Below the pieces are notes generated by a model, which made no database searches, had not been told where the DNA came from, and was given only the letters and a program-made list of their open reading frames with translations. 64,000 nucleotides of DNA from Escherichia phage vB_EcoM_Goslar. How positions within the stretch are numbered: position 1 is the stretch's first letter; each line of letters starts with the position of its first letter. Where the stretch lies: the sequence record NC_048170.1, one strand, 5' to 3'. Below are positions 1 through 64,000 of the stretch, piece by piece. The position numbers and the translations under genes are program-made.

Positions 1-1081
1 TACGCTGATCGCCAGTAAACGTGATCTTCGCTTTAAAGATCAAACCGAATAACGACGTCATGGGATCATACGCAATACAACCGTGATCCAGCGTATCCGT
101 TGTCCGCCATTCTATCCCGACCAACCCGTTAGCGGTATGGCATCGCATATACGCATTAAGGACCATGTCTTCACTGACAACCGCGAAGTTCTCTGTTGAC
201 TGACCGTTGATAATCCAATACATCGGTTGCCAGAGGTTACGCGTACCTTTTGCGTAGCGGTAGGTTGGTGCGCCTTTAGGGTTGCCATTATTGAGATGGA
301 ATACGGCAGTACCTTGATAATGGTCGTTCGTATTAATCGGAACACTGTAAGCATCACCGAGATCCGTACGTTCCACCTTCGTGACTGTTGCGTTTTCAAA
401 CAACCCACGTAGCGCCGGTAAACCGATATCTTCAGGTGCGTTTTCTCGACGAATCGCATCCGCGATGCGGTGGGCTAAGGCGGGGTAAATGGCCTCACCC
501 TGCTGTAGGTTTGCAAGACCTACAAAGCGATCGGGGTCGATGCCAGCAATCAATAACTCGACATCACCCTTCGTTCTATCGTCGTTAAGATATTTCAGTC
601 CGGTAAGGTCAAGATGCTGAATAAGCGACAACAGGTTGTATTTACGGTTTTCAACAGTTAGTACAAGATCGCCTGCCCAAACCAAACTTCCCTCATCCGC
701 TGTTACTTTAACGGATTGTCGGCCTGTGGTAGACGTTGTTGTCGTTTTATTTAATTGTCCTTGTAGGAAGTCGGTTGCGAGGTCAAAGGCAATGCCGTAA
801 CGGTCAGCGACCGCTTGCATGATTTCACGTAACTGGGTATCTTCTTCAATGATAATCTTGATAGGTATTCCCAAGAACGCTTTAGCGAGGTCTCGTTTAA
901 CCAACGAGACGAATACGGATTTGTAGTATCGGCTTCCATCTTTCCCTTTAAAAAGAATGGAGGTTGTTTCGGGTGCCGATAGAACACGTGCAAATTCAAC
1001 ATCGTCGAATGTAAGAGAAAGTCCGTTTTTCTCGTTGACCAATCTTAGTATTTCATTTTGCGCGGTTTCATGTAACTTCAT
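1..1081 (-). CDS. tail fiber / receptor-binding-like protein, partial (3' end beyond window); N-terminal module shared with 6868..7413 and 49134..50585
   Basis: Hand translation of minus strand from ATG at 1081..1079 (MKLHETAQNEILRLVNEKNGLSLTFDDVEF...VKRDLAKAFLGIPIKIIIEED...) checked codon by codon down to about position 360 with no stop and assumed open to position 1; absent from ORF track because no stop lies in the window; N-terminus aligns with the two paralogs. Confidence 0.6.
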   Translation of the reverse strand, partial: MKLHETAQNEILRLVNEKNGLSLTFDDVEFARVLSAPETTSILFKGKDGSRYYKSVFVSLVKRDLAKAFLGIPIKIIIEEDTQLREIMQAVADRYGIAFDLATDFLQGQLNKTTTTSTTGRQSVKVTADEGSLVWAGDLVLTVENRKYNLLSLIQHLDLTGLKYLNDDRTKGDVELLIAGIDPDRFVGLANLQQGEAIYPALAHRIADAIRRENAPEDIGLPALRGLFENATVTKVERTDLGDAYSVPINTNDHYQGTAVFHLNNGNPKGAPTYRYAKGTRNLWQPMYWIINGQSTENFAVVSEDMVLNAYMRCHTANGLVGIEWRTTDTLDHGCIAYDPMTSLFGLIFKAKITFTGDQR

Positions 1082-1103
1082 TAAAAACCTCTGCCCTTTA
1101 GAA

Positions 1104-1745
1104 TTAGATGTACTGCTTACCGCCCACGAAGGAAGTTAACCAGTTACCCGAAACAAGCTGCGAAGCCCAGCCAGGCACTGCCCTACCGTTCTGACTCATG
1201 ATGTTACCACACCAACCAGGGAATCCGGGACGGATGTAATAGAAAGTTAAATTGTAGAGATGGCAATTCCATACCGCAACGTTATGTTTACCAGAAACCG
1301 CTTTAAAGATAAATGCGACAGGTAACGGAGACGATAACAATTCGGTCACAGGGACGGCTGACCAGTTCGCATTCGCGTTCCATGGCTGCCAGGTATGGCT
1401 ACGCGAGTCACCGTTGACGTTACCGTTGCTACCGCGTCCGCCCGCGTTCCACCATAGCGACGGACTCATGTTCTTAAGTGAGGTAAATTGCTGCGGTGGA
1501 ATATTCGGAATGATAACAGGGTTGGTACCTTGTCCGTGTTTCTTTTCTTTTGCGTTCACATAGCCGTTTATCGATTCCAGGTATTTGACACCAGGATAAT
1601 TGTTCTGGACTTGTGTCGCAATATCACGAACGTCGAACGTCCAGCAGATCATGGTGTTGTAGTAAGCGTCGGTGTTATCGTGCCATGAGTTACCATCTTG
1701 TAAACGTGCGCCACTATTCGGTGTTTTATCTGTACTTATAGCCAT
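1104..1745 (-). CDS. hypothetical protein (213 aa, Trp/Asn/Gly-rich), tail-module associated
   Basis: ORF track; minus strand between lipoprotein gene and partial fiber paralog; no recognisable motif. Confidence 0.5.
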   Translation of the reverse strand: MAISTDKTPNSGARLQDGNSWHDNTDAYYNTMICWTFDVRDIATQVQNNYPGVKYLESINGYVNAKEKKHGQGTNPVIIPNIPPQQFTSLKNMSPSLWWNAGGRGSNGNVNGDSRSHTWQPWNANANWSAVPVTELLSSPLPVAFIFKAVSGKHNVAVWNCHLYNLTFYYIRPGFPGWCGNIMSQNGRAVPGWASQLVSGNWLTSFVGGKQYI

Positions 1746-1884
1746 GGTCTTGTCCTATATGTTGGTGGTTGAGGTGGCGGATATCGGATGCGTGCTGGAC
1801 GTGAACCCTATAGTTCGCGCTATCGCCATTTTCTACCTCGTTTCTATTCTCAAAAAGGAAATTTCATACGATGACGCCATAGCA

Positions 1885-1914
1885 GCTCCTCCTTCCCTGA
1901 CGGGTTGGAGGAGC
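1885..1914 (-). terminator. intergenic hairpin (8-bp stem GCTCCTCC/GGAGGAGC) downstream of lipoprotein gene
   Basis: Inverted repeat read directly; U-rich stretch follows on minus strand only after a spacer. Confidence 0.35.
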
Positions 1915-1922
1915 ATACTTAA

Positions 1923-2426
1923 TTACTTACTGATAACCTCAACGGAATTGGGATCAGCGATCAACGCACGATCGGTAGAACAATTGAAGAAGACCATGCC
2001 AACACCATCGCCGTTCGAGTTCAGGGTTGAACTTGCGTAAGACAATGTTGGTTTATTCATGCGGTAGAAGCGTTCGCTGGTTGCGGTATTGAACCCCAGA
2101 TCAACGTAGTCTTTCACCGTGGTATACAACTGGGTGGACTCGAAAACGGTTACCGGAGAGTCGACGGTAAACTGACTACCTTCATCCACAACCAGAACTT
2201 TATCGTTCCAGATTTCAGTGGTTGAAAACTTCGGTTTCCAATGTTCGAATTCCTGGGTTGCGCCCCAGCAGGAATACACAGCGAGATTGCTGTTCTTCTC
2301 AACAGGTTTCAACCCCACCAGTTGTGTCAGGTCTTTATCCAGGTTCGGTAAGCCTTCCAGCGTAGCGCACCCACCCAGAGAAAGCACCATCAACATACCA
2401 AGAATAATCGCGCAAAGTTTCTTCAT
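1923..2426 (-). CDS. putative lipoprotein (signal peptide with lipobox-like LSLGGC)
   Basis: N-terminus MKKLCAIILGMLMVLSLGGCATLEG: basic residues, hydrophobic core, Cys after LGG; directly downstream of tail fiber assembly gene. Confidence 0.6.
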   Translation of the reverse strand: MKKLCAIILGMLMVLSLGGCATLEGLPNLDKDLTQLVGLKPVEKNSNLAVYSCWGATQEFEHWKPKFSTTEIWNDKVLVVDEGSQFTVDSPVTVFESTQLYTTVKDYVDLGFNTATSERFYRMNKPTLSYASSTLNSNGDGVGMVFFNCSTDRALIADPNSVEVISK

Positions 2427-2470
2427 CGTCGGATTTCCTTATGTGTTAACGGAAGTGATTTCCATAGTAA

Positions 2471-2887
2471 TTACTTAGCAGCAGGAAATTCCGGCCAATC
2501 GATATTTGGTGCAGCATCGGTATCGACAGCCGACACCGCGTCAACGTAATCCAAAACGGCGTTAAGTCGGGTCGTTTCTTCCGGAGTCAGTTTTCGCCCA
2601 GCCCGTAATTTTAACTGAATAAGATCGATGGAAGCCAGCGAAGAATCAATCAAAGATTGTTTTATCTGTTCTGCCTCGGCGACAAGTTCTTCGTGTTGCC
2701 GCTCGGGTTCCGGAGGCGCGATAAACTCGCCGTTTGAGTATAACCAACCTATTCCAGGTGACACAGCTGCCGTATCGCTAATGCTAACCAGCTGCTGATT
2801 GTCGAATATATCGAGCTCTGCTTCACCATCGTAAACAATCGTGTTTACTACCACTCCATTTTCAATAACAGCGTATAATGTACTCAT
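2471..2887 (-). CDS. tail fiber assembly protein (Tfa-type chaperone)
   Basis: C-terminus ...LNAVLDYVDAVSAVDTDAAPNIDWPEFP resembles the conserved C-terminal motif of lambda Tfa / Mu U-type tail fiber assembly proteins; start chosen at ATG 2887 (MSTLYAVIENG) forming TAATG overlap with fiber stop; ORF track gives 2471..2911. Confidence 0.7.
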   Translation of the reverse strand: MSTLYAVIENGVVVNTIVYDGEAELDIFDNQQLVSISDTAAVSPGIGWLYSNGEFIAPPEPERQHEELVAEAEQIKQSLIDSSLASIDLIQLKLRAGRKLTPEETTRLNAVLDYVDAVSAVDTDAAPNIDWPEFPAAK

Positions 2888-5800
2888 TACATAAACTCCT
2901 CGATGATGCAAATCCCATTAGCACCACGCCCACCAGGCTTAGCGGTTCCTGAGTAAGAGTTATCGTAAGCACCACCACCACCCGAACCAGGCGCGAGGCC
3001 GTTATGGGCGGTGCCAACACCAGCGCGACCGCCACCGCCCCAATATGACGCACCCCCACATCCACCGACGGCAATAGTACCGGCTTGTCCATCGCTACCG
3101 TCTCCGCCCGGAATGCGTATATCCCCGGTAGCAGGTGCGCCCCCATAGCCACCGCCAGTGTTTGTGACAGTTGTTTTTCCTGCGCCTTGCCCGCCGGGAG
3201 CAGTTAGCAGGGATGCAAATTTACTATCCCCACCCCCGTTCCCAGACGTCGCCCCAGAGCCACCGGAACCACCAGAACCAATTATAACAGAATAACTAGC
3301 AGCTGTTACCGTTATAACCGAAATTACTGTTCCGCCAGCTCCTCCCCCAGCACCAAAAAACGTTTCGCTGTTGGAATAAGCCTGACAGCCACCGCCGCCA
3401 CCGCCGCCACCGGTTATTGTTACTCTAATCCGTTTTGTTCCTTGTGTTGGAGTGTACGTCCCTGACGATGTGAAAACACGCATGTTCAGTAAACGTCCGA
3501 CATATCCGCTAGAATCGGCTAAACCAAGATCTTTAGCTGCTAACGTGATATTAGCTGTACCATCGAAAGGTTTACCGTTAATCGTGCGCGCAGTTTGCAA
3601 CTTCGTCGCCGTGGCTGCGTTCCCTGATGTATTCTGGTTCCCCGCGACGTTAACACCTGGTAGATTGATGTTCGCACTACCGTCGAAAGACACCCCACCA
3701 ATGGTGCGGGCTGTTTTCAGTTTTGTCGCCGTGGCGGCATTCCCCGTAGTGTCTTGGTTTCCTGCTGCGTTAACACCCGGCAGACTGATATTTGCCGTAC
3801 CATCGAACGCGACACCGCCAATCGTCCTTGCCGTTTGTAGTTTTGTCGCCGTGGCGGCATTACCGGTTGTGCTTTGGTTACCGGTGGTGTTTACCCCAGG
3901 TAGGCTGATATTTGCTGTTCCGTCAAATGAAACGCCGCCAATCGTCCTTGCCGTTTGCAACTTCGTTGCGGATGCCGCGTTCCCCGTGGTGTTTTGGTTA
4001 CCTGTTGCATTCACACCAGGGATACTATCCTTAGATGTATAGATCTGTGCCCATTCCGACCAATTCGAATCGGCTGCATCCCGACGAGAACGAAGATAGG
4101 CTGGCGCATGCGCCCCCGATGTACCAGACCATCCAATAAGGATCTCACCTTCACCTACTGCGGTTGCGCCTTTAAGATGAATAATATTGCCGTACGCTGT
4201 AGGGTATCCGTTATTGTACGCTTCATACATCTGGATACCCGTATTGCTACCCTGGGTCGCATTAGCTAAAGCGGTGACCCGTCCCTTGGAAGCGAGCACG
4301 TTAATGCTAAAGCTAATATCAGTTGTACCGTCAAAGGCGACCCCATTAATCCTCCGTGCCGTTTGGAGTTTCGTGGCAGTAGCCGCATTACCAGAAGTGC
4401 TCTGGTTACCCGCTTTGTTCACACCCGGTAAATCAATGTTGGCAGTCCCATCAAACGACACACCCCCTATGGTTCTCGCCGTCTGGAGTTTTGTTGCTGA
4501 ACCGGCGTTTCCGGAAGTGCTTTGATTGCCCGCGGCGTTGACACCAGGTAGGTTAATGCTAGCAGAACCATCAAAAGAAACTCCACCGATCGTAATGGTC
4601 GTTTGCAACTTCGTGGCTGTCGCAGCGTTACCCGTCGTATTCTGATTACCAGCTGCATTGACGCCAGGTAATGCGATATCAGTTGTACCGTCAAAAGCGA
4701 CACCACCGATTTTACGGGCGGTCTGTAGCTTGGTTGCGCTTCCTGCGTTTCCGCTGGTGTCTTGGTTTCCTGCAGCGTTAACACCCGGTAGACTGATGCT
4801 GACCGAACCATCGAAACTCACACCACCGATCGTAACAGCGGTTTTCAATTTCGTGGCAGTAGCTGCGTTACCGGTTGTATTTTGATTGCCTGTCGCATTA
4901 ACGCCCGGTAATGCAATATCCGCTGTTCCGTCAAAGGCAACGCCACCGATTCTACGTGCAGTTTGTAGCTTGGTCGCTGTAGCGGCATTACCGCTGGTAT
5001 TTTGCGTGCCTGCTTTATTTACACCGGGAAGATCGATGTTAGCAGAACCGTCGAAGCTAACGCCACCTATCGTTCTTGCCGTAGCAAGTTTAGCTGCTGT
5101 AGCAGCGGCGTTACCGACTTTTAACCATTCGCCCCATGGACCATCCTGGCCGTTCCATGATGCCGTTAAACTACGTACGTAAATATTGCCGGTACGTACA
5201 GTGTAACGTTGTGTTCCACCGAATTGCCCGGTTGGGAGCACTTCAATGTAACCTGCGGCGTTTGCTTCAGGGAAATTGTGGGCGACGTCCGCGTTCGTCG
5301 TTATTGGTTTAGACCAAATACCCACAGATGCTTCGACTGGACCGAAGGTATTCAGATTTGCGTCCGTCGCCATAGCACCATTAAATTTCAGGTACGTCTC
5401 TGGCGATAATCCGATCGTTTTAGCAAACGCAACTTTATCTACGATATCACTACCGTTATTCCCTGCCTGCAATGCTGTCTTAGCTGCCTTTATGGTTTCT
5501 GTCAATCCAAGATACAGTAAGACCGCATCAACGCTTCCTTTGCTTAGCAGATTCAGACCTGTTGACGTTACGTTAGTTAGCCCGATTTGGTTCCGTCCAG
5601 TAAAATAAGGGAGTTTATTCGCATCTGTTGTTAGGTTAGACCACGCGGTCAGCAACGCGTTCAACGGTTGTTTACCCGCCAACGCATTGGTTACTGTCGT
5701 TGCGAAATTAGGATCGTTCCCTAAAGCTTGAGCCAGCTCATTAAGCGTATTTAGCGCTTCTGGAGACGAGTCGATCAGCGATGCGATAGCACGCATCACA

Positions 5801-6861
5801 AATTCCGTGTTGGCAATCTGTCGACTGCTATCGTTCTCTGCAGCCGTAGGCGCTGCCGGGATACCGGTGAACACAGGGCTATTAAGATCTGCCTTGAGAG
5901 CGATGAGACGTTTAAGTGCGTCGACATCGACTTTCAGGTTTTCCCATCCGATGAGAGAACCACCACTGGCGTTATGATAACGGTTGTACCAGAAGTCGCC
6001 GTTAACGCCAAAAAAGAATATACCTTTCTCTTCGTATTGTGGGCCAGAACTATTTCGTGATGTTTCGATATATTTGATTTCAATAAGACCGCTAAACACC
6101 ACTCCTGGGATTATATTGTTGTTTCCAGCTGACTGTGATACCTGGTAAATCCCCGGGGTTGCGGCTTTAACCCATGTTAAGAATTCTGTTACTCCAGCGG
6201 CACCGCTAAAATTCTTAACGTCGGTAAGTATCGCCCCATAACCGAACATACCGGGTAGAGCCACTCGTTCGCTGGTACGGTCACGAATATCTGTCGCAAC
6301 AACGGGCAATTGTTTACGAACAGCATTAACCGCTTTAGGCGTGGCCGATTTTGTCTCGTCGTCGCTATCGGTTTCATTACTTAGAATAGTTAAACCGCGT
6401 GTAGCAGTAGTTGCATCAGGAAGAAATGCGTTATCCAACACCTTAAGCTGTATTGCACTCGTATTACTAACAACGACATGCACCTGACAGTTAAGAACGC
6501 TGGTTGCGCCTTCGGCAGGCGTAGGCTTATATCTTTCTGGCGCACTGCAGACGGCAATCAGAACACCTTGGTCATCATACAGACCGATCTCACGTACCCA
6601 GAACCCACCTTGACCAGCGGGAATAATACCCTCAACGATAATCCTGGTTGTGCTATCACCATCCGCATGGATATTAGAAACTTCCCCACGATAAACTTCG
6701 TGAACAAGCGCTGTTTGGCTGGCGGTCGGGGTTGGGATCGAGCCGTTACCATCACCAACGGCAAAGTGTGTGATTTTTAGTTTCTCACCGTCGGGAAGTA
6801 ACGCAGCGGTGATACGTTCTGCTCCTTTATCGGTAACTACCGTTATATATGCTGTACTCAT
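2887..6861 (-). CDS. tail fiber protein (1324 aa): P2 gpH-like N-terminal domain, about 11 tandem 40-aa fiber repeats, glycine-rich C-terminal region
   Basis: N-terminus MSTAYITVVTDKGAERITAALLPDGEKLKITHFAVGDGNGSIP...GGFWVREIGLYDDQGVLIAV resembles P2 gpH N-terminus; repeats of the form TARTIGGVSFDGSANIDLPGVNxAGNQNTxGNAATATKLQ; C-terminal GGGGGGGG and GxGG runs. Confidence 0.85.
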   Translation of the reverse strand: MSTAYITVVTDKGAERITAALLPDGEKLKITHFAVGDGNGSIPTPTASQTALVHEVYRGEVSNIHADGDSTTRIIVEGIIPAGQGGFWVREIGLYDDQGVLIAVCSAPERYKPTPAEGATSVLNCQVHVVVSNTSAIQLKVLDNAFLPDATTATRGLTILSNETDSDDETKSATPKAVNAVRKQLPVVATDIRDRTSERVALPGMFGYGAILTDVKNFSGAAGVTEFLTWVKAATPGIYQVSQSAGNNNIIPGVVFSGLIEIKYIETSRNSSGPQYEEKGIFFFGVNGDFWYNRYHNASGGSLIGWENLKVDVDALKRLIALKADLNSPVFTGIPAAPTAAENDSSRQIANTEFVMRAIASLIDSSPEALNTLNELAQALGNDPNFATTVTNALAGKQPLNALLTAWSNLTTDANKLPYFTGRNQIGLTNVTSTGLNLLSKGSVDAVLLYLGLTETIKAAKTALQAGNNGSDIVDKVAFAKTIGLSPETYLKFNGAMATDANLNTFGPVEASVGIWSKPITTNADVAHNFPEANAAGYIEVLPTGQFGGTQRYTVRTGNIYVRSLTASWNGQDGPWGEWLKVGNAAATAAKLATARTIGGVSFDGSANIDLPGVNKAGTQNTSGNAATATKLQTARRIGGVAFDGTADIALPGVNATGNQNTTGNAATATKLKTAVTIGGVSFDGSVSISLPGVNAAGNQDTSGNAGSATKLQTARKIGGVAFDGTTDIALPGVNAAGNQNTTGNAATATKLQTTITIGGVSFDGSASINLPGVNAAGNQSTSGNAGSATKLQTARTIGGVSFDGTANIDLPGVNKAGNQSTSGNAATATKLQTARRINGVAFDGTTDISFSINVLASKGRVTALANATQGSNTGIQMYEAYNNGYPTAYGNIIHLKGATAVGEGEILIGWSGTSGAHAPAYLRSRRDAADSNWSEWAQIYTSKDSIPGVNATGNQNTTGNAASATKLQTARTIGGVSFDGTANISLPGVNTTGNQSTTGNAATATKLQTARTIGGVAFDGTANISLPGVNAAGNQDTTGNAATATKLKTARTIGGVSFDGSANINLPGVNVAGNQNTSGNAATATKLQTARTINGKPFDGTANITLAAKDLGLADSSGYVGRLLNMRVFTSSGTYTPTQGTKRIRVTITGGGGGGGGCQAYSNSETFFGAGGGAGGTVISVITVTAASYSVIIGSGGSGGSGATSGNGGGDSKFASLLTAPGGQGAGKTTVTNTGGGYGGAPATGDIRIPGGDGSDGQAGTIAVGGCGGASYWGGGGRAGVGTAHNGLAPGSGGGGAYDNSYSGTAKPGGRGANGICIIEEFM
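3520..4030. repeat. tandem approx 120-nt coding repeats (array 1, about 4 units) inside tail fiber gene
   Basis: Recurring ttgtcgccgtggcggcattccc... units at about 3600, 3720, 3840, 3960. Confidence 0.7.
4290..5110. repeat. tandem approx 120-nt coding repeats (array 2, about 7 units) inside tail fiber gene
   Basis: Recurring units at about 4370, 4490, 4610, 4730, 4850, 4970, 5090; separated from array 1 by a non-repeat insert. Confidence 0.7.
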
Positions 6862-6867
6862 GGTGTT

Positions 6868-7413
6868 TTATCCTGGATAAATAGTGATGATATCACCAAT
6901 GACGGTTGTGGCACCGGCGTAAAGATGAGCCGGAGATACATCGTGTTGGTTTGTCACAGTAAGATCCAATCGACCACGCCAAACCACGGAGGTATTCGCG
7001 ATGGGGATAGAAATCTTTTTGGATATATCGTCACGAAAATCAATAACAGTGGCAAGGGTAACCGCATCAAAATCAACGTCGGGGTCAAAGACGAACCCGT
7101 ATTGATCTGAAATCGCCCGAATAATCGCATGTATAGTTGTTGTCTCGACGGACTCTAAAACGATTTTTACCGGTATTCCTAAAAATGCCTTCGCGATATC
7201 GCGTCGAGCGTAAACGATAAAACTTTCACCACACCACTTTGTTCCTTCATTTGCTGTGACGATCACTTTTGCCCTGTTAGCACCAGAACTCCCATCCAAG
7301 GTTAATGTAAGATCGGAGTTGCTGAACACGCTACCGTTACGTTGGTTTATCAACGTAATCAGTTCGTCTTTCCATGGCGGGTAAAGTGAACGCATAAGCG
7401 CACCCTCCTCCAA
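6868..7413 (-). CDS. tail fiber-associated protein (181 aa) consisting of the shared N-terminal module
   Basis: MRSLYPPWKDELITLINQRNG...RRDIAKAFLGIPVKIVLES...YGFVFDPDVDF aligns with N-termini of 1..1081 and 49134..50585 proteins; immediately upstream of fiber gene. Confidence 0.6.
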   Translation of the reverse strand: MEEGALMRSLYPPWKDELITLINQRNGSVFSNSDLTLTLDGSSGANRAKVIVTANEGTKWCGESFIVYARRDIAKAFLGIPVKIVLESVETTTIHAIIRAISDQYGFVFDPDVDFDAVTLATVIDFRDDISKKISIPIANTSVVWRGRLDLTVTNQHDVSPAHLYAGATTVIGDIITIYPG

Positions 7414-7600
7414 TAATCAAATTAAAATGTAAAACGCCTCGAAACCGGAGTGCGATTCGAGGTAAACGTAAACAGTCCAGACGACCGCATAAAATTCCGC
7501 GCATATTGCCCCTCTACCCCGACAAAGCGAGATAGAGGGGAGGATAATACGATTATGCTACTACACTCCAAAGTTCATGGGGCGGTAATCGCCCCATCGG

Positions 7601-10600
7601 TTAAATTGTTGGTTTTACATCGCGTAATAGGGCGATATAATAGCCTAATCCTCGGAGGATCTCCCCGCTCCAGAAACCAAAATACATTCCGTCTCTGCCG
7701 AGATTAGCGCTATCTGGTGCAGGACTCCATCCACCATTCATTACGTCATCAACGGTGTAGCGGTTGATGTAGTTTTCAACGATTTCGTTATAAGCATTAA
7801 CCGCAACAGAATAGCCTTTATCGTTGGGATGTCCGTACAACATTGCTAACGACGCACCCGCCAACCATAATCCTGCCATATGACCAGTAAAGTCGTTCGG
7901 GATAAAAGCAGGAGGTTTATCCATCGGAAAATCCGTAGGTGATTGATAAGCGTTTTCCTGTTGATACGTAAACAAGAAATCAATCCAATGACTGATGTAA
8001 GTGGTTAACTTCTCAGGGACAGCCAAACCACGATCGAGCAGTCCAGCATAAAGCCTCACCGCTGAAAAGAAAGCCCTCGGCTGATAACCAGACCATGCTG
8101 TCTGATCGCCGAAATGGTACATCGTAAAATCATTAACTTTTGATCCGCTTGGCGCATCCCAACGATCCCACACGTACGCACTTGCCCCTGGCCCTAAAAC
8201 CCCGAATTTCTGATAATACCACTGCTGTGAGTCATACCAGAAATTCACAACATTCTGAATCATGAGGTCACGTCGTTCAGCCGATACGTCCATATCCAGG
8301 AAGACCCATGGATGCTGGTAGCCGGGATAAGGCTGACCGCGCCAACTGTCGAACGTCGGTGCGTTAGGGATATAGTTGTTAGAGAACGGAATAATACCCG
8401 GAGTATAAGGCAATGGATCCAGACGTTGGTTGACAATCGTACAATCGCCAACACGCAATGTGCCCTCTGCCTCAAAGATTGCTTTTAACGTAAACAGCAT
8501 GGTATATCCGTCATCCGTGGTGTAAGTTGACGGTGGATTGTTGATGGCGTAAAGCTTAAATACCCCTTCAGCGATATCGCTGCCATCAGGCAAGAACAGA
8601 ATTTCAGTTGAACCGTCGCCCCACACAGGTGCGGAAGGTTTAGGGTCAGTATCAGCATGGCCAGGTTGATACCCTGAGAGCCTCCATCCGTTCGCCGAAA
8701 GCGTCAATGTATTTCTTGCTGTGGTGGCCGGTAGCATATACCACCATCGCCAACCATTTGCATCTTCTACACGAACGTTGTAGTCAATCGACGCGAAATA
8801 ACTGACCTGTCTTACGATCTGTTTTGCGGTTGGATTGAATTCAAATTGCCCGCCTGCCGCAGTAAGCTGCGCTTTTAAGAACAACCCATCCCAGGAATCT
8901 TCCGCTGCTTCGCTGAATTCTGTTGTGATTGCGACATCGTCTTTCCAGCCGACTTTATCAGCCGATATCAACACAGAACCTGTAACAGCATCACCGGTTG
9001 GCGTTGAAACTTCATCAACCGCATCAGCAGGAATCAACGAGCCTATTTTGAAATCCCATCCTTTCGGTTCAGCGCTGGAAGGTAATACCAGCTTGTACGT
9101 TTTGGCTTTCGCTTCGGTTTTGTCCAAAGAAAGCGAAAGTGAAATCTCAACCGGAATTGCAATACCTGCCGTATCCTTACCTCCGCAGGTTACACGAAGA
9201 ATTGAATCACGATTGACGCGGAACGGAATGGCCTGCTGTTCAAGATAAATTTGTGCTGAAGATGCTTGAATCACGATCCAGCCATCGGCATCACGTGTGA
9301 TTGTGAACGGTGCTTTCGATGGATAGGTATACGTGTAAGCGATACCATCGGTGTCGTAACGATCGGTTCCTTTTACCTGACGGAAGAACTTATCGTTGGC
9401 GTCGATACGGGTATATTCTTCAATCGTAAACAAAGATGCCTTGTACGCTTTCTGATAACGCTCCTGCTGCGTTAAACGGTATAAGGTGTAGGCTGCTTCA
9501 CAAAACCACTGTTCAGCGTCTGACGCGTTTCCCATGTAGTCTCTGGTGACCGGCACCTGGATCGGTCGGTTATGCTGACACTCGTTCGTTTTGATGAGGT
9601 ATCCGCCATATTCGACAGGAACGCGGGGTGCCCACGCAACCAAATAAGAACCGCTGACGGATTTATCTTTGAGTACGATGGTACCTACCTCATCGTCAGT
9701 ACACGCTTCAAGATCGTCCCCGTCAGCACTTACGTAACGTTTTGTGCGTAACGCAACTTTCTCGATAGGGAACACCGTACCCTTTGTATCCCAGTCAATC
9801 GTCCCATCATCATTGGTTTTGAACACATCGGCGTTCAAATTCTGCCAGCCGAGTTTACCCTCATAGACCTGAACAACAAGATCCATGTATTCCCCGAACG
9901 TTGGTGCCCCATGTGTTATTTTCCCGATACCGTTGGTGAATGTAACCGCTGTGTCATGGAAACCCCCGTGTGTTGGGTAATCGTCTTTTGCAAGAGGATA
10001 ATGAGCCAACACCGGTTGCTTACCATTAACGATCCAGTTAGCGATCCAGCGTGTCGGTGTATCCGGTGGTTCAAGGCCTGCGTAGAACGCTTTTATATAC
10101 GCATCGAACGATGACTCTGCTAATGCGAGATAATGCGCTTTAAGCTTGGTATCATCCGTTGTATGACTGAATATACCCGCACCCAGAATTAACAACGACT
10201 GTCCTTCTGTTGTTGCGTCACCATCCGGTTGTGCTTCTTGTCGTGTTGCTGCAATGAAATGGCGGTTGTTTACCATCACCCCGCTTTCATTTAACACGTA
10301 ATGATCGGTTTCTGGATCGGTAAACGTTCCTGTGTTTCGGGTTAAGAATCTTGCATGACCATAACCAACGAAATTAACCGGCGACGCTGTAATCATCCAT
10401 TTACCGATAAGTTGAGCAACATCATTATAACGCTCGGATGCGGTGATTTGTTTCACGTACCAGTCTTTATGGTTAAATGTCCAAAGCAGGAAGTAATAAG
10501 TTGTATCGATTTCCATCACCGGGAACGTTGGTGTTAACGGCTCCAATGTTAAGTAGTTGCTCCAGTCAATCTGTCCGCCAACAACCGATGGGGTAATCTC

Positions 10601-11197
10601 TAATAACTGACACCATTCATAACGGTCCGGTACACTACTGGACGTTGTTGGTAAAGGTAACTTGTATACACCAGTACGATTCAGATTGAGTGCTTTTCTA
10701 GCCGATCCTAAATCAACATAAATGCTCGATGATACGCTTGCACTATATGCCCCCAAAGCACCTAGCGTTGACCGATACATTGAGATGAACAACGTATCTT
10801 TCCAGTAAGGGTTATCCTTGGTTGGTTCTAAAGCGATTTGTGCGGAGATGCTGTTCCATGTCCCTAACTGGTATGTTGCATTTAAAGATTCTTCCGTGAA
10901 ATAACTTTCTGCAATTGCCAGATGGAACCGCTCGTTCAATAATGCGAGTGCGGCGCGTCCTGAGATATCTTCATTACCCGTTTCCTTCTTCATGATTGCG
11001 CCGAATGGAAACAGTGTCGCGAATGACCGTTTTGGTTTATTAACCGTAACCGTCCCCGTGTAGTTTCCAACACCGTCAAGTTTTTGACTATCGCCAACAG
11101 CAGTGACTGCGATACCATCAACCGGGATATCTGTTTTGTTTAGTGTATTGAGTTGGTCAACCAGATCCTGCTTATCGTCAGGTAAGAATGTCGCCAT
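7601..11197 (-). CDS. large structural protein (1198 aa), putative tail fiber / baseplate component
   Basis: Long uninterrupted minus-strand ORF in tail module; product assigned by context only. Confidence 0.5.
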   Translation of the reverse strand: MATFLPDDKQDLVDQLNTLNKTDIPVDGIAVTAVGDSQKLDGVGNYTGTVTVNKPKRSFATLFPFGAIMKKETGNEDISGRAALALLNERFHLAIAESYFTEESLNATYQLGTWNSISAQIALEPTKDNPYWKDTLFISMYRSTLGALGAYSASVSSSIYVDLGSARKALNLNRTGVYKLPLPTTSSSVPDRYEWCQLLEITPSVVGGQIDWSNYLTLEPLTPTFPVMEIDTTYYFLLWTFNHKDWYVKQITASERYNDVAQLIGKWMITASPVNFVGYGHARFLTRNTGTFTDPETDHYVLNESGVMVNNRHFIAATRQEAQPDGDATTEGQSLLILGAGIFSHTTDDTKLKAHYLALAESSFDAYIKAFYAGLEPPDTPTRWIANWIVNGKQPVLAHYPLAKDDYPTHGGFHDTAVTFTNGIGKITHGAPTFGEYMDLVVQVYEGKLGWQNLNADVFKTNDDGTIDWDTKGTVFPIEKVALRTKRYVSADGDDLEACTDDEVGTIVLKDKSVSGSYLVAWAPRVPVEYGGYLIKTNECQHNRPIQVPVTRDYMGNASDAEQWFCEAAYTLYRLTQQERYQKAYKASLFTIEEYTRIDANDKFFRQVKGTDRYDTDGIAYTYTYPSKAPFTITRDADGWIVIQASSAQIYLEQQAIPFRVNRDSILRVTCGGKDTAGIAIPVEISLSLSLDKTEAKAKTYKLVLPSSAEPKGWDFKIGSLIPADAVDEVSTPTGDAVTGSVLISADKVGWKDDVAITTEFSEAAEDSWDGLFLKAQLTAAGGQFEFNPTAKQIVRQVSYFASIDYNVRVEDANGWRWWYMLPATTARNTLTLSANGWRLSGYQPGHADTDPKPSAPVWGDGSTEILFLPDGSDIAEGVFKLYAINNPPSTYTTDDGYTMLFTLKAIFEAEGTLRVGDCTIVNQRLDPLPYTPGIIPFSNNYIPNAPTFDSWRGQPYPGYQHPWVFLDMDVSAERRDLMIQNVVNFWYDSQQWYYQKFGVLGPGASAYVWDRWDAPSGSKVNDFTMYHFGDQTAWSGYQPRAFFSAVRLYAGLLDRGLAVPEKLTTYISHWIDFLFTYQQENAYQSPTDFPMDKPPAFIPNDFTGHMAGLWLAGASLAMLYGHPNDKGYSVAVNAYNEIVENYINRYTVDDVMNGGWSPAPDSANLGRDGMYFGFWSGEILRGLGYYIALLRDVKPTI

Positions 11198-11210
11198 TAT
11201 TTACTCCACC

Positions 11211-12041
11211 TTAATCGTAACTAAAATAAAGTTTGCTGCTGACGCCGCTATCGGAACGAGGTTTTAATACCAGAACAGAGCTTCCGAACGACGGAAGTAT
11301 TGGAACATCTAAATCGTTCGCATCGGCAACTTTTCCATTATAAACGACATTGGCTGTTGTGATGAGTTCCCAAGCTAAGGTATAACTCATTGAAATCAGC
11401 GACGAGGCTAAACGGAATGCGTTGTATCCTTCTGGAGTATCTCCAACCGACATCGAACGTATCGCATCTTGCGGCGGTAAATTTAGCTTGATGCCGTAGG
11501 TGCTGAATGTGTGGAAATCCCCTTGTTTACTATCTTCTGGATAATACGAGGTTAGCGGTTCTCGCACCGTAATCAGTTCGCTAATATCGGTACTTACATC
11601 TTTTCGTGCGAGGAATTGAAACGTACCGTGCCATGATGCCGACGCGTCAGAACGAACGGGAACAGATATGGTTTTCTCGCCGCTTTCAAATTTAACCTGT
11701 GACGCTAACGCTGAAGAATCAAAGATCGTTAAATCGATCTTCAACCCATACTTCTTAAACAGCTGCGTTAAGCAGTCTGCTATCGTCGTCTTATCAGCAA
11801 CGACAATAAAAGGTTGGTGTTTGATAAAGAGCTTATTAATGTCTCGACGTTGAAGATAAACCTGTACGGGGTCTTCGACGTAGTAAACCGATTGTGGTGC
11901 AGGGGCTATAGAAAGGCGTAACCGACCCGATGCACCATACCAGGCTGGCGTTAACGTAATGTCTGACAGGGACAACGGATGCTGGAGATAGGCGTTTATT
12001 TTAGATAACACTTCCTCCTGCCATGATGCTTCAGGATACAT
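11211..12041 (-). CDS. hypothetical protein (276 aa), tail-module associated
   Basis: ORF track; first gene after strong terminator at 12098..12161. Confidence 0.5.
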   Translation of the reverse strand: MYPEASWQEEVLSKINAYLQHPLSLSDITLTPAWYGASGRLRLSIAPAPQSVYYVEDPVQVYLQRRDINKLFIKHQPFIVVADKTTIADCLTQLFKKYGLKIDLTIFDSSALASQVKFESGEKTISVPVRSDASASWHGTFQFLARKDVSTDISELITVREPLTSYYPEDSKQGDFHTFSTYGIKLNLPPQDAIRSMSVGDTPEGYNAFRLASSLISMSYTLAWELITTANVVYNGKVADANDLDVPILPSFGSSVLVLKPRSDSGVSSKLYFSYD

Positions 12042-12097
12042 GCTGACCTCATAGATGATCGTTGATAGGAAAGAAACCTAATTCATACCATGGGAAC

Positions 12098-12161
12098 CTC
12101 AAAAAAAAAAACGAAAAAAAAAATAGGAAAACGGTGTTCATCCCTAAAAAGGATGAACACC
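12098..12161 (-). terminator. rho-independent terminator (11-bp perfect stem GGTGTTCATCC, 7-nt loop, long U-tract on minus strand)
   Basis: ggtgttcatcc-ctaaaaa-ggatgaacacc at 12133..12161, preceded on plus strand by A-runs 12098..12130 (U-runs in minus transcript). Confidence 0.75.
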
Positions 12162-12182
12162 GCGTACCGTTATATCGAACGA

Positions 12183-12761
12183 TTAGTAAGGAATCAGATC
12201 GTTAAGCTTTTCTTCTTCAATGACAAAGAAGTTGTTCTGGTCGTCTAAATCTGTTAACATGACTTGTCCGACAGTAAAGCACGTGCCGCCCTTCTTAGGC
12301 ATCCATACCGGCTCATTCGTTACCTTATCGGGATACCATTTGAAACGATTGGTATCCAAGAAGAACGCTGCTTTGTTCGCTTTATCGGTTGAACGATAGC
12401 TAACCAATGCAGGCCACTCAATCCAGGTATTCGTACACGGTACATGTAAAGGATACCAGGCACGCCAGCGTTTGCCTGGGTTGCTAGGATCAACCCAATA
12501 CTCGGCAGTCAATACAGCATCTTTATAGTGTTTCTGCATTAACATTTCGAGCACAAGCTCATTGCCTTTTGATGCATCTAAAGTCACTTCCGCCATATAA
12601 AGAGATTTAGGTAATCCAGACTGTTTTGCGGCTGGCGTTACAACACCGGTAACCAACGGTCTGCTCGGTTTACGTTTCTGTTCTTTCCGACGGGTGTAAA
12701 AGAATAGTCCGACAGATACGGCAACAAGTATAATAAACAACACTACCTTAATCCAATTCAT
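12183..12761 (-). CDS. membrane-anchored protein (192 aa, N-terminal transmembrane helix)
   Basis: MNWIKVVLFIILVAVSVGLFFYTRRKEQKRK hydrophobic N-terminal segment followed by basic stretch. Confidence 0.5.
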   Translation of the reverse strand: MNWIKVVLFIILVAVSVGLFFYTRRKEQKRKPSRPLVTGVVTPAAKQSGLPKSLYMAEVTLDASKGNELVLEMLMQKHYKDAVLTAEYWVDPSNPGKRWRAWYPLHVPCTNTWIEWPALVSYRSTDKANKAAFFLDTNRFKWYPDKVTNEPVWMPKKGGTCFTVGQVMLTDLDDQNNFFVIEEEKLNDLIPY

Positions 12762-13525
12762 TCGTCAATATCTCCTTCTACAAACAGAGTCAATTTGATT
12801 TCAGGGTCATAGAACATAGTAATCACATCATCCTGCTCTACTGAACGTTGCGCTGTCCATATTAACTGTTCATCCCGAATATCAAATTTATGTCGTTCGT
12901 CACTCACCACAGCTTCCGCATCAACGTAATGGTAAACTTCACCGAGAGGATTCTCAATCCAGCCGCGTACCATCAAACGTTCTTTTTGTTTACGTGTAAA
13001 GAAGCGATAAGGATCTTCGCACGTGCGCCATACATCCCCGTTCTCGTTAACCAGTTCATCATAAACTTTAGAGAGTTCGTCAGGTACCGGAATCAAAATG
13101 TTATCTTGATAGTTCGACCAGAAACGACGTACGTCTTGGATCAACTCATCGTCTGGGAGTTTAGTCGCTATGTTACTATAATCGATTTCAACAGTATCGA
13201 TATCAAGACGGGTAAACGGAAGAGCGTCTAGGTTTCCCACCATGACCTCGATATTATCATGATGAACACGAATCCATCCATCGAACCATCTGTACCCATC
13301 AGCTTGATATAACGTTGTATGATAAGTGACGACATTGATGTCTTCGAACGATTCTAATAAGGCTTTAGCTGCTAAAAGCGGTGAAAAGTTCTTCGATTGT
13401 CCTGGTTTACGTATTTCTTCTTTGATAAACAATTTACCAAGTATCGGGTGTTCGATAACAAAACCACAGGAAAGCATGATGCTTCCTTGATAACGTGCTT
13501 CTTGCATTTTCCATTCCTCAAACAA
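12758..13525 (-). CDS. hypothetical protein (255 aa)
   Basis: ORF track; 4-nt overlap with downstream gene. Confidence 0.5.
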   Translation of the reverse strand: MFEEWKMQEARYQGSIMLSCGFVIEHPILGKLFIKEEIRKPGQSKNFSPLLAAKALLESFEDINVVTYHTTLYQADGYRWFDGWIRVHHDNIEVMVGNLDALPFTRLDIDTVEIDYSNIATKLPDDELIQDVRRFWSNYQDNILIPVPDELSKVYDELVNENGDVWRTCEDPYRFFTRKQKERLMVRGWIENPLGEVYHYVDAEAVVSDERHKFDIRDEQLIWTAQRSVEQDDVITMFYDPEIKLTLFVEGDIDE

Positions 13526-13584
13526 AAGATTGTCTTTTACGCGACATGCTTACAAGTACACAGGTTACTGAATTTCTGTAAAAG

Positions 13585-14115
13585 TTAATTCTTGTTCTTT
13601 ACGATCTCTATCGCTTCCAGAATAGCGGTGTTTAATCGTTGACCACGTTCCTCCATTGTCCCGCCATCGCGATGTCTGAAGTTAACCGAGTGGATATCCC
13701 AAGCCCAATAGAGTGTCTCCGACGTGTCGTCTTCTCTGGTGGGATCGCTCAATCTGTTAACCCCAATTTGCCAAATATAATCAGCGGATTGTCGCTGCAA
13801 GCATTCTCCGATAGCGCTTATATAAGACAACCCTTCGGTCGTCACAGCGACGACAACATGTGGGTGTTTTTTGACTTCTTTGGTTGTTTGTTTGCCGTCC
13901 AATGTCACGCTGATCTTTTGAATTTCGTGCCCTTCACATGACCACATCGGTGCAATACCGGGCGCATCCAACAATGCCTGGCATGCGGGTAAAATTCCAG
14001 GTTCTATGATTTCTTCCTCTATAGCGGCACGCGCACGTGCTTTAAAACGGACTAATTGTTCTTCGGTGACAACAAAAGAAAACATGATTACTCCTTTCTG
14101 GTTCTTCCCCTCCAC
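13585..14115 (-). CDS. hypothetical protein (176 aa)
   Basis: ORF track; co-oriented with neighbours. Confidence 0.45.
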   Translation of the reverse strand: MEGKNQKGVIMFSFVVTEEQLVRFKARARAAIEEEIIEPGILPACQALLDAPGIAPMWSCEGHEIQKISVTLDGKQTTKEVKKHPHVVVAVTTEGLSYISAIGECLQRQSADYIWQIGVNRLSDPTREDDTSETLYWAWDIHSVNFRHRDGGTMEERGQRLNTAILEAIEIVKNKN

Positions 14116-14156
14116 AGCCTCAGGAAGAGAAGAACCGTTTGCTAAGTTGTTATGTA

Positions 14157-14414
14157 TTAAAATGCATTGATTGGACTGTTCAACGCTTTATCACGGATTT
14201 GAATCGCCGCCAGCATTGCTTTCTGGTACGAATCGTAGGCATCGACAGAAACAGTCGTATCAACCAATTCCTTTAATGCGGATTCAGCCGCTTTTACGCG
14301 GACGCGGAACTTGGTGATTGCGTTATCTTTGTTACGATAAACCGTGATGTGGTGCAGCGGTTGAACGTTAGTTTTATTGGTTTTAACAGATTTAGTTGCT
14401 TTGATCGTTTTCAT
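14157..14414 (-). CDS. hypothetical protein (85 aa)
   Basis: ORF track. Confidence 0.4.
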   Translation of the reverse strand: MKTIKATKSVKTNKTNVQPLHHITVYRNKDNAITKFRVRVKAAESALKELVDTTVSVDAYDSYQKAMLAAIQIRDKALNSPINAF

Positions 14415-14454
14415 GATGATTTCCTTCTTTATTAGGATGATTACATTTAGTCAG

Positions 14455-14493
14455 TTTAACAGCATAAACCCTTCCTGCGTAAGGCAGGAAGGG
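14455..14493 (-). terminator. rho-independent terminator-like hairpin (10-bp stem CCCTTCCTGC, loop gtaag, then UUUAUGCUGUU on minus strand)
   Basis: Inverted repeat at 14469..14493, just downstream of 14508..15005. Confidence 0.55.
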
Positions 14494-14507
14494 CGTACGG
14501 ATTTGTT

Positions 14508-15005
14508 TTACGTGTGTCGTCGTTTACCAAAGAAAATGTGGCTATCTACCACGGTGATATTGGTAGCATGTTTTCTGAAATGTTTAGGGCGAAGATGTTT
14601 CGCGTTAAAGAATACGGCTCCTCGTGTTGGGTCGGCTTTATGGTAAGCCGCAATGTCAGTATAACGTAATGTTGCGACCTCTCGTGCTATTGCTCTTGCT
14701 CGCTCAAAAGCAGCACGATCGCGTATGACAATACGCCTTTGTTTTGTCCAGGGGAATTGACCTCTTTGCAGTACGACGTCTTTGACGTTCGTAGGGAATC
14801 GGTAGTCCATAGATCGATTATGTATTAAAAACGCCACGGAGTATTGCCCTTTTACAGATTCGCCTCTGGCTTCCATATACACAGCACATGCGACGATCTC
14901 TTTCCGGCAATCGATTCTAGGTCCTGCGTTCACTGATGCTTGACTGAACGGTGTAATAAGCAACATAACAAGCCCTAAAATCAACGTGTGTAAAATACCT
15001 TGCAT
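14508..15005 (-). CDS. SleB-like cell wall hydrolase with N-terminal signal peptide (candidate endolysin)
   Basis: Signal-like N-terminus MQGILHTLILGLVMLLITPFSQASV; CAVYMEARGES...AFLIHNR...QRGQFPW matches SleB/CwlJ-type hydrolase motifs as recalled. Confidence 0.6.
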   Translation of the reverse strand: MQGILHTLILGLVMLLITPFSQASVNAGPRIDCRKEIVACAVYMEARGESVKGQYSVAFLIHNRSMDYRFPTNVKDVVLQRGQFPWTKQRRIVIRDRAAFERARAIAREVATLRYTDIAAYHKADPTRGAVFFNAKHLRPKHFRKHATNITVVDSHIFFGKRRHT

Positions 15006-15257
15006 CTTAATAACCTCACGATAAGGTGCTGTCCACTGGCGTCTTGATAACGCATCCCGTCATCGGGTTGTTCTATTCAGCGGGCAGCAGGTTAGCGTCA
15101 GATGTTTGCCCGACATCCACGACAGAAATAAACGGTACTGAAAATACGGTCTCCTCTGGTTTGGCAATAAACATAACGTTGGATAACAGAACCCATTTCC
15201 CGCATCCAACGCGGTAAAGGTGTACATCGTTTGAAGTCATATAGTTTCTCAAAGATG

Positions 15258-15578
15258 TTAACCTCTACCGTCGAGCCATAGGTTGTATTTATCCCGAAGG
15301 TATGGCTCACGATAAATACGTCGATAGACTTGATGCGGTATAAACTTACAATTTACGAGTTCGTCGCTTAATTTATGCCGTCGCTCCATACCGTTGTGAA
15401 TACGACGTATCTCCCGGATATTAAAGGTTGTTTTATTCAAGAGAATAGACATAATGGCGGATCGATGATCCAGATTAAAGATCGCCATCACGCTTCGTAT
15501 CTCGCGTAAAACAACTTCTCTATCGACAAGGATGCGACTGTTGAGCTTAAGATTCTCCGTGATACCCATAACCTTCAT
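15258..15578 (-). CDS. hypothetical protein (start uncertain)
   Basis: ORF track 15258..15662 overlaps upstream gene by 116 nt; internal ATG at 15578 reduces overlap. Confidence 0.3.
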   Translation of the reverse strand: MKVMGITENLKLNSRILVDREVVLREIRSVMAIFNLDHRSAIMSILLNKTTFNIREIRRIHNGMERRHKLSDELVNCKFIPHQVYRRIYREPYLRDKYNLWLDGRG

Positions 15579-15918
15579 CCTCGACACGACGACACATCGG
15601 TAAAAATAAACACCAGCTTGTTGCACTGAGGATCGCCGTTGCGATGATATTTGCGATATCACTCAGTCGAGCATCGACCTGCCACATAACAAGCATAAAA
15701 AGAACGTACGCGAACCCATACACGACAAACCGTTTTATGTTACGTGTCGACCATGTACAAATATACAAAAGGGGAAGCTGCCCTACAACACAAACGATGG
15801 TTCGGATAACGTAATAAACGCGTTCCGTCGATGTTTCAAAATCGATACCCACAGCAAAAATCCCAATCAGTATAAAAGTGATAAAGCAATAGATTTTTGC
15901 GTATTCTTTTAAACTCAT
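15547..15918 (-). CDS. small membrane protein (123 aa, multiple hydrophobic segments); holin candidate
   Basis: Hydrophobic runs FITFILIGIFAVGI and FAYVLFMLVMW; near SleB-like hydrolase. Confidence 0.5.
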   Translation of the reverse strand: MSLKEYAKIYCFITFILIGIFAVGIDFETSTERVYYVIRTIVCVVGQLPLLYICTWSTRNIKRFVVYGFAYVLFMLVMWQVDARLSDIANIIATAILSATSWCLFLPMCRRVEDEGYGYHGES

Positions 15919-15934
15919 AACTTTTCCTGTTCGT

Positions 15935-16168
15935 TTATTTGCGTTTTCCTACATTCCTCAACAAGGAAACGATAACGAATACCGCTATCATCAAAAAGAC
16001 GAACCATAACCCTACGTTAATTCGGGCAGCCGGTTCATCTACCATGAAGAACATCATTCCACAAAACCCAATCGCCATCCATGCTAAGACCATTCCTGTT
16101 AATCCCCGTAGTAGCATATGTCCCATCATGAACTCCTTCTTACTTTTTCTGATAAAGCGACGATTCAA
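15935..16168 (-). CDS. small membrane protein (77 aa, two hydrophobic segments)
   Basis: LTGMVLAWMAIGFCGMMFFMV and LWFVFLMIAVFVIVSLL. Confidence 0.45.
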   Translation of the reverse strand: MNRRFIRKSKKEFMMGHMLLRGLTGMVLAWMAIGFCGMMFFMVDEPAARINVGLWFVFLMIAVFVIVSLLRNVGKRK

Positions 16169-16310
16169 ATTTTAGAAACACCGCTAACGCGAGTGCGATT
16201 AATAACGCACGTACCCACATACCTCCTTGACAACTGTTATACAACATAAAGACCAGAGCGATGCCGCCCATATGCAGGCGGCACTTATCGAACAGTGTTG
16301 GTTTATACAT
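16140..16310 (-). CDS. small membrane protein (56 aa), below ORF-track length cutoff
   Basis: Hand translation from ATG 16310: MYKPTLFDKCRLHMGGIALVFMLYNSCQGGMWVRALLIALALAVFLKFESSLYQKK, stop TAA at 16142..16140. Confidence 0.35.
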   Translation of the reverse strand: MYKPTLFDKCRLHMGGIALVFMLYNSCQGGMWVRALLIALALAVFLKFESSLYQKK

Positions 16311-16530
16311 AAGAGATTAAACGTTGAATGATTTTTACTTTACCTTTACCTGGGCCTTTCTTGCAGCGATTCAACAGACGGATACGGGTTCGAGTTACCA
16401 CGTCGCCATCATAATCAGCCTGGAACTGTGATAAAAAAGCAGGCTGTATCGGATCGACACCAGGATTGCTATAGAAAGGATTGAGACTTAAAAGAGAGTT
16501 AGCTGGAATCATCGTATTGTCCTTACTCAA
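16303..16530 (-). CDS. small basic protein with K-K-G-P-G-K-G-K motif (family member 1)
   Basis: ...RLLNRCKKGPGKGKVKI; motif shared with 34696..34893, 34920..35126, 35116..35262. Confidence 0.45.
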   Translation of the reverse strand: MSKDNTMIPANSLLSLNPFYSNPGVDPIQPAFLSQFQADYDGDVVTRTRIRLLNRCKKGPGKGKVKIIQRLISYV

Positions 16531-16881
16531 TTATTTACCCAGATAGAGGTATTCACCACCCTGAACAACACCGGTTGCCGGATCGACAAGTATACGAACC
16601 CGTGCGTAGGTCTTGAAAGAGGGGTTGAAAACTTCGAAGTCTGCCACTTTCAATTTCACGCTGGGGTTGGTCGGGTTCTTAACTCCAGGGAGTTCTTTCG
16701 GGGTACCGAAATCAACACCGCATTCTTCAAGGTCTGCTGGTGTCATGCTCTCCATGGCCATGTAGATTGCTTTTGCTTTATCGTAAACTTCTGGGCTATC
16801 CAGCAATCCAGCCTGCGCTGAACCGACAACACTACCGAACAGAATAGCAACAGCAACAAACAATTTAGTTAACGTTTTCAT
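16531..16881 (-). CDS. secreted protein (116 aa, signal peptide)
   Basis: MKTLTKLFVAVAILFGSVVGSAQA-GLLD signal-like N-terminus. Confidence 0.55.
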   Translation of the reverse strand: MKTLTKLFVAVAILFGSVVGSAQAGLLDSPEVYDKAKAIYMAMESMTPADLEECGVDFGTPKELPGVKNPTNPSVKLKVADFEVFNPSFKTYARVRILVDPATGVVQGGEYLYLGK

Positions 16882-16917
16882 GATATTTTCCTCGAAAGTA
16901 AAATGTTACAATACCTA

Positions 16918-17340
16918 TTAACGTACGGCCACTACACTGTTAGCGCATGCCTGAATATCATCGGTATTTACGATGATGGTTTCGTTAAACGCACGAATAC
17001 GCGCACGACGTGCTTCTTTAAGGCTGGCGATTGCATTAGCAGCTTGATCTGTATTCGCAAGGCTAATAACCGGGATCAAACGCATGTCAGGACTACAGAT
17101 ATTCAATGCTTGGTATACACGTCCATTGATTCCTACGGTATCAGACATCGGATAGTGCGCACGGCATTGAAATTGACCCATGACAACAAGCGAACGATCG
17201 GAGATACCAATCTGATAACGACCGTCTTCGCTGTAGGCGTAGCAGTTATTCCCACGAGCCATCCAGTTAGCCTGTGCTTGCGTGCTAACAAAAGCCAGGG
17301 TGGTGACGATAGCGAATACGATATTTTTGAACAGTTTCAT
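16918..17340 (-). CDS. secreted protein (signal peptide)
   Basis: Start placed at ATG 17340 (MKLFKNIVFAIVTTLAFVSTQAQA-NW); ORF track gives longer 16918..17409. Confidence 0.55.
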   Translation of the reverse strand: MKLFKNIVFAIVTTLAFVSTQAQANWMARGNNCYAYSEDGRYQIGISDRSLVVMGQFQCRAHYPMSDTVGINGRVYQALNICSPDMRLIPVISLANTDQAANAIASLKEARRARIRAFNETIIVNTDDIQACANSVVAVR

Positions 17341-17398
17341 GATAAAGATCCTTATTGAAATAAAATCGGTATAAAGGCCCCCATTTAGGGGGACCTGA

Positions 17399-17716
17399 TT
17401 AGTTTGCACGTAAGAAATGACCCAGAACCGTTACGATTGGAAACAGCCCCGTAACAGTATTATCACCCGAAAACATCATCATTGTTCCGTTAACGGTGAT
17501 GAAACGGATGTCGGTTGCGGACCCATCGATAGCGACAAAACGCATCGAGTTCGGTGGAAGGTCCTCAACCACTTCCACGAGGTACTCGCGATTATCAAAG
17601 GCTTCTTTAACACGACGCATGAAACGAATCAAGGTTCCTTCCGCGTCAGCTTCCAAATGACCTAAGATATCGCGATTATTACGAATAGCAAATACAGCCA
17701 TTTTAAACATACTCAT
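17399..17716 (-). CDS. hypothetical protein (105 aa)
   Basis: ORF track; preceded by conserved 20-nt motif. Confidence 0.45.
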   Translation of the reverse strand: MSMFKMAVFAIRNNRDILGHLEADAEGTLIRFMRRVKEAFDNREYLVEVVEDLPPNSMRFVAIDGSATDIRFITVNGTMMMFSGDNTVTGLFPIVTVLGHFLRAN

Positions 17717-17782
17717 CTTGACATCCTTTTATATTGGATTGGTTGCTAATAATTCAAGGTGAAGCTGATTACTGCATTGCTT

Positions 17783-17806
17783 CACCTAAGTAATATAGCC
17801 GTGAAA
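17783..17806 (-). promoter_or_regulatory. conserved 20-nt intergenic motif (copy 1), candidate promoter element
   Basis: taagtaatatagccgtgaaa at 17787..17806, identical to 46790..46809; both 45-70 nt upstream of a minus-strand start; minus-strand reading TTTCACGGCTATATTACTTA contains TATATT. Confidence 0.35.
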
Positions 17807-17824
17807 ATTAATGTATTAACCCAT

Positions 17825-18778
17825 TCACGCTTTTGCTAAGTAGGGTTGGATCTCATTAATCCGTTTAACCACAACCTCAGGGAAAAGTTTGAGTATTTCA
17901 TCAGGTGGTATCGTACCTTCTGTCCAACGATAGCGTTCGACCATCTCGATGCGTGGACTCCCTCCGACATCAGCGATACGAAAGATACAGGCGATGCCTA
18001 AATCGAAGCATACGCTGTAAATATCTTCCGTACCTCCTTTATCAGCAAGTATTTTCGCAAAATGCTCGTTGTCAGGAAGAATGGCTAAATTACGGATACA
18101 CCAAACATTACTACCCATTTCTTCAAGTTTTGGGTAAGTTAAAGTGTGTCCGTATTGTGTTAACCATCGATGACTTTCGAGGTAGAAGTCCTTATCCCCT
18201 GGTCGATAACCCAATATCACTCCCGTGTAGAAGAGATTGGGCATATCGAGCAGTTCTCGAATCGTTGGGCCGGTATGCTCCCAGAGACAGATTTGTTTAC
18301 GGTCTATATCGTAATCTGTGACGTTACTCACCTCCCAACTTATCGTAAGTTCATCGGCAACACGCCAACCTAAAGCATGTTCGCCACCAAGCAGATTAAC
18401 AATGGCCGATATTTCATACTTGTCAAATACGCCTAAATTACGCGGTGGTTGCATCGTACGTAATGGCTCCCACAGCACACTGTAATCATAGAGCAAATGG
18501 CGACATAAACTTTTTGTTAGGGGTGTCTGTTCAGTGAAAAGTGGAAGAATCACCGTATCCAATAACGGGCGTAACGGATGATCGTTCGGTGGTAACGGGG
18601 CAGCCAGCCGACCTCCTTCTTTGGGGTAATCGAGACCAAACCCGTAACGCTCCGAAATAAGCGCAACCAGCACTTTTGCTACGCGGTTACGTAGCATGCG
18701 ATGGATATCATCACTGTAACTGAATTTCGGTTTATTTCCGCAAACGAAGGTGAAGTATCTAGGCGATAGCTTAACCAT
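17825..18778 (-). CDS. hypothetical protein (about 317 aa)
   Basis: ORF track 17825..18835; start moved to ATG 18778 (MVKLSPRYF) preceded by AAGGAAAAG and not overlapping upstream gene. Confidence 0.5.
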   Translation of the reverse strand: MVKLSPRYFTFVCGNKPKFSYSDDIHRMLRNRVAKVLVALISERYGFGLDYPKEGGRLAAPLPPNDHPLRPLLDTVILPLFTEQTPLTKSLCRHLLYDYSVLWEPLRTMQPPRNLGVFDKYEISAIVNLLGGEHALGWRVADELTISWEVSNVTDYDIDRKQICLWEHTGPTIRELLDMPNLFYTGVILGYRPGDKDFYLESHRWLTQYGHTLTYPKLEEMGSNVWCIRNLAILPDNEHFAKILADKGGTEDIYSVCFDLGIACIFRIADVGGSPRIEMVERYRWTEGTIPPDEILKLFPEVVVKRINEIQPYLAKA

Positions 18779-18788
18779 AGTCTTTTCC

Positions 18789-19235
18789 TTAATCCAGATA
18801 GTACGTGATGGATAGGTCTTTTCCATCGAATACAATATCCGTGCAGTCGTGGATGGTCGGTAATACCATTTTTGCTGCTATTGGGACGTATGCTTGCAAC
18901 TCCATGAAGTTATTCATACGGAACGCACGACGTACCATCAACGGCGTTAGTGTAAACGTTACGCTAACGTTACCGCTTGGGAGCAGGTGCATTATCGCAT
19001 GCCCGTGATCGCACCAGCAATGGTTTTCGATCCATCCGGTGTAAATCAGAATATCTTTATCTTCGTCGTAATAAGCAATACCGGTCTGCTTTAAGTGGCT
19101 GGTAAATCGAGAGGCTTGCTCGTAGCCTGCACGCAACATTCGAGCAACCAGTCGAGTATTGTTAGCGATTCGATTCTGTTCGTTGGTTTTTGTGGTTTTG
19201 AAAATTTCGATACGTTCTGCTTTTGTAATTTGCAT
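18789..19235 (-). CDS. hypothetical protein (148 aa)
   Basis: ORF track. Confidence 0.5.
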   Translation of the reverse strand: MQITKAERIEIFKTTKTNEQNRIANNTRLVARMLRAGYEQASRFTSHLKQTGIAYYDEDKDILIYTGWIENHCWCDHGHAIMHLLPSGNVSVTFTLTPLMVRRAFRMNNFMELQAYVPIAAKMVLPTIHDCTDIVFDGKDLSITYYLD

Positions 19236-19237
19236 GG

Positions 19238-19654
19238 TTACTGTCCTATTGAATTGTGTTTAAATAATTGGATAAATGGGGTACCAAATAAAGGGCTATA
19301 TGAATGTATTCGGTTCTCCTCCGATTCGTAATACTCGATAGGCCACGATATTGGTTTAGGTAGACGATCTAATGCTTGCAACACAGCGTGTTTAACATCA
19401 TTACTTTCGATCGGATACGGAAGTACCGTCGACGAACAGAACACGCGTGTTCGATGTAAATAAATGAGATGCTGCTGTAGCTTAGACAAACGCCTACGCT
19501 TGATTAAGAAACCGATTACGCGGCAATCGGGGTGATCGTAGTGATAACGTGCGCTATCGAAATAAGCCCGTTCCCCTTTAGCAATGAGATACTTTATCGC
19601 TTGCATGAAAGAGTAACGGCGTAATTCTCCATCAGCCAACATAACACGAATCAT
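19238..19654 (-). CDS. hypothetical protein (138 aa)
   Basis: ORF track. Confidence 0.45.
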   Translation of the reverse strand: MIRVMLADGELRRYSFMQAIKYLIAKGERAYFDSARYHYDHPDCRVIGFLIKRRRLSKLQQHLIYLHRTRVFCSSTVLPYPIESNDVKHAVLQALDRLPKPISWPIEYYESEENRIHSYSPLFGTPFIQLFKHNSIGQ

Positions 19655-20253
19655 TACTTAGGTTCCAGTGTTGGTCCGAACAACCAGAATGTCAGACGCT
19701 GGTAAACCTGTTCGATGACTGCGGCTTCTGTTTGCTCTTCTAGTGCTTTCCCTTTCTTATGTTGTATTTCTGGCGGGATGTCGCCGTTGTAAACATACTC
19801 TGTTGAGAAGTCCCACGCCAGCCGTTTACCGAAAGTGGGTAAGAACACCTCTTCGAATCGGAACGCTTTCGAATTCCAATGAAGCAGCTGATCGGATTCA
19901 ACATGTAAAGCTTTATTACGTTTGCTTGGCATGTTTCCGAAGTACTGAACGATAGCTGATTTCATAACCTGATCTGCGAAGTCTTTGGCTTCGGCCTCAT
20001 CGAGGGGAGGCAGACGATGCGACAGATTCAGCTTGCGTTGCTCAACATCGATCTTACGCATTGCTTTAATCAAATCACCAGGAACGATTTTACCCTTATG
20101 GCCTTCCTGTCGATGTACGAAACACCCCTGGAATAGCACGCAAAGTTCTTGAGGTGCGGTACTTTCCATTCGTCCGTAAGCAACGATCACCGATCGACGA
20201 CGATCGATAACTTCACGGATAAACCGCGGCTCAGTAATACTCACCACTGTCAT
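19654..20253 (-). CDS. hypothetical protein (199 aa)
   Basis: ORF track. Confidence 0.5.
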   Translation of the reverse strand: MTVVSITEPRFIREVIDRRRSVIVAYGRMESTAPQELCVLFQGCFVHRQEGHKGKIVPGDLIKAMRKIDVEQRKLNLSHRLPPLDEAEAKDFADQVMKSAIVQYFGNMPSKRNKALHVESDQLLHWNSKAFRFEEVFLPTFGKRLAWDFSTEYVYNGDIPPEIQHKKGKALEEQTEAAVIEQVYQRLTFWLFGPTLEPK

Positions 20254-20297
20254 TTAAAGCCCTCTTTATCTTTTTCCATTTCTCTTTACATAACCAC

Positions 20298-20984
20298 TTA
20301 AGACGTTGCCATCTTACCTTCCAGAGACTTCTTCGGTAAACCATGGATAACTCCTTCCGGGGTTAAGAACACACAGTCTGGATTCTGCGTTCGTGAACGG
20401 TCTTCTGGACTGTTCAACGAGAACAACAACGCAGAAATACCTTTTGTCCGATTTAACGTTGCGACGATCACATCAAGCTGCCGTAGCGCATCCGATACGG
20501 TTCGATGTGGAACGATTCGCGACTGTTTGAAGCTGGCTAACCGCCAAGTCTCGAACAAACAACGCAGTTTAAACACGTCGGACGGAATAGCTGTAGATCC
20601 CTGTTCGATAACCTCAACCCGATCAGCTTCAGGATAACCTACAGCAACCGCACTAAAGTGTCTTACCCCATTATGAAAATCATCGATAGACGCTTCAGCG
20701 TATTTACATACCGTACCAGAAACGACCATCACTTTTGCTAAACCGCGATAATTGATCGTTAACGGAATACGAAATACACGTAAAGCATGTTCCGGATTTA
20801 ATGAGACGTCATTCACTTTCGCAGATACCAGCGCACCTCGTTCATATCGAGCTTTGAACGGCAGCCCATTATAAACGGGATTGATCACAACGCCCCCTGG
20901 GGAGGCGTTAGCGTTAAGATGAGTGTTAAGCCAATCGGATACTTCCTGTCTGCTGGTTACGATCAACATAAAACGGTCCTCCAT
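20298..20984 (-). CDS. hypothetical protein (start uncertain)
   Basis: ORF track 20298..21104 overlaps upstream gene; internal Met (MEDRFMLIV) chosen. Confidence 0.45.
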   Translation of the reverse strand: MEDRFMLIVTSRQEVSDWLNTHLNANASPGGVVINPVYNGLPFKARYERGALVSAKVNDVSLNPEHALRVFRIPLTINYRGLAKVMVVSGTVCKYAEASIDDFHNGVRHFSAVAVGYPEADRVEVIEQGSTAIPSDVFKLRCLFETWRLASFKQSRIVPHRTVSDALRQLDVIVATLNRTKGISALLFSLNSPEDRSRTQNPDCVFLTPEGVIHGLPKKSLEGKMATS

Positions 20985-20994
20985 TTCTTTTCCT

Positions 20995-21645
20995 TCATTC
21001 ATGACGCATATCTTCCAAATCATCCTTTTGTTTTGTAAATTCTGATTGCTTGCGATAAACCGTCCATAAGTCGTATATACCGTGAAAGTTAAGATGGCGC
21101 GCATTTAAGTTAACGGTGAATTCTTCCACAGAGGCAAAATCCGAACGAAGCATCGAATGGAAGGTGTCATCTCCAGTGCAGCCTCCGTATCCTTCACCCT
21201 GATAGACCAAAAGCTGGTGAGGTTGGATACGTGCGGCAACCAATGCAGCTTGTGGTTCGTCGTAAGGCGGCCACGACAGTAGAATAACGTCGTACTGTGA
21301 AAGATCGATGTTTGTGTAGTCGGCTTGCTGGATATCATCAATAAACGGATGGGGATGTATTGCGGTGTCGTACGCGGTAACGTCCTCAACACCAAGTTTA
21401 CGTAACACGTAAGTCAGATAACCTGTCCCACAACCCAAGTCAGCGATGCGTCGTCCGTAACAGATGTTCGCTAACTGGAGCGCGGTATCCATGGTTAACA
21501 ACGACCATCCGATGTGCTGAGTGTATTCTTCACGCATATCCCATTGTTGTCGATACGGCATCGGTTCTAAGATAGCAGCAAGCTGCTGGTACGGCAACGG
21601 CATTTTGGTTTCGCCTTGCGTGAGTAATGCGATAACATCGTTCAT
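20995..21645 (-). CDS. class I SAM-dependent methyltransferase-like protein
   Basis: Motif I IADLGCGTG, acidic VTAYD, later SWPPY (atypical xPPY); start at ATG 21645 preceded by AAGGAAA; ORF track start 21693 would run through hairpin. Confidence 0.55.
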   Translation of the reverse strand: MNDVIALLTQGETKMPLPYQQLAAILEPMPYRQQWDMREEYTQHIGWSLLTMDTALQLANICYGRRIADLGCGTGYLTYVLRKLGVEDVTAYDTAIHPHPFIDDIQQADYTNIDLSQYDVILLSWPPYDEPQAALVAARIQPHQLLVYQGEGYGGCTGDDTFHSMLRSDFASVEEFTVNLNARHLNFHGIYDLWTVYRKQSEFTKQKDDLEDMRHE

Positions 21646-21660
21646 TTTGTTTCCTTTTAT

Positions 21661-21688
21661 CGGCATAAGCCCTCCCATGCCGGGAGGG
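21661..21688 (-). terminator. hairpin CCCTCCC-atgcc-GGGAGGG downstream of 21694..22122
   Basis: Inverted repeat 21670..21688; weak U-tract (CUUAUGCC) on minus strand. Confidence 0.45.
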
Positions 21689-21693
21689 TACAA

Positions 21694-22122
21694 TTATTCA
21701 TTTTCAATAACTTTAAGATTCGGTGTACCGAGCGTTTTCTTCACCAACGCTTCGGCAACACGTTTCTCGATGAAATCGGTTGCATTGCTTCCGTCTATCG
21801 TACGCATATCGCCACGGAAATTGCTGAAGACCATAAACAAGTCACAACCATCGATAGGTATCGCAAGATCATAACTGACTTGTGATGCTGTGAAATGGAC
21901 ACCCACGACAACGGCGGGAACGAATTTAACCGCTATGTTATCTCCTTCTTCTCCGGTTCCGAACGGAAGCTCAACACGATCACCGATAGAGAACTGTGAG
22001 ACATCATTAATCGCGTGAGTTAGTGCGATTCGTTGCATGTCGGCGATCTTTTCCTTATTCGCGTCGCAAGGTAGGTCCAAGACTTCTTCCAACGTGAAGA
22101 ATTTACGATCGAACCAGCTCAT
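21694..22122 (-). CDS. hypothetical protein (142 aa)
   Basis: ORF track. Confidence 0.5.
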   Translation of the reverse strand: MSWFDRKFFTLEEVLDLPCDANKEKIADMQRIALTHAINDVSQFSIGDRVELPFGTGEEGDNIAVKFVPAVVVGVHFTASQVSYDLAIPIDGCDLFMVFSNFRGDMRTIDGSNATDFIEKRVAEALVKKTLGTPNLKVIENE

Positions 22123-22123
22123 G

Positions 22124-22657
22124 TTAAGCTCCTTTGTGTTTTACGGACGATGTTAACCAGGACGATCTTACCGTGAAACCCTCAGACTCGTAGAACGCCT
22201 GGGCTTCGTCGTTATCAGCACGAACATCCAGACCGATAGAATGACCACCGCATCGGTAAGCGATGTTACGTGCTTCATTCATCAAGGCGTGGCCGATCCC
22301 GCGTCCACGGTATTCCGGTTTTACAATAATCGATGTAACATCGTGAATACCCATATGGCTCTCTGTATTCACTTCCAAGAGACCCACTGGTACTGAAGCG
22401 ATAGCATCGATCATAACGACCAACTTTGCGGTGTCTGGTAAACGCTTTTCTAATTCTAAAGCATCGTACTCGCGTTTTAAATCGGGGATATTCTCAAACA
22501 TAAACGTGGTAGCCCATGCCTCTGATTCTACATCGTCGAGAATACGGTACAGCTCACGAATCTGTCGTTTATGTGGGTAAAGGTGTGGATCGGCAGCCGT
22601 TGAGGCGATAACGCAATAGAACGGTCGTTCATTAATAACTACTGTTTTGATGCTCAT
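22124..22657 (-). CDS. GNAT family N-acetyltransferase
   Basis: Motif A ...IVKPEYRGRGIGHALM... and motif B ...AQAFYESEGF... Confidence 0.7.
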   Translation of the reverse strand: MSIKTVVINERPFYCVIASTAADPHLYPHKRQIRELYRILDDVESEAWATTFMFENIPDLKREYDALELEKRLPDTAKLVVMIDAIASVPVGLLEVNTESHMGIHDVTSIIVKPEYRGRGIGHALMNEARNIAYRCGGHSIGLDVRADNDEAQAFYESEGFTVRSSWLTSSVKHKGA

Positions 22658-23160
22658 GCTAAAATTCCCTCATTACCTAACAGTCGATTACGATGACGTC
22701 GGTACATTTGACAAAGTGTTGTGATTTGATAATGTTTGTTGTAACGTACCTCGATACGTTTTTGCACCTCTTTCCATGGAAGTTTATCGTATTGCCGATA
22801 ACGATGGATTTCATTTAACATACGAAGACGAGTAGGATCGGTGTTCTTTATCGTCGTGAGCTTCACACGTTGATATCCACGCTGTAGTCCCGATTCGGAA
22901 TACGTGACGTCAAACTCATCTTGAATGATGGTAATGATCTCCCGCCACCGACGGTTCTCGCCGTCACGTAAATGGACAACCCGTGATAAGATATCGTTCC
23001 GATTACGATGACTCAGTTTAATGTTAAGCATTGAAGCAATCGCGCTAATTGCTCTCTGACTCCGTCCTAACGCTTCACCTATTTCTTTCGATGTCATGAC
23101 GCCCGCGTTTCGGCGTATGAATGCGATTTCGGTTGTTGTGTATTCTTTACCTGCTGCCAT
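22654..23160 (-). CDS. HTH-like repeat protein, tandem paralog 6 of 6
   Basis: Module YTTTEIAFIRRN...SKEIGEALGRSQRAIS plus C-terminal W-x-EV...Q-YRR module shared with paralogs. Confidence 0.5.
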   Translation of the reverse strand: MAAGKEYTTTEIAFIRRNAGVMTSKEIGEALGRSQRAISAIASMLNIKLSHRNRNDILSRVVHLRDGENRRWREIITIIQDEFDVTYSESGLQRGYQRVKLTTIKNTDPTRLRMLNEIHRYRQYDKLPWKEVQKRIEVRYNKHYQITTLCQMYRRHRNRLLGNEGILA

Positions 23161-23624
23161 TTCTTACCACGTGTGTTATAATAGTAACGCTGACAAAGAT
23201 GTGTGTGATGGTACTCCCGTTTGAACTCGACGCTGATAATGCGAGCAACTTCTCTCCAGTTAACTCCTTCATGCCGGAGTGCTGTAATACGGTCTGAAAT
23301 TTTGCACCATTCATCTGGATCGTATCGTCGTAGCTTGAGTCGTCGTATTACGGAGGCGACACTCGCTCTCGATCGGCCAAGATGATTTGACAGTTGTTTA
23401 ACCGAGTATCTGTGGATATTGTCACGAATATAGGAAATCTCGTTGTTCGTATATGCCTCATTGGTTCTCGACGAAGGGAACAGCATATACAACTTATTCT
23501 TAATCGCGCTTTCTGTGCGTTGAAATACAGAAGCCAGCTCACTAACCGGTGGTCTGGGTATCTGGTCCGCGTAATTCTCGAGGCGTGAGAGTTCCTCATC
23601 TGTCCAGCGACGGTATTTGCGCAC
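23094..23624 (-). CDS. HTH-like repeat protein, tandem paralog 5 of 6
   Basis: RRWTDEELSRLENY...SELASVFQRTESAIKNK and second module YTNNEISYIRDN...VKQLSNHLGRSRASV; start proposed at GTG 23624 preceded by AAAGGAG (ORF track 23094..23726). Confidence 0.5.
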   Translation of the reverse strand: MRKYRRWTDEELSRLENYADQIPRPPVSELASVFQRTESAIKNKLYMLFPSSRTNEAYTNNEISYIRDNIHRYSVKQLSNHLGRSRASVASVIRRLKLRRYDPDEWCKISDRITALRHEGVNWREVARIISVEFKREYHHTHLCQRYYYNTRGKKWQQVKNTQQPKSHSYAETRAS

Positions 23625-24099
23625 GGGCAACTCCTTTGTTTTTCGTGTAGTAACACCAACGTTGATACAACGCATGTTTATTCGTCGTAATCCCAAATTT
23701 AACAACAACGTCGTATGTGATAACATTCCAATTTTGGGTAACGTTAAGTCGTTCCGCGATAAACGCGATAATCGCTTCCCGTTCTTGCTTTGTTAACGCA
23801 CGACGAATTCCATTAAGCCGTATAAACTGACGAACCGAGTCATACGAACGGTTTAAATCGTACGCAATCTCCCTCAACGATTTTTGTTTGATTACGGACT
23901 TGATGTACGCGCGTTCTTCTTCCGTATACGGTCGATGCTTTTGGCGTTGACGTATTCCCAAACGTCCCAGACGCGCGTCGATGCTGGCGCGTGTTCGTCC
24001 TGTCCGTTGTGCGATTTCATCAATCGTCAGCGACGTGTTCAAGTACAGGTGTATAACATCTTTTAACTCATCGTTACGCCACGGCCGAGGTCGTCCCAT
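23596..24099 (-). CDS. HTH-like repeat protein, tandem paralog 4 of 6
   Basis: PWRNDELKDVIHLY...IDEIAQRTGRTRASIDARL; YTEEERAYIKSV...LREIAYDLNRSYDSVRQ; C-terminal NW...FGITTNKHALYQRW. Confidence 0.55.
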   Translation of the reverse strand: MGRPRPWRNDELKDVIHLYLNTSLTIDEIAQRTGRTRASIDARLGRLGIRQRQKHRPYTEEERAYIKSVIKQKSLREIAYDLNRSYDSVRQFIRLNGIRRALTKQEREAIIAFIAERLNVTQNWNVITYDVVVKFGITTNKHALYQRWCYYTKNKGVARAQIPSLDR

Positions 24100-24577
24100 C
24101 TTGTATCCCTCTTTTCTTTCTATGATGCCACCAACGCTGATAAACAGCCTGCTTCGTACGTGTTATACCGAAATGCGCATTAACCCGTTCAGCAATGTGG
24201 TGCCAATCCTGTGTTTCTTCTAACAATGTATCAACGAAGGCTATGAAGATCTTAGTATCATCCTCGCTTAACCGCTTGAAACCATGACGGTGTGCTATCG
24301 TTCTAATACTGTTTGGATCCCTGTTTAAATCGCGTGCGAGTTGTTTGTAACTTTTGTGTTTGCAGTGCACTCTGATATATTCCAACTCATCGACACTGAA
24401 ACGTTTATGCGGTTTACGACGTTCAACATTTAAGTATATCAACCTCGATTTAATTGCACCGTACGTTGTTTCCATGATTTCTGCGATTTCACGGATTTTT
24501 AATTTCGGGTGACGATAGTACAATTCCAGCAACTGTTCATCATCCTTACGATTCCATCGTCGTACTGGAGGTTTCAC
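24074..24577 (-). CDS. HTH-like repeat protein, tandem paralog 3 of 6
   Basis: RRWNRKDDEQLLELY...IREIAEIMETTYGAIKSRL; FSVDELEYIRVH...YKQLARDLNRDPNSIR; C-terminal DW...FGITRTKQAVYQRW. Confidence 0.55.
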   Translation of the reverse strand: MKPPVRRWNRKDDEQLLELYYRHPKLKIREIAEIMETTYGAIKSRLIYLNVERRKPHKRFSVDELEYIRVHCKHKSYKQLARDLNRDPNSIRTIAHRHGFKRLSEDDTKIFIAFVDTLLEETQDWHHIAERVNAHFGITRTKQAVYQRWWHHRKKRGIQDGTTSAVA

Positions 24578-24590
24578 AACGAGATTTCTC

Positions 24591-25058
24591 CTATTCTACG
24601 CGTTTTAATGCTTGAGTGTAGTAGAGGGCATGAACACCGCTTAACGTGTAATGGGTGTTAAATTCGTTATTGATGATATTCTGTATTCTCTTCCAGGTGT
24701 TATTCTCTTTTCTAAGGGTGTGTATTCGATGATAGATCATCTCTCGACGTTGCGCTTTGCATGCAACAATACCGTAACGGTAGCAGAGTTTAGCGATTGC
24801 GTCCACGCTACGGTTGAACATCGCTGCAGCTTCTTTCACGCTATGTGTCTTAAGATAATCGGCTAACATCACACGTTCTTCGAAACAACAATAGCGGTGA
24901 CGCGACATGAGTTTCCAGCGCTTGCGATTGCGGTTAATTCGACCTTGAACAGAGCCTTCGGTTCGGTCAAGCCGTGCCGCAATCTCTTGCATCGGGATAC
25001 CGTTTCGGTACAGGGTAATCAATATCGCGTCTTCTTCGGGTGTCCAGTCCTTGACCAT
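24591..25058 (-). CDS. HTH-like repeat protein, tandem paralog 2 of 6
   Basis: KDWTPEEDAILITLY...MQEIAARLDRTEGSVQGRI; second module ...VKEAAAMFNRSVDAIAK. Confidence 0.55.
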   Translation of the reverse strand: MVKDWTPEEDAILITLYRNGIPMQEIAARLDRTEGSVQGRINRNRKRWKLMSRHRYCCFEERVMLADYLKTHSVKEAAAMFNRSVDAIAKLCYRYGIVACKAQRREMIYHRIHTLRKENNTWKRIQNIINNEFNTHYTLSGVHALYYTQALKRVE

Positions 25059-25070
25059 AGCGCCACCCCA

Positions 25071-25391
25071 TCAACGTCTTACTTTAAGCGTTATCTTGTT
25101 TCGAAAACAATAACACCGGATGGCGTGTACGCTACGATTCATTATTTCAGCAATCTCTTTTAGCGTATGTTTCTTTGCAAGCGTGGCAACCCTAACCCTT
25201 TCTTCTGGCGTGTATACTCCCCCGCGAGGTGGTAGATCACCCCATCGTTTCCTCAACTTGAGGTAACGTGCGCGAATAGAGCACGGTGTTCGATTCATGC
25301 TTCGCGCTACTTCTTTATAGCTCGCTTTTGGTGATGTACTAAGAATAAGCAGCAACGTTTCATCTTCTTTATCTGTCCAACGTTTACCCAT
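25071..25391 (-). CDS. HTH-like repeat protein, tandem paralog 1 of 6 (two modules only)
   Basis: KRWTDKEDETLLLIL...YKEVARSMNRTPCSIRARY; YTPEERVRVATL...LKEIAEIMNRSVHAIR. Confidence 0.55.
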   Translation of the reverse strand: MGKRWTDKEDETLLLILSTSPKASYKEVARSMNRTPCSIRARYLKLRKRWGDLPPRGGVYTPEERVRVATLAKKHTLKEIAEIMNRSVHAIRCYCFRNKITLKVRR

Positions 25392-25395
25392 TTTC

Positions 25396-28473
<3,078 letters not shown>

Positions 28474-28553
28474 AAAATTGTCAAAATGTACATCAGCATA
28501 ACGCCCGTGCCCGCCCGCGATGGGAGGGACACAGGCAATACGCTTTTATTTCG

Positions 28554-29186
28554 TCAAGACTTCACAACACATTCGACTTCGTCGTTCATATAAGCTTCGT
28601 ATAACGACAGCACTTCCTTCATTTTAATTTCAGGTAGCGCAACGGAACGAATCGCTTTCAGGATATTCCGTGTTTGATGGTGTTTAACCTTCGCTTCACG
28701 TAGTTTACAGAATTGACGGATGCAGGTATTAACCTTACCCCCTTCCGCACGTTCGAGGGCGACATGCAGTTTCAGGTCCAGTAATACTTCCGTGAGTTCC
28801 TGGGTGGCAGGATCGTTACGAATAAGCCGCACTGTACGTTCATCCGGATTCAGCATCTCGAGATACTGAAGCTTGATATGTTCAGGTACGGGTTTCGTGT
28901 TCATCATGATGGCATCAAGCTGTTCCTTAACACCCAACTCATTGAACACGTAACGTTCGATGTTTACGACGTGTGCTTTTCCTGACTCGCCATAAACCGC
29001 CATCGCACGATAGTCATCAAACAACACAGCATACAACAAATCCTGTTCCGGTCCGATGGTACCATCGATGAGCTTCGGCGCATGCTTCTTCAGGAAGCCA
29101 TAGCGAATCGCCTCATCCGGCATGAGCGTCCACGCATTAACGGGTTGCTTTACGAGTTCCATGTAACACCTCATCAAGATTATCAC
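28554..29186 (-). CDS. hypothetical protein (210 aa)
   Basis: ORF track. Confidence 0.45.
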   Translation of the reverse strand: MIILMRCYMELVKQPVNAWTLMPDEAIRYGFLKKHAPKLIDGTIGPEQDLLYAVLFDDYRAMAVYGESGKAHVVNIERYVFNELGVKEQLDAIMMNTKPVPEHIKLQYLEMLNPDERTVRLIRNDPATQELTEVLLDLKLHVALERAEGGKVNTCIRQFCKLREAKVKHHQTRNILKAIRSVALPEIKMKEVLSLYEAYMNDEVECVVKS

Positions 29187-29457
29187 TTACACCTGGCGGT
29201 ACCACGATACCGGTACGAATCACAGCAGCAACTTCCTGCATGCCTTTACCTTTCAACGCGTAGGTTTCATATACCGTATTACGTCGCGTCGTTAATCCAA
29301 CAAATTTACATACAACCATGTTGTTTTCTGAAAGGTAGGCGGTGTCGAGTTCGCCGTGCAACAATTCTTTTTCTTTGGTATCAATGCCTAATAACGCAAT
29401 TTGATAAGCAGAAAGTTTCCAATAGCGCATGTTATCACCCAAACTGTTAAGAAGCAT
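29137..29457 (-). CDS. hypothetical protein (106 aa)
   Basis: ORF track; overlaps neighbours. Confidence 0.35.
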   Translation of the reverse strand: MLLNSLGDNMRYWKLSAYQIALLGIDTKEKELLHGELDTAYLSENNMVVCKFVGLTTRRNTVYETYALKGKGMQEVAAVIRTGIVVPPGVSDNLDEVLHGTRKATR

Positions 29458-29863
29458 CCTGTTTAATGTCGATGACTATTTCCGTTCGAACCGGATTAGT
29501 CAGCACAGCACGCATGCGTTCAAGCATCATTGGGTTATCCGTAACCACCACATCGGCGTAACACAATGGATGACTTTCGAACGCTTCAGTGTCGCTTACT
29601 AACAGAACACCCATCACATTTACGTATTGCGGTATGCGTCCACGGATGCGTTGCCACATGTCTTGAGTAAGGTCTTCGTTTTCTAATGCGACCACGACAA
29701 CAGGACTGATGTTTACCGGGAAACGCGGGTGCACCGTACGACGAAATGTTACCCAGTTTTCGACGTGGGATAATGCAAGTTCAAGAGAACAGCATTTTGG
29801 AGAAATCTGTATGTTTATTTGCTGAATCAATGAAAGGGGGTTTTGTACAGTCGCTTCAGCCAT
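29447..29863 (-). CDS. hypothetical protein (138 aa)
   Basis: ORF track. Confidence 0.45.
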   Translation of the reverse strand: MAEATVQNPLSLIQQINIQISPKCCSLELALSHVENWVTFRRTVHPRFPVNISPVVVVALENEDLTQDMWQRIRGRIPQYVNVMGVLLVSDTEAFESHPLCYADVVVTDNPMMLERMRAVLTNPVRTEIVIDIKQDAS

Positions 29864-30841
29864 TTACTTTTTCCTGAAAATCAATGTCGGTAAGCCGTTT
29901 CTTACAGCATAATACAACACTAAGAGGTTAATCTTGCCTGCGGATACCGTAAGCATTTTACGACGACGTGGTAAACTAACCGGTACGGTAGATGCCATCG
30001 TTGCGCTGTTCTTGAACGTTTGGGAATAACGTCGCAGCGACGCTTCACCTAACAATGGAAGGAACAGATCCTCGGTAAGAATATCATCGCAGATATACGT
30101 AATCGCAAGTAACGGCGGATTCCACTCGTTCAGGAACTCGAAAATCTCGTTTGCGATACCCAACGCATTATTAGGAAGCGGAACCTCACGAACGTATTTC
30201 TGATTGCCTTTATCCAGCAGGATTCTTGACATACAGTAATCGTGGATTATACCCGCGACGTCATCCGCTGTTTCTGCGTTCTGCATCAACGCCTGTGCTT
30301 CTTCCCAGGTCAGCTGACGTTTTGTTTCGTAGTAGGTTGGTTTCAAAACCGCGTAAAAATCATGGATCAAACGACCAACATCCCCACGAGTTTTTGTTGC
30401 TAACGCGACTGCGTACGCTTTCTTCTCCGCATCCGTTAAGATCTGATTACGCCACAGTTCGTATTCGTCTAACAGCTCGGTGTATTTGGCTGTCCATTCA
30501 GAGGAAAGATAATAACCAATACTGTCAATCAATGCGTGCGTTAAAACACCCAGACGCTCGCGTCGGGGATCGACCGACGGCTCATAGACAAAAGGTAGCT
30601 TCGGTTTTTCAAAGCCATTGGCTACGACGGTATCTGAAAAAGCGTTAGCGAAAACACCCATCGGTTTCCATGACGTAAGGAGATCCTGATATAGCATTGG
30701 ATGAACGTTATTAATCGCTGTGAGTTTATCATCGAAAAGACTTACGCTTGGATGTTCGGCATTCGCAAGCTCAAAATAAATTCTTTCGAGCAACGCCTTT
30801 ACCGCATCGCGTGTCTTATCGATTGGGCCAACAGAAGCCAT
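29864..30841 (-). CDS. hypothetical protein (325 aa)
   Basis: ORF track. Confidence 0.5.
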   Translation of the reverse strand: MASVGPIDKTRDAVKALLERIYFELANAEHPSVSLFDDKLTAINNVHPMLYQDLLTSWKPMGVFANAFSDTVVANGFEKPKLPFVYEPSVDPRRERLGVLTHALIDSIGYYLSSEWTAKYTELLDEYELWRNQILTDAEKKAYAVALATKTRGDVGRLIHDFYAVLKPTYYETKRQLTWEEAQALMQNAETADDVAGIIHDYCMSRILLDKGNQKYVREVPLPNNALGIANEIFEFLNEWNPPLLAITYICDDILTEDLFLPLLGEASLRRYSQTFKNSATMASTVPVSLPRRRKMLTVSAGKINLLVLYYAVRNGLPTLIFRKK

Positions 30842-30855
30842 GTAAATTATCCTCG

Positions 30856-31122
30856 TTAAAAAGTACCCATGATCGATAGGGCAATATGGTCTTTGTTCAC
30901 ACGCGCATTTAACGACATATCGAGACCGCTTTTCTTAATATGCCAGCGTGCCACCAGTTCCGGTTGGTCAACGGAATACAGCCCTTCTCGATGTTGATTC
31001 AACCATTTAGCAATCGGATGCAATTTATCGGGATTGACCACACCCAATTCCAAGCCACCCGGGGTTAATGGTTTAGAATAAAAGTCAAGTGCGTTCCGTA
31101 AAAAGTCATCCTCGATACTCAT
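30856..31122 (-). CDS. hypothetical protein (88 aa)
   Basis: ORF track. Confidence 0.4.
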   Translation of the reverse strand: MSIEDDFLRNALDFYSKPLTPGGLELGVVNPDKLHPIAKWLNQHREGLYSVDQPELVARWHIKKSGLDMSLNARVNKDHIALSIMGTF

Positions 31123-31311
31123 CGCAGCATACCCACCATGCCGATTACGGCAAACAGTATACCGACCGCACTATACGCAAGCAGCGCTTTAGCAACCCAA
31201 GATTTTATTTCCGTATACTCTTCATTATTCACCATGTCTCACCTCGTTCGGTTATTGTCTGATCTCATACCTTTACTTAAGCATATCCCCGTCATTAAGA
31301 CGGGGTGTTTA

Positions 31312-31686
31312 TCACCAGAGACGATTACCTTCCTCGTCCCACCAAGCAATCGCTCGTGTCGACTCGAATGTGTTAGGGCGTAACGTCATGCCCTTGCGGT
31401 CAACGATTAACCGCAACTCAGTACCGAACCACTCAATCGAGATAAACAAACCCTTCCGAATGATTGCTTGATAACCTGATAGCCGCTCAAAGAGTCGTTG
31501 AAAGATCTCATCATGCCCACACGACACTAATGCTTCTGAATAGCGTCGCATCGATTTTGCATCGCTAGGTAAACGTGTTTTACAATCCCACCATAACACA
31601 GCGTACATCAGTGCGGCATTACGCAATCGTAACGATTGAACTGGTGTTAGCTGCCGTCCTTCAACATCATCGATAATAACATACAT
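31312..31686 (-). CDS. hypothetical protein (124 aa)
   Basis: ORF track. Confidence 0.4.
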   Translation of the reverse strand: MYVIIDDVEGRQLTPVQSLRLRNAALMYAVLWWDCKTRLPSDAKSMRRYSEALVSCGHDEIFQRLFERLSGYQAIIRKGLFISIEWFGTELRLIVDRKGMTLRPNTFESTRAIAWWDEEGNRLW

Positions 31687-31692
31687 CGCATC

Positions 31693-31947
31693 TTATTCCG
31701 CGCTTGTTTCCTTAACATGGACACATTCCGCATCGATAGTCACACCGGTAGAACGATGGGTCTCGTTGGTAGAATCAAATCCGCTGTTGAACAACACTGC
31801 GAATGTGTTATTATCCATACGAGCAAAGGTCTCCGCAATACGATCGGGATGAAAATCAGTGCGGCTGATGGTCGATTTCACAAAAACTCCTATAAACAAT
31901 TTAATTATTGGTATTAAGATTAAAGCAGGATCTGCGGACAGCAGCAT
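31693..31947 (-). CDS. hypothetical protein (84 aa)
   Basis: ORF track; overlaps upstream gene. Confidence 0.3.
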   Translation of the reverse strand: MLLSADPALILIPIIKLFIGVFVKSTISRTDFHPDRIAETFARMDNNTFAVLFNSGFDSTNETHRSTGVTIDAECVHVKETSAE

Positions 31948-32405
31948 GATTCGTAACCACCTTCATGCGGTAACGTATTGCTGGTGTCAGGCCAAACGAG
32001 CTGAATACCTGTAACTTTTTTACCATATCGAGCGAAAGCCGCTATCGCATACACTTCGTTGAAGGATTCAATATCCTCTATTTCACGCACGTCAAGACGC
32101 AAGGTTTCACCCGTACCTTTCAGAGTTAGATTGCCATCGAACGCGCCTAACGGGATGGTCTTTGCCTTCACCATGAAGTTACCCAGTTTGTTGATTGCTG
32201 AACCGAGAGCAGGGCAATAACCGGATACGAAGATTTCCGGCATTCCGTGTTCGGTTAGACCAACAGTATACATAAAGCCAGGCTCGTCGCTTCCCTCATC
32301 AGGAGCGACACTGATAATAGCCCACTGCTTTTTCTCGATATATTCTTCGATAAAATCGTCCAGTTTTGAAAAATTGTTTTCATTAAGTTTAACTGTGTTA
32401 CTCAT
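31920..32405 (-). CDS. hypothetical protein (161 aa)
   Basis: ORF track. Confidence 0.45.
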   Translation of the reverse strand: MSNTVKLNENNFSKLDDFIEEYIEKKQWAIISVAPDEGSDEPGFMYTVGLTEHGMPEIFVSGYCPALGSAINKLGNFMVKAKTIPLGAFDGNLTLKGTGETLRLDVREIEDIESFNEVYAIAAFARYGKKVTGIQLVWPDTSNTLPHEGGYESCCCPQILL

Positions 32406-32679
32406 GTTCTTTATCCTTTAATGCGTTTTCTAACCAGCGGACATAACTTTCACGATAAAGGTGAATATGTCTTTTACCGTCGCGAAAGTTAGGGTCAATA
32501 AGATGAATCGCAGCATGGGTTGAGGTCGTCGCATGCTGTAAATGTTTTCGTGTTAATCGCCCAAGTTTTACCCAACGTTGAATATACCGTGCGTCTGCCG
32601 CTAAACAGGTACGTTCATCGATGAAAGGTACCAATACCTGAACGATACTACCGTAATACACCATCGAACTGTTGAACAT
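32398..32679 (-). CDS. hypothetical protein (93 aa)
   Basis: ORF track. Confidence 0.4.
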   Translation of the reverse strand: MFNSSMVYYGSIVQVLVPFIDERTCLAADARYIQRWVKLGRLTRKHLQHATTSTHAAIHLIDPNFRDGKRHIHLYRESYVRWLENALKDKEHE

Positions 32680-32709
32680 CTGCGTCTCCGTGCAAATGGA
32701 TGGGGCGGA

Positions 32710-33018
32710 TTAGTGAAGAATTACCGTTTGCGATCCGTTCTCGTATTCGGTAAGTAACTCGTCGTACCGACGATCGACTGCCTTGATTGCATTATCAATC
32801 TCCGACGTGTCTGATACAACAGATCGTTTCGCTTCCAGTCGATATACTAACGCATCACGCATACCCTCGGCTGCAGCGAGTTCACAGGTTGCTTGATGTT
32901 TATTATCCGAAAAGACGAAGAATGGTTTGTTCTCTTCATCAGCCAAGAAGTAGTTACGAATCTCAACCAGCCTTTCATCTGGAACCAGGTTACAACTGTT
33001 TTCGTTCATTCTCATCAT
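32710..33018 (-). CDS. hypothetical protein (102 aa)
   Basis: ORF track. Confidence 0.4.
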   Translation of the reverse strand: MMRMNENSCNLVPDERLVEIRNYFLADEENKPFFVFSDNKHQATCELAAAEGMRDALVYRLEAKRSVVSDTSEIDNAIKAVDRRYDELLTEYENGSQTVILH

Positions 33019-33023
33019 CTCTC

Positions 33024-33356
33024 TTAAAGTTTTAACGTATTGACGCCGCTTATAAAGGCGTTGATTTCATTGTCGATGTTACCGGTTTGCTCGATAATCT
33101 TCTCCACCATCAATCTTGGTTTGTTATAAGCAATACTTACAGCATCGGGACCATTCCCATACATGCTCGCCACGTAAATTCGAAGTTCTTTTAAACGATC
33201 AAGTAACAACTGCGCGATTTCCAGAACTTCTTCTGTGGCGGTCTGTACATTGCATTCGCGTAACTTGTGCTCTAACAGCGATGTCGCGGCATCGAGCATG
33301 GATGTGTATTTACGGTAGTTATAAATATCAATTATAGCTGTCTGATTCATATACAC
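33024..33356 (-). CDS. hypothetical protein (110 aa)
   Basis: ORF track. Confidence 0.4.
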   Translation of the reverse strand: MYMNQTAIIDIYNYRKYTSMLDAATSLLEHKLRECNVQTATEEVLEIAQLLLDRLKELRIYVASMYGNGPDAVSIAYNKPRLMVEKIIEQTGNIDNEINAFISGVNTLKL

Positions 33357-33361
33357 GTTAT

Positions 33362-33730
33362 TTATTTATCGGGGTCTGGAAAATAGTAAAATCGCCAATG
33401 TAACATAGAAATCGCATTTCTTATTCGATTCGCACGAACACGACGTCCGAGAAAGGACTTGTAGCAAGAATCGCAATCCATAAACAACTCATGGCTCGAT
33501 TTCATCAGAACCACGATGTCTCTTATATACGAATTGCAGTACTCGATAAACGGATCTGTATCGTACGTATATTTCCTCGCACTACCTATCCCCAACTCCC
33601 TATTTAACTCACGACAATTTATCATGAGCTTCACATAACGGATAAGCCGAACGAAGTCACGTAAATTACGATTAAACCAATATCGATACCAAAATGACCG
33701 TATATCCCAAACAGTTCTATTTAACTTCAT
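33362..33730 (-). CDS. hypothetical protein (122 aa)
   Basis: ORF track. Confidence 0.4.
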   Translation of the reverse strand: MKLNRTVWDIRSFWYRYWFNRNLRDFVRLIRYVKLMINCRELNRELGIGSARKYTYDTDPFIEYCNSYIRDIVVLMKSSHELFMDCDSCYKSFLGRRVRANRIRNAISMLHWRFYYFPDPDK

Positions 33731-34361
33731 TGATACCTTCTATTAGTTGTACAGCAACTTCTTTTTCGGTGCTATAAAAGAACTTGCGGTGGAACTGAAC
33801 AAGAAGCTTTTCGAATTTACATTGAACGATCTTTTTGCGTTCGATGTGACCCAGGGAGAGCAAAGCACCCATGCAGCGTACCGCTTGTTCGAGAACCTGT
33901 TTCGCGGTATCGTGATCGTCCGGTAACGGTAAATCTTCCTCGTCATCTTTAGCGATAAGACGTCTAATGATATTATCGATACGTATCTCATCACCGTTAA
34001 TGAAAGCGCCTTTCTCCCATTCATCAAATCGTTGATGGATTCGACGTTGTAAGTTGGCCCTGTCTTCCATTAACTCTTTCAACTGGCTTTCTAAGTTGAA
34101 TACGGTACGGCGGTCGGTATCAGTGAAGTTTTCCGATTCTTTGTACCACCAATCATTACGCGCTTGTAAGTCACTAATGCGAGAAATCGTCCGACGACAC
34201 TCGTTAACAAACGCATCACCGTTCGATAGCTCCGTACCGAAATAGCATTTGTATTTATAACGCATAACGCGGATTAGACGTTTCGCTAGAAAACCTTGCT
34301 TTTCCAGTTTCTTCTTCAATTGCGTGTATTTCTCTTCTTTTGTTTCCGCGATATCTTTCAT
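33717..34361 (-). CDS. hypothetical protein (214 aa)
   Basis: ORF track. Confidence 0.45.
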   Translation of the reverse strand: MKDIAETKEEKYTQLKKKLEKQGFLAKRLIRVMRYKYKCYFGTELSNGDAFVNECRRTISRISDLQARNDWWYKESENFTDTDRRTVFNLESQLKELMEDRANLQRRIHQRFDEWEKGAFINGDEIRIDNIIRRLIAKDDEEDLPLPDDHDTAKQVLEQAVRCMGALLSLGHIERKKIVQCKFEKLLVQFHRKFFYSTEKEVAVQLIEGINEVK

Positions 34362-34708
34362 GCCATATTCTCCGTTATATGCTTTAAACTGTTACGTATA
34401 CTTTTCAATCGACGATTAAATCCGGAACGATAACATTTCCGTACAACCCTTGGCGCTCGCGCTTTATTCGCCTGGTGAAGCTGTTCATTCACCTGCGACG
34501 CTATACGTAAACGTTCTAATAAAGACCTCAACCGAACGACAACCAACGGTTGTTCTTTCACCTTCTCTAGTTTGAGTAAAGAGTCAATATGAAACTTTAT
34601 ATCGATAATCTGATTCCTGTTTTTGCGGTACTGATGAATATACCAGCATCGACGAAAATAGGTGATGCTAAGCATAGGGTGGATCCTCTTCAACGCTATC
34701 TCCAACAA
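34358..34708 (-). CDS. small basic protein (116 aa)
   Basis: ORF track; Arg/Lys-rich. Confidence 0.4.
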   Translation of the reverse strand: MLEIALKRIHPMLSITYFRRCWYIHQYRKNRNQIIDIKFHIDSLLKLEKVKEQPLVVVRLRSLLERLRIASQVNEQLHQANKARAPRVVRKCYRSGFNRRLKSIRNSLKHITENMA

Positions 34709-34893
34709 TACATCGGATTAGGTGCTTTATGGCATTTATAAATACCTACTTTCTTCTGTCTACCTTTACCTGGGCCTCGTTTAACGCGTTTGTTATAAAC
34801 ACGATCCAAATATCGAGTGGCGATAAATCGGGATGAATACACCGGGTCGATATATTCTAGCGTACCTGCTTCTGTCACTTCGAGACATTGCAT
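34696..34893 (-). CDS. small basic protein with K-R-G-P-G-K-G-R motif (family member 2)
   Basis: ...YNKRVKRGPGKGRQKKV. Confidence 0.4.
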   Translation of the reverse strand: MQCLEVTEAGTLEYIDPVYSSRFIATRYLDRVYNKRVKRGPGKGRQKKVGIYKCHKAPNPMYCWR

Positions 34894-34919
34894 TCGTAAC
34901 CTCTCTTTCCTCTAAAAAG

Positions 34920-35126
34920 TCAGTCCAACATAAGCCACGGCATCGCTTTCGCGATAGAATCCACCGCAGCATTTGCGATCCTTCGTTCAGTCGTTGGTAC
35001 CACATGCGCAACAAACCGTTTCCCTTTATTGCAACCTTTCTTGTGTTTTCCTTTGACTAAACGAACACCGATCATGTCGCTGATAACATGATTTAGTATG
35101 TGGCGCTGTAGAGAATTAATCATCAC
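34920..35126 (-). CDS. small basic protein with degenerate K-K-G-x-x-K-G-K motif (family member 3)
   Basis: ...LVKGKHKKGCNKGKRF. Confidence 0.35.
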   Translation of the reverse strand: MMINSLQRHILNHVISDMIGVRLVKGKHKKGCNKGKRFVAHVVPTTERRIANAAVDSIAKAMPWLMLD

Positions 35127-35262
35127 TTTTACTCCAGGCTGAGAAGATTCTCGGTTTTAGTTCTATCTGTCCACATATCCAGGTGTATCTCCATTTACCT
35201 TTACGAGGACCTTTCTTATTTTTAACACCTATCAGAATACGGTAGGGGTACGACCAAGTCAT
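35116..35262 (-). CDS. small basic protein (48 aa) with K-K-G-P-R-K-G-K motif (family member 4), below ORF-track cutoff
   Basis: Hand translation from ATG 35262: MTWSYPYRILIGVKNKKGPRKGKWRYTWICGQIELKPRIFSAWSKSDD, stop at 35118..35116. Confidence 0.3.
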   Translation of the reverse strand: MTWSYPYRILIGVKNKKGPRKGKWRYTWICGQIELKPRIFSAWSKSDD

Positions 35263-35291
35263 TCTAACCTCCTAAATAAATCTCAATGTTC

Positions 35292-35618
35292 TTAATGCAG
35301 TTGCTTCTTAAAACCTAATTTAAGAAGCGTCATTCTCTTGTCGATGGTATCTAATGCTTCCAGCAAGGATTCACGCTGTTCTTTCGTAAGCATATCGACG
35401 CGTAGACGTTCGTTAATTTCTGCTTTAAGCTGTATAGGAAGGGTTTGTGTAAGTATGCTATCAGCCTCCATCTCGTAACTATTTTTCGGTATGGGTAATG
35501 CTTCAGTAACACCAGTGAGATAAAAACCGATAGTGGTTACTCGTTCATCCATTGCTTCTAACAGTTCAGAACTTACTTCATCCACGATAGTCCTCCGTAT
35601 TAGGGTGGGCGTACCCAC
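35292..35618 (-). CDS. hypothetical protein (start uncertain)
   Basis: ORF track; first codon is GTG inside a hairpin; alternative ATG at 35552. Confidence 0.4.
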   Translation of the reverse strand: MGTPTLIRRTIVDEVSSELLEAMDERVTTIGFYLTGVTEALPIPKNSYEMEADSILTQTLPIQLKAEINERLRVDMLTKEQRESLLEALDTIDKRMTLLKLGFKKQLH

Positions 35619-35632
35619 CCTCAGTTGTTAAT

Positions 35633-36652
35633 TTACACCGCCACCTTAGCCTTGATAGCGGGGTGTGATTGATATCCGACGAACACAAAGTCTTCGTAAC
35701 GGTAATCCGTAATACTTTCTGGTTTACGTACGATTGTTAGCTTCGGTAATGGATACGGCTCACGACTAAGTTGTTCTTTAACCTGTTCGAAGTGGTTGTG
35801 ATAGATGTGACAATCTCCACCCGTCCACACGAACTCACCAACGTCCATATTCAGCTGTTGGGCAAGCATGTGTGTCAGCAGTGAATATGATGCGATGTTA
35901 AAGGGAGTCCCTAAAACTGTGTCCTGTGATCTTGCGAGTAGCATGCATGATAAGGCGCGTGTCGGTACGTTGTGTGTATTCAACCAAAGTTCCGTTTCAC
36001 TGTGTCGTACATCATCCGTAACCCACTGGGTTCTTAATACGTCGTTGCGTTGAACATAATCAACACGTTCATCGATCGTGAGCTCGTGGGTATAGAACTG
36101 ATAGAAACTGTGGCATGCGGGAAGCGCCATATCGTCTAAATCACCTACGTTCCATGCGCTAACGATGATCCGTCGAGAATCAGGGTCTTCTTTAAGCTGA
36201 CGCATCACGTTTGCGATTTGGTCGTGGTGTTTAACATACAAGAGATGTTTGACCATACCGGCGTCAACAACACCGCAATACTCATAGCCGCGTTGCATCA
36301 ACTCACGAGTACGTTCTGTATCGTGCGGAACAACCACTTTGTAGTCGATCCATTCCCGCCATTGTTTGCCGTAAATCGGTCCTAGATTCCCTTCTTCGTC
36401 AGCCCATTCATTCCAGATACGAACACCGTTATCTTGAAGATAAGCAACGTTTGTGTCGCCGTTAAGAAACCAGAGCAGTTCGTGGATAACGCTCTTAAGG
36501 TGAATCTTCTTGGTGGTTACCAGCGGGAATCCTTTCTTCAAGTCAAAACGCATCTGACGCCCGAATACGGAACGGGTCCCGGTGCCTGTACGATCAGCTT
36601 TATCGCGACCGTTATCCATGATGTCTTGCAAAAGGTCCAAATACTGTTTCAT
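35633..36652 (-). CDS. thyA: thymidylate synthase (ThyA family) with two insertions
   Basis: [15 protein letters not shown]...[59 protein letters not shown] (catalytic Cys), [25 protein letters not shown]; 339 aa versus about 264 aa for bacterial ThyA. Confidence 0.9.
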
Positions 36653-36852
36653 TTTAATCCTCTAAGTGTTTCAAGTAGTTCCTGAAATTTATAACGATAT
36701 TTAGGATCGCTTAACGTGTAGCAGCAACCATGTAACACGTTATACGCGTAATCGGCTTGTAAACCACGAACCTTCGGATCCAATGATAGATTCAACGGTG
36801 CATCATCAAAAATCCACGCTTCAATGTTCTTCTTGGATTCCTTCGTTAACAT
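36649..36852 (-). CDS. hypothetical protein (67 aa)
   Basis: ORF track; ATGA overlap with thyA start. Confidence 0.4.
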
Positions 36853-36972
36853 CGTTTTTCACCTCGTCGTAAAAGTAAATAGAGTTTTGTCGAGACGCCC
36901 TAATTACTTACAACGTCGGTTCTCCCGGCTTCAGAGAATTCTTAAAATCCGTTAGTTTTGATAGATAGGGTA

Positions 36973-37005
36973 AGACGGCATAAAAGCCTCCCATTACGGG
37001 AGGCT
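36973..37005 (-). terminator. rho-independent terminator (8-bp stem AGCCTCCC/GGGAGGCT, loop attac, UUUUAUG on minus strand)
   Basis: Inverted repeat 36985..37005 just downstream of 37018..37566. Confidence 0.6.
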
Positions 37006-37017
37006 CTATTAATCAGC

Positions 37018-37566
37018 TTATTTCACAAGAACAGCGAATTCGAGAACATGAATAGCTTCATCGTCCATCGGATTTGTCGTGGTATAACCGACGAAGCAAT
37101 AGCCCATATCCACGATAAACTCTCTAAGTTTATCGATGACTGATGCCCCGATACGATCGTCAACAGACAGGCGACATTTACGGGTTATGTTTTGCCCGCG
37201 AGGAACGCCAGCTAACACGGATAGGAAATGTACGATCCGGTTATTGGTTGCGAACTGCTTGAAATCATCGTAGTGCTTAAGGTCTTTCATCGCAGACTCT
37301 ACCGTCATACGACGACCAGGCGACACATACTCAGAATAAGAATAAGCTGCAATCGTGCGGCGGTCTTCAGTGAGGTAAGTATTCCCTTCGGGATGATAGC
37401 TCTCGATTGTTCCGTCTTCATAAGCGACGGTCACAACAGGTGCGCCGTACTCGTCGCGACCGAAATCAATTTTACATTTATCCGAAAGCGGTAGAACCGT
37501 GCAAGGTTTTGCGTTGTTCTCATCAGGGAGATCGTAACCACTCATCATTTTCAAGAACATAGACAT
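37018..37566 (-). CDS. hypothetical protein (182 aa), paralog of 37653..38186
   Basis: Shared MS.I.K.M...D.SD.NNAKP and ATYAYS motifs, similar C-terminal ending VLVK/VIVK. Confidence 0.5.
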   Translation of the reverse strand: MSMFLKMMSGYDLPDENNAKPCTVLPLSDKCKIDFGRDEYGAPVVTVAYEDGTIESYHPEGNTYLTEDRRTIAAYSYSEYVSPGRRMTVESAMKDLKHYDDFKQFATNNRIVHFLSVLAGVPRGQNITRKCRLSVDDRIGASVIDKLREFIVDMGYCFVGYTTTNPMDDEAIHVLEFAVLVK

Positions 37567-37604
37567 AATAGAACCTCATGATAATAGATAATAGAAATGA
37601 TAGA

Positions 37605-37642
37605 TAGTACAACAAATTGAGGGGGTATTATCCCACCCCCTC
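37605..37642 (-). terminator. terminator-like hairpin (stem GAGGGGGT/ACCCCCTC) downstream of 37653..38186
   Basis: Inverted repeat 37619..37642 followed on minus strand by CAAUUUGUUGU. Confidence 0.5.
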
Positions 37643-37652
37643 GTAGGGATTA

Positions 37653-38186
37653 CTACTTAACGATCACGATGATTTTTCCGCCCGCACCAGCGTAATATGC
37701 CGTTAAATTACCAGTAAACAACTCTTGTAAAAGACGATTTACGTGACTAACAAAGTTAGGATTGTCTGATTTTACAAACTCGATATTGCGCGTTTGTTTT
37801 ATATCACGATCGATTAAGCGTATTTCCAACAACGCACAAATAAGGCGATCGTCAAGTTTACCACTTGCATCCAGCACTTCTCCATACTTCGTAGCACGGA
37901 CGTCTGCATACATACGGTCAACATCATCCTTCCCAAAACCACAGGAATAGGCGTACGTTGCGATGGTATTACCATTGTCCATCACATAAACGTTACCGCC
38001 TGGGTAATCGATGAATCGTTGATCCTTATCACCATGAGCGACGAACTCCAGTGTCGGTCTACCTAGTGAATCGCGATTGAATTCGATTGTGGTCAAACGG
38101 TCAGGCACCACATGCAATGTAAACGGTTTCGCATTGTTACGATCGCTAGTATCGCAGTTAGCCATTACTTTTACAATAACACTCAT
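37653..38186 (-). CDS. hypothetical protein (177 aa), paralog of 37018..37566
   Basis: See paralog. Confidence 0.5.
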   Translation of the reverse strand: MSVIVKVMANCDTSDRNNAKPFTLHVVPDRLTTIEFNRDSLGRPTLEFVAHGDKDQRFIDYPGGNVYVMDNGNTIATYAYSCGFGKDDVDRMYADVRATKYGEVLDASGKLDDRLICALLEIRLIDRDIKQTRNIEFVKSDNPNFVSHVNRLLQELFTGNLTAYYAGAGGKIIVIVK

Positions 38187-38262
38187 GTTTATTCCTTAGT
38201 AGTCCTAGTAGTAGTAGTATTGAGGAATTTCACCTCATTAGATAATCAACTTTGGTAATGTT

Positions 38263-38595
38263 TTACTGAAACAAGACATTAAATTCGACGAGATACCCAT
38301 CGGATCTATCACCACGATATCTGTTGCAGAAAACACCGAATTTCATCAAGAACGCACATAACTCTTCGGCTTTGTATAGCGGAATACGATTTTCGTCGAG
38401 CAGAGGGCACTTATGGCTAACCCGCTCCGACGAATCAACGCAACACAAATAAAGAAGGAACCGAACGATAGCCCGGTTCTTAGTGAAGCTCTCGAATTCA
38501 CCTGCAGTTCTGAACTCATCGAGGAGCTTTGTCGTTTTCTTCAATCGTTCACGATCAAGCATGTTAACCTCAACACGAACATAACCCTCCTCCAA
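38263..38595 (-). CDS. hypothetical protein (110 aa)
   Basis: ORF track. Confidence 0.4.
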   Translation of the reverse strand: MEEGYVRVEVNMLDRERLKKTTKLLDEFRTAGEFESFTKNRAIVRFLLYLCCVDSSERVSHKCPLLDENRIPLYKAEELCAFLMKFGVFCNRYRGDRSDGYLVEFNVLFQ

Positions 38596-38626
38596 CCCGT
38601 AAGGGAAGGAGGAGGTGATTATGCTG

Positions 38627-38941
38627 TTATTCTGTTTTAGGTGATGAGCCGTTCTTCTTGAAGTCGGATTCGTATTTCACGTTAGAATCGAGAACCTCAC
38701 GAACGGTTTTATCCGTACAGCCACGAGCGATGTATGCATTAAGATCATCACGTAATTTACGCATCGTTGTTTTATCCGCATCAGAAATATCTGACTTGGT
38801 AAGACGGAATGCGATTGCATCACGAATTTTATTCAACGTTGCTGGGTTATTACGCTGCTCTACAAATACCGCTTTGATGAATGTACCGCTATCTTTCGAA
38901 GCGATGGCTGCATCAAGAATCTCAATATGCTTTTCAGACAT
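38627..38941 (-). CDS. hypothetical protein (104 aa)
   Basis: ORF track. Confidence 0.4.
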   Translation of the reverse strand: MSEKHIEILDAAIASKDSGTFIKAVFVEQRNNPATLNKIRDAIAFRLTKSDISDADKTTMRKLRDDLNAYIARGCTDKTVREVLDSNVKYESDFKKNGSSPKTE

Positions 38942-38992
38942 CTTCTTTCCTTTAATAAACGATCATCGTCATATTCATTGCGCAGGACGCTA

Positions 38993-40246
38993 TCACTTCG
39001 GAAGCTTAGAGGCCGCCATGCTTCGCGCCTTCGCAACGTCATACGCATCCATGATTGCATCACCGATAGCGGTATGACGGATCAACGGAATACCCATATC
39101 TGGATACTCTTTGGTACCTAAGATGGATACCGGTTTGTCTTGATATGCGGCAATCATCGAACGGATATCCTGAACCTGGTTATAACGACAAACTGGCTTA
39201 AAGCCTGCTTTACGGAACCAATGCTCTAATTGAGGCCAATCTGTTTCACCGCGAGCAAGATAATAGAAGGTATCCTTACCGTAGTAATCAGTAAACACTT
39301 CACGAATTGTGTTAATAAACTCGTTTACTTCGGCGATGGCTTCTTTATAATCCATCACTTTACTATGTTGAAAACAATAGTCACGCGCTTCCTTCGGTGC
39401 TTTGGTTTGCCACCATTCTACCGTTGATTCACTGATACGACCACCGTCGGCGATTTGACCGTGAACGTCAGGGAAGATATCTATACGTGGACCGTTAGCG
39501 ATGGATTCCGGATTAGCTAGATCAAAGAACACAATACCGATTTCCAGCAGTACCCCGTTCTTTTCCAGACTGAGATTCTCAACATCCAGACAAAAAGCGG
39601 GTTTCTCTACCGTTGAAAGATCAAAACGTCCCTCATATCGTGGTGCTGGCTCGGCACCAAGGAACGTCTCTCGGATGAACTGGGAGAATGTTATATTCTC
39701 TGCTACTAAATCAATACCCAATTTACTTAACAAAGGTATAAGTTCACGATCGTTCTGCTGAATTAGCAACATTACTTGGTCGTTGACACAACAACTAATT
39801 GAGTAAAAGAGATGAACGATATCTAACGGTTTGTACGGAGCCTCAAAAATATGTGTCTGGAACGATTGGGCTAGCGCCTTATGCGTTTCTTCACGATGAT
39901 TCATCAGTTGGAAAATAGCACAGCGCAGATAATGTCGAAGTGTTATCTCGTGAAGATGCGACGTATCTTCTTGAAATAACGTCATGAAACCGTGATACGT
40001 ATAATACTCTCCTCTTTTAATTTCTTCGTGGAGTTCTTTGTTCCCCTTTATTTCTTCTGGCGTTATCGGGTCGATCTGATCACGGATAATGTTGAGTAGA
40101 TCATCGCCGTGTACCTTAAACAGTTTTTCAACGTCAAGATTAGGTAATGTCGCAATCGCCGCGTACATTAATGTTTCTGCGGGATTAAGTTCTTTATTGT
40201 CGATTGTGGTGGTTAAAGCCATTTTATTATACCTCATCGAAATCAA
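38993..40246 (-). CDS. protein with C-terminal DEDDh-type 3'-5' exonuclease domain (DnaQ-like)
   Basis: Exo I-like FCLDVENLSL, Exo III-like IRHTAIGDAIMDAYD (H-x-A-x-x-D-A) in the C-terminal 200 aa. Confidence 0.55.
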   Translation of the reverse strand: MISMRYNKMALTTTIDNKELNPAETLMYAAIATLPNLDVEKLFKVHGDDLLNIIRDQIDPITPEEIKGNKELHEEIKRGEYYTYHGFMTLFQEDTSHLHEITLRHYLRCAIFQLMNHREETHKALAQSFQTHIFEAPYKPLDIVHLFYSISCCVNDQVMLLIQQNDRELIPLLSKLGIDLVAENITFSQFIRETFLGAEPAPRYEGRFDLSTVEKPAFCLDVENLSLEKNGVLLEIGIVFFDLANPESIANGPRIDIFPDVHGQIADGGRISESTVEWWQTKAPKEARDYCFQHSKVMDYKEAIAEVNEFINTIREVFTDYYGKDTFYYLARGETDWPQLEHWFRKAGFKPVCRYNQVQDIRSMIAAYQDKPVSILGTKEYPDMGIPLIRHTAIGDAIMDAYDVAKARSMAASKLPK

Positions 40247-40266
40247 ATTAGTTCAGTTCTGGTTTA

Positions 40267-40602
40267 TCATTCCGGTCTATCAGCAGTCAGACCAAGTCCA
40301 GTCAACATCACGTAGTCGTACCAAGCTTTTACTTTTGCTTTCGCCTCATCTAAACTGAATGCGTTGATGTGTGGAAACTCATCGTTGACTGGGAAAGGTA
40401 AATCGCAGTCGTAGCTTGTATAATCCTTCCAACCTTTCCACTCGATAGTTAGAGAACCAAAAACGGTCTCAGCGACAACATGGTTATAGCGACATTCTTC
40501 ACATGGCGAGCGCTCTTCCGACCAAACAAGCTCATGCTGCGCTAAAAGTTGTTGTATGACCGATAACGGTTGCTCTTCATTAAGTTCGATGCTGTCTATC
40601 AT
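40267..40602 (-). CDS. hypothetical protein (111 aa)
   Basis: ORF track. Confidence 0.4.
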   Translation of the reverse strand: MIDSIELNEEQPLSVIQQLLAQHELVWSEERSPCEECRYNHVVAETVFGSLTIEWKGWKDYTSYDCDLPFPVNDEFPHINAFSLDEAKAKVKAWYDYVMLTGLGLTADRPE

Positions 40603-41195
40603 CGCATACCCTCCTTTTCCTTATCGTAATCGCTGCAAATATTGACAAACGCAGTATTATCAGACAGCGTGGCGACCATCTGACGGATTGCGTCCAACGG
40701 TTCAAGTTTAGGATTGATTGATTCACCGGTCAACGCACTTATTGCTCGTGTGATCTCAACCAAATCGACGTTCGGGTCTTTGTCATCAATAATGAGTAAA
40801 CTCTTCGCCGGTTTCTGACGACGTTTGATAATTAACAGATACGTGATGAGATTCTCACGCCAAGCGTCAGAATCCAGATTGCGTATTACGGTTAACGCAC
40901 GACGTTCTTCCGCCCACGATGGTTTCTCACGGATAACAGGCATGTAAGATAACTGCTCAGCAAGCCCTTTCAAACTGACACGGTTGGTGCCACCGGGATG
41001 CTCACTAATCCGCAACATCTCGGCTAACAGACGGACATAGGCGGCTGTTGTCGAAACACCCCGCAGCGGCAGGAACACATTATGTCCTGGAACCCCATCG
41101 TGACTCAGCGGTGCGATATACGCCATGAATCGCCGAATATCATCATCGGTCTGTTCTCCAGCAACGAACTTAAACGCTTCACGTAAAACGCTCAC
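40599..41195 (-). CDS. hypothetical protein (198 aa)
   Basis: ORF track. Confidence 0.45.
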   Translation of the reverse strand: MSVLREAFKFVAGEQTDDDIRRFMAYIAPLSHDGVPGHNVFLPLRGVSTTAAYVRLLAEMLRISEHPGGTNRVSLKGLAEQLSYMPVIREKPSWAEERRALTVIRNLDSDAWRENLITYLLIIKRRQKPAKSLLIIDDKDPNVDLVEITRAISALTGESINPKLEPLDAIRQMVATLSDNTAFVNICSDYDKEKEGMR

Positions 41196-41481
41196 TATGA
41201 AGTCTCCTTAATGTTTCTTGCATACGTAGTCTCTTCGGCAGAAATAGACGTTTGTATAGATCAATTAACAGATAACGCATAACAGAAGCGACCACCAGGT
41301 ATTCACCTTCAGCTTCCGAATAACGTATCATGTTAATTGGGTAATTCAAATAAGAATAAGAAAAGAGATCATCGTTGGTAAGGTGATGATCTTCAAGATA
41401 CTGACGAAACAATTTTGCTAAGGCATCGTACTCCATTCCGTAGTAACACAACGACACCTGTCTTGCAGATAGTCGTTTCAT
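41179..41481 (-). CDS. hypothetical protein (100 aa)
   Basis: ORF track. Confidence 0.4.
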   Translation of the reverse strand: MKRLSARQVSLCYYGMEYDALAKLFRQYLEDHHLTNDDLFSYSYLNYPINMIRYSEAEGEYLVVASVMRYLLIDLYKRLFLPKRLRMQETLRRLHSERFT

Positions 41482-42320
41482 GCTGGGTTACCTTTTAGTT
41501 TTCCACGTATCATGTCGACAACGCGTGAGGGATCAGAAATAACACTGGCGATAAGATGATCGATAGGTAGGTCGAGAATGATATTCTTCAGCTGGAAAGC
41601 CGTATCTTTACGGCGCACGCCGTAGAACACGCCATCTTTAAACACAACCTCGTACGAAATGGGGAGCTGGCTAATAACCGTGTTAGCGTAATCACCCAAC
41701 CACATCGACCCCGCCATCAGATGCGCACAAACCGCATGACTAATACGCACATCTTTGTTCTTCCGGCTAACGTCTTTGGTTTTCGACATGGTAACCAGAA
41801 GCTCACCGATCTTACTCAGCATATCGTCGTATACCCCAAAGAACTTAATCAGTTGTCGGGCACCTAACGATATATATGTTTCTCGTGGTAAGACACAACA
41901 CACCTGCGGTAACGTTCCAACCCCATAGACACAACTGTGTGGTGATAATGGAAGCAAATCAGCAACCGCGTTCTTGATGTTGTTATACTCAACGATATCG
42001 TTGAACGGCGAAAGACCTTTCGTAATCGGTTTATCAATCGCCACATCGAACTCCGCGAACGTCCATGCTGCTTTACGTGGTTCCCCTTTCTGGTACGGTG
42101 GAGCCAGCACCGCGACAACACGAAGTCGATGTTCATGGGTATCACGTAGCTTAAGTTGGATACCCTCACCGTCACCCACACGCACAAGTGAGTAGCGGCT
42201 TGCGCAGTCATCACATACCACCGTTGGTTCGTGTTGACCGTATGCTGCAAGCATCGGTTTACTAAGATCTTTATCGCAGTGTTTACAGCGATGATCCTGT
42301 TCCTGATAACTGATTTTCAC
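41478..42320 (-). CDS. zinc-ribbon-containing protein (280 aa)
   Basis: N-terminal CKHCDK...VVCDDCASRY Cys pairs. Confidence 0.45.
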   Translation of the reverse strand: MKISYQEQDHRCKHCDKDLSKPMLAAYGQHEPTVVCDDCASRYSLVRVGDGEGIQLKLRDTHEHRLRVVAVLAPPYQKGEPRKAAWTFAEFDVAIDKPITKGLSPFNDIVEYNNIKNAVADLLPLSPHSCVYGVGTLPQVCCVLPRETYISLGARQLIKFFGVYDDMLSKIGELLVTMSKTKDVSRKNKDVRISHAVCAHLMAGSMWLGDYANTVISQLPISYEVVFKDGVFYGVRRKDTAFQLKNIILDLPIDHLIASVISDPSRVVDMIRGKLKGNPA

Positions 42321-42335
42321 ACCGAGACCCCTTTG

Positions 42336-43292
42336 TTAATGCAAGACACGATCTGCTGGAATTATCGAGGCATTGCTGTCGGACAGATTCGTCGCTTTAC
42401 GATCAGGACTGAATCGACGAGCGTTCTCTTCATGGTAGTTGACGGGGTTATCCTGTTTTAACAGTTCCATTGCCTCATCAAACGTTAGTTCCCGAAATCC
42501 TCTTGGATAGAGGAACAGGGGTTCATCAACATCCAACCCTTTAACAAACCCGTGCGACAACCAGACGCTACCATCAGCACTGTAAAGAACCGGCTCAACG
42601 TCATAATCCAAGACGTATTGATACCAATAATTAAACAGTTGGGCAATCCACCGATTACGTAATAAGTAATCGATCATAACCGCACTACGCACGCTGTGGC
42701 ACCAGCCGATCTTGCCATCAACTTTCTGCAACAACGTACCCTCATTTGCTTGATGAATAACCGCATTAAATAACCACGCGAGATCGGTTGCGAAAAGTGC
42801 GGCTTCTTGAATATCGCTAATGTAACGCACGGGTATCGTCAAATGTGTACGGTAATGCGACATCGCCTCTTCGTAGTTGTCTCCTTCGATGCAGAGAGTC
42901 CCGTTTGGTGACAGATGCCCCTGATTCAACGACTGACCAATATAAAGATCAGCGATCGCGTTAATATATTCGACGGTGCCCAAGGTTAACTCAGACATAA
43001 AACAATCGACATCAACAGCCATCGATGTACTGGAAACAAACGGATTGGTTGGGTGAGTTGTATTAGAGAAAATAATCGACCAAACCGCTTCATGTTTTTC
43101 ATCCGACGGCAAAAACGAAATATGGCGTTCTGCGCTATTATCGACAACAAATACCTTTACGGTTTTCAAACAGCTAGTACAAACATAGCACGTGTTCGGC
43201 AACGGCATATCCGAAAACATATCGTAACGAATCGATGCCAGCGAAATGTCATATCCGCAATGAGGGCATGTCGTATCAATAAGCGTTTTCAT
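42336..43292 (-). CDS. zinc-ribbon-containing protein (318 aa)
   Basis: N-terminal CPHCGY...CYVCTSC Cys pairs. Confidence 0.45.
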   Translation of the reverse strand: MKTLIDTTCPHCGYDISLASIRYDMFSDMPLPNTCYVCTSCLKTVKVFVVDNSAERHISFLPSDEKHEAVWSIIFSNTTHPTNPFVSSTSMAVDVDCFMSELTLGTVEYINAIADLYIGQSLNQGHLSPNGTLCIEGDNYEEAMSHYRTHLTIPVRYISDIQEAALFATDLAWLFNAVIHQANEGTLLQKVDGKIGWCHSVRSAVMIDYLLRNRWIAQLFNYWYQYVLDYDVEPVLYSADGSVWLSHGFVKGLDVDEPLFLYPRGFRELTFDEAMELLKQDNPVNYHEENARRFSPDRKATNLSDSNASIIPADRVLH

Positions 43293-43555
43293 TATTGAAT
43301 TCCTTTTGATAAGAATAACTGAATATCGGTAAACTGTTCTTCAGGAACATCGTCAGCGGCCGTTAGAACCTTAGGACCGTGTTCATTGAGGTAAGCTTCC
43401 CGTAGACAATGGTGACGTCGATTGGCCTCCTGGAACTCAGTGTCCGTCATGTAAACCAGCGTAAACTTCGAACGTTTATTCGGATTATATCTCTTATTAC
43501 GTTTCTTTGGTTTCTTCGCCATAATAGCCTCGTGAAGGTGGATGGATACACCCAT
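43292..43555 (-). CDS. hypothetical protein (87 aa)
   Basis: ORF track. Confidence 0.4.
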   Translation of the reverse strand: MGVSIHLHEAIMAKKPKKRNKRYNPNKRSKFTLVYMTDTEFQEANRRHHCLREAYLNEHGPKVLTAADDVPEEQFTDIQLFLSKGIQ

Positions 43556-43570
43556 CCACCTTCCTCCATG

Positions 43571-44092
43571 TTAAAGTGCGTTCAATTCTTCAGGTGTACG
43601 TACAGTACGCGTGTTGGGATCAACCATTGCTGGCACGCCCGCTGGGCATTTACGGACATCGATTCGCATCTCTGGTTCGATCGGACGAACGCGATAAGTT
43701 TTACCGTCGTCGGTTAACACCGAAATGGTCAACGCCTGATTCAATTCACTAACGAAGTTCACCAAACGCTGTTGTCCACCCTTCGACCAGAAGTTAAGAT
43801 CGGTTTCTCCATTGAAATAACTGATTCCATCAGCGGTTCCAATCGTGATTTTAACGATACCCGGATAGTCACGAAGAAGAGGTGCCTGATAACCTTCATC
43901 TTCCGTATCCAGTTTTACCCACGCGCCTCCCGTAGACAAACAGTTAACTTCCAGGGCGGTTGGTGCGCTGACTTCCGCCGATGACCAGGTATACATCGTG
44001 CCCAGTTTAGCGTGTCCGGTTTCCAGTTCGCTATAATCCCAAGCATGTGCTGATGCCGTAATAAATAAAGCCGCAAGAAACAACTTTTTCAT
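43571..44092 (-). CDS. secreted protein (173 aa, signal peptide)
   Basis: MKKLFLAALFITASAHA-WDYS. Confidence 0.5.
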   Translation of the reverse strand: MKKLFLAALFITASAHAWDYSELETGHAKLGTMYTWSSAEVSAPTALEVNCLSTGGAWVKLDTEDEGYQAPLLRDYPGIVKITIGTADGISYFNGETDLNFWSKGGQQRLVNFVSELNQALTISVLTDDGKTYRVRPIEPEMRIDVRKCPAGVPAMVDPNTRTVRTPEELNAL

Positions 44093-44147
44093 TCTTTTCG
44101 ATTCCTATTAAAAGTGACCGATTTCTGTGGTCGAGATTGCTAATAAA

Positions 44148-44609
44148 TTAATTCCGGTTTTGTTTCCGTATTGCACGGTTACGTTTACGTTCTTGGTCTT
44201 TGATGGCACCAAGAAACTTCTTTAATTCTGACGGTTCGAGCGTACCCTCACGTACCACACCGTTTTGTTCGATATGGTACGACCAATAACCAACTTCAGC
44301 CGTTAAGGATAACGTTGTCGGCTGCTCATCGGGTAACGATCTGGGTGAGAAAATAAAGAGTAATTCAAAAGGCGTTTCTCGGCTGATGGTGGGACGGATA
44401 CTAACGTCAAGCCCCTCCCATCGCTGAGGTTTAAATATTCCTCCAGCCGCGACGATTGTCTCCGAGCGTTGTTCTACAAGCTCGGCTAATTCACGATCGT
44501 CATTGAAATAAATATCGTGAAGGATATCCGTATCGATAAAAAACCCGCGATCCGAATCGTGACGAACAATGGAATTCTTCATTCTAACGCCTTTGTTGTT
44601 TGTTTTCAT
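44148..44609 (-). CDS. hypothetical protein (153 aa)
   Basis: ORF track. Confidence 0.4.
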   Translation of the reverse strand: MKTNNKGVRMKNSIVRHDSDRGFFIDTDILHDIYFNDDRELAELVEQRSETIVAAGGIFKPQRWEGLDVSIRPTISRETPFELLFIFSPRSLPDEQPTTLSLTAEVGYWSYHIEQNGVVREGTLEPSELKKFLGAIKDQERKRNRAIRKQNRN

Positions 44610-44656
44610 GTCCTATACGAACATGAAAAACCGTTAATTTTTACCATAGTCGTGTG

Positions 44657-44932
44657 TTAAAAATCCACACCGCGACCCGTCATCGACGAAGGAACCGCGC
44701 GATAATAGAAGTAGATGTAATGGTCACGATGGCTAAAATAGTTTTTGCAAGCATAGAACTCTCCAGATCCAATGAATGATTTAATACGTGTAACTTGAGG
44801 GTGTCGTGCGATTAACGCCCGTATAACGATTTCCATTTGGTGTGCGCTCAAGCCTGGTCGAGCGGCAACATGATAATGAAGCTCCCTAAGAAATTGTTTC
44901 CATGGGTCGGGGTGTGTCGATGATCGAGACAT
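44657..44932 (-). CDS. hypothetical protein (91 aa)
   Basis: ORF track. Confidence 0.4.
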   Translation of the reverse strand: MSRSSTHPDPWKQFLRELHYHVAARPGLSAHQMEIVIRALIARHPQVTRIKSFIGSGEFYACKNYFSHRDHYIYFYYRAVPSSMTGRGVDF

Positions 44933-44961
44933 CTTTATCTCCTTAACAGGTGCTGGTAACG

Positions 44962-44988
44962 CAGCATAAACCCTCCCCGAAGGGAGGG
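44962..44988 (-). terminator. terminator-like hairpin CCCTCCC-(UUCG loop)-GGGAGGG followed by UUUAUG on minus strand
   Basis: Inverted repeat 44971..44988 immediately downstream of 44999..45556. Confidence 0.55.
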
Positions 44989-44998
44989 CGGTTGGCGA

Positions 44999-45556
44999 TT
45001 ACTCCATCCATACTTCTTCGTCGTAATGATTCTCTATCGCATTACGCCAAAAACGCACGGTGTCCAAACTAATCGGTGCGTAAAAATGTTGGTCAACGCC
45101 AACGTTAAGTCCGTTGGCCTTCGCTAACATACAGCGATGAATATGCCCGAATAGATTAAAGTAACCTGGGTTTCTTTCGCTGGGCTTATGGCATAGCCAG
45201 TAGGATTCGTCATTGCTAATCGGCAACACCAACGGGTGTTCATAAACAGCAGCAAACCCCATACCGAGCAGTTTATCACGCCACGCTTCGAAGCTTAATC
45301 CTGTCGCTTTGTATGCGTCTTCGTCCCAATTCCCCATTACCAATTGAACCTGGATATCAGAACGAATGGCTTCCACGAACTCAAACTTACCCCAATCACC
45401 TAAATGCCATAACACACTGTTCTTTGGAAGCTTGTTGATGGCTTTCAGCATATGCTGGTTCATATCGGCGACGCTTGCGAACGGACGGCGTGAATACGTC
45501 CATGTACGCTCGCTATCAAAATGGGTATCCGACATAAAGAAGATGGGTGGGGTCAT
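44999..45556 (-). CDS. metallophosphoesterase (calcineurin-like phosphatase family)
   Basis: Ordered motifs SDTHF (D-x-H), GDWG, GNWDE, GHIH. Confidence 0.75.
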   Translation of the reverse strand: MTPPIFFMSDTHFDSERTWTYSRRPFASVADMNQHMLKAINKLPKNSVLWHLGDWGKFEFVEAIRSDIQVQLVMGNWDEDAYKATGLSFEAWRDKLLGMGFAAVYEHPLVLPISNDESYWLCHKPSERNPGYFNLFGHIHRCMLAKANGLNVGVDQHFYAPISLDTVRFWRNAIENHYDEEVWME

Positions 45557-46035
45557 TGATCTAATTGCTCCAGAAATGCACGACCCGATTTACTTGCTTT
45601 TAAATGCTGTTCTGCGGAAGTAAGCAGAAGATCGGTTGGCGTGTATGCAGCGCTACCTTTCCACTCTGTTTTCAGTTTACCCTCTTCGATACTGAACTGA
45701 ATCAGTTGTTGGGTGCCGAAGTTAAGCGTGTTCGTCGCAGCGCTAAATACACCACCCATCATGCTGTAACCAAAGACTTTCACGTCTTCCGTGTAGAAGT
45801 CATTGTCGATCAATTTGTTCTGGAGTTCGAGTTGGTCGGACGGCAGCAATCCCCCATCAAAGACGCTTAAAATACCCGCCAGGCGATACATACTCACCTT
45901 TCCTGAAACGCCCACCACGTAATTGCCGTACAGTGTCTCTTCCAGTTTAGCAACAACGGTGCGATCGTCGGAGGTTTTCATCGAAACCTCAATACCATCA
46001 CCAACTTCTGTTAACGTTAAATCAACGATACTCAT
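45553..46035 (-). CDS. hypothetical protein (160 aa)
   Basis: ORF track; 4-nt overlap with phosphoesterase start. Confidence 0.45.
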   Translation of the reverse strand: MSIVDLTLTEVGDGIEVSMKTSDDRTVVAKLEETLYGNYVVGVSGKVSMYRLAGILSVFDGGLLPSDQLELQNKLIDNDFYTEDVKVFGYSMMGGVFSAATNTLNFGTQQLIQFSIEEGKLKTEWKGSAAYTPTDLLLTSAEQHLKASKSGRAFLEQLDQ

Positions 46036-46057
46036 TCATTATTCTCCGCTTTCATGA

Positions 46058-46744
46058 TTAACACATGATTTCACCATGTTTCTTTTCAACATACGTATAA
46101 ACGTCATCCAAATAAGCAATGAGTTTATCACGATCCGCACAGAGCGATTTAATCACCGCAATCTCTTTCATATAAAGCTGCTGACCTAACGCCGGATATG
46201 TAATCCACGCGTAGCCGTCAGGCGCAAATTTAGAAATAAGATAATCAGCGGTTTCCTGTAATGCGAACTCTTTACTCATCTGGCCGTAACGATGTTCGAT
46301 TGCGCGGATACCAAAACGTTCGCTATCGAGACGGCCCATATCTGCCAGACGAAGCACCTGAGAAGCAACCGAACTACGTGGACCAGAGTACGAGGCACGA
46401 TGTTCAGCAATAAGTACGCGTATCTCCTCGATGTCCTCCGGTGTGAAAATATGCTGCTCGTTACGAAGCAGGATAACCGACGCACGAATACCCCCGATAA
46501 GGTGGTGGTATGTTCTGTTTTCGTGGCAAGCGATATCATGCATAAAAGCAGCGGTTAATAGACGACGACGTTCCGTGGGTCTGATGATCCCAACCACATC
46601 AGCAAGTTCATTTGCCAGTTCAACAACAGCAAGCACATGTTCTTCTTGATGTGCAAGATCGTTCTTCCGAATATTTTCAATTACTTCGGTGCGTGTTTCC
46701 GGAGATAAGAAATTTAAACAATCCAACGAATATAAAGATTTCAT
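46058..46744 (-). CDS. HD-domain phosphohydrolase-like protein
   Basis: LAHQEEHVLAVVELANE ... AAFMHDIACHE (H...H...HD pattern). Confidence 0.55.
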   Translation of the reverse strand: MKSLYSLDCLNFLSPETRTEVIENIRKNDLAHQEEHVLAVVELANELADVVGIIRPTERRRLLTAAFMHDIACHENRTYHHLIGGIRASVILLRNEQHIFTPEDIEEIRVLIAEHRASYSGPRSSVASQVLRLADMGRLDSERFGIRAIEHRYGQMSKEFALQETADYLISKFAPDGYAWITYPALGQQLYMKEIAVIKSLCADRDKLIAYLDDVYTYVEKKHGEIMC

Positions 46745-46785
46745 CGCACGTACCTCTTTGAATCTATTAATAAATTTTCTTTACT

Positions 46786-46809
46786 CACGTAAGTAATATA
46801 GCCGTGAAA
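46786..46809 (-). promoter_or_regulatory. conserved 20-nt intergenic motif (copy 2), candidate promoter element
   Basis: taagtaatatagccgtgaaa at 46790..46809, identical to 17787..17806; about 45 nt upstream of start of 46058..46744. Confidence 0.35.
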
Positions 46810-46888
46810 GGATTTGTGTTGGTCCGTCTCGATGCCCATCGTATTTTATGGATTGTCGAATGACGTCATTTTAAGGGACATCCCCGGC

Positions 46889-46923
46889 CTCCTCCCCAGG
46901 AAAGGTGTGGGGAGGAGTTTTTA
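46889..46923 (+). promoter_or_regulatory. terminator-like hairpin plus T5 run on plus strand, upstream of helicase gene (possible attenuator or boundary element)
   Basis: ctcctcccc-aggaaaggtgt-ggggaggag followed by ttttt; lies in divergent intergenic region. Confidence 0.4.
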
Positions 46924-46952
46924 TCATACATTCTATTAAATCGAGCGCGATT

Positions 46953-49034
46953 ATGTTGGATAGAATCAATCGTTTAATGAACCGAATAACGGTTAAAAAT
47001 CAGAGTAACAATAGCGTGCATATCGGGGGTATCGATGCCTGGCGTCTTTCAGATGACATTCAGCGAATATGGGGTACCTCCCGATTTATGAAACATATGT
47101 TTCGTAATTTCTCTTCTAGTGGACTCAGTCTCCACAACTTTTACCTTCTCGATTTCGTTTATATTCTCGAAACGATCGTCGAAGCAAAGAATACCCGCAG
47201 TAATAAACGCATGCTGAAACACCTTATTGAGGTACTGCTGCAGGAAACCTGGTTGCAAAATACCACAATCGAGCAACCTGCAATCCTCGATAAAGCACGC
47301 ATGAACAAAATGCTAACGCTCTCCCTGTTCGATTATCAAGATGAGTTTATCGACATCTATAACCGTAACGTACCTAAATATCGACTGAAAGGATACGTGT
47401 GTGCGATGGGTGCGGGTGCTGGTAAAACAATCACCGCATTGGCTTTAAGCGCCGCAATGAACGTCGACGTATTTGTGGTCTGCTGTCCTAAGAACACCAT
47501 GCGTTCAGCATGGCAATCCGATGTAAACAAAGCCATCGTTGACCTCGCGACAGAAACCGCATTCTGGTCAGATACAATGCCACCATCACAGCTGCAGAAA
47601 AGCGATAAGTATTATTTTCTGCATTACGAGTCGATGGGTTTATTAAACGATGTAATGATCAAGCATAAACGCACCGCGAAGCGCGTGTTGATCGTGGTTG
47701 ATGAAAGCCATAACTTCAACGACAAGAACAGCCAACGTTCCCAACGACTGGTTGATCTCGTACAGACGATGCGTCAGACCATGAATGCGGATGTGCATGT
47801 CTTGTTTATGTCGGGTACGCCCGTTAAACAGATGGGTTCTGAGATGATCCCCTGTTTAGGTTGTATCGATCCGATGTTCCAAGGACAAGTGGTCGATAGC
47901 TTCAAAGCAATTTACGGTTTAACCAGCAGTCGCGCTAACGATATCCTCAGACATCGTCTTGGGTTCATGATGCATGTCGTACCTAAAGAGGCTTACCGTA
48001 AAACCCGTCCGGAAGTTCAGGATGTTTACGTGAAGCTTCCTAATGGTAGCGATTATACCATCTCGAGTATCCGCGACGACATGGCGATATTTGTACGCGA
48101 TCGGGCGAAGTATTACAAGGATAACTGGGGGCATTACAGAAAGATTTTTGATGACGCCTTGGACTACTATCGCAAGACTATTCGTACCGATGGTGAACGT
48201 AAAGAGCTATCTCGATACGAATCGATTGTTGCTCGTTTCCAGAAAGGTTACGACCCCGTCAGAGACAAAGAAGATGCGATGTTCTGCAACGTGTTTGAAA
48301 AACGAGCGATCATGCCGGTTCTTCCTTCTGATTTAAGGGTTGCTTTCAAAGACGCCAAGAGCGTCATCAAGTACGTTGGGTTGAAAATTCAGGGTGAAGC
48401 GTTGGCGCGTGTTCTAGGTGCAGCCCGCATTCGGTGTCATGTCGACATGGTGGAGTACATCGACTTCGAAGGGTACATCAACAACGCTGAAGCCAAGGTG
48501 TTGATCTTCACGTCGTACGTTCAGGTGGTTGAGCGCGTCGACAACATGCTTCGTGATGCGGGTTTCTTACCTGAACCCATTTACGGGAAGACCAACAAAA
48601 ACATCAACCAGATACTTGCTCGTCTACGCGATGATCCTGACAGCGGTCCCGCTATCGCAACATTTGATAGCTTAGCTGAAGGGGTTCCGATGCTGATGTG
48701 TAACGTCGGCCTTTTCCTGAACAATCCATGGCGCTCATCCGATGAAATCCAAGCCATCAGCCGTCTCGACCGTGTCGGGCAAACGCAGCCTGTTCGGATT
48801 TATCGTTTCATGTTGGATACAGGAAGCGAGGGTAACGTTTCTACACGTAGCCACGAAATCATGGAGTTAAGTCGACAGCTTGTTGAAGAAATCACGGGTG
48901 TCAAATATGTAGTGAACAAGCAAGACGATGTTAACTTGCAAGAAACGTTGGCGATGGAAGGATACGATCAATACGTTACCGTAAACACCACGGAATACGA
49001 TATTAAACCGCGACCTGCATTCTTGGAATGGTGA
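46953..49034 (+). CDS. SNF2-like superfamily II helicase/ATPase
   Basis: Walker A GAGAGKT, DESH box IVVDESHNF, SGTP motif, motif VI QAISRLDRVGQTQPVRIYRF; start placed at ATG 46953 (ORF track start 46905 is GTG inside hairpin). Confidence 0.75.
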   Translation: MLDRINRLMNRITVKNQSNNSVHIGGIDAWRLSDDIQRIWGTSRFMKHMFRNFSSSGLSLHNFYLLDFVYILETIVEAKNTRSNKRMLKHLIEVLLQETWLQNTTIEQPAILDKARMNKMLTLSLFDYQDEFIDIYNRNVPKYRLKGYVCAMGAGAGKTITALALSAAMNVDVFVVCCPKNTMRSAWQSDVNKAIVDLATETAFWSDTMPPSQLQKSDKYYFLHYESMGLLNDVMIKHKRTAKRVLIVVDESHNFNDKNSQRSQRLVDLVQTMRQTMNADVHVLFMSGTPVKQMGSEMIPCLGCIDPMFQGQVVDSFKAIYGLTSSRANDILRHRLGFMMHVVPKEAYRKTRPEVQDVYVKLPNGSDYTISSIRDDMAIFVRDRAKYYKDNWGHYRKIFDDALDYYRKTIRTDGERKELSRYESIVARFQKGYDPVRDKEDAMFCNVFEKRAIMPVLPSDLRVAFKDAKSVIKYVGLKIQGEALARVLGAARIRCHVDMVEYIDFEGYINNAEAKVLIFTSYVQVVERVDNMLRDAGFLPEPIYGKTNKNINQILARLRDDPDSGPAIATFDSLAEGVPMLMCNVGLFLNNPWRSSDEIQAISRLDRVGQTQPVRIYRFMLDTGSEGNVSTRSHEIMELSRQLVEEITGVKYVVNKQDDVNLQETLAMEGYDQYVTVNTTEYDIKPRPAFLEW

Positions 49035-49133
49035 TTAAGAAGCTCTGCCTGACATCAGGCAGAGCTTCATGCTGTATTTGTTGCAAGATCGTATGACGTA
49101 TATGCGTCGTACTTATTTAATAGGACAGAATAA

Positions 49134-50585
49134 ATGAAACTCAAACAAAGCTGGAAAGACGAACTCCTTGCGCTAGTAAACAGCAAAAACAGCTTACAAC
49201 TGACGTTAGACGATGTAAAATTTGAACTGACGGCACCGGTAAGCGAAGTGCCTGGAACGGTTGTTGTTACGATCAAACCGAACGACGATAGCCGTTACTT
49301 TAACGAGCAATCTCTGACCTACGTTCGTCGAGACATCGCTAAAAACTTCACCGGGATCCCGTTACGGGTTATCGTTAAAAATGATACCGCCGTAAGGGAT
49401 ATCATCAATACGATCGCTGAACGTTACGGATTAGTATTTGACACAACCGTCGACTTCCTCGAATCCGAGCTGAATAAACAAATTACGTTCGCAGACACCG
49501 GTATTAAAGACATTACGGTTCCGGTTGCAAACACGTCTTATGTTTGGGCGGGTAATCTTCAGTTCAATATCGCTAACGATACGTTGAGCTTGATTACGAT
49601 CATCAAGCAAACCAATCTTACGAATCTGGTTTATCTGGATGGTGTTGAAGCTGACACATCGGGTTCGTTACTATTAGCAACAACCTCGGTTATCGGCGAA
49701 AACGGAAATGCCGAAACAACTGAAGGTGTCCTTGACGCCGCGTACTTCCAGAATATCCTGAACGTCATGGTTCGTTATGGTGATATTAACAGCGAACAAA
49801 TGCAACAAGCAATGCAGACAATTAACCAAAGCGAAGACGCTCGTAGAGTAGAAGTGCGGTCATACGGTGACGCCGAGTTACTGGTAACCACCAAGAAAGA
49901 TTGGGTTATCGGTAGCCTTAAGGGTGCTATGGTTGTTGGTCACGCTTCACCTAAACCGATCCAATACGTTCTTAAAACAAAAGGCGGCACCATTATATTG
50001 TCATTAGATGGTTGGACAAATGTCAATATCGATTGGGGTGATGGGAATAAGACGACGCAGGACTCAGGCGATAATGAATATCAGCACAATTATGCTGACA
50101 CTACAGAACGTACAATCGTCGCTACGGGTACCCCTACCAACACTGAAGATACAGACGTACAGCAAAGCTTCACCGGTGGTAACATCACTGAAATCGTTGA
50201 CTGGAACAACGGATTACCTAAGGCCCCATCATTCCTTGCGGCGAACAGTTTAATTAAGGTTCCCGATTATATCCCGGCATATTGGACGTCGTTAGAAAGT
50301 ATGTTTACGCGATGCAGCGCTATTAACGACGTGAGCATCACCAAATGGAACACCCGCAACGTTACTTCAATGAAGGACCTCTTCTACGGTTGCGCTACGT
50401 TCAACCAACCGATCGGTTCGTGGGATGTTTCGTCTGTTAAGAATGCAGACAATATGTTGTCTGGGTGCTTCGCGTTCAATCAGGATCTGAGTGGTTGGAC
50501 ATTCCCGGCAGGCACTTCACACATCAACTACGACGGCATGACCGCCGCATGGCAGCCTGATCACAAACCACGCTTCACCGAGTAA
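49134..50585 (+). CDS. receptor-binding-like protein: shared N-terminal module plus C-terminal DUF285-like repeats
   Basis: N-terminus MKLKQSWKDELLALVNSKNS...RRDIAKNFTGIPLRVIVKND...YGLVFDTTVDF aligns with 6868..7413 and 1..1081; C-terminus WNTRNVTSMKDLFYGCATFNQPIGSWDVSSVKNADNMLSGCFAFNQDLSGW. Confidence 0.6.
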   Translation: MKLKQSWKDELLALVNSKNSLQLTLDDVKFELTAPVSEVPGTVVVTIKPNDDSRYFNEQSLTYVRRDIAKNFTGIPLRVIVKNDTAVRDIINTIAERYGLVFDTTVDFLESELNKQITFADTGIKDITVPVANTSYVWAGNLQFNIANDTLSLITIIKQTNLTNLVYLDGVEADTSGSLLLATTSVIGENGNAETTEGVLDAAYFQNILNVMVRYGDINSEQMQQAMQTINQSEDARRVEVRSYGDAELLVTTKKDWVIGSLKGAMVVGHASPKPIQYVLKTKGGTIILSLDGWTNVNIDWGDGNKTTQDSGDNEYQHNYADTTERTIVATGTPTNTEDTDVQQSFTGGNITEIVDWNNGLPKAPSFLAANSLIKVPDYIPAYWTSLESMFTRCSAINDVSITKWNTRNVTSMKDLFYGCATFNQPIGSWDVSSVKNADNMLSGCFAFNQDLSGWTFPAGTSHINYDGMTAAWQPDHKPRFTE

Positions 50586-50606
50586 AAAAAAAAATAGTTA
50601 GCATAT

Positions 50607-50645
50607 CTTCCTCCCTACCCATAACGGGCGGGGAGGAAGGTTTAT
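50607..50645 (+). terminator. terminator between convergent genes (near-perfect 14-bp stem, loop ataac, then GUUUAU)
   Basis: cttcctccctaccc-ataac-gggcggggaggaag then gtttat; follows stop of 49134..50585. Confidence 0.6.
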
Positions 50646-50656
50646 GACGATTTAAT

Positions 50657-50995
50657 TTAGAACCAGAGTTCTTTCATGAAGTAGGCTTCCACATCGTAGA
50701 TAAGCCATTCGTCAGGGATTTCTAAAGGATCGTCTTCGGTTAAGGTCAGCATGTGTAAGGCGAACGCACGCTTAATATCGTTCAGCAGTTTCTCGTCGTC
50801 GTAACCTTCTGGTAGTTTACGGTCTACCAGCTGGGTTTGTTTATAGACATCGCGGAACGCTTCAGGGTTGTGTTTATCCATCGGGAATTGTTCAGCAGCC
50901 TGAACCATCGAAAGCGTCCAGCTTACAACATTGTAACGCTCACCGTTAATTTCACTGAACTGATCATCGATTAAACAAATTTGTTGTACGTTCAT
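50657..50995 (-). CDS. hypothetical protein (112 aa)
   Basis: ORF track. Confidence 0.4.
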   Translation of the reverse strand: MNVQQICLIDDQFSEINGERYNVVSWTLSMVQAAEQFPMDKHNPEAFRDVYKQTQLVDRKLPEGYDDEKLLNDIKRAFALHMLTLTEDDPLEIPDEWLIYDVEAYFMKELWF

Positions 50996-51912
50996 TCATT
51001 TTCTCCATTCTTATCTTGGTCGCAATCACACTCTTCGACGTCTTTCTTACTTAAACGTAAGACACTGAGTGCAGCACGCTTAAGTTCTTGCAACGCGCTT
51101 TTCAGCTGACCTTCTTCATCGAAATCAAAATACTTCTCGTTGTAGCTTAATGCTGGAATCATATTTACGAGAGGTTCGATGGCGGGCATCAGCATTTCAA
51201 TGACGACCTTAGGATCAACAAAGCGTTCGAACCCTTCAGGAAGTTTGCTCGCTACAACCTTATCGTTTTTGATGTAGAATTTGTTCTTGAACAAATCGTC
51301 AAGAATAGCATTCTCTTCATCCGTACGTTTTGCGTGAGGACGATCGATCATCTGCACAAACACATCGCTCAACGCTTCAGGCAACGTCGGATTTTCACGA
51401 AGATAAGTTCCGGCCGGAATTTCAATATCGATCTTCGTCCACTCAACAACCTGGTGGTCTCGCGTATAGATGACGTCAACTTCCCATGCCAGGCCATCAG
51501 CGCTTTCTACGGTGTAACGTGTTTTCGCCTGGCCTTCAGGAGCCATGCGCTCGATCGCGTCAAACATCTCGACTGGGATTTCGACTTCGCTTTCCGTTGC
51601 ATCACCTGGACCACGATACACCTTCGTGGTCATGATGTATTTCGGCTCTTCGTTATCGATCTGTATCGCACGTGCGCGCACCTGACCTTTCACACCACCA
51701 ACGGCTGTGTTATCAAACAACCATTGATGTTGCACCATATGTTCGATTTTTGATGCGACTTGACGAAGACGTTCAACACCGTCTTCAGCCAGTTTACCAA
51801 AGAAGACCAGCTCACGTTCCTGCTGTGTCTCACCACTTAACATCATTAGATTGGCGATTTGTTTCACGCCTCTTACTTGTGACATACATGCTCCGGTTAT
51901 AAGGGCCTGCAT
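50992..51912 (-). CDS. hypothetical protein (306 aa)
   Basis: ORF track. Confidence 0.45.
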   Translation of the reverse strand: MQALITGACMSQVRGVKQIANLMMLSGETQQERELVFFGKLAEDGVERLRQVASKIEHMVQHQWLFDNTAVGGVKGQVRARAIQIDNEEPKYIMTTKVYRGPGDATESEVEIPVEMFDAIERMAPEGQAKTRYTVESADGLAWEVDVIYTRDHQVVEWTKIDIEIPAGTYLRENPTLPEALSDVFVQMIDRPHAKRTDEENAILDDLFKNKFYIKNDKVVASKLPEGFERFVDPKVVIEMLMPAIEPLVNMIPALSYNEKYFDFDEEGQLKSALQELKRAALSVLRLSKKDVEECDCDQDKNGENE

Positions 51913-51953
51913 CTAGGCCCTTCATTGATTTTTGATTCCACCAAACGCTATCG

Positions 51954-53528
51954 TTACAATTCAAAATCTTCATCGATAACACGCTGGGTAAGCACCTTGT
52001 CGCTGAAGAACTCCACCTTGCGCTGATGGTATTTACGGTGCGCTTCGATAGATGTACATACCAGATACCAGAACGTTGGTGTCATTCCTTCGAACTTCCC
52101 TTTCAGCTGACGTAGGCGTCCCAATACCTGAATGTTACCGGTTCGTGACCCCATCGCTAACGTCATGAACGTCATCACCAAGTCAGGGAGGTCGATACCT
52201 GTACCTGCCGATTTCACCGTCGTAACGCTGATATCGTTATCCAACAAGACCATGAAATCTTCTTCAGCAGTATAAGGACCAATCTCTAACTCAGGAATAC
52301 GTTCACTGAGATAATGCGATAACGACTTACACATATCAACGGTTGCACAATACACCAGCATCTTCATGCCTTCCTGATACTGGTTCATGAAACCTTTGAT
52401 GATAACGGTATAGATAAAGTTGAAATAGGCGAGTTTGAGTTGCTTGTTCTTCATGATAGACTGTTCGAATATCGTGTGAGAATAAGAACCCCCAAAGCCT
52501 TTGTATCTGACTTTATCTGTACTGCGTAATCGATACGTTACCGCATTTACCGCAATGTATTTCTTGTATTCGCATTTCGCATAACGTGCTTCTTTCGGAT
52601 ACATCAAATACAACATCCGTTCGATGAACGGATCGTCGGACACTGCCGTTGCTGACAGATAGATGATTTCCGGAATATTCGCGTAACACTTCACTTTGAA
52701 CAAGAAATGCAATGCTTCGTGACATTCATCATGGATTAACAACCCAATGCCTGTTTTCTCCCAGAACTCGACAGGATGGAAAACATAAGGTGCGACACAG
52801 TTGTTCTTTTCATAATCGGTTATGTATCTCTGAAACATGTTCAGCGAGAATAACGCAATTTTGAAATCCAGCTCACCTTGTTCCACCAACGTCTGGAATT
52901 CCAGCATGCTGTAACGAGGAATGTCTGGATGTGGTGGGTCAGATTGAGCTGTGCCACGTATCTCGATAACATCGCCCGGTTCCATACCGAAGAAACTTAG
53001 CAGTGAGCTACGCCAACCAGGCATGTATCTCGGTGACAGGATAATACCCGTCCGTACACCGCGTCGGAAGGTGATCTCCTGCGACATGGCTGTTTTACCA
53101 GACCCCGTGCCTGCGGTGTTTAAGCTCATTCTGAAGGGGGTATCCTTACCCCCGTCCATGTACTCCAACCATTCTTGTTGATCTTCACGCCACGGAAACT
53201 TCCATTTCTTTACGAACTCCACTTCCTTACCTGGCACTGGATCGTGATAAACGATTTCCAACCACTCTTTTCGGATTCCTCGAGAGAAGATAAAATCCAA
53301 AAACGATTTCAACTGTTCGCGGAGTAAGTATACCTCGCTATAATCGCTTCTCGCTGCGGCATACGTGTTTATGGTATCGGTAACCATTCTCCGTGTACGA
53401 GGGTCACGCCGTTTCCTCAGATGCAAACAACGGTCTCGAAGGTAATGGCCGATAAGATGGGCAAATCGAAGTCCGTATCCGCTCAGCCTCATGCCATGCG
53501 AGAAGACGTCGATACGAGCTAACTTCAT
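51954..53528 (-). CDS. superfamily II DExH-box helicase
   Basis: Motif I GTGSGKT, motif II LIHDECHE, motif III LSATAV, motif V AGTGIDLPD, motif VI QVLGRLRQ. Confidence 0.65.
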   Translation of the reverse strand: MKLARIDVFSHGMRLSGYGLRFAHLIGHYLRDRCLHLRKRRDPRTRRMVTDTINTYAAARSDYSEVYLLREQLKSFLDFIFSRGIRKEWLEIVYHDPVPGKEVEFVKKWKFPWREDQQEWLEYMDGGKDTPFRMSLNTAGTGSGKTAMSQEITFRRGVRTGIILSPRYMPGWRSSLLSFFGMEPGDVIEIRGTAQSDPPHPDIPRYSMLEFQTLVEQGELDFKIALFSLNMFQRYITDYEKNNCVAPYVFHPVEFWEKTGIGLLIHDECHEALHFLFKVKCYANIPEIIYLSATAVSDDPFIERMLYLMYPKEARYAKCEYKKYIAVNAVTYRLRSTDKVRYKGFGGSYSHTIFEQSIMKNKQLKLAYFNFIYTVIIKGFMNQYQEGMKMLVYCATVDMCKSLSHYLSERIPELEIGPYTAEEDFMVLLDNDISVTTVKSAGTGIDLPDLVMTFMTLAMGSRTGNIQVLGRLRQLKGKFEGMTPTFWYLVCTSIEAHRKYHQRKVEFFSDKVLTQRVIDEDFEL

Positions 53529-55531
53529 AACGTGATTACATCCTCCGGTTTAGGTTCTTTACGCGGTAAAAGCATGTAGTCGATCGGATGATCCGGCTTC
53601 ATGGTTGGGATATAACTGTTCGGGTTTTGGAACGCATCCAGTTGCTCTTGGTGAGCGAACTTCATACTCAAGGAGCGCATGTTCATGTTCTTCTTGAAGG
53701 TACTGAAGTATCGTGTTGTTCCCTGTTTCGGCATGCGATAATCTTTCGTGTGTGGTGAACGAATCATGCTGGCGTAGAGAATAACATCGAGATGCGAAAG
53801 GTTCATTCGCAGACGCTGGGCACACAGACGATGCCAATAGTACAGCACGTTTGCAACTTCTTCCGGTGTCGCTTCGTCTTCCGAAAGGAATCCGGCACTG
53901 AAAGAACCTTTCCCGAATTTGAATTCACGTTCGATTTCTTTTGCGTATTCCATCATGTTTTTGTGGATTAACGGCATCTGGAATAACGTACGTGAATTGT
54001 CCCAATGTTTCAAGTCGAAAATCACAATCCCGTCAGACGTCACTTCCCAGCTATGGCGTTTAAGATAACGGATAAACGCTTTACTCGGGACAACGGGACG
54101 TCCACAGAAATCGAAATTGACTTTGAGCTTACGGTAGCTTTCATCTTTCCTGTCGTAAATCTCCATATCACAAAGCGTCATGTTAAACAGGCGTTGCGGT
54201 ATCAGCGAACTGATTTCTTCCGCTTCCGCTACATCGTACAACATGTTCGCAAGACCTAACTTCATCTTAATCAGCACGTGTTTACCTTTCAGCTCACGTG
54301 CGAGTTTGATGTCGTTCATATTCTGGCTGTAGCGAAGGATATGTTGATATTCCGGTGGGATTGGTGCTGTGGATACCGTTGACGAACCATCATGGTGTTT
54401 GGTAGAAAGAATGTTCTGCGTTACCTGTTGCGAACAGGTACGCGCTGCGCCATCGCCGACATTATCGGTTAGTGCGAAGTTATGACTTAATTCACCGTAA
54501 CACGTCGTACATACCCCAGCAGGATCGGGATGATGACAATAGTTAACGGAGCGCATACGCACTGTGGTGCCGATCAATTCTTTCATGTGTGGTTGTATCG
54601 CTACCAACGAACCGTCATCGCGAATAATGAATCGACCGTGGAAGCCACGCAGGTCGGTCTCATCACGGATTGGCATCGGGATGGTCTCTTTACTACCACA
54701 ATCTCCAGGATGGAGTCGTTGTACAACCGCTGTCGCTATCTGAAGTTCACGACCGAAATATTCAGACTTCTTGATCTGCTCTTTGTTGAACAGCAACGAC
54801 TTCGCCGCAGAACGACTTTCTTTCAAGCTGTCGGGAAGAGAGATCAAACCTGCCGCGTACGACCGCATTACTGGATCACGGAATATCTCGGAGTTAATAT
54901 CGGTCAAGAATCCACGCATCCCAATACACTGCAGCACCTGCCCAATCGAAACGTGTTCGGTTCGTACCGCACGCGCAATAGGGTTTGCGTGTAACGTTTT
55001 ATCGGTGCTCAGTACCTTGGTCAGTTTCTTGTATGCGCTTTCGATACCTTCACGGGTGGGTTCCGCTTCGGCGATGATTTTCTTAACTTCAGGATGTACG
55101 GTAATCTGATAAAAATCATCCGCGCAAATAGTCGTTACGTATTCCTCCAGCGCATACGTAAAGAAGTTATATACATTGTTAAACATATCGAACAATGCTT
55201 TCCAGAGAACCTCACGATTCTCTTGTGGATAAGCATACATGCATTGACGATACGCGGCGCTTTGCAACGCAACCGACGAACCAGCAGTAAACTTGCGTTT
55301 ATCGACCAGGTTCTCTTTTGTCAATGGTGTCTCAGGATACATGCGATGCACAGACCAGTGCATGTAACTAAAGAAAATGCGTCGCGCACGCAATTCATGA
55401 ACGCCATCGTCCATCTCGATATATACACGGTCATTAGGCTGTGCCCACTCGAATACTTCATCAACCGGCCAGTGCATAAGCTCGCGTGCCCTCACACGAC
55501 GTTTCGTGGTGGTCGTCTGTGTTATAGTCAT
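53525..55531 (-). CDS. multisubunit RNA polymerase beta-prime-like protein (C-terminal half homolog)
   Basis: VRMRSVNYCHHPDPAGVCTTCYGEL...AARTCSQQVTQNILSTKHHDG parallels E. coli beta-prime [22 protein letters not shown]...[22 protein letters not shown]; upstream IGQVLQCIGMRGFL parallels LNVLQYFISTHGAR; no NADFDGD motif, consistent with a split subunit. Confidence 0.55.
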   Translation of the reverse strand: MTITQTTTTKRRVRARELMHWPVDEVFEWAQPNDRVYIEMDDGVHELRARRIFFSYMHWSVHRMYPETPLTKENLVDKRKFTAGSSVALQSAAYRQCMYAYPQENREVLWKALFDMFNNVYNFFTYALEEYVTTICADDFYQITVHPEVKKIIAEAEPTREGIESAYKKLTKVLSTDKTLHANPIARAVRTEHVSIGQVLQCIGMRGFLTDINSEIFRDPVMRSYAAGLISLPDSLKESRSAAKSLLFNKEQIKKSEYFGRELQIATAVVQRLHPGDCGSKETIPMPIRDETDLRGFHGRFIIRDDGSLVAIQPHMKELIGTTVRMRSVNYCHHPDPAGVCTTCYGELSHNFALTDNVGDGAARTCSQQVTQNILSTKHHDGSSTVSTAPIPPEYQHILRYSQNMNDIKLARELKGKHVLIKMKLGLANMLYDVAEAEEISSLIPQRLFNMTLCDMEIYDRKDESYRKLKVNFDFCGRPVVPSKAFIRYLKRHSWEVTSDGIVIFDLKHWDNSRTLFQMPLIHKNMMEYAKEIEREFKFGKGSFSAGFLSEDEATPEEVANVLYYWHRLCAQRLRMNLSHLDVILYASMIRSPHTKDYRMPKQGTTRYFSTFKKNMNMRSLSMKFAHQEQLDAFQNPNSYIPTMKPDHPIDYMLLPRKEPKPEDVITL

Positions 55532-55676
55532 TATTGCTTTCCGATTTAAATGGTTTTATCATACGGTTTACCAAATCCGTTGGACTTTACTATCGTTGTG
55601 ATAGCATTGGGAATCCCTTCCCTTAGGTTATGTAGGTGTTAATATATCTCCACTGCTGACCTTTATGTCGGCAGCA

Positions 55677-56162
55677 TTATCCAGCTTTCTGTTGTAAAGC
55701 GTATGGATCCATAGCGTCTGACATATCCGCAAAAACGGTGAGAATAAACCCCTTTATCTGTCTCACCTCGGTTACACGAAGCCCTTTATCATTGCGATAT
55801 ACGTTTTCTTCACCGACTAACTTTGGTCGAATAACATAAACTCCATCAACAAGCGGGAATGTCGGATACGGATAAATACCAATACGAATGATGTTTGGGC
55901 GATCGCCTAGAAGGTCACGTCCAAACTTATCGACTCGACCATAAATCGCCCCATCCGCACCTTCCACCTCAATGAGATCGTTTCGAATATCCTGAAATAG
56001 CTGCTCTAACGTGTCGGCGGGATACGCATATGCGACGCCTAACGCTGGATCCTCAATGGTTTTGACACTGAATCCGTTAAGCCAAACAATCCGTTCATCC
56101 GCCCATGTTTCTTCATATACCGTTAATCCATCGCCGTATATGTTGGCGTGTGCTATCTCCAT
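55677..56162 (-). CDS. hypothetical protein (161 aa)
   Basis: ORF track. Confidence 0.45.
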   Translation of the reverse strand: MEIAHANIYGDGLTVYEETWADERIVWLNGFSVKTIEDPALGVAYAYPADTLEQLFQDIRNDLIEVEGADGAIYGRVDKFGRDLLGDRPNIIRIGIYPYPTFPLVDGVYVIRPKLVGEENVYRNDKGLRVTEVRQIKGFILTVFADMSDAMDPYALQQKAG

Positions 56163-56276
56163 AATCTCATTTCCTCTTATACGTTAGGATAGATGACATG
56201 TTTGATATACGTTGCCTTTGCATATATTGCTTTATTTCCGTCAGAAATAACGGAAAATAAAAACAACGACATAGTT

Positions 56277-56306
56277 CCCTCCCACCTCCACATGGGAGAG
56301 GGAGGG
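56277..56306 (-). terminator. hairpin CCCTCCC-acctccacatgggaga-GGGAGGG, U-rich 3' flank on minus strand
   Basis: Inverted repeat; loop shares cacatggg with hairpin at 57135..57163. Confidence 0.45.
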
Positions 56307-56319
56307 CTATTCGTGTTTA

Positions 56320-56682
56320 TTACTCTATGCTGTCTTCTTCAGCACAATCCTCTTCTGAACCATCGAACGTTTTCTGCACTGCAGTGGTATCCCAGTTGGC
56401 AGCGTAATCAGCCATCGCTTCGCGCAGTGCTTCCTCACCAGCATCACCGGCCAGGTCAAGTACAACCAAACCTTGCGCGACGTTTTGAGCGACAGTATCA
56501 ATAACGGTCGCATCTTCTTCAAAACTACGTACCGGTTCAATGGTGCCTACATCAACAGCATAGTTCGTGGTCGCTGTAAGCACGGCGACTTGTAGCGCAT
56601 CACTATCTTCATCGTGCAATGCTGCTTCAATACCGATTGGACGGGCCAGTTCTTGTAGTGTTAATTTGCGAATTAAGTTCAT
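56320..56682 (-). CDS. highly acidic protein (120 aa)
   Basis: Asp/Glu-rich throughout, ends ...DGSEEDCAEEDSIE. Confidence 0.4.
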   Translation of the reverse strand: MNLIRKLTLQELARPIGIEAALHDEDSDALQVAVLTATTNYAVDVGTIEPVRSFEEDATVIDTVAQNVAQGLVVLDLAGDAGEEALREAMADYAANWDTTAVQKTFDGSEEDCAEEDSIE

Positions 56683-56704
56683 TATGTTTTTCCTCAGGTG
56701 AATG

Positions 56705-57055
56705 TTAGCAATCGTTTAAAACTTTTTCGATACGATGGTTGACGAATTCATTGAACGACTCTTCGGCTTGTTCGATAATTTCATCAACATCGATATCTAA
56801 TTGTTGGGGTTGGATGACATGCTCTTTCATGGTTTCTAGCCAGTATTCGGCTTTAACCATAACGTTAGCGACTTGTTCGACCTGACTGCGTATGTCGACG
56901 ATCTGGCAATCAGGATTGTTAATATCGATGATGTGTCCGTGGTGTTTGATAAACCCTAACTTATTCGACGCCCTTACCGCATCGCGGGCAAGCTCTTGCA
57001 AGATTAAATTATTTACATAGTTCACTGCTATGGAACGACTTTCTTTATCACTCAT
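56705..57055 (-). CDS. hypothetical protein (116 aa)
   Basis: ORF track. Confidence 0.4.
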   Translation of the reverse strand: MSDKESRSIAVNYVNNLILQELARDAVRASNKLGFIKHHGHIIDINNPDCQIVDIRSQVEQVANVMVKAEYWLETMKEHVIQPQQLDIDVDEIIEQAEESFNEFVNHRIEKVLNDC

Positions 57056-57134
57056 ACCAGGGATCCTCTTTTAAGTGTTCACATTCTAGTGTTAAGCAGT
57101 TAAAATAAACCGTCCCTTTAATCAGCATAAACAT

Positions 57135-57163
57135 CCTCCTCCCACCACATGGGCAGGAGGAGG
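57135..57163 (-). terminator. hairpin CCTCCTCC-caccacatgggca-GGAGGAGG downstream of 57175..57585
   Basis: Inverted repeat; related to hairpin at 56277..56306. Confidence 0.45.
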
Positions 57164-57174
57164 CGTAATATGCA

Positions 57175-57585
57175 TCAGAAAGGAGGACGATCTTTAAATT
57201 CTAACAACGTGTCTTCGAAGCAAGCGATGAGTTCAGACTGTAATTCGGTACGGCCTTGTTCACCGAAGAGTTCCAGCAACATTAACCCCCGAGCGGTCTT
57301 CGTAGCAACCTCTTCGCAGATGCGGAGATCGTGAACTTCATCATCGTTGACATCTTTACGCAACTGTGCCGCAATGGGCTTAAGATTGCCGTTTTCATCG
57401 TGTTCGTCACGAAATGCATCATAAGCCGCATCGATGTTCGCGATCCGTGTCAATCCTTCAGAATCCCGCCAATCTCGATATAATCCAAGAAGACGATTAT
57501 GATTCTTCGTTTTGACGTTCGGTGCTGGAAGGTTGCGCAACAGATGTGGCGTAATCATTGCTATCACGCTATCCGAATGATTCAT
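57175..57585 (-). CDS. hypothetical protein (136 aa)
   Basis: ORF track. Confidence 0.4.
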   Translation of the reverse strand: MNHSDSVIAMITPHLLRNLPAPNVKTKNHNRLLGLYRDWRDSEGLTRIANIDAAYDAFRDEHDENGNLKPIAAQLRKDVNDDEVHDLRICEEVATKTARGLMLLELFGEQGRTELQSELIACFEDTLLEFKDRPPF

Positions 57586-57596
57586 CGTATACCTCG

Positions 57597-59765
57597 TTAG
57601 CTTTCGCAGTCATCTGCGTCGATGATTTGTCCGCCAGCAACGTTCAGCTGATGATACAGAATCCTCAACGCACGGTTGCCACCAATGGGATACTTCTCGA
57701 AGTTGGTTGCAATAGGAATCGCTGACGGCTTATCGGTCGCATAGATACTTTCAGTGATGCTATCCACCTGTTTTGGATTGTTCGCATAATCCATAAAGAC
57801 GCTTGCGAACCATCCGCCAGCAAAGGCGGTAACTTCGCGATGTTCAGATTCGCCACAGTAACGAGTTGGTTGCTCTTTACCCGGAGAACTGTATTTATCG
57901 CTATTACTGAGTTTCGACGGTAATCCATGCGCTTGCAATTTAGGAATACCCACAGCCGACCAATCGTTCGCCGTCTTCTCCAACATCATGATGTACGTGT
58001 CACCGATCGCAATATCGTTCTTGGTTGTCCGCCACTGCCCAGAACGCCCACGGTATCGTACAGGACCTTTCTTCAACGGGAACTCACGAATCAGATTCTC
58101 CATACGTTCTGAACCTGCTGCGATACTGTCCGTCGGGATATAAACTTCCGTACCGTGGCGTTGTACATACCGTAAATGATCCCATTTATCCTCATCCGTG
58201 ATACAGTATTTTTCAACAACCTGTTCCACGAATTCAGGACTGACGATATAGTAGTAACGCATTAGTGTGTTCCAAGCGGTCTCCAGATCGCCTGCATCCA
58301 TCACTGGTTTCAGTTCACGCATGATCTGATCGCCAACACCGTTGATGTAAGGTGCATTAACACGACTTAAACTCATCCTTTTGATTACCGTGCTATCGTC
58401 AAACATAAAGTCTGCAACGTTACCCCATTGGTCAACCGGCATCTCATCATCTTCCATGATGTCGGTTACGACGAATTTATCACCCGCCATACCAGTGAAT
58501 TTAAACCCGATACCTGGAACAACGTCGTACGTGTACGTGATGGTCACACGCCAATCATCGAGATTCTCTTTGCGGTAATCGCGGGTCGGTAACACATGAC
58601 GTAGCTGTCCATTAGGATTGCGGATATCAATACCATGTTCAGCATCAGCCAGGTTCAACCACCACATCACCGTTTGATGATGACGTATCGGCGTACCAAC
58701 GCGTTCACGTTCATACTTACGAACAGCATCCTGAATTCGGGTGTAAAGCAAACCGATTGCGTTCTCGTATTTCAGGAATTGACGATACGGAGGACGCATC
58801 TTCTCTTCCATCATAATCGCACGCTCGCGGGCTTGACGTCCAGAACGACGATGCCGGTCGCTGACAACATCGATATCCGTTACACGCGCATTCGGTTCAG
58901 CGTAAGTGAGGTCATCGTAAACATAATCCACACGCTGAAGATTACACGTCATCATGTCAACAACGCTGAGGATAGGATCTATTTCGCGTGTTGCTGCAAG
59001 TAACCCATCTTTACGAATACGCTCACCGTTCTCGGGTATTGCTTGATATACCTCATCATCGCCGTAGAGATTGATTGGGTATCGCGATTTACCTGATGTG
59101 ATTGTTCGCTTCTCAATGCCGGTACTGGTGAAATGTTTCAATACACCACGACGGGCAACACCACCATCCTCGATACACTGATAGAAGCTACCGAAACACA
59201 CTTTACAATCGCGACCGTAACCCCACTCGCGTGTTTCTTGATTGATCGCTGGGCTTTCCATCAAACGAGAATATCGCGGTACGATCTGGCCTCGACGGAG
59301 GGAATGGAACAAGTTGGTTGGTCGAAAACGGAAACCGTACTGCTGATGCATGATGTGATGCTCAGGCACTTCAAGCAAGCGTAGTTCGTGGCGGTTACCA
59401 TCCTCTTGGTTTTCATACAGCACGTAATGCATCGTGTTTGTTTTGATGCTGTTTGCTGTATGCCCCGGTTGGAAACGTGGGATGATATCTATGATGCGAG
59501 ATTCGACTGGAAACTCTACTGACCAAGTGTTCTGTCCGTACTGGTATTCAATCCCCGTCGTTAGTCGGGACGGTTTCGCATCTTTGATAACCAACGCTTG
59601 GCTAAGATGTCCACCAAACATCGCAGCGCGCTGTGCTGAGTTATAATGCAATAGCCCGTTAAGTCCAGTCCCTACGCCAGTATACTCCTGTTTAATGGGA
59701 ATGATTTTACCTTCAGCGATTGCCTGCTTCACAGATTCATAAAGAGGTTTTTCTTTATAATGCAT
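57597..59765 (-). CDS. multisubunit RNA polymerase beta-like protein (C-terminal half homolog)
   Basis: FKFTGMAGDKFVVTDIMEDDEMPVDQWGNVADFMFDDSTVIKRMSLSRV parallels E. coli beta [47 protein letters not shown]; also YIMMLEK versus YMYMLKL and a C-terminal segment parallel to GQRFGEMEVWALEAYGA; start placed at ATG 59765 preceded by AGGAAG (ORF track 57597..59930). Confidence 0.6.
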   Translation of the reverse strand: MHYKEKPLYESVKQAIAEGKIIPIKQEYTGVGTGLNGLLHYNSAQRAAMFGGHLSQALVIKDAKPSRLTTGIEYQYGQNTWSVEFPVESRIIDIIPRFQPGHTANSIKTNTMHYVLYENQEDGNRHELRLLEVPEHHIMHQQYGFRFRPTNLFHSLRRGQIVPRYSRLMESPAINQETREWGYGRDCKVCFGSFYQCIEDGGVARRGVLKHFTSTGIEKRTITSGKSRYPINLYGDDEVYQAIPENGERIRKDGLLAATREIDPILSVVDMMTCNLQRVDYVYDDLTYAEPNARVTDIDVVSDRHRRSGRQARERAIMMEEKMRPPYRQFLKYENAIGLLYTRIQDAVRKYERERVGTPIRHHQTVMWWLNLADAEHGIDIRNPNGQLRHVLPTRDYRKENLDDWRVTITYTYDVVPGIGFKFTGMAGDKFVVTDIMEDDEMPVDQWGNVADFMFDDSTVIKRMSLSRVNAPYINGVGDQIMRELKPVMDAGDLETAWNTLMRYYYIVSPEFVEQVVEKYCITDEDKWDHLRYVQRHGTEVYIPTDSIAAGSERMENLIREFPLKKGPVRYRGRSGQWRTTKNDIAIGDTYIMMLEKTANDWSAVGIPKLQAHGLPSKLSNSDKYSSPGKEQPTRYCGESEHREVTAFAGGWFASVFMDYANNPKQVDSITESIYATDKPSAIPIATNFEKYPIGGNRALRILYHQLNVAGGQIIDADDCES

Positions 59766-59796
59766 AGGACTTCCTATTATCGAATTGAGGTACGTC

Positions 59797-60150
59797 ATGT
59801 CTAACACGCCCCTGAACGACTTTCTTAAGACAAACCCCGATGACCTCATCCACGATCTTGATTTCAGGAACGTTGTTGAGATGCATCTGGAATATTTCAA
59901 AAATGCCGGACTGGTCTCTACGATAGACATACCACCCGAACGCGCCTACGAATTCGATGGTAACTTTTATGGATTGTGTCGTGTTCTGCTCGGCGAGGGT
60001 AGCGAACCAATGCACTGGATCACCCTGAGACTCAATGGTTATCGCGACCCTACGGAATACACCGCCGATGTTCTAACCATGAAGATTGTCGATACAAGCG
60101 CAATCAACACATTAAAACAACAGTACCGCACAATCCACTACAGCGCTTAA
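59797..60150 (+). CDS. hypothetical protein (117 aa), lone plus-strand gene
   Basis: ORF track 59785..60150; ATG 59797 preceded by GAGG; followed by hairpin. Confidence 0.4.
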   Translation: MSNTPLNDFLKTNPDDLIHDLDFRNVVEMHLEYFKNAGLVSTIDIPPERAYEFDGNFYGLCRVLLGEGSEPMHWITLRLNGYRDPTEYTADVLTMKIVDTSAINTLKQQYRTIHYSA

Positions 60151-60155
60151 GATAA

Positions 60156-60190
60156 CCCTCCCGCAACGTAAGGCGTAGGGAGGGCATTTA
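60156..60190 (+). terminator. hairpin CCCTCCC-15 nt loop-GGGAGGG then cattt, between convergent genes
   Basis: Inverted repeat read directly. Confidence 0.45.
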
Positions 60191-60215
60191 TGCCGTCGTT
60201 CGATGACTTAATACA

Positions 60216-61496
60216 TCAGAAACGATTTACAGTACGTCCTGTCCACGCGCTCAGGATGTTGTTACGTTCCATCTCAGCACGACGACGTAAACCGTTTGGC
60301 GACTGCGGTGCTGGCGGCATCCCCCATCCGGCAGGTTGCATGCCCATGCCCGGCCAAGCAGCATTATTGAACATCGTACCGTTACGTTCCGCAACACGGT
60401 TCATCAACGCATCAAACGTGCTATTACCTGCCGGTTGGTTACCACCACTTTCCCACTGATTAGGTTGGACAGGTGCGGTTTTACCTAACAGGTTATCGAT
60501 CACACTGCCTGTTGCAGCAGGACGCGGTTGCATACCTTCATGTGCGGCTGCCGATGGATTTGGCTTAACCGTCGGCTGTGGACGACTGTTCAGCGTTACA
60601 CCCATGTTGTATTTCGCTGGCGGAATCTGACCACGATGCTGATTAATCGGTTCAAAATCCTCGACCCAGGTAACATCGCAATAACCGTTCTCTTTACCGT
60701 CGTACTTATCACCAAACAGTTTGATGAGATTGTTCAGCGGTTCCATCAGCTTAGCGAAGCTGTGGATAAGACAGTCGAAATACGGAGCATGGGGATCGCT
60801 TGACCCAGCGTTGTACGTTTCGCTTACTTCACCCGCGTGCGGGATAACATACTCAACCAGGTTTCTCAGCATGTTAAGATCTTTCTTGGAAATCTCAACA
60901 CCACACCAATACGTTTTCTTATCTTTCGTGCTGATGTGTTCTTCTTCCATGAACGGGAAAGTAACGACCGCAACGCGGGTCATCTTCTTACCCATGTAGG
61001 TTGCACCAGTACGACGAAGATAAATTTTGGACAGCGTATACGGCGTATCACGTTTCAGCCAAACGGTGACCAGTTTGCCCAGGGTCGTTAGTGTTTTATC
61101 GCTGGCGTCCGCAAGGATGTTGAAGAACTCTTTTTGCTTCGGCCCGAAACGTTTTGCTTCTTTAGGATTGATTGCGGTTTCAACCATCCAAATCAGCATG
61201 GAGCATAGCGTGGCATTAAAACGAACAACCATCGCACGACGCAGGAACTGAAGGACTTCCGATTCGCCGTTCATCACGTCTTCACTTAGCGGATGGAACA
61301 ACACGCGTTCAGCTAACTGATTTCCGGTACGAACTTCAGAAACCGGCATCAACAACGGCATGCTTTCCACGGTAGCGGCAACTGCAACAACTTTACCATC
61401 CCCATCCGTAAAACGATATTCTAATTCGTGGGCGTCATTCTCAAAATAGTTAACGCTCTGTAGTGCTTTGCGATAAGCTTCGATAAGCTTCGACAT
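60216..61496 (-). CDS. hypothetical protein (426 aa) with Pro/Gly/Gln-rich C-terminal region
   Basis: ORF track. Confidence 0.5.
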   Translation of the reverse strand: MSKLIEAYRKALQSVNYFENDAHELEYRFTDGDGKVVAVAATVESMPLLMPVSEVRTGNQLAERVLFHPLSEDVMNGESEVLQFLRRAMVVRFNATLCSMLIWMVETAINPKEAKRFGPKQKEFFNILADASDKTLTTLGKLVTVWLKRDTPYTLSKIYLRRTGATYMGKKMTRVAVVTFPFMEEEHISTKDKKTYWCGVEISKKDLNMLRNLVEYVIPHAGEVSETYNAGSSDPHAPYFDCLIHSFAKLMEPLNNLIKLFGDKYDGKENGYCDVTWVEDFEPINQHRGQIPPAKYNMGVTLNSRPQPTVKPNPSAAAHEGMQPRPAATGSVIDNLLGKTAPVQPNQWESGGNQPAGNSTFDALMNRVAERNGTMFNNAAWPGMGMQPAGWGMPPAPQSPNGLRRRAEMERNNILSAWTGRTVNRF

Positions 61497-61551
61497 ATTG
61501 TATTTCCTTTTCTTTACGTCAACGGTCCCCCTACAACAGGGGACCTATGGA

Positions 61552-63138
61552 TTAGAAGTTGCCTTTGGTAGTTACCGCATCCACCAGGTTAAACAAATCA
61601 ACACTCAGCTTATACACCTCCTGCTGGCTACGGTTGAGCAGCGGGCTGTATGCGGATGGGTTGATGTTCGGCATGGTGTACGGAATAGGTGCAGAGCCGT
61701 CAACGCTGATCTTGAACTGGCTGTCCAGGAACAGGTTAATCGCGCCGCTCACCATAACCGCATTCGGGTTGTTACCCAACATGGAGGGTAGGATATTGGT
61801 AATCATGTCAGAACGCATTTGTTCAGCAGCACGGTTACAATCGTATCCTTTAATGAACGGTACAGCGTCGGTAACCGCAACCGCCCACTGACCAGGCATG
61901 ATACCGAGTTCTGGGTGACCATGGTTGTCAGCAATGAAACGGAACGACTCCAACATGCGATACGTCATCGCAGCAGGCATCATCGCAGCAAGCGATGAGC
62001 AATACAGCGTTGGATAATCGATCACGTCCCAGCTCTGGCTGTCGGTCGGCATCCAACCAAACTCGGTGGTTGCTGATGTACCACGACGAGCTTCCACATA
62101 CGGGAATAACGTTAAGACGTCACGGATATGTTCACCGAACATCCGTTTCATGTCAGCCCAACTCAGGCTGCCGCTGAAAGCGAATCCTTCATCACGCATA
62201 ATCGCACCGAATACCGGATGTGCAACCAGCGGTTCTTCACGAACAGCTTGAGCGGCTTCTACGTAAATATCCTCGTTCTCTGCGCTACCTGGATGAGACC
62301 CGCTTTCGTACGTCTGACGAATAGCCCCAACATTATCGAAGGCTTTTCTCAGATAGATGGTTGGGATGTTCGTATCGGCACTAGCTGGTTTGATTTTCTC
62401 TGTTGCGAAACACATTGCTGCTTCCACACCACGGAAAACCGGTTCCGGTTGCGGTGGGTAGGATGTACGATGAACCACGTCAGCGTAGGCGGGATCGAAC
62501 TGCTGCATTACGTTCTGCATGGCTGGGTCCATGAACTGGTTATCAAAACCACCATTGCCCACCCAACGTGCTGTCGATGCATAAGTCAGCGTATCCTGAA
62601 CACGAGTACTGAACTGAACATCGCGATTAACAGGGTCGTACGCACCGGTCAAAAGGTTCGTTGCGTCCATCGGGGTCGCGCGAACGATTTGCTTACCGAA
62701 CATGTCCGTTGTGGTTGTTTCGGTTACCTGGATTACGTTCGTGAAGAAGAACACCAGTTCATTCGGCAGATCGATAGCACGCGTTGTAAACGCATCGAGG
62801 CTTACAGAATGGTCGGTGTATCCAGAAATGTAATGGACACGCTTGGTTCCTGGTGCAAGGGCCAAGGATTCTTCTACAGCCATCATGAAATGGAAACGAC
62901 GTGTGCCCCAACCATTCGCAATCTCCGAAACCCCCTCAGGTTCTGCAGACTGCTGCAACAAACCGGTTGCAAGCTTATTGATTGCTGATGGTGTTGTTGC
63001 CGTACCGAACCGCGTCGTGTTAATAAAGTCTTCGATGCTACGCATGCTATCTGCGTGGAATCGTAGTGGACGACGTTGTACGTTGTTGTACGGTGCGGTT
63101 TCAACCATCAGTATTTCACGAACATTCATCGGGATCAT
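61552..63138 (-). CDS. hypothetical protein (528 aa)
   Basis: ORF track; long uninterrupted ORF. Confidence 0.5.
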   Translation of the reverse strand: MIPMNVREILMVETAPYNNVQRRPLRFHADSMRSIEDFINTTRFGTATTPSAINKLATGLLQQSAEPEGVSEIANGWGTRRFHFMMAVEESLALAPGTKRVHYISGYTDHSVSLDAFTTRAIDLPNELVFFFTNVIQVTETTTTDMFGKQIVRATPMDATNLLTGAYDPVNRDVQFSTRVQDTLTYASTARWVGNGGFDNQFMDPAMQNVMQQFDPAYADVVHRTSYPPQPEPVFRGVEAAMCFATEKIKPASADTNIPTIYLRKAFDNVGAIRQTYESGSHPGSAENEDIYVEAAQAVREEPLVAHPVFGAIMRDEGFAFSGSLSWADMKRMFGEHIRDVLTLFPYVEARRGTSATTEFGWMPTDSQSWDVIDYPTLYCSSLAAMMPAAMTYRMLESFRFIADNHGHPELGIMPGQWAVAVTDAVPFIKGYDCNRAAEQMRSDMITNILPSMLGNNPNAVMVSGAINLFLDSQFKISVDGSAPIPYTMPNINPSAYSPLLNRSQQEVYKLSVDLFNLVDAVTTKGNF

Positions 63139-63139
63139 T

Positions 63140-64000
63140 TTATTTTTTTCCTCTTAAATTTACTACGTGTTCATTTAATCGAACAACTAATTGCACAAGC
63201 TGCTGACGGATATCTGCTGGACAAAGCATCAATCCTTTACGGTCAGCTGGGACTTTCTCAAGGATTTCCGGGCCTGCTGCTGAAACATCCCAGTCCCATT
63301 CACAAAACGCATCGGCCACCATGTTAATACCGACAACCGGTAAAGTTGTACGTTCATCTTCATACATGGCGTGTGGATACAATTTATTGACAGTAATGAT
63401 CTCCTGTGGTTTTAATTGGTGGATAATCTGATAAACATCGTCGCGTTTAACCTGGATACCTACGGTCAGCGCTGCCAGTTGAGGAAAACCCCAATGGTCT
63501 AATAAGCAAGCTGCAATCGCTAACGCTTTTGCTTGATGCACGGCTTCAATCGGTGCCAGACTTCTCGCCGGAAGATGGCTATCAAGCAACCATTGTGCCA
63601 GTGCTCGGCATCCGCGGTTGATTGGTTTTAACTCAACGGTGTCATCATGTTTAGCGTACGTGTATCCGTCGTAACGTTTTGCGATACGCGCATACATGTC
63701 TTCAACTTTACCGTAAGGTGCTGTTTCGTCGACGTCGTGTAACACACGTTCCATCTGGGTAAGATACGCGATGTCAAGAATGAGTACACGCGGTGAACGT
63801 TTATCTTTCACCATCAACGCATCAATCACGCCTTGACTGTCTTCATCTTGCGCGTTCCCTCGTGGGGTTTTCTCACGAATCGGTCCGCTGAAACGTCGTT
63901 CCGTACAAAGGTTATTCACGTAGCTAAAGATCAGTGTTACCAGATGCGTACAACTCACCAACACCCCATCTTTAACGACAGGCTGTACGGCTTGGTCCAA
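63140..64000 (-). CDS. hypothetical protein, partial (5' end beyond window)
   Basis: ORF runs to window edge; first codon in window is TTG, so true start lies outside. Confidence 0.45.
   Translation of the reverse strand: MDQAVQPVVKDGVLVSCTHLVTLIFSYVNNLCTERRFSGPIREKTPRGNAQDEDSQGVIDALMVKDKRSPRVLILDIAYLTQMERVLHDVDETAPYGKVEDMYARIAKRYDGYTYAKHDDTVELKPINRGCRALAQWLLDSHLPARSLAPIEAVHQAKALAIAACLLDHWGFPQLAALTVGIQVKRDDVYQIIHQLKPQEIITVNKLYPHAMYEDERTTLPVVGINMVADAFCEWDWDVSAAGPEILEKVPADRKGLMLCPADIRQQLVQLVVRLNEHVVNLRGKK

Follow-up and report, generated by a model that had tools for sequence, protein, structure and literature searches.

Small acidic genes between the RNA polymerase genes of phage Goslar

Goslar, a jumbo phage of E. 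coli that forms a nucleus, belongs to the family Chimalliviridae, and the window analyzed here is a 64,000-nucleotide stretch of Escherichia phage vB_EcoM_Goslar (sequence record NC_048170.1). On the minus strand, at 56320–56682, an ATG-to-TAA open reading frame (ORF) encodes a protein of 120 amino acids and 12,870 Da, gp168 (YP_009820853.1). A GAGGA ribosome-binding site (RBS; 56691–56695, minus strand) is located 8 nt 5′ of the ATG, within the 22-nt spacer between gp168 and its upstream partner, gp169 (56705–57055, minus strand; 116 amino acids, 13,441 Da, pI 4.5). The two genes are closely coupled because only this spacer with its RBS separates them. Two more small genes lie on the same strand: gp170 (57175–57585; 136 amino acids, 15,583 Da) upstream of gp169 and gp166 (55677–56162; 161 amino acids, 18,120 Da, pI 4.3) downstream of gp168.

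The four small genes are flanked by genes for subunits of the non-virion RNA polymerase (nvRNAP). The upstream flank is gp171, an nvRNAP beta-like protein of 722 amino acids (57597–59765, minus strand; PHROG 3295, E 2e-180), and the downstream flank is gp165, an nvRNAP beta′-like protein of 668 amino acids and 77,395 Da (53525–55531, minus strand; PHROG 3015, E 5e-170). The longest ORF at gp171 would encode 777 amino acids (57597–59930); a start at Met56, the codon at 59765, fits the 722-amino-acid gene calls in relatives, and the published mass of 83,024–83,025 Da is that of the 722-amino-acid form. Both flanking proteins are labeled nvRNAP in Table S4 of the Goslar virion proteome study (bioRxiv 10.64898/2026.04.21.720040). 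The earlier note on this DNA had placed gp168 in a run of small genes just upstream of the polymerase beta homolog. The run of four small same-strand genes is present, but in the direction of transcription gp168 lies downstream of the beta-like gp171 and upstream of the beta′-like gp165.

gp168 contains 27 acidic residues (22.5%; 14 Glu and 13 Asp) and six basic residues (two Lys and four Arg). The pI, which the earlier note had suggested computing, is 3.5–3.6 by titration calculation, with a net charge of −21; the Biopython value of 4.05 is the floor of that routine and not the true value. gp168 has the lowest pI among approximately 85 non-overlapping, gene-sized ORFs in the window, for which the next value is 4.03 and the median 6.6. 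The earlier description of a strongly acidic, 120-amino-acid protein at 56320–56682 was accurate, with 27 acidic versus six basic residues in an intact ORF, although "dominated by Asp and Glu" slightly overstates a composition in which alanine (19 residues) is the commonest amino acid.

gp168 is a conserved gene with conserved acidity

The gp168 ORF is a real gene and not a chance ORF, because its dN/dS is 0.07 at a dS of 0.92 (versus L001, the most divergent close relative) and because tryptic peptides of exactly its sequence have been published. Genes neighboring gp168 showed similar dN/dS behavior in the same comparison. The window ORF is Goslar gp168, and this identity is secure. Its computed mass of 12,870.0 Da compares with 12,870.1 Da in Table S4 (bioRxiv 10.64898/2026.04.21.720040), and twelve window ORFs, gp168 and eleven others, have computed masses within approximately 1 Da of the values in that table. 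The published peptides EAMADYAANWDTTAVQK (residues 88 to 104 or 105) and ATTNYAVDVGTIEPVR (residues 37–52) match the gp168 ORF exactly. Homologues with 89–99% identity occur on contigs of approximately 240 kb in E. coli, Shigella, and Salmonella assemblies, and the 90% cluster that contains gp168 has a member named HOV27_gp168 from Escherichia phage vB_EcoM_Goslar. When the region was compared by nucleotide and protein BLAST with collections of annotated phages, plasmids, and complete E. coli genomes, no match was returned; the phage collection evidently does not contain Goslar or its close relatives. The protein was already known as a RefSeq hypothetical protein and as an entry in the 2026 proteomic table, in neither case with a function.

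A word-indexed search of 5.8 billion proteins with gp168 returned close copies only, and an exhaustive HMMER search of 1.84 billion representatives returned its own cluster and a single 126-amino-acid relative with 53% identity. A profile search added no further members. Zero Pfam families matched gp168 at E ≤ 1, PF12699 included, matches to NCBIfam were far below the cut-offs, and a profile search of the PDB produced only chance matches to enzymes (E ≥ 0.045) and no mimic. When gp168 and its three small neighbors were compared with Pfam, PHROGs, NCBIfam, and PDB, nothing rose above chance. As judged by these searches, the gp168 family is a sequence orphan restricted to Goslar-like phages and the one 53%-identical relative.

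Residues 1–99 of gp168 are almost invariant among close copies. Residues 100–120 form a sequence-variable tail of approximately 21 residues that always contains 8–9 acidic and 0–2 basic residues. The 53%-identical relative retains an acidic residue at 21 of the 27 positions that are acidic in gp168, so the acidity of gp168 is itself conserved. A charge-hydropathy plot places the core on the folded side and the C-terminal tail on the disordered side, so that gp168 looks like a folded, conserved acidic core followed by a disordered polyacidic tail. AlphaFold2 predictions had a mean pLDDT of 38.4 with 23 sequences and 43.5 with nine sequences (the 53%-identical relative included), both too poor for surface-charge analysis. 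The published AlphaFold 3 model of gp168 had no known structural match (bioRxiv 10.64898/2026.04.21.720040).

Relationships among the four small genes were also compared. A 38-amino-acid segment of gp168 (residues 56–93) resembles residues 85–122 of gp170: two independent gp170 orthologues matched the gp168 segment by BLASTP (E 6e-5 and 1.5e-4), a profile-profile comparison with hhalign gave an E value of 7e-5 and a probability of 63%, and Smith-Waterman scores were 4.6–8.2 sd above composition-preserving shuffles. These alignments suggest distant tandem paralogy or a shared module, confined to the 38-residue segment. The resemblance between gp168 and gp169 is limited to an N-terminal motif of 14 residues, L-x-[LI]-QELAR, which has no other occurrence in the six-frame translation of the window; because the motif was defined after it had been seen, it is a lead rather than an established result. 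Paralogy between gp168 and gp166 and between gp169 and gp170 was rejected on comparison. The gp170 gene (57175–57585) has a 53%-identical allele (L005, 8001–8414) in phages whose neighboring genes are 93–99.6% identical to the window; gp170 is a local mosaic or hypervariable gene beside the strongly conserved gp168.

Hairpins bound the gp169–gp168 pair within a lineage-specific insertion

Two similar hairpins, both on the minus strand, bound the gp169–gp168 pair. The upstream hairpin (57135–57163), located after gp170, has a 12-bp GC-rich stem, CCTCCTCCTGCC-CATGT-GGTGGGAGGAGG, and is followed by TTTATGCTG. The downstream hairpin (56277–56306), CCCTCCC-T-CTCC-CATGT-GGAG-GT-GGGAGGG, begins 13 nt past the gp168 stop codon and is followed on its 3′ side by a T-rich tract and then by a second small hairpin (approximately 56235–56256). 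Both are GC-rich; in each, a CATGT loop joins a polypyrimidine arm on the 5′ side to a polypurine arm on the 3′ side. In L001, the stem of the upstream hairpin is kept and the loop bases alone are changed, while the stem and flanks of the downstream hairpin are almost unchanged. The 22-nt gp169–gp168 spacer and the other intergenic sequences are also kept in L001, despite near-saturated synonymous sites in the genes. We infer that the hairpin-bounded gp169–gp168 pair is a separate expression unit. A sigma-70 promoter scan found nothing above background, as expected because the phage uses its own polymerases.

Among annotated phages, the nearest relatives are Klebsiella phage Eowyn and Xanthomonas phage Xoo-sp14, whose beta subunits are approximately 33% identical to gp171. 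In both, the two polymerase genes are directly adjacent and the gene order is otherwise kept, so that the four small genes, of which gp166 is the fourth in the direction of transcription, constitute a lineage-specific insertion. A more distant relative, L004 (beta subunit 66% identical), has orthologues of gp170 (30% identity) and gp168 (52%) in place, and gp169 is absent.

The arrangement of an intergenic GC-rich polypyrimidine/polypurine hairpin with TTTATGC(TG) recurs on the minus strand of the window, at 57118–57163, approximately 44957–44990, approximately 36978–37005, and approximately 14455–14490, and a hairpin of this type is also found at 56277–56306. The 15-mer GTTTATGCTGATTAA occurs 12 times in the window with three or fewer mismatches, versus 2.3 occurrences expected, and it contains TATG, which the phiKZ nvRNAP needs at late promoters (PMC4666361). 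The interpretation of hairpin plus TTTATGC as a terminator joined to a phiKZ-type TATG late promoter for virion genes is unsupported, because the genes that follow the four other sites have products that are undetected or present at approximately 1 copy per virion. The element may serve in transcription termination, alone or combined with a promoter, or in RNA processing. A 38-codon ORF on the minus strand (56177–56293) is the only candidate for the annotated gp167 and overlaps the two hairpins downstream of gp168. Its product is absent from proteomic Table S4, and the ORF is probably not a real gene.

gp168 and gp169 are abundant in virion preparations

Purified Goslar virions have been analyzed by label-free quantitative mass spectrometry (bioRxiv 10.64898/2026.04.21.720040). 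gp168 was detected with 50% coverage and eight peptides at 146–344 copies per virion (median approximately 219), an estimate to which the authors assign a copy-number error of about ±50% and whose signal, among the peptides listed, comes mostly from one dominant peptide (bioRxiv 10.64898/2026.04.21.720040). Its neighbors gave approximately 92 copies (gp169), 2.8 (gp170), 1 (gp166), 0.25 (gp165), and 0 (gp171) per virion in the same study. gp168 is translated and accumulates in purified virion preparations. Both gp168 and gp169 are enriched there, at approximately 219 and 92 copies versus 0–3 for gp165, gp166, gp170, and gp171, in a sample in which contaminating assemblies were present. The gene pair delimited by the hairpins coincides exactly with the pair whose products are abundant in these preparations, and gp170, on the other side of the upstream hairpin, is found only in traces. 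The enrichment of gp168/gp169 over the equally acidic neighbors gp166 and gp170 is more than 50-fold; because those two proteins are also small and acidic, charge alone is an insufficient cause of the co-purification of gp168 and gp169.

gp168 is one of ten high-copy proteins that lie outside the cryo-EM model, and neither sequence nor AlphaFold 3 model comparison predicted a function for any of the ten (bioRxiv 10.64898/2026.04.21.720040). GFP tagging was applied in the same study to gp60, gp61, gp208, and gp209 only; all four were packaged in the virion, and two of the four were injected. The virion preparation also captured nucleus fragments and PhuZ filaments, with apparent copy numbers of approximately 126 for chimallin and 170 for PhuZ (bioRxiv 10.64898/2026.04.21.720040).

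Other abundant proteins encoded in the window and unmodelled by cryo-EM are also acidic: gp158 (45553–46035) has approximately 926 copies and a pI of 4.3, gp162 (50657–50995) approximately 127 copies per virion and a pI of 4.05, and gp161 (49134–50585), a DUF7941 protein, approximately 111 copies per virion and a pI of 4.4. This pattern comes from a small sample within one 64-kb window. The charge of gp158, gp161, and gp162 is not commented on in the proteome study (bioRxiv 10.64898/2026.04.21.720040).

gp168 as a candidate polyanionic virion cargo

gp168 is probably a virion-associated, packaged polyanionic cargo protein, and packaging is favored because each of the four high-copy proteins tested by GFP tagging was packaged. 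In the mechanism that we propose, the gp169–gp168 pair would be expressed apart from the surrounding polymerase genes, as a unit within a lineage-specific four-gene insertion in what is otherwise an early polymerase cluster. The product would be carried in the virion as cargo without symmetric order, most likely inside the capsid, and might be expelled together with the DNA, like several other high-copy proteins of Goslar. The polyanion could then occupy the nucleic-acid-binding surface of a basic partner, which might be a phage cargo packaged alongside it or a DNA-binding protein of the host encountered at entry; this electrostatic mechanism is speculative and is drawn from amino acid composition alone. 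We consider the proposal in its entirety, a virion cargo from a separate unit that acts electrostatically, to have about an even chance of being correct, with most of that weight on the virion-associated cargo and not on the mechanism. Against this proposal, a protein of such acidity would not obviously sit well with densely packed DNA, and hairpin plus TTTATGC is not found 5′ of abundant virion proteins elsewhere in the window.

The composition of the virion sample also allows that gp168 is an abundant late non-virion protein attached to a co-purifying assembly, such as nucleus-shell fragments, PhuZ filaments, or assembly intermediates, where it could serve as an assembly chaperone or scaffold-like factor. 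Small acidic helical proteins are common among scaffolds and chaperones. Nucleus fragments and PhuZ filaments were present in the preparation at copy numbers like that of gp168, which was outside both the cryo-EM model and the GFP-tagged set (bioRxiv 10.64898/2026.04.21.720040). We regard this explanation as possible but rather doubtful, given that all four of the high-copy unmodelled proteins tested were packaged in virions and that co-purification favored gp168/gp169 more than 50-fold over neighbors of equal acidity. The location of gp168 within the polymerase gene cluster, on the same strand, suggests another role, in which gp168 would serve the nvRNAP as an accessory subunit or help in its assembly or import, and import of the phiKZ nvRNAP needs dedicated phage factors according to a recent preprint (10.64898/2026.09.21.753271). 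The approximately 220 copies of gp168 versus 0–0.25 for the nvRNAP subunits amount to a more than 800-fold gap in the same sample, which argues that gp168 is not stoichiometrically bound to the nvRNAP there; in addition, the purified phiKZ nvRNAP consists of five subunits, none of them small and acidic (PMC4666361), and in Eowyn and Xoo-sp14 no gp168-like gene sits between the adjacent polymerase genes. A polymerase factor is thus very unlikely.

The earlier note had proposed, on the grounds of acidity and size, that gp168 might be a DNA mimic or anti-defense factor. In its conventional form, this would make gp168 an early cytoplasmic anti-restriction or anti-defense protein of the Ocr or ArdA type, produced from the early polymerase operon and directed at DNA-binding defense enzymes of the host, to which it would bind. 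Ocr of phage T7 is the classic example of a DNA mimic that inhibits type I restriction enzymes, and it is the first protein made after infection; it is not known to occur in virions, whereas gp168 is abundant in virion preparations. The two proteins are alike in size (116 versus 120 amino acids), in extreme acidity, and in an identical basic count of two Lys and four Arg, with 34 acidic and six basic residues in Ocr (PMC3439906) and 27 and six in gp168. They have no sequence or profile similarity, and Ocr is an elongated dimer with DNA-like rows of charge, whereas gp168 is known here from its sequence and from low-pLDDT models. An acidic excess like that of DNA-mimic families is present in gp168, but this feature is necessary and not specific. 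The conserved acidity of gp168, its location in a lineage-specific insertion, which is typical of accessory genes, and the early class of the homologous phiKZ polymerase genes (PMC4666361) are also consistent with a mimic. However, gp168 has no similarity to any known mimic or anti-defense family in Pfam, PDB, NCBIfam, or PHROGs, and its near-invariant core is under strong purifying selection, unlike many arms-race genes. The hairpins would insulate the gp169–gp168 unit, and because gp168 is abundant in purified virions and the flanking early gene products are not, it is not simply co-expressed with the early polymerase genes. Goslar DNA is shielded by a vesicle and then by a protein nucleus, and chimalliviruses already exclude DNA-targeting defenses physically (PMC11077065; bioRxiv 10.64898/2026.04.21.720040); this shielding lowers the need for an anti-restriction mimic, though some need remains. 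We therefore find an early Ocr-type protein unlikely, and the DNA-mimic label for gp168 is a guess from composition.

The virion abundance of gp168 shifts the default reading from an early cytoplasmic factor to a packaged or virion-associated protein, with which a mimic delivered together with the DNA is still compatible. In that case gp168, and maybe gp169, would be a pre-made polyanionic nucleic-acid mimic that travels in the capsid and leaves it together with the genome. Such a protein would be active within the first seconds of infection, when no phage gene has been expressed and the protective vesicle or nucleus is still incomplete, as a decoy for host DNA-binding defense or nucleoid proteins; alternatively, it might hold co-packaged DNA-binding cargo, for example the virion RNA polymerase, away from the DNA up to the moment of delivery. 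A packaged mimic is improbable in our assessment. If true, it would represent a new delivery mode for mimics and a new component of early chimallivirus infection.

Comparison with known packaged proteins

For gp168 as a virion cargo, the closest functional analogies are the co-injected proteins of the T4 IPI* type and the high-copy cargo proteins of Goslar and phiKZ. T4 IPI* is a small protein of which each head contains approximately 10^2 copies; it enters the host with the DNA and blocks a host restriction enzyme on arrival. T4 internal proteins carry an N-terminal capsid-targeting sequence, and the Dar proteins of phage P1 are also packaged in the capsid and co-injected with DNA. gp168 resembles the IPI*-type proteins in its small size and in having approximately 10^2 copies per particle, and the common N-terminal motif of gp168 and gp169 may, by analogy, recall a shared targeting sequence. 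Unlike the T4 internal proteins, which are mostly basic, gp168 is extremely acidic, and there is no sequence similarity between them.

Within the Chimalliviridae, the PF12699 "inner body" family includes phiKZ gp93 and Goslar gp58; gp168 differs in having no PF12699 domain. The Goslar proteins gp60/gp61 and gp208/gp209 are, like gp168, high-copy proteins that are unseen in the cryo-EM maps and have no predicted function, but their packaging was shown by tagging, whereas gp168 is known from proteomics. gp168 also differs from other Chimalliviridae cargo in being encoded inside the polymerase cluster, far from the structural genes, and in being limited to Goslar-like phages.

At present, gp168 is an orphan hypothetical protein like many others of this jumbo phage. 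This analysis ties the window ORF to the published proteomic record, delimits the gp169–gp168 unit and places it in a lineage-specific insertion, describes the conserved-charge tail of gp168 and the putative module that it has in common with gp170, and provides evidence against the polymerase-subunit role suggested by genomic position. If gp168 is packaged and injected, it would join the poorly understood proteins that nucleus-forming jumbo phages deliver with their DNA to establish infection, and with its extreme charge it would then offer a simple and testable candidate electrostatic decoy or chaperone.

Other features of the window and of Goslar-like genomes

Directly upstream of gp171 and divergent from it is gp172 (59797–60150, plus strand), an inner-baseplate protein in the cryo-EM model. 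There is almost no intergenic space between the divergent starts, so structural and polymerase genes are tightly interleaved at this point. Upstream of the polymerase cluster are two adjacent minus-strand genes (61552–63138 and 63140–64000), each of which has 528 codons in relatives. No similarity was detectable between their products (24% identity over 54 amino acids), and a search with one of the two 528-codon genes gave only a match to a PHROG of unknown function and no solved structure.

The gp164 helicase (51954–53528) has 524 amino acids in the window and 753 amino acids in L001 (13109–15370) and L006 (12074–14335). The difference is a 228-amino-acid insertion that falls exactly within the Walker A motif of the L001 and L006 proteins (GTGSGK | ALALHT...IVTHN | T) and that the window copy does not have. 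The insertion has a weak match to a Hom_end-associated Hint domain (E 0.0014, below the cut-off), and its sequence bears features that are hallmarks of an intein.

Goslar-like contigs of approximately 235–260 kb were found in many public assemblies of Salmonella isolates (Typhimurium, Enteritidis, Newport, Weltevreden, and Chester) and also in assemblies of Shigella flexneri, S. sonnei, and E. coli, O157 included. One gp168 variant was present on 100 contigs. For a strictly lytic nucleus-forming phage, the occurrence of such contigs in isolates suggests either carrier-state persistence in cultures or widespread contamination.
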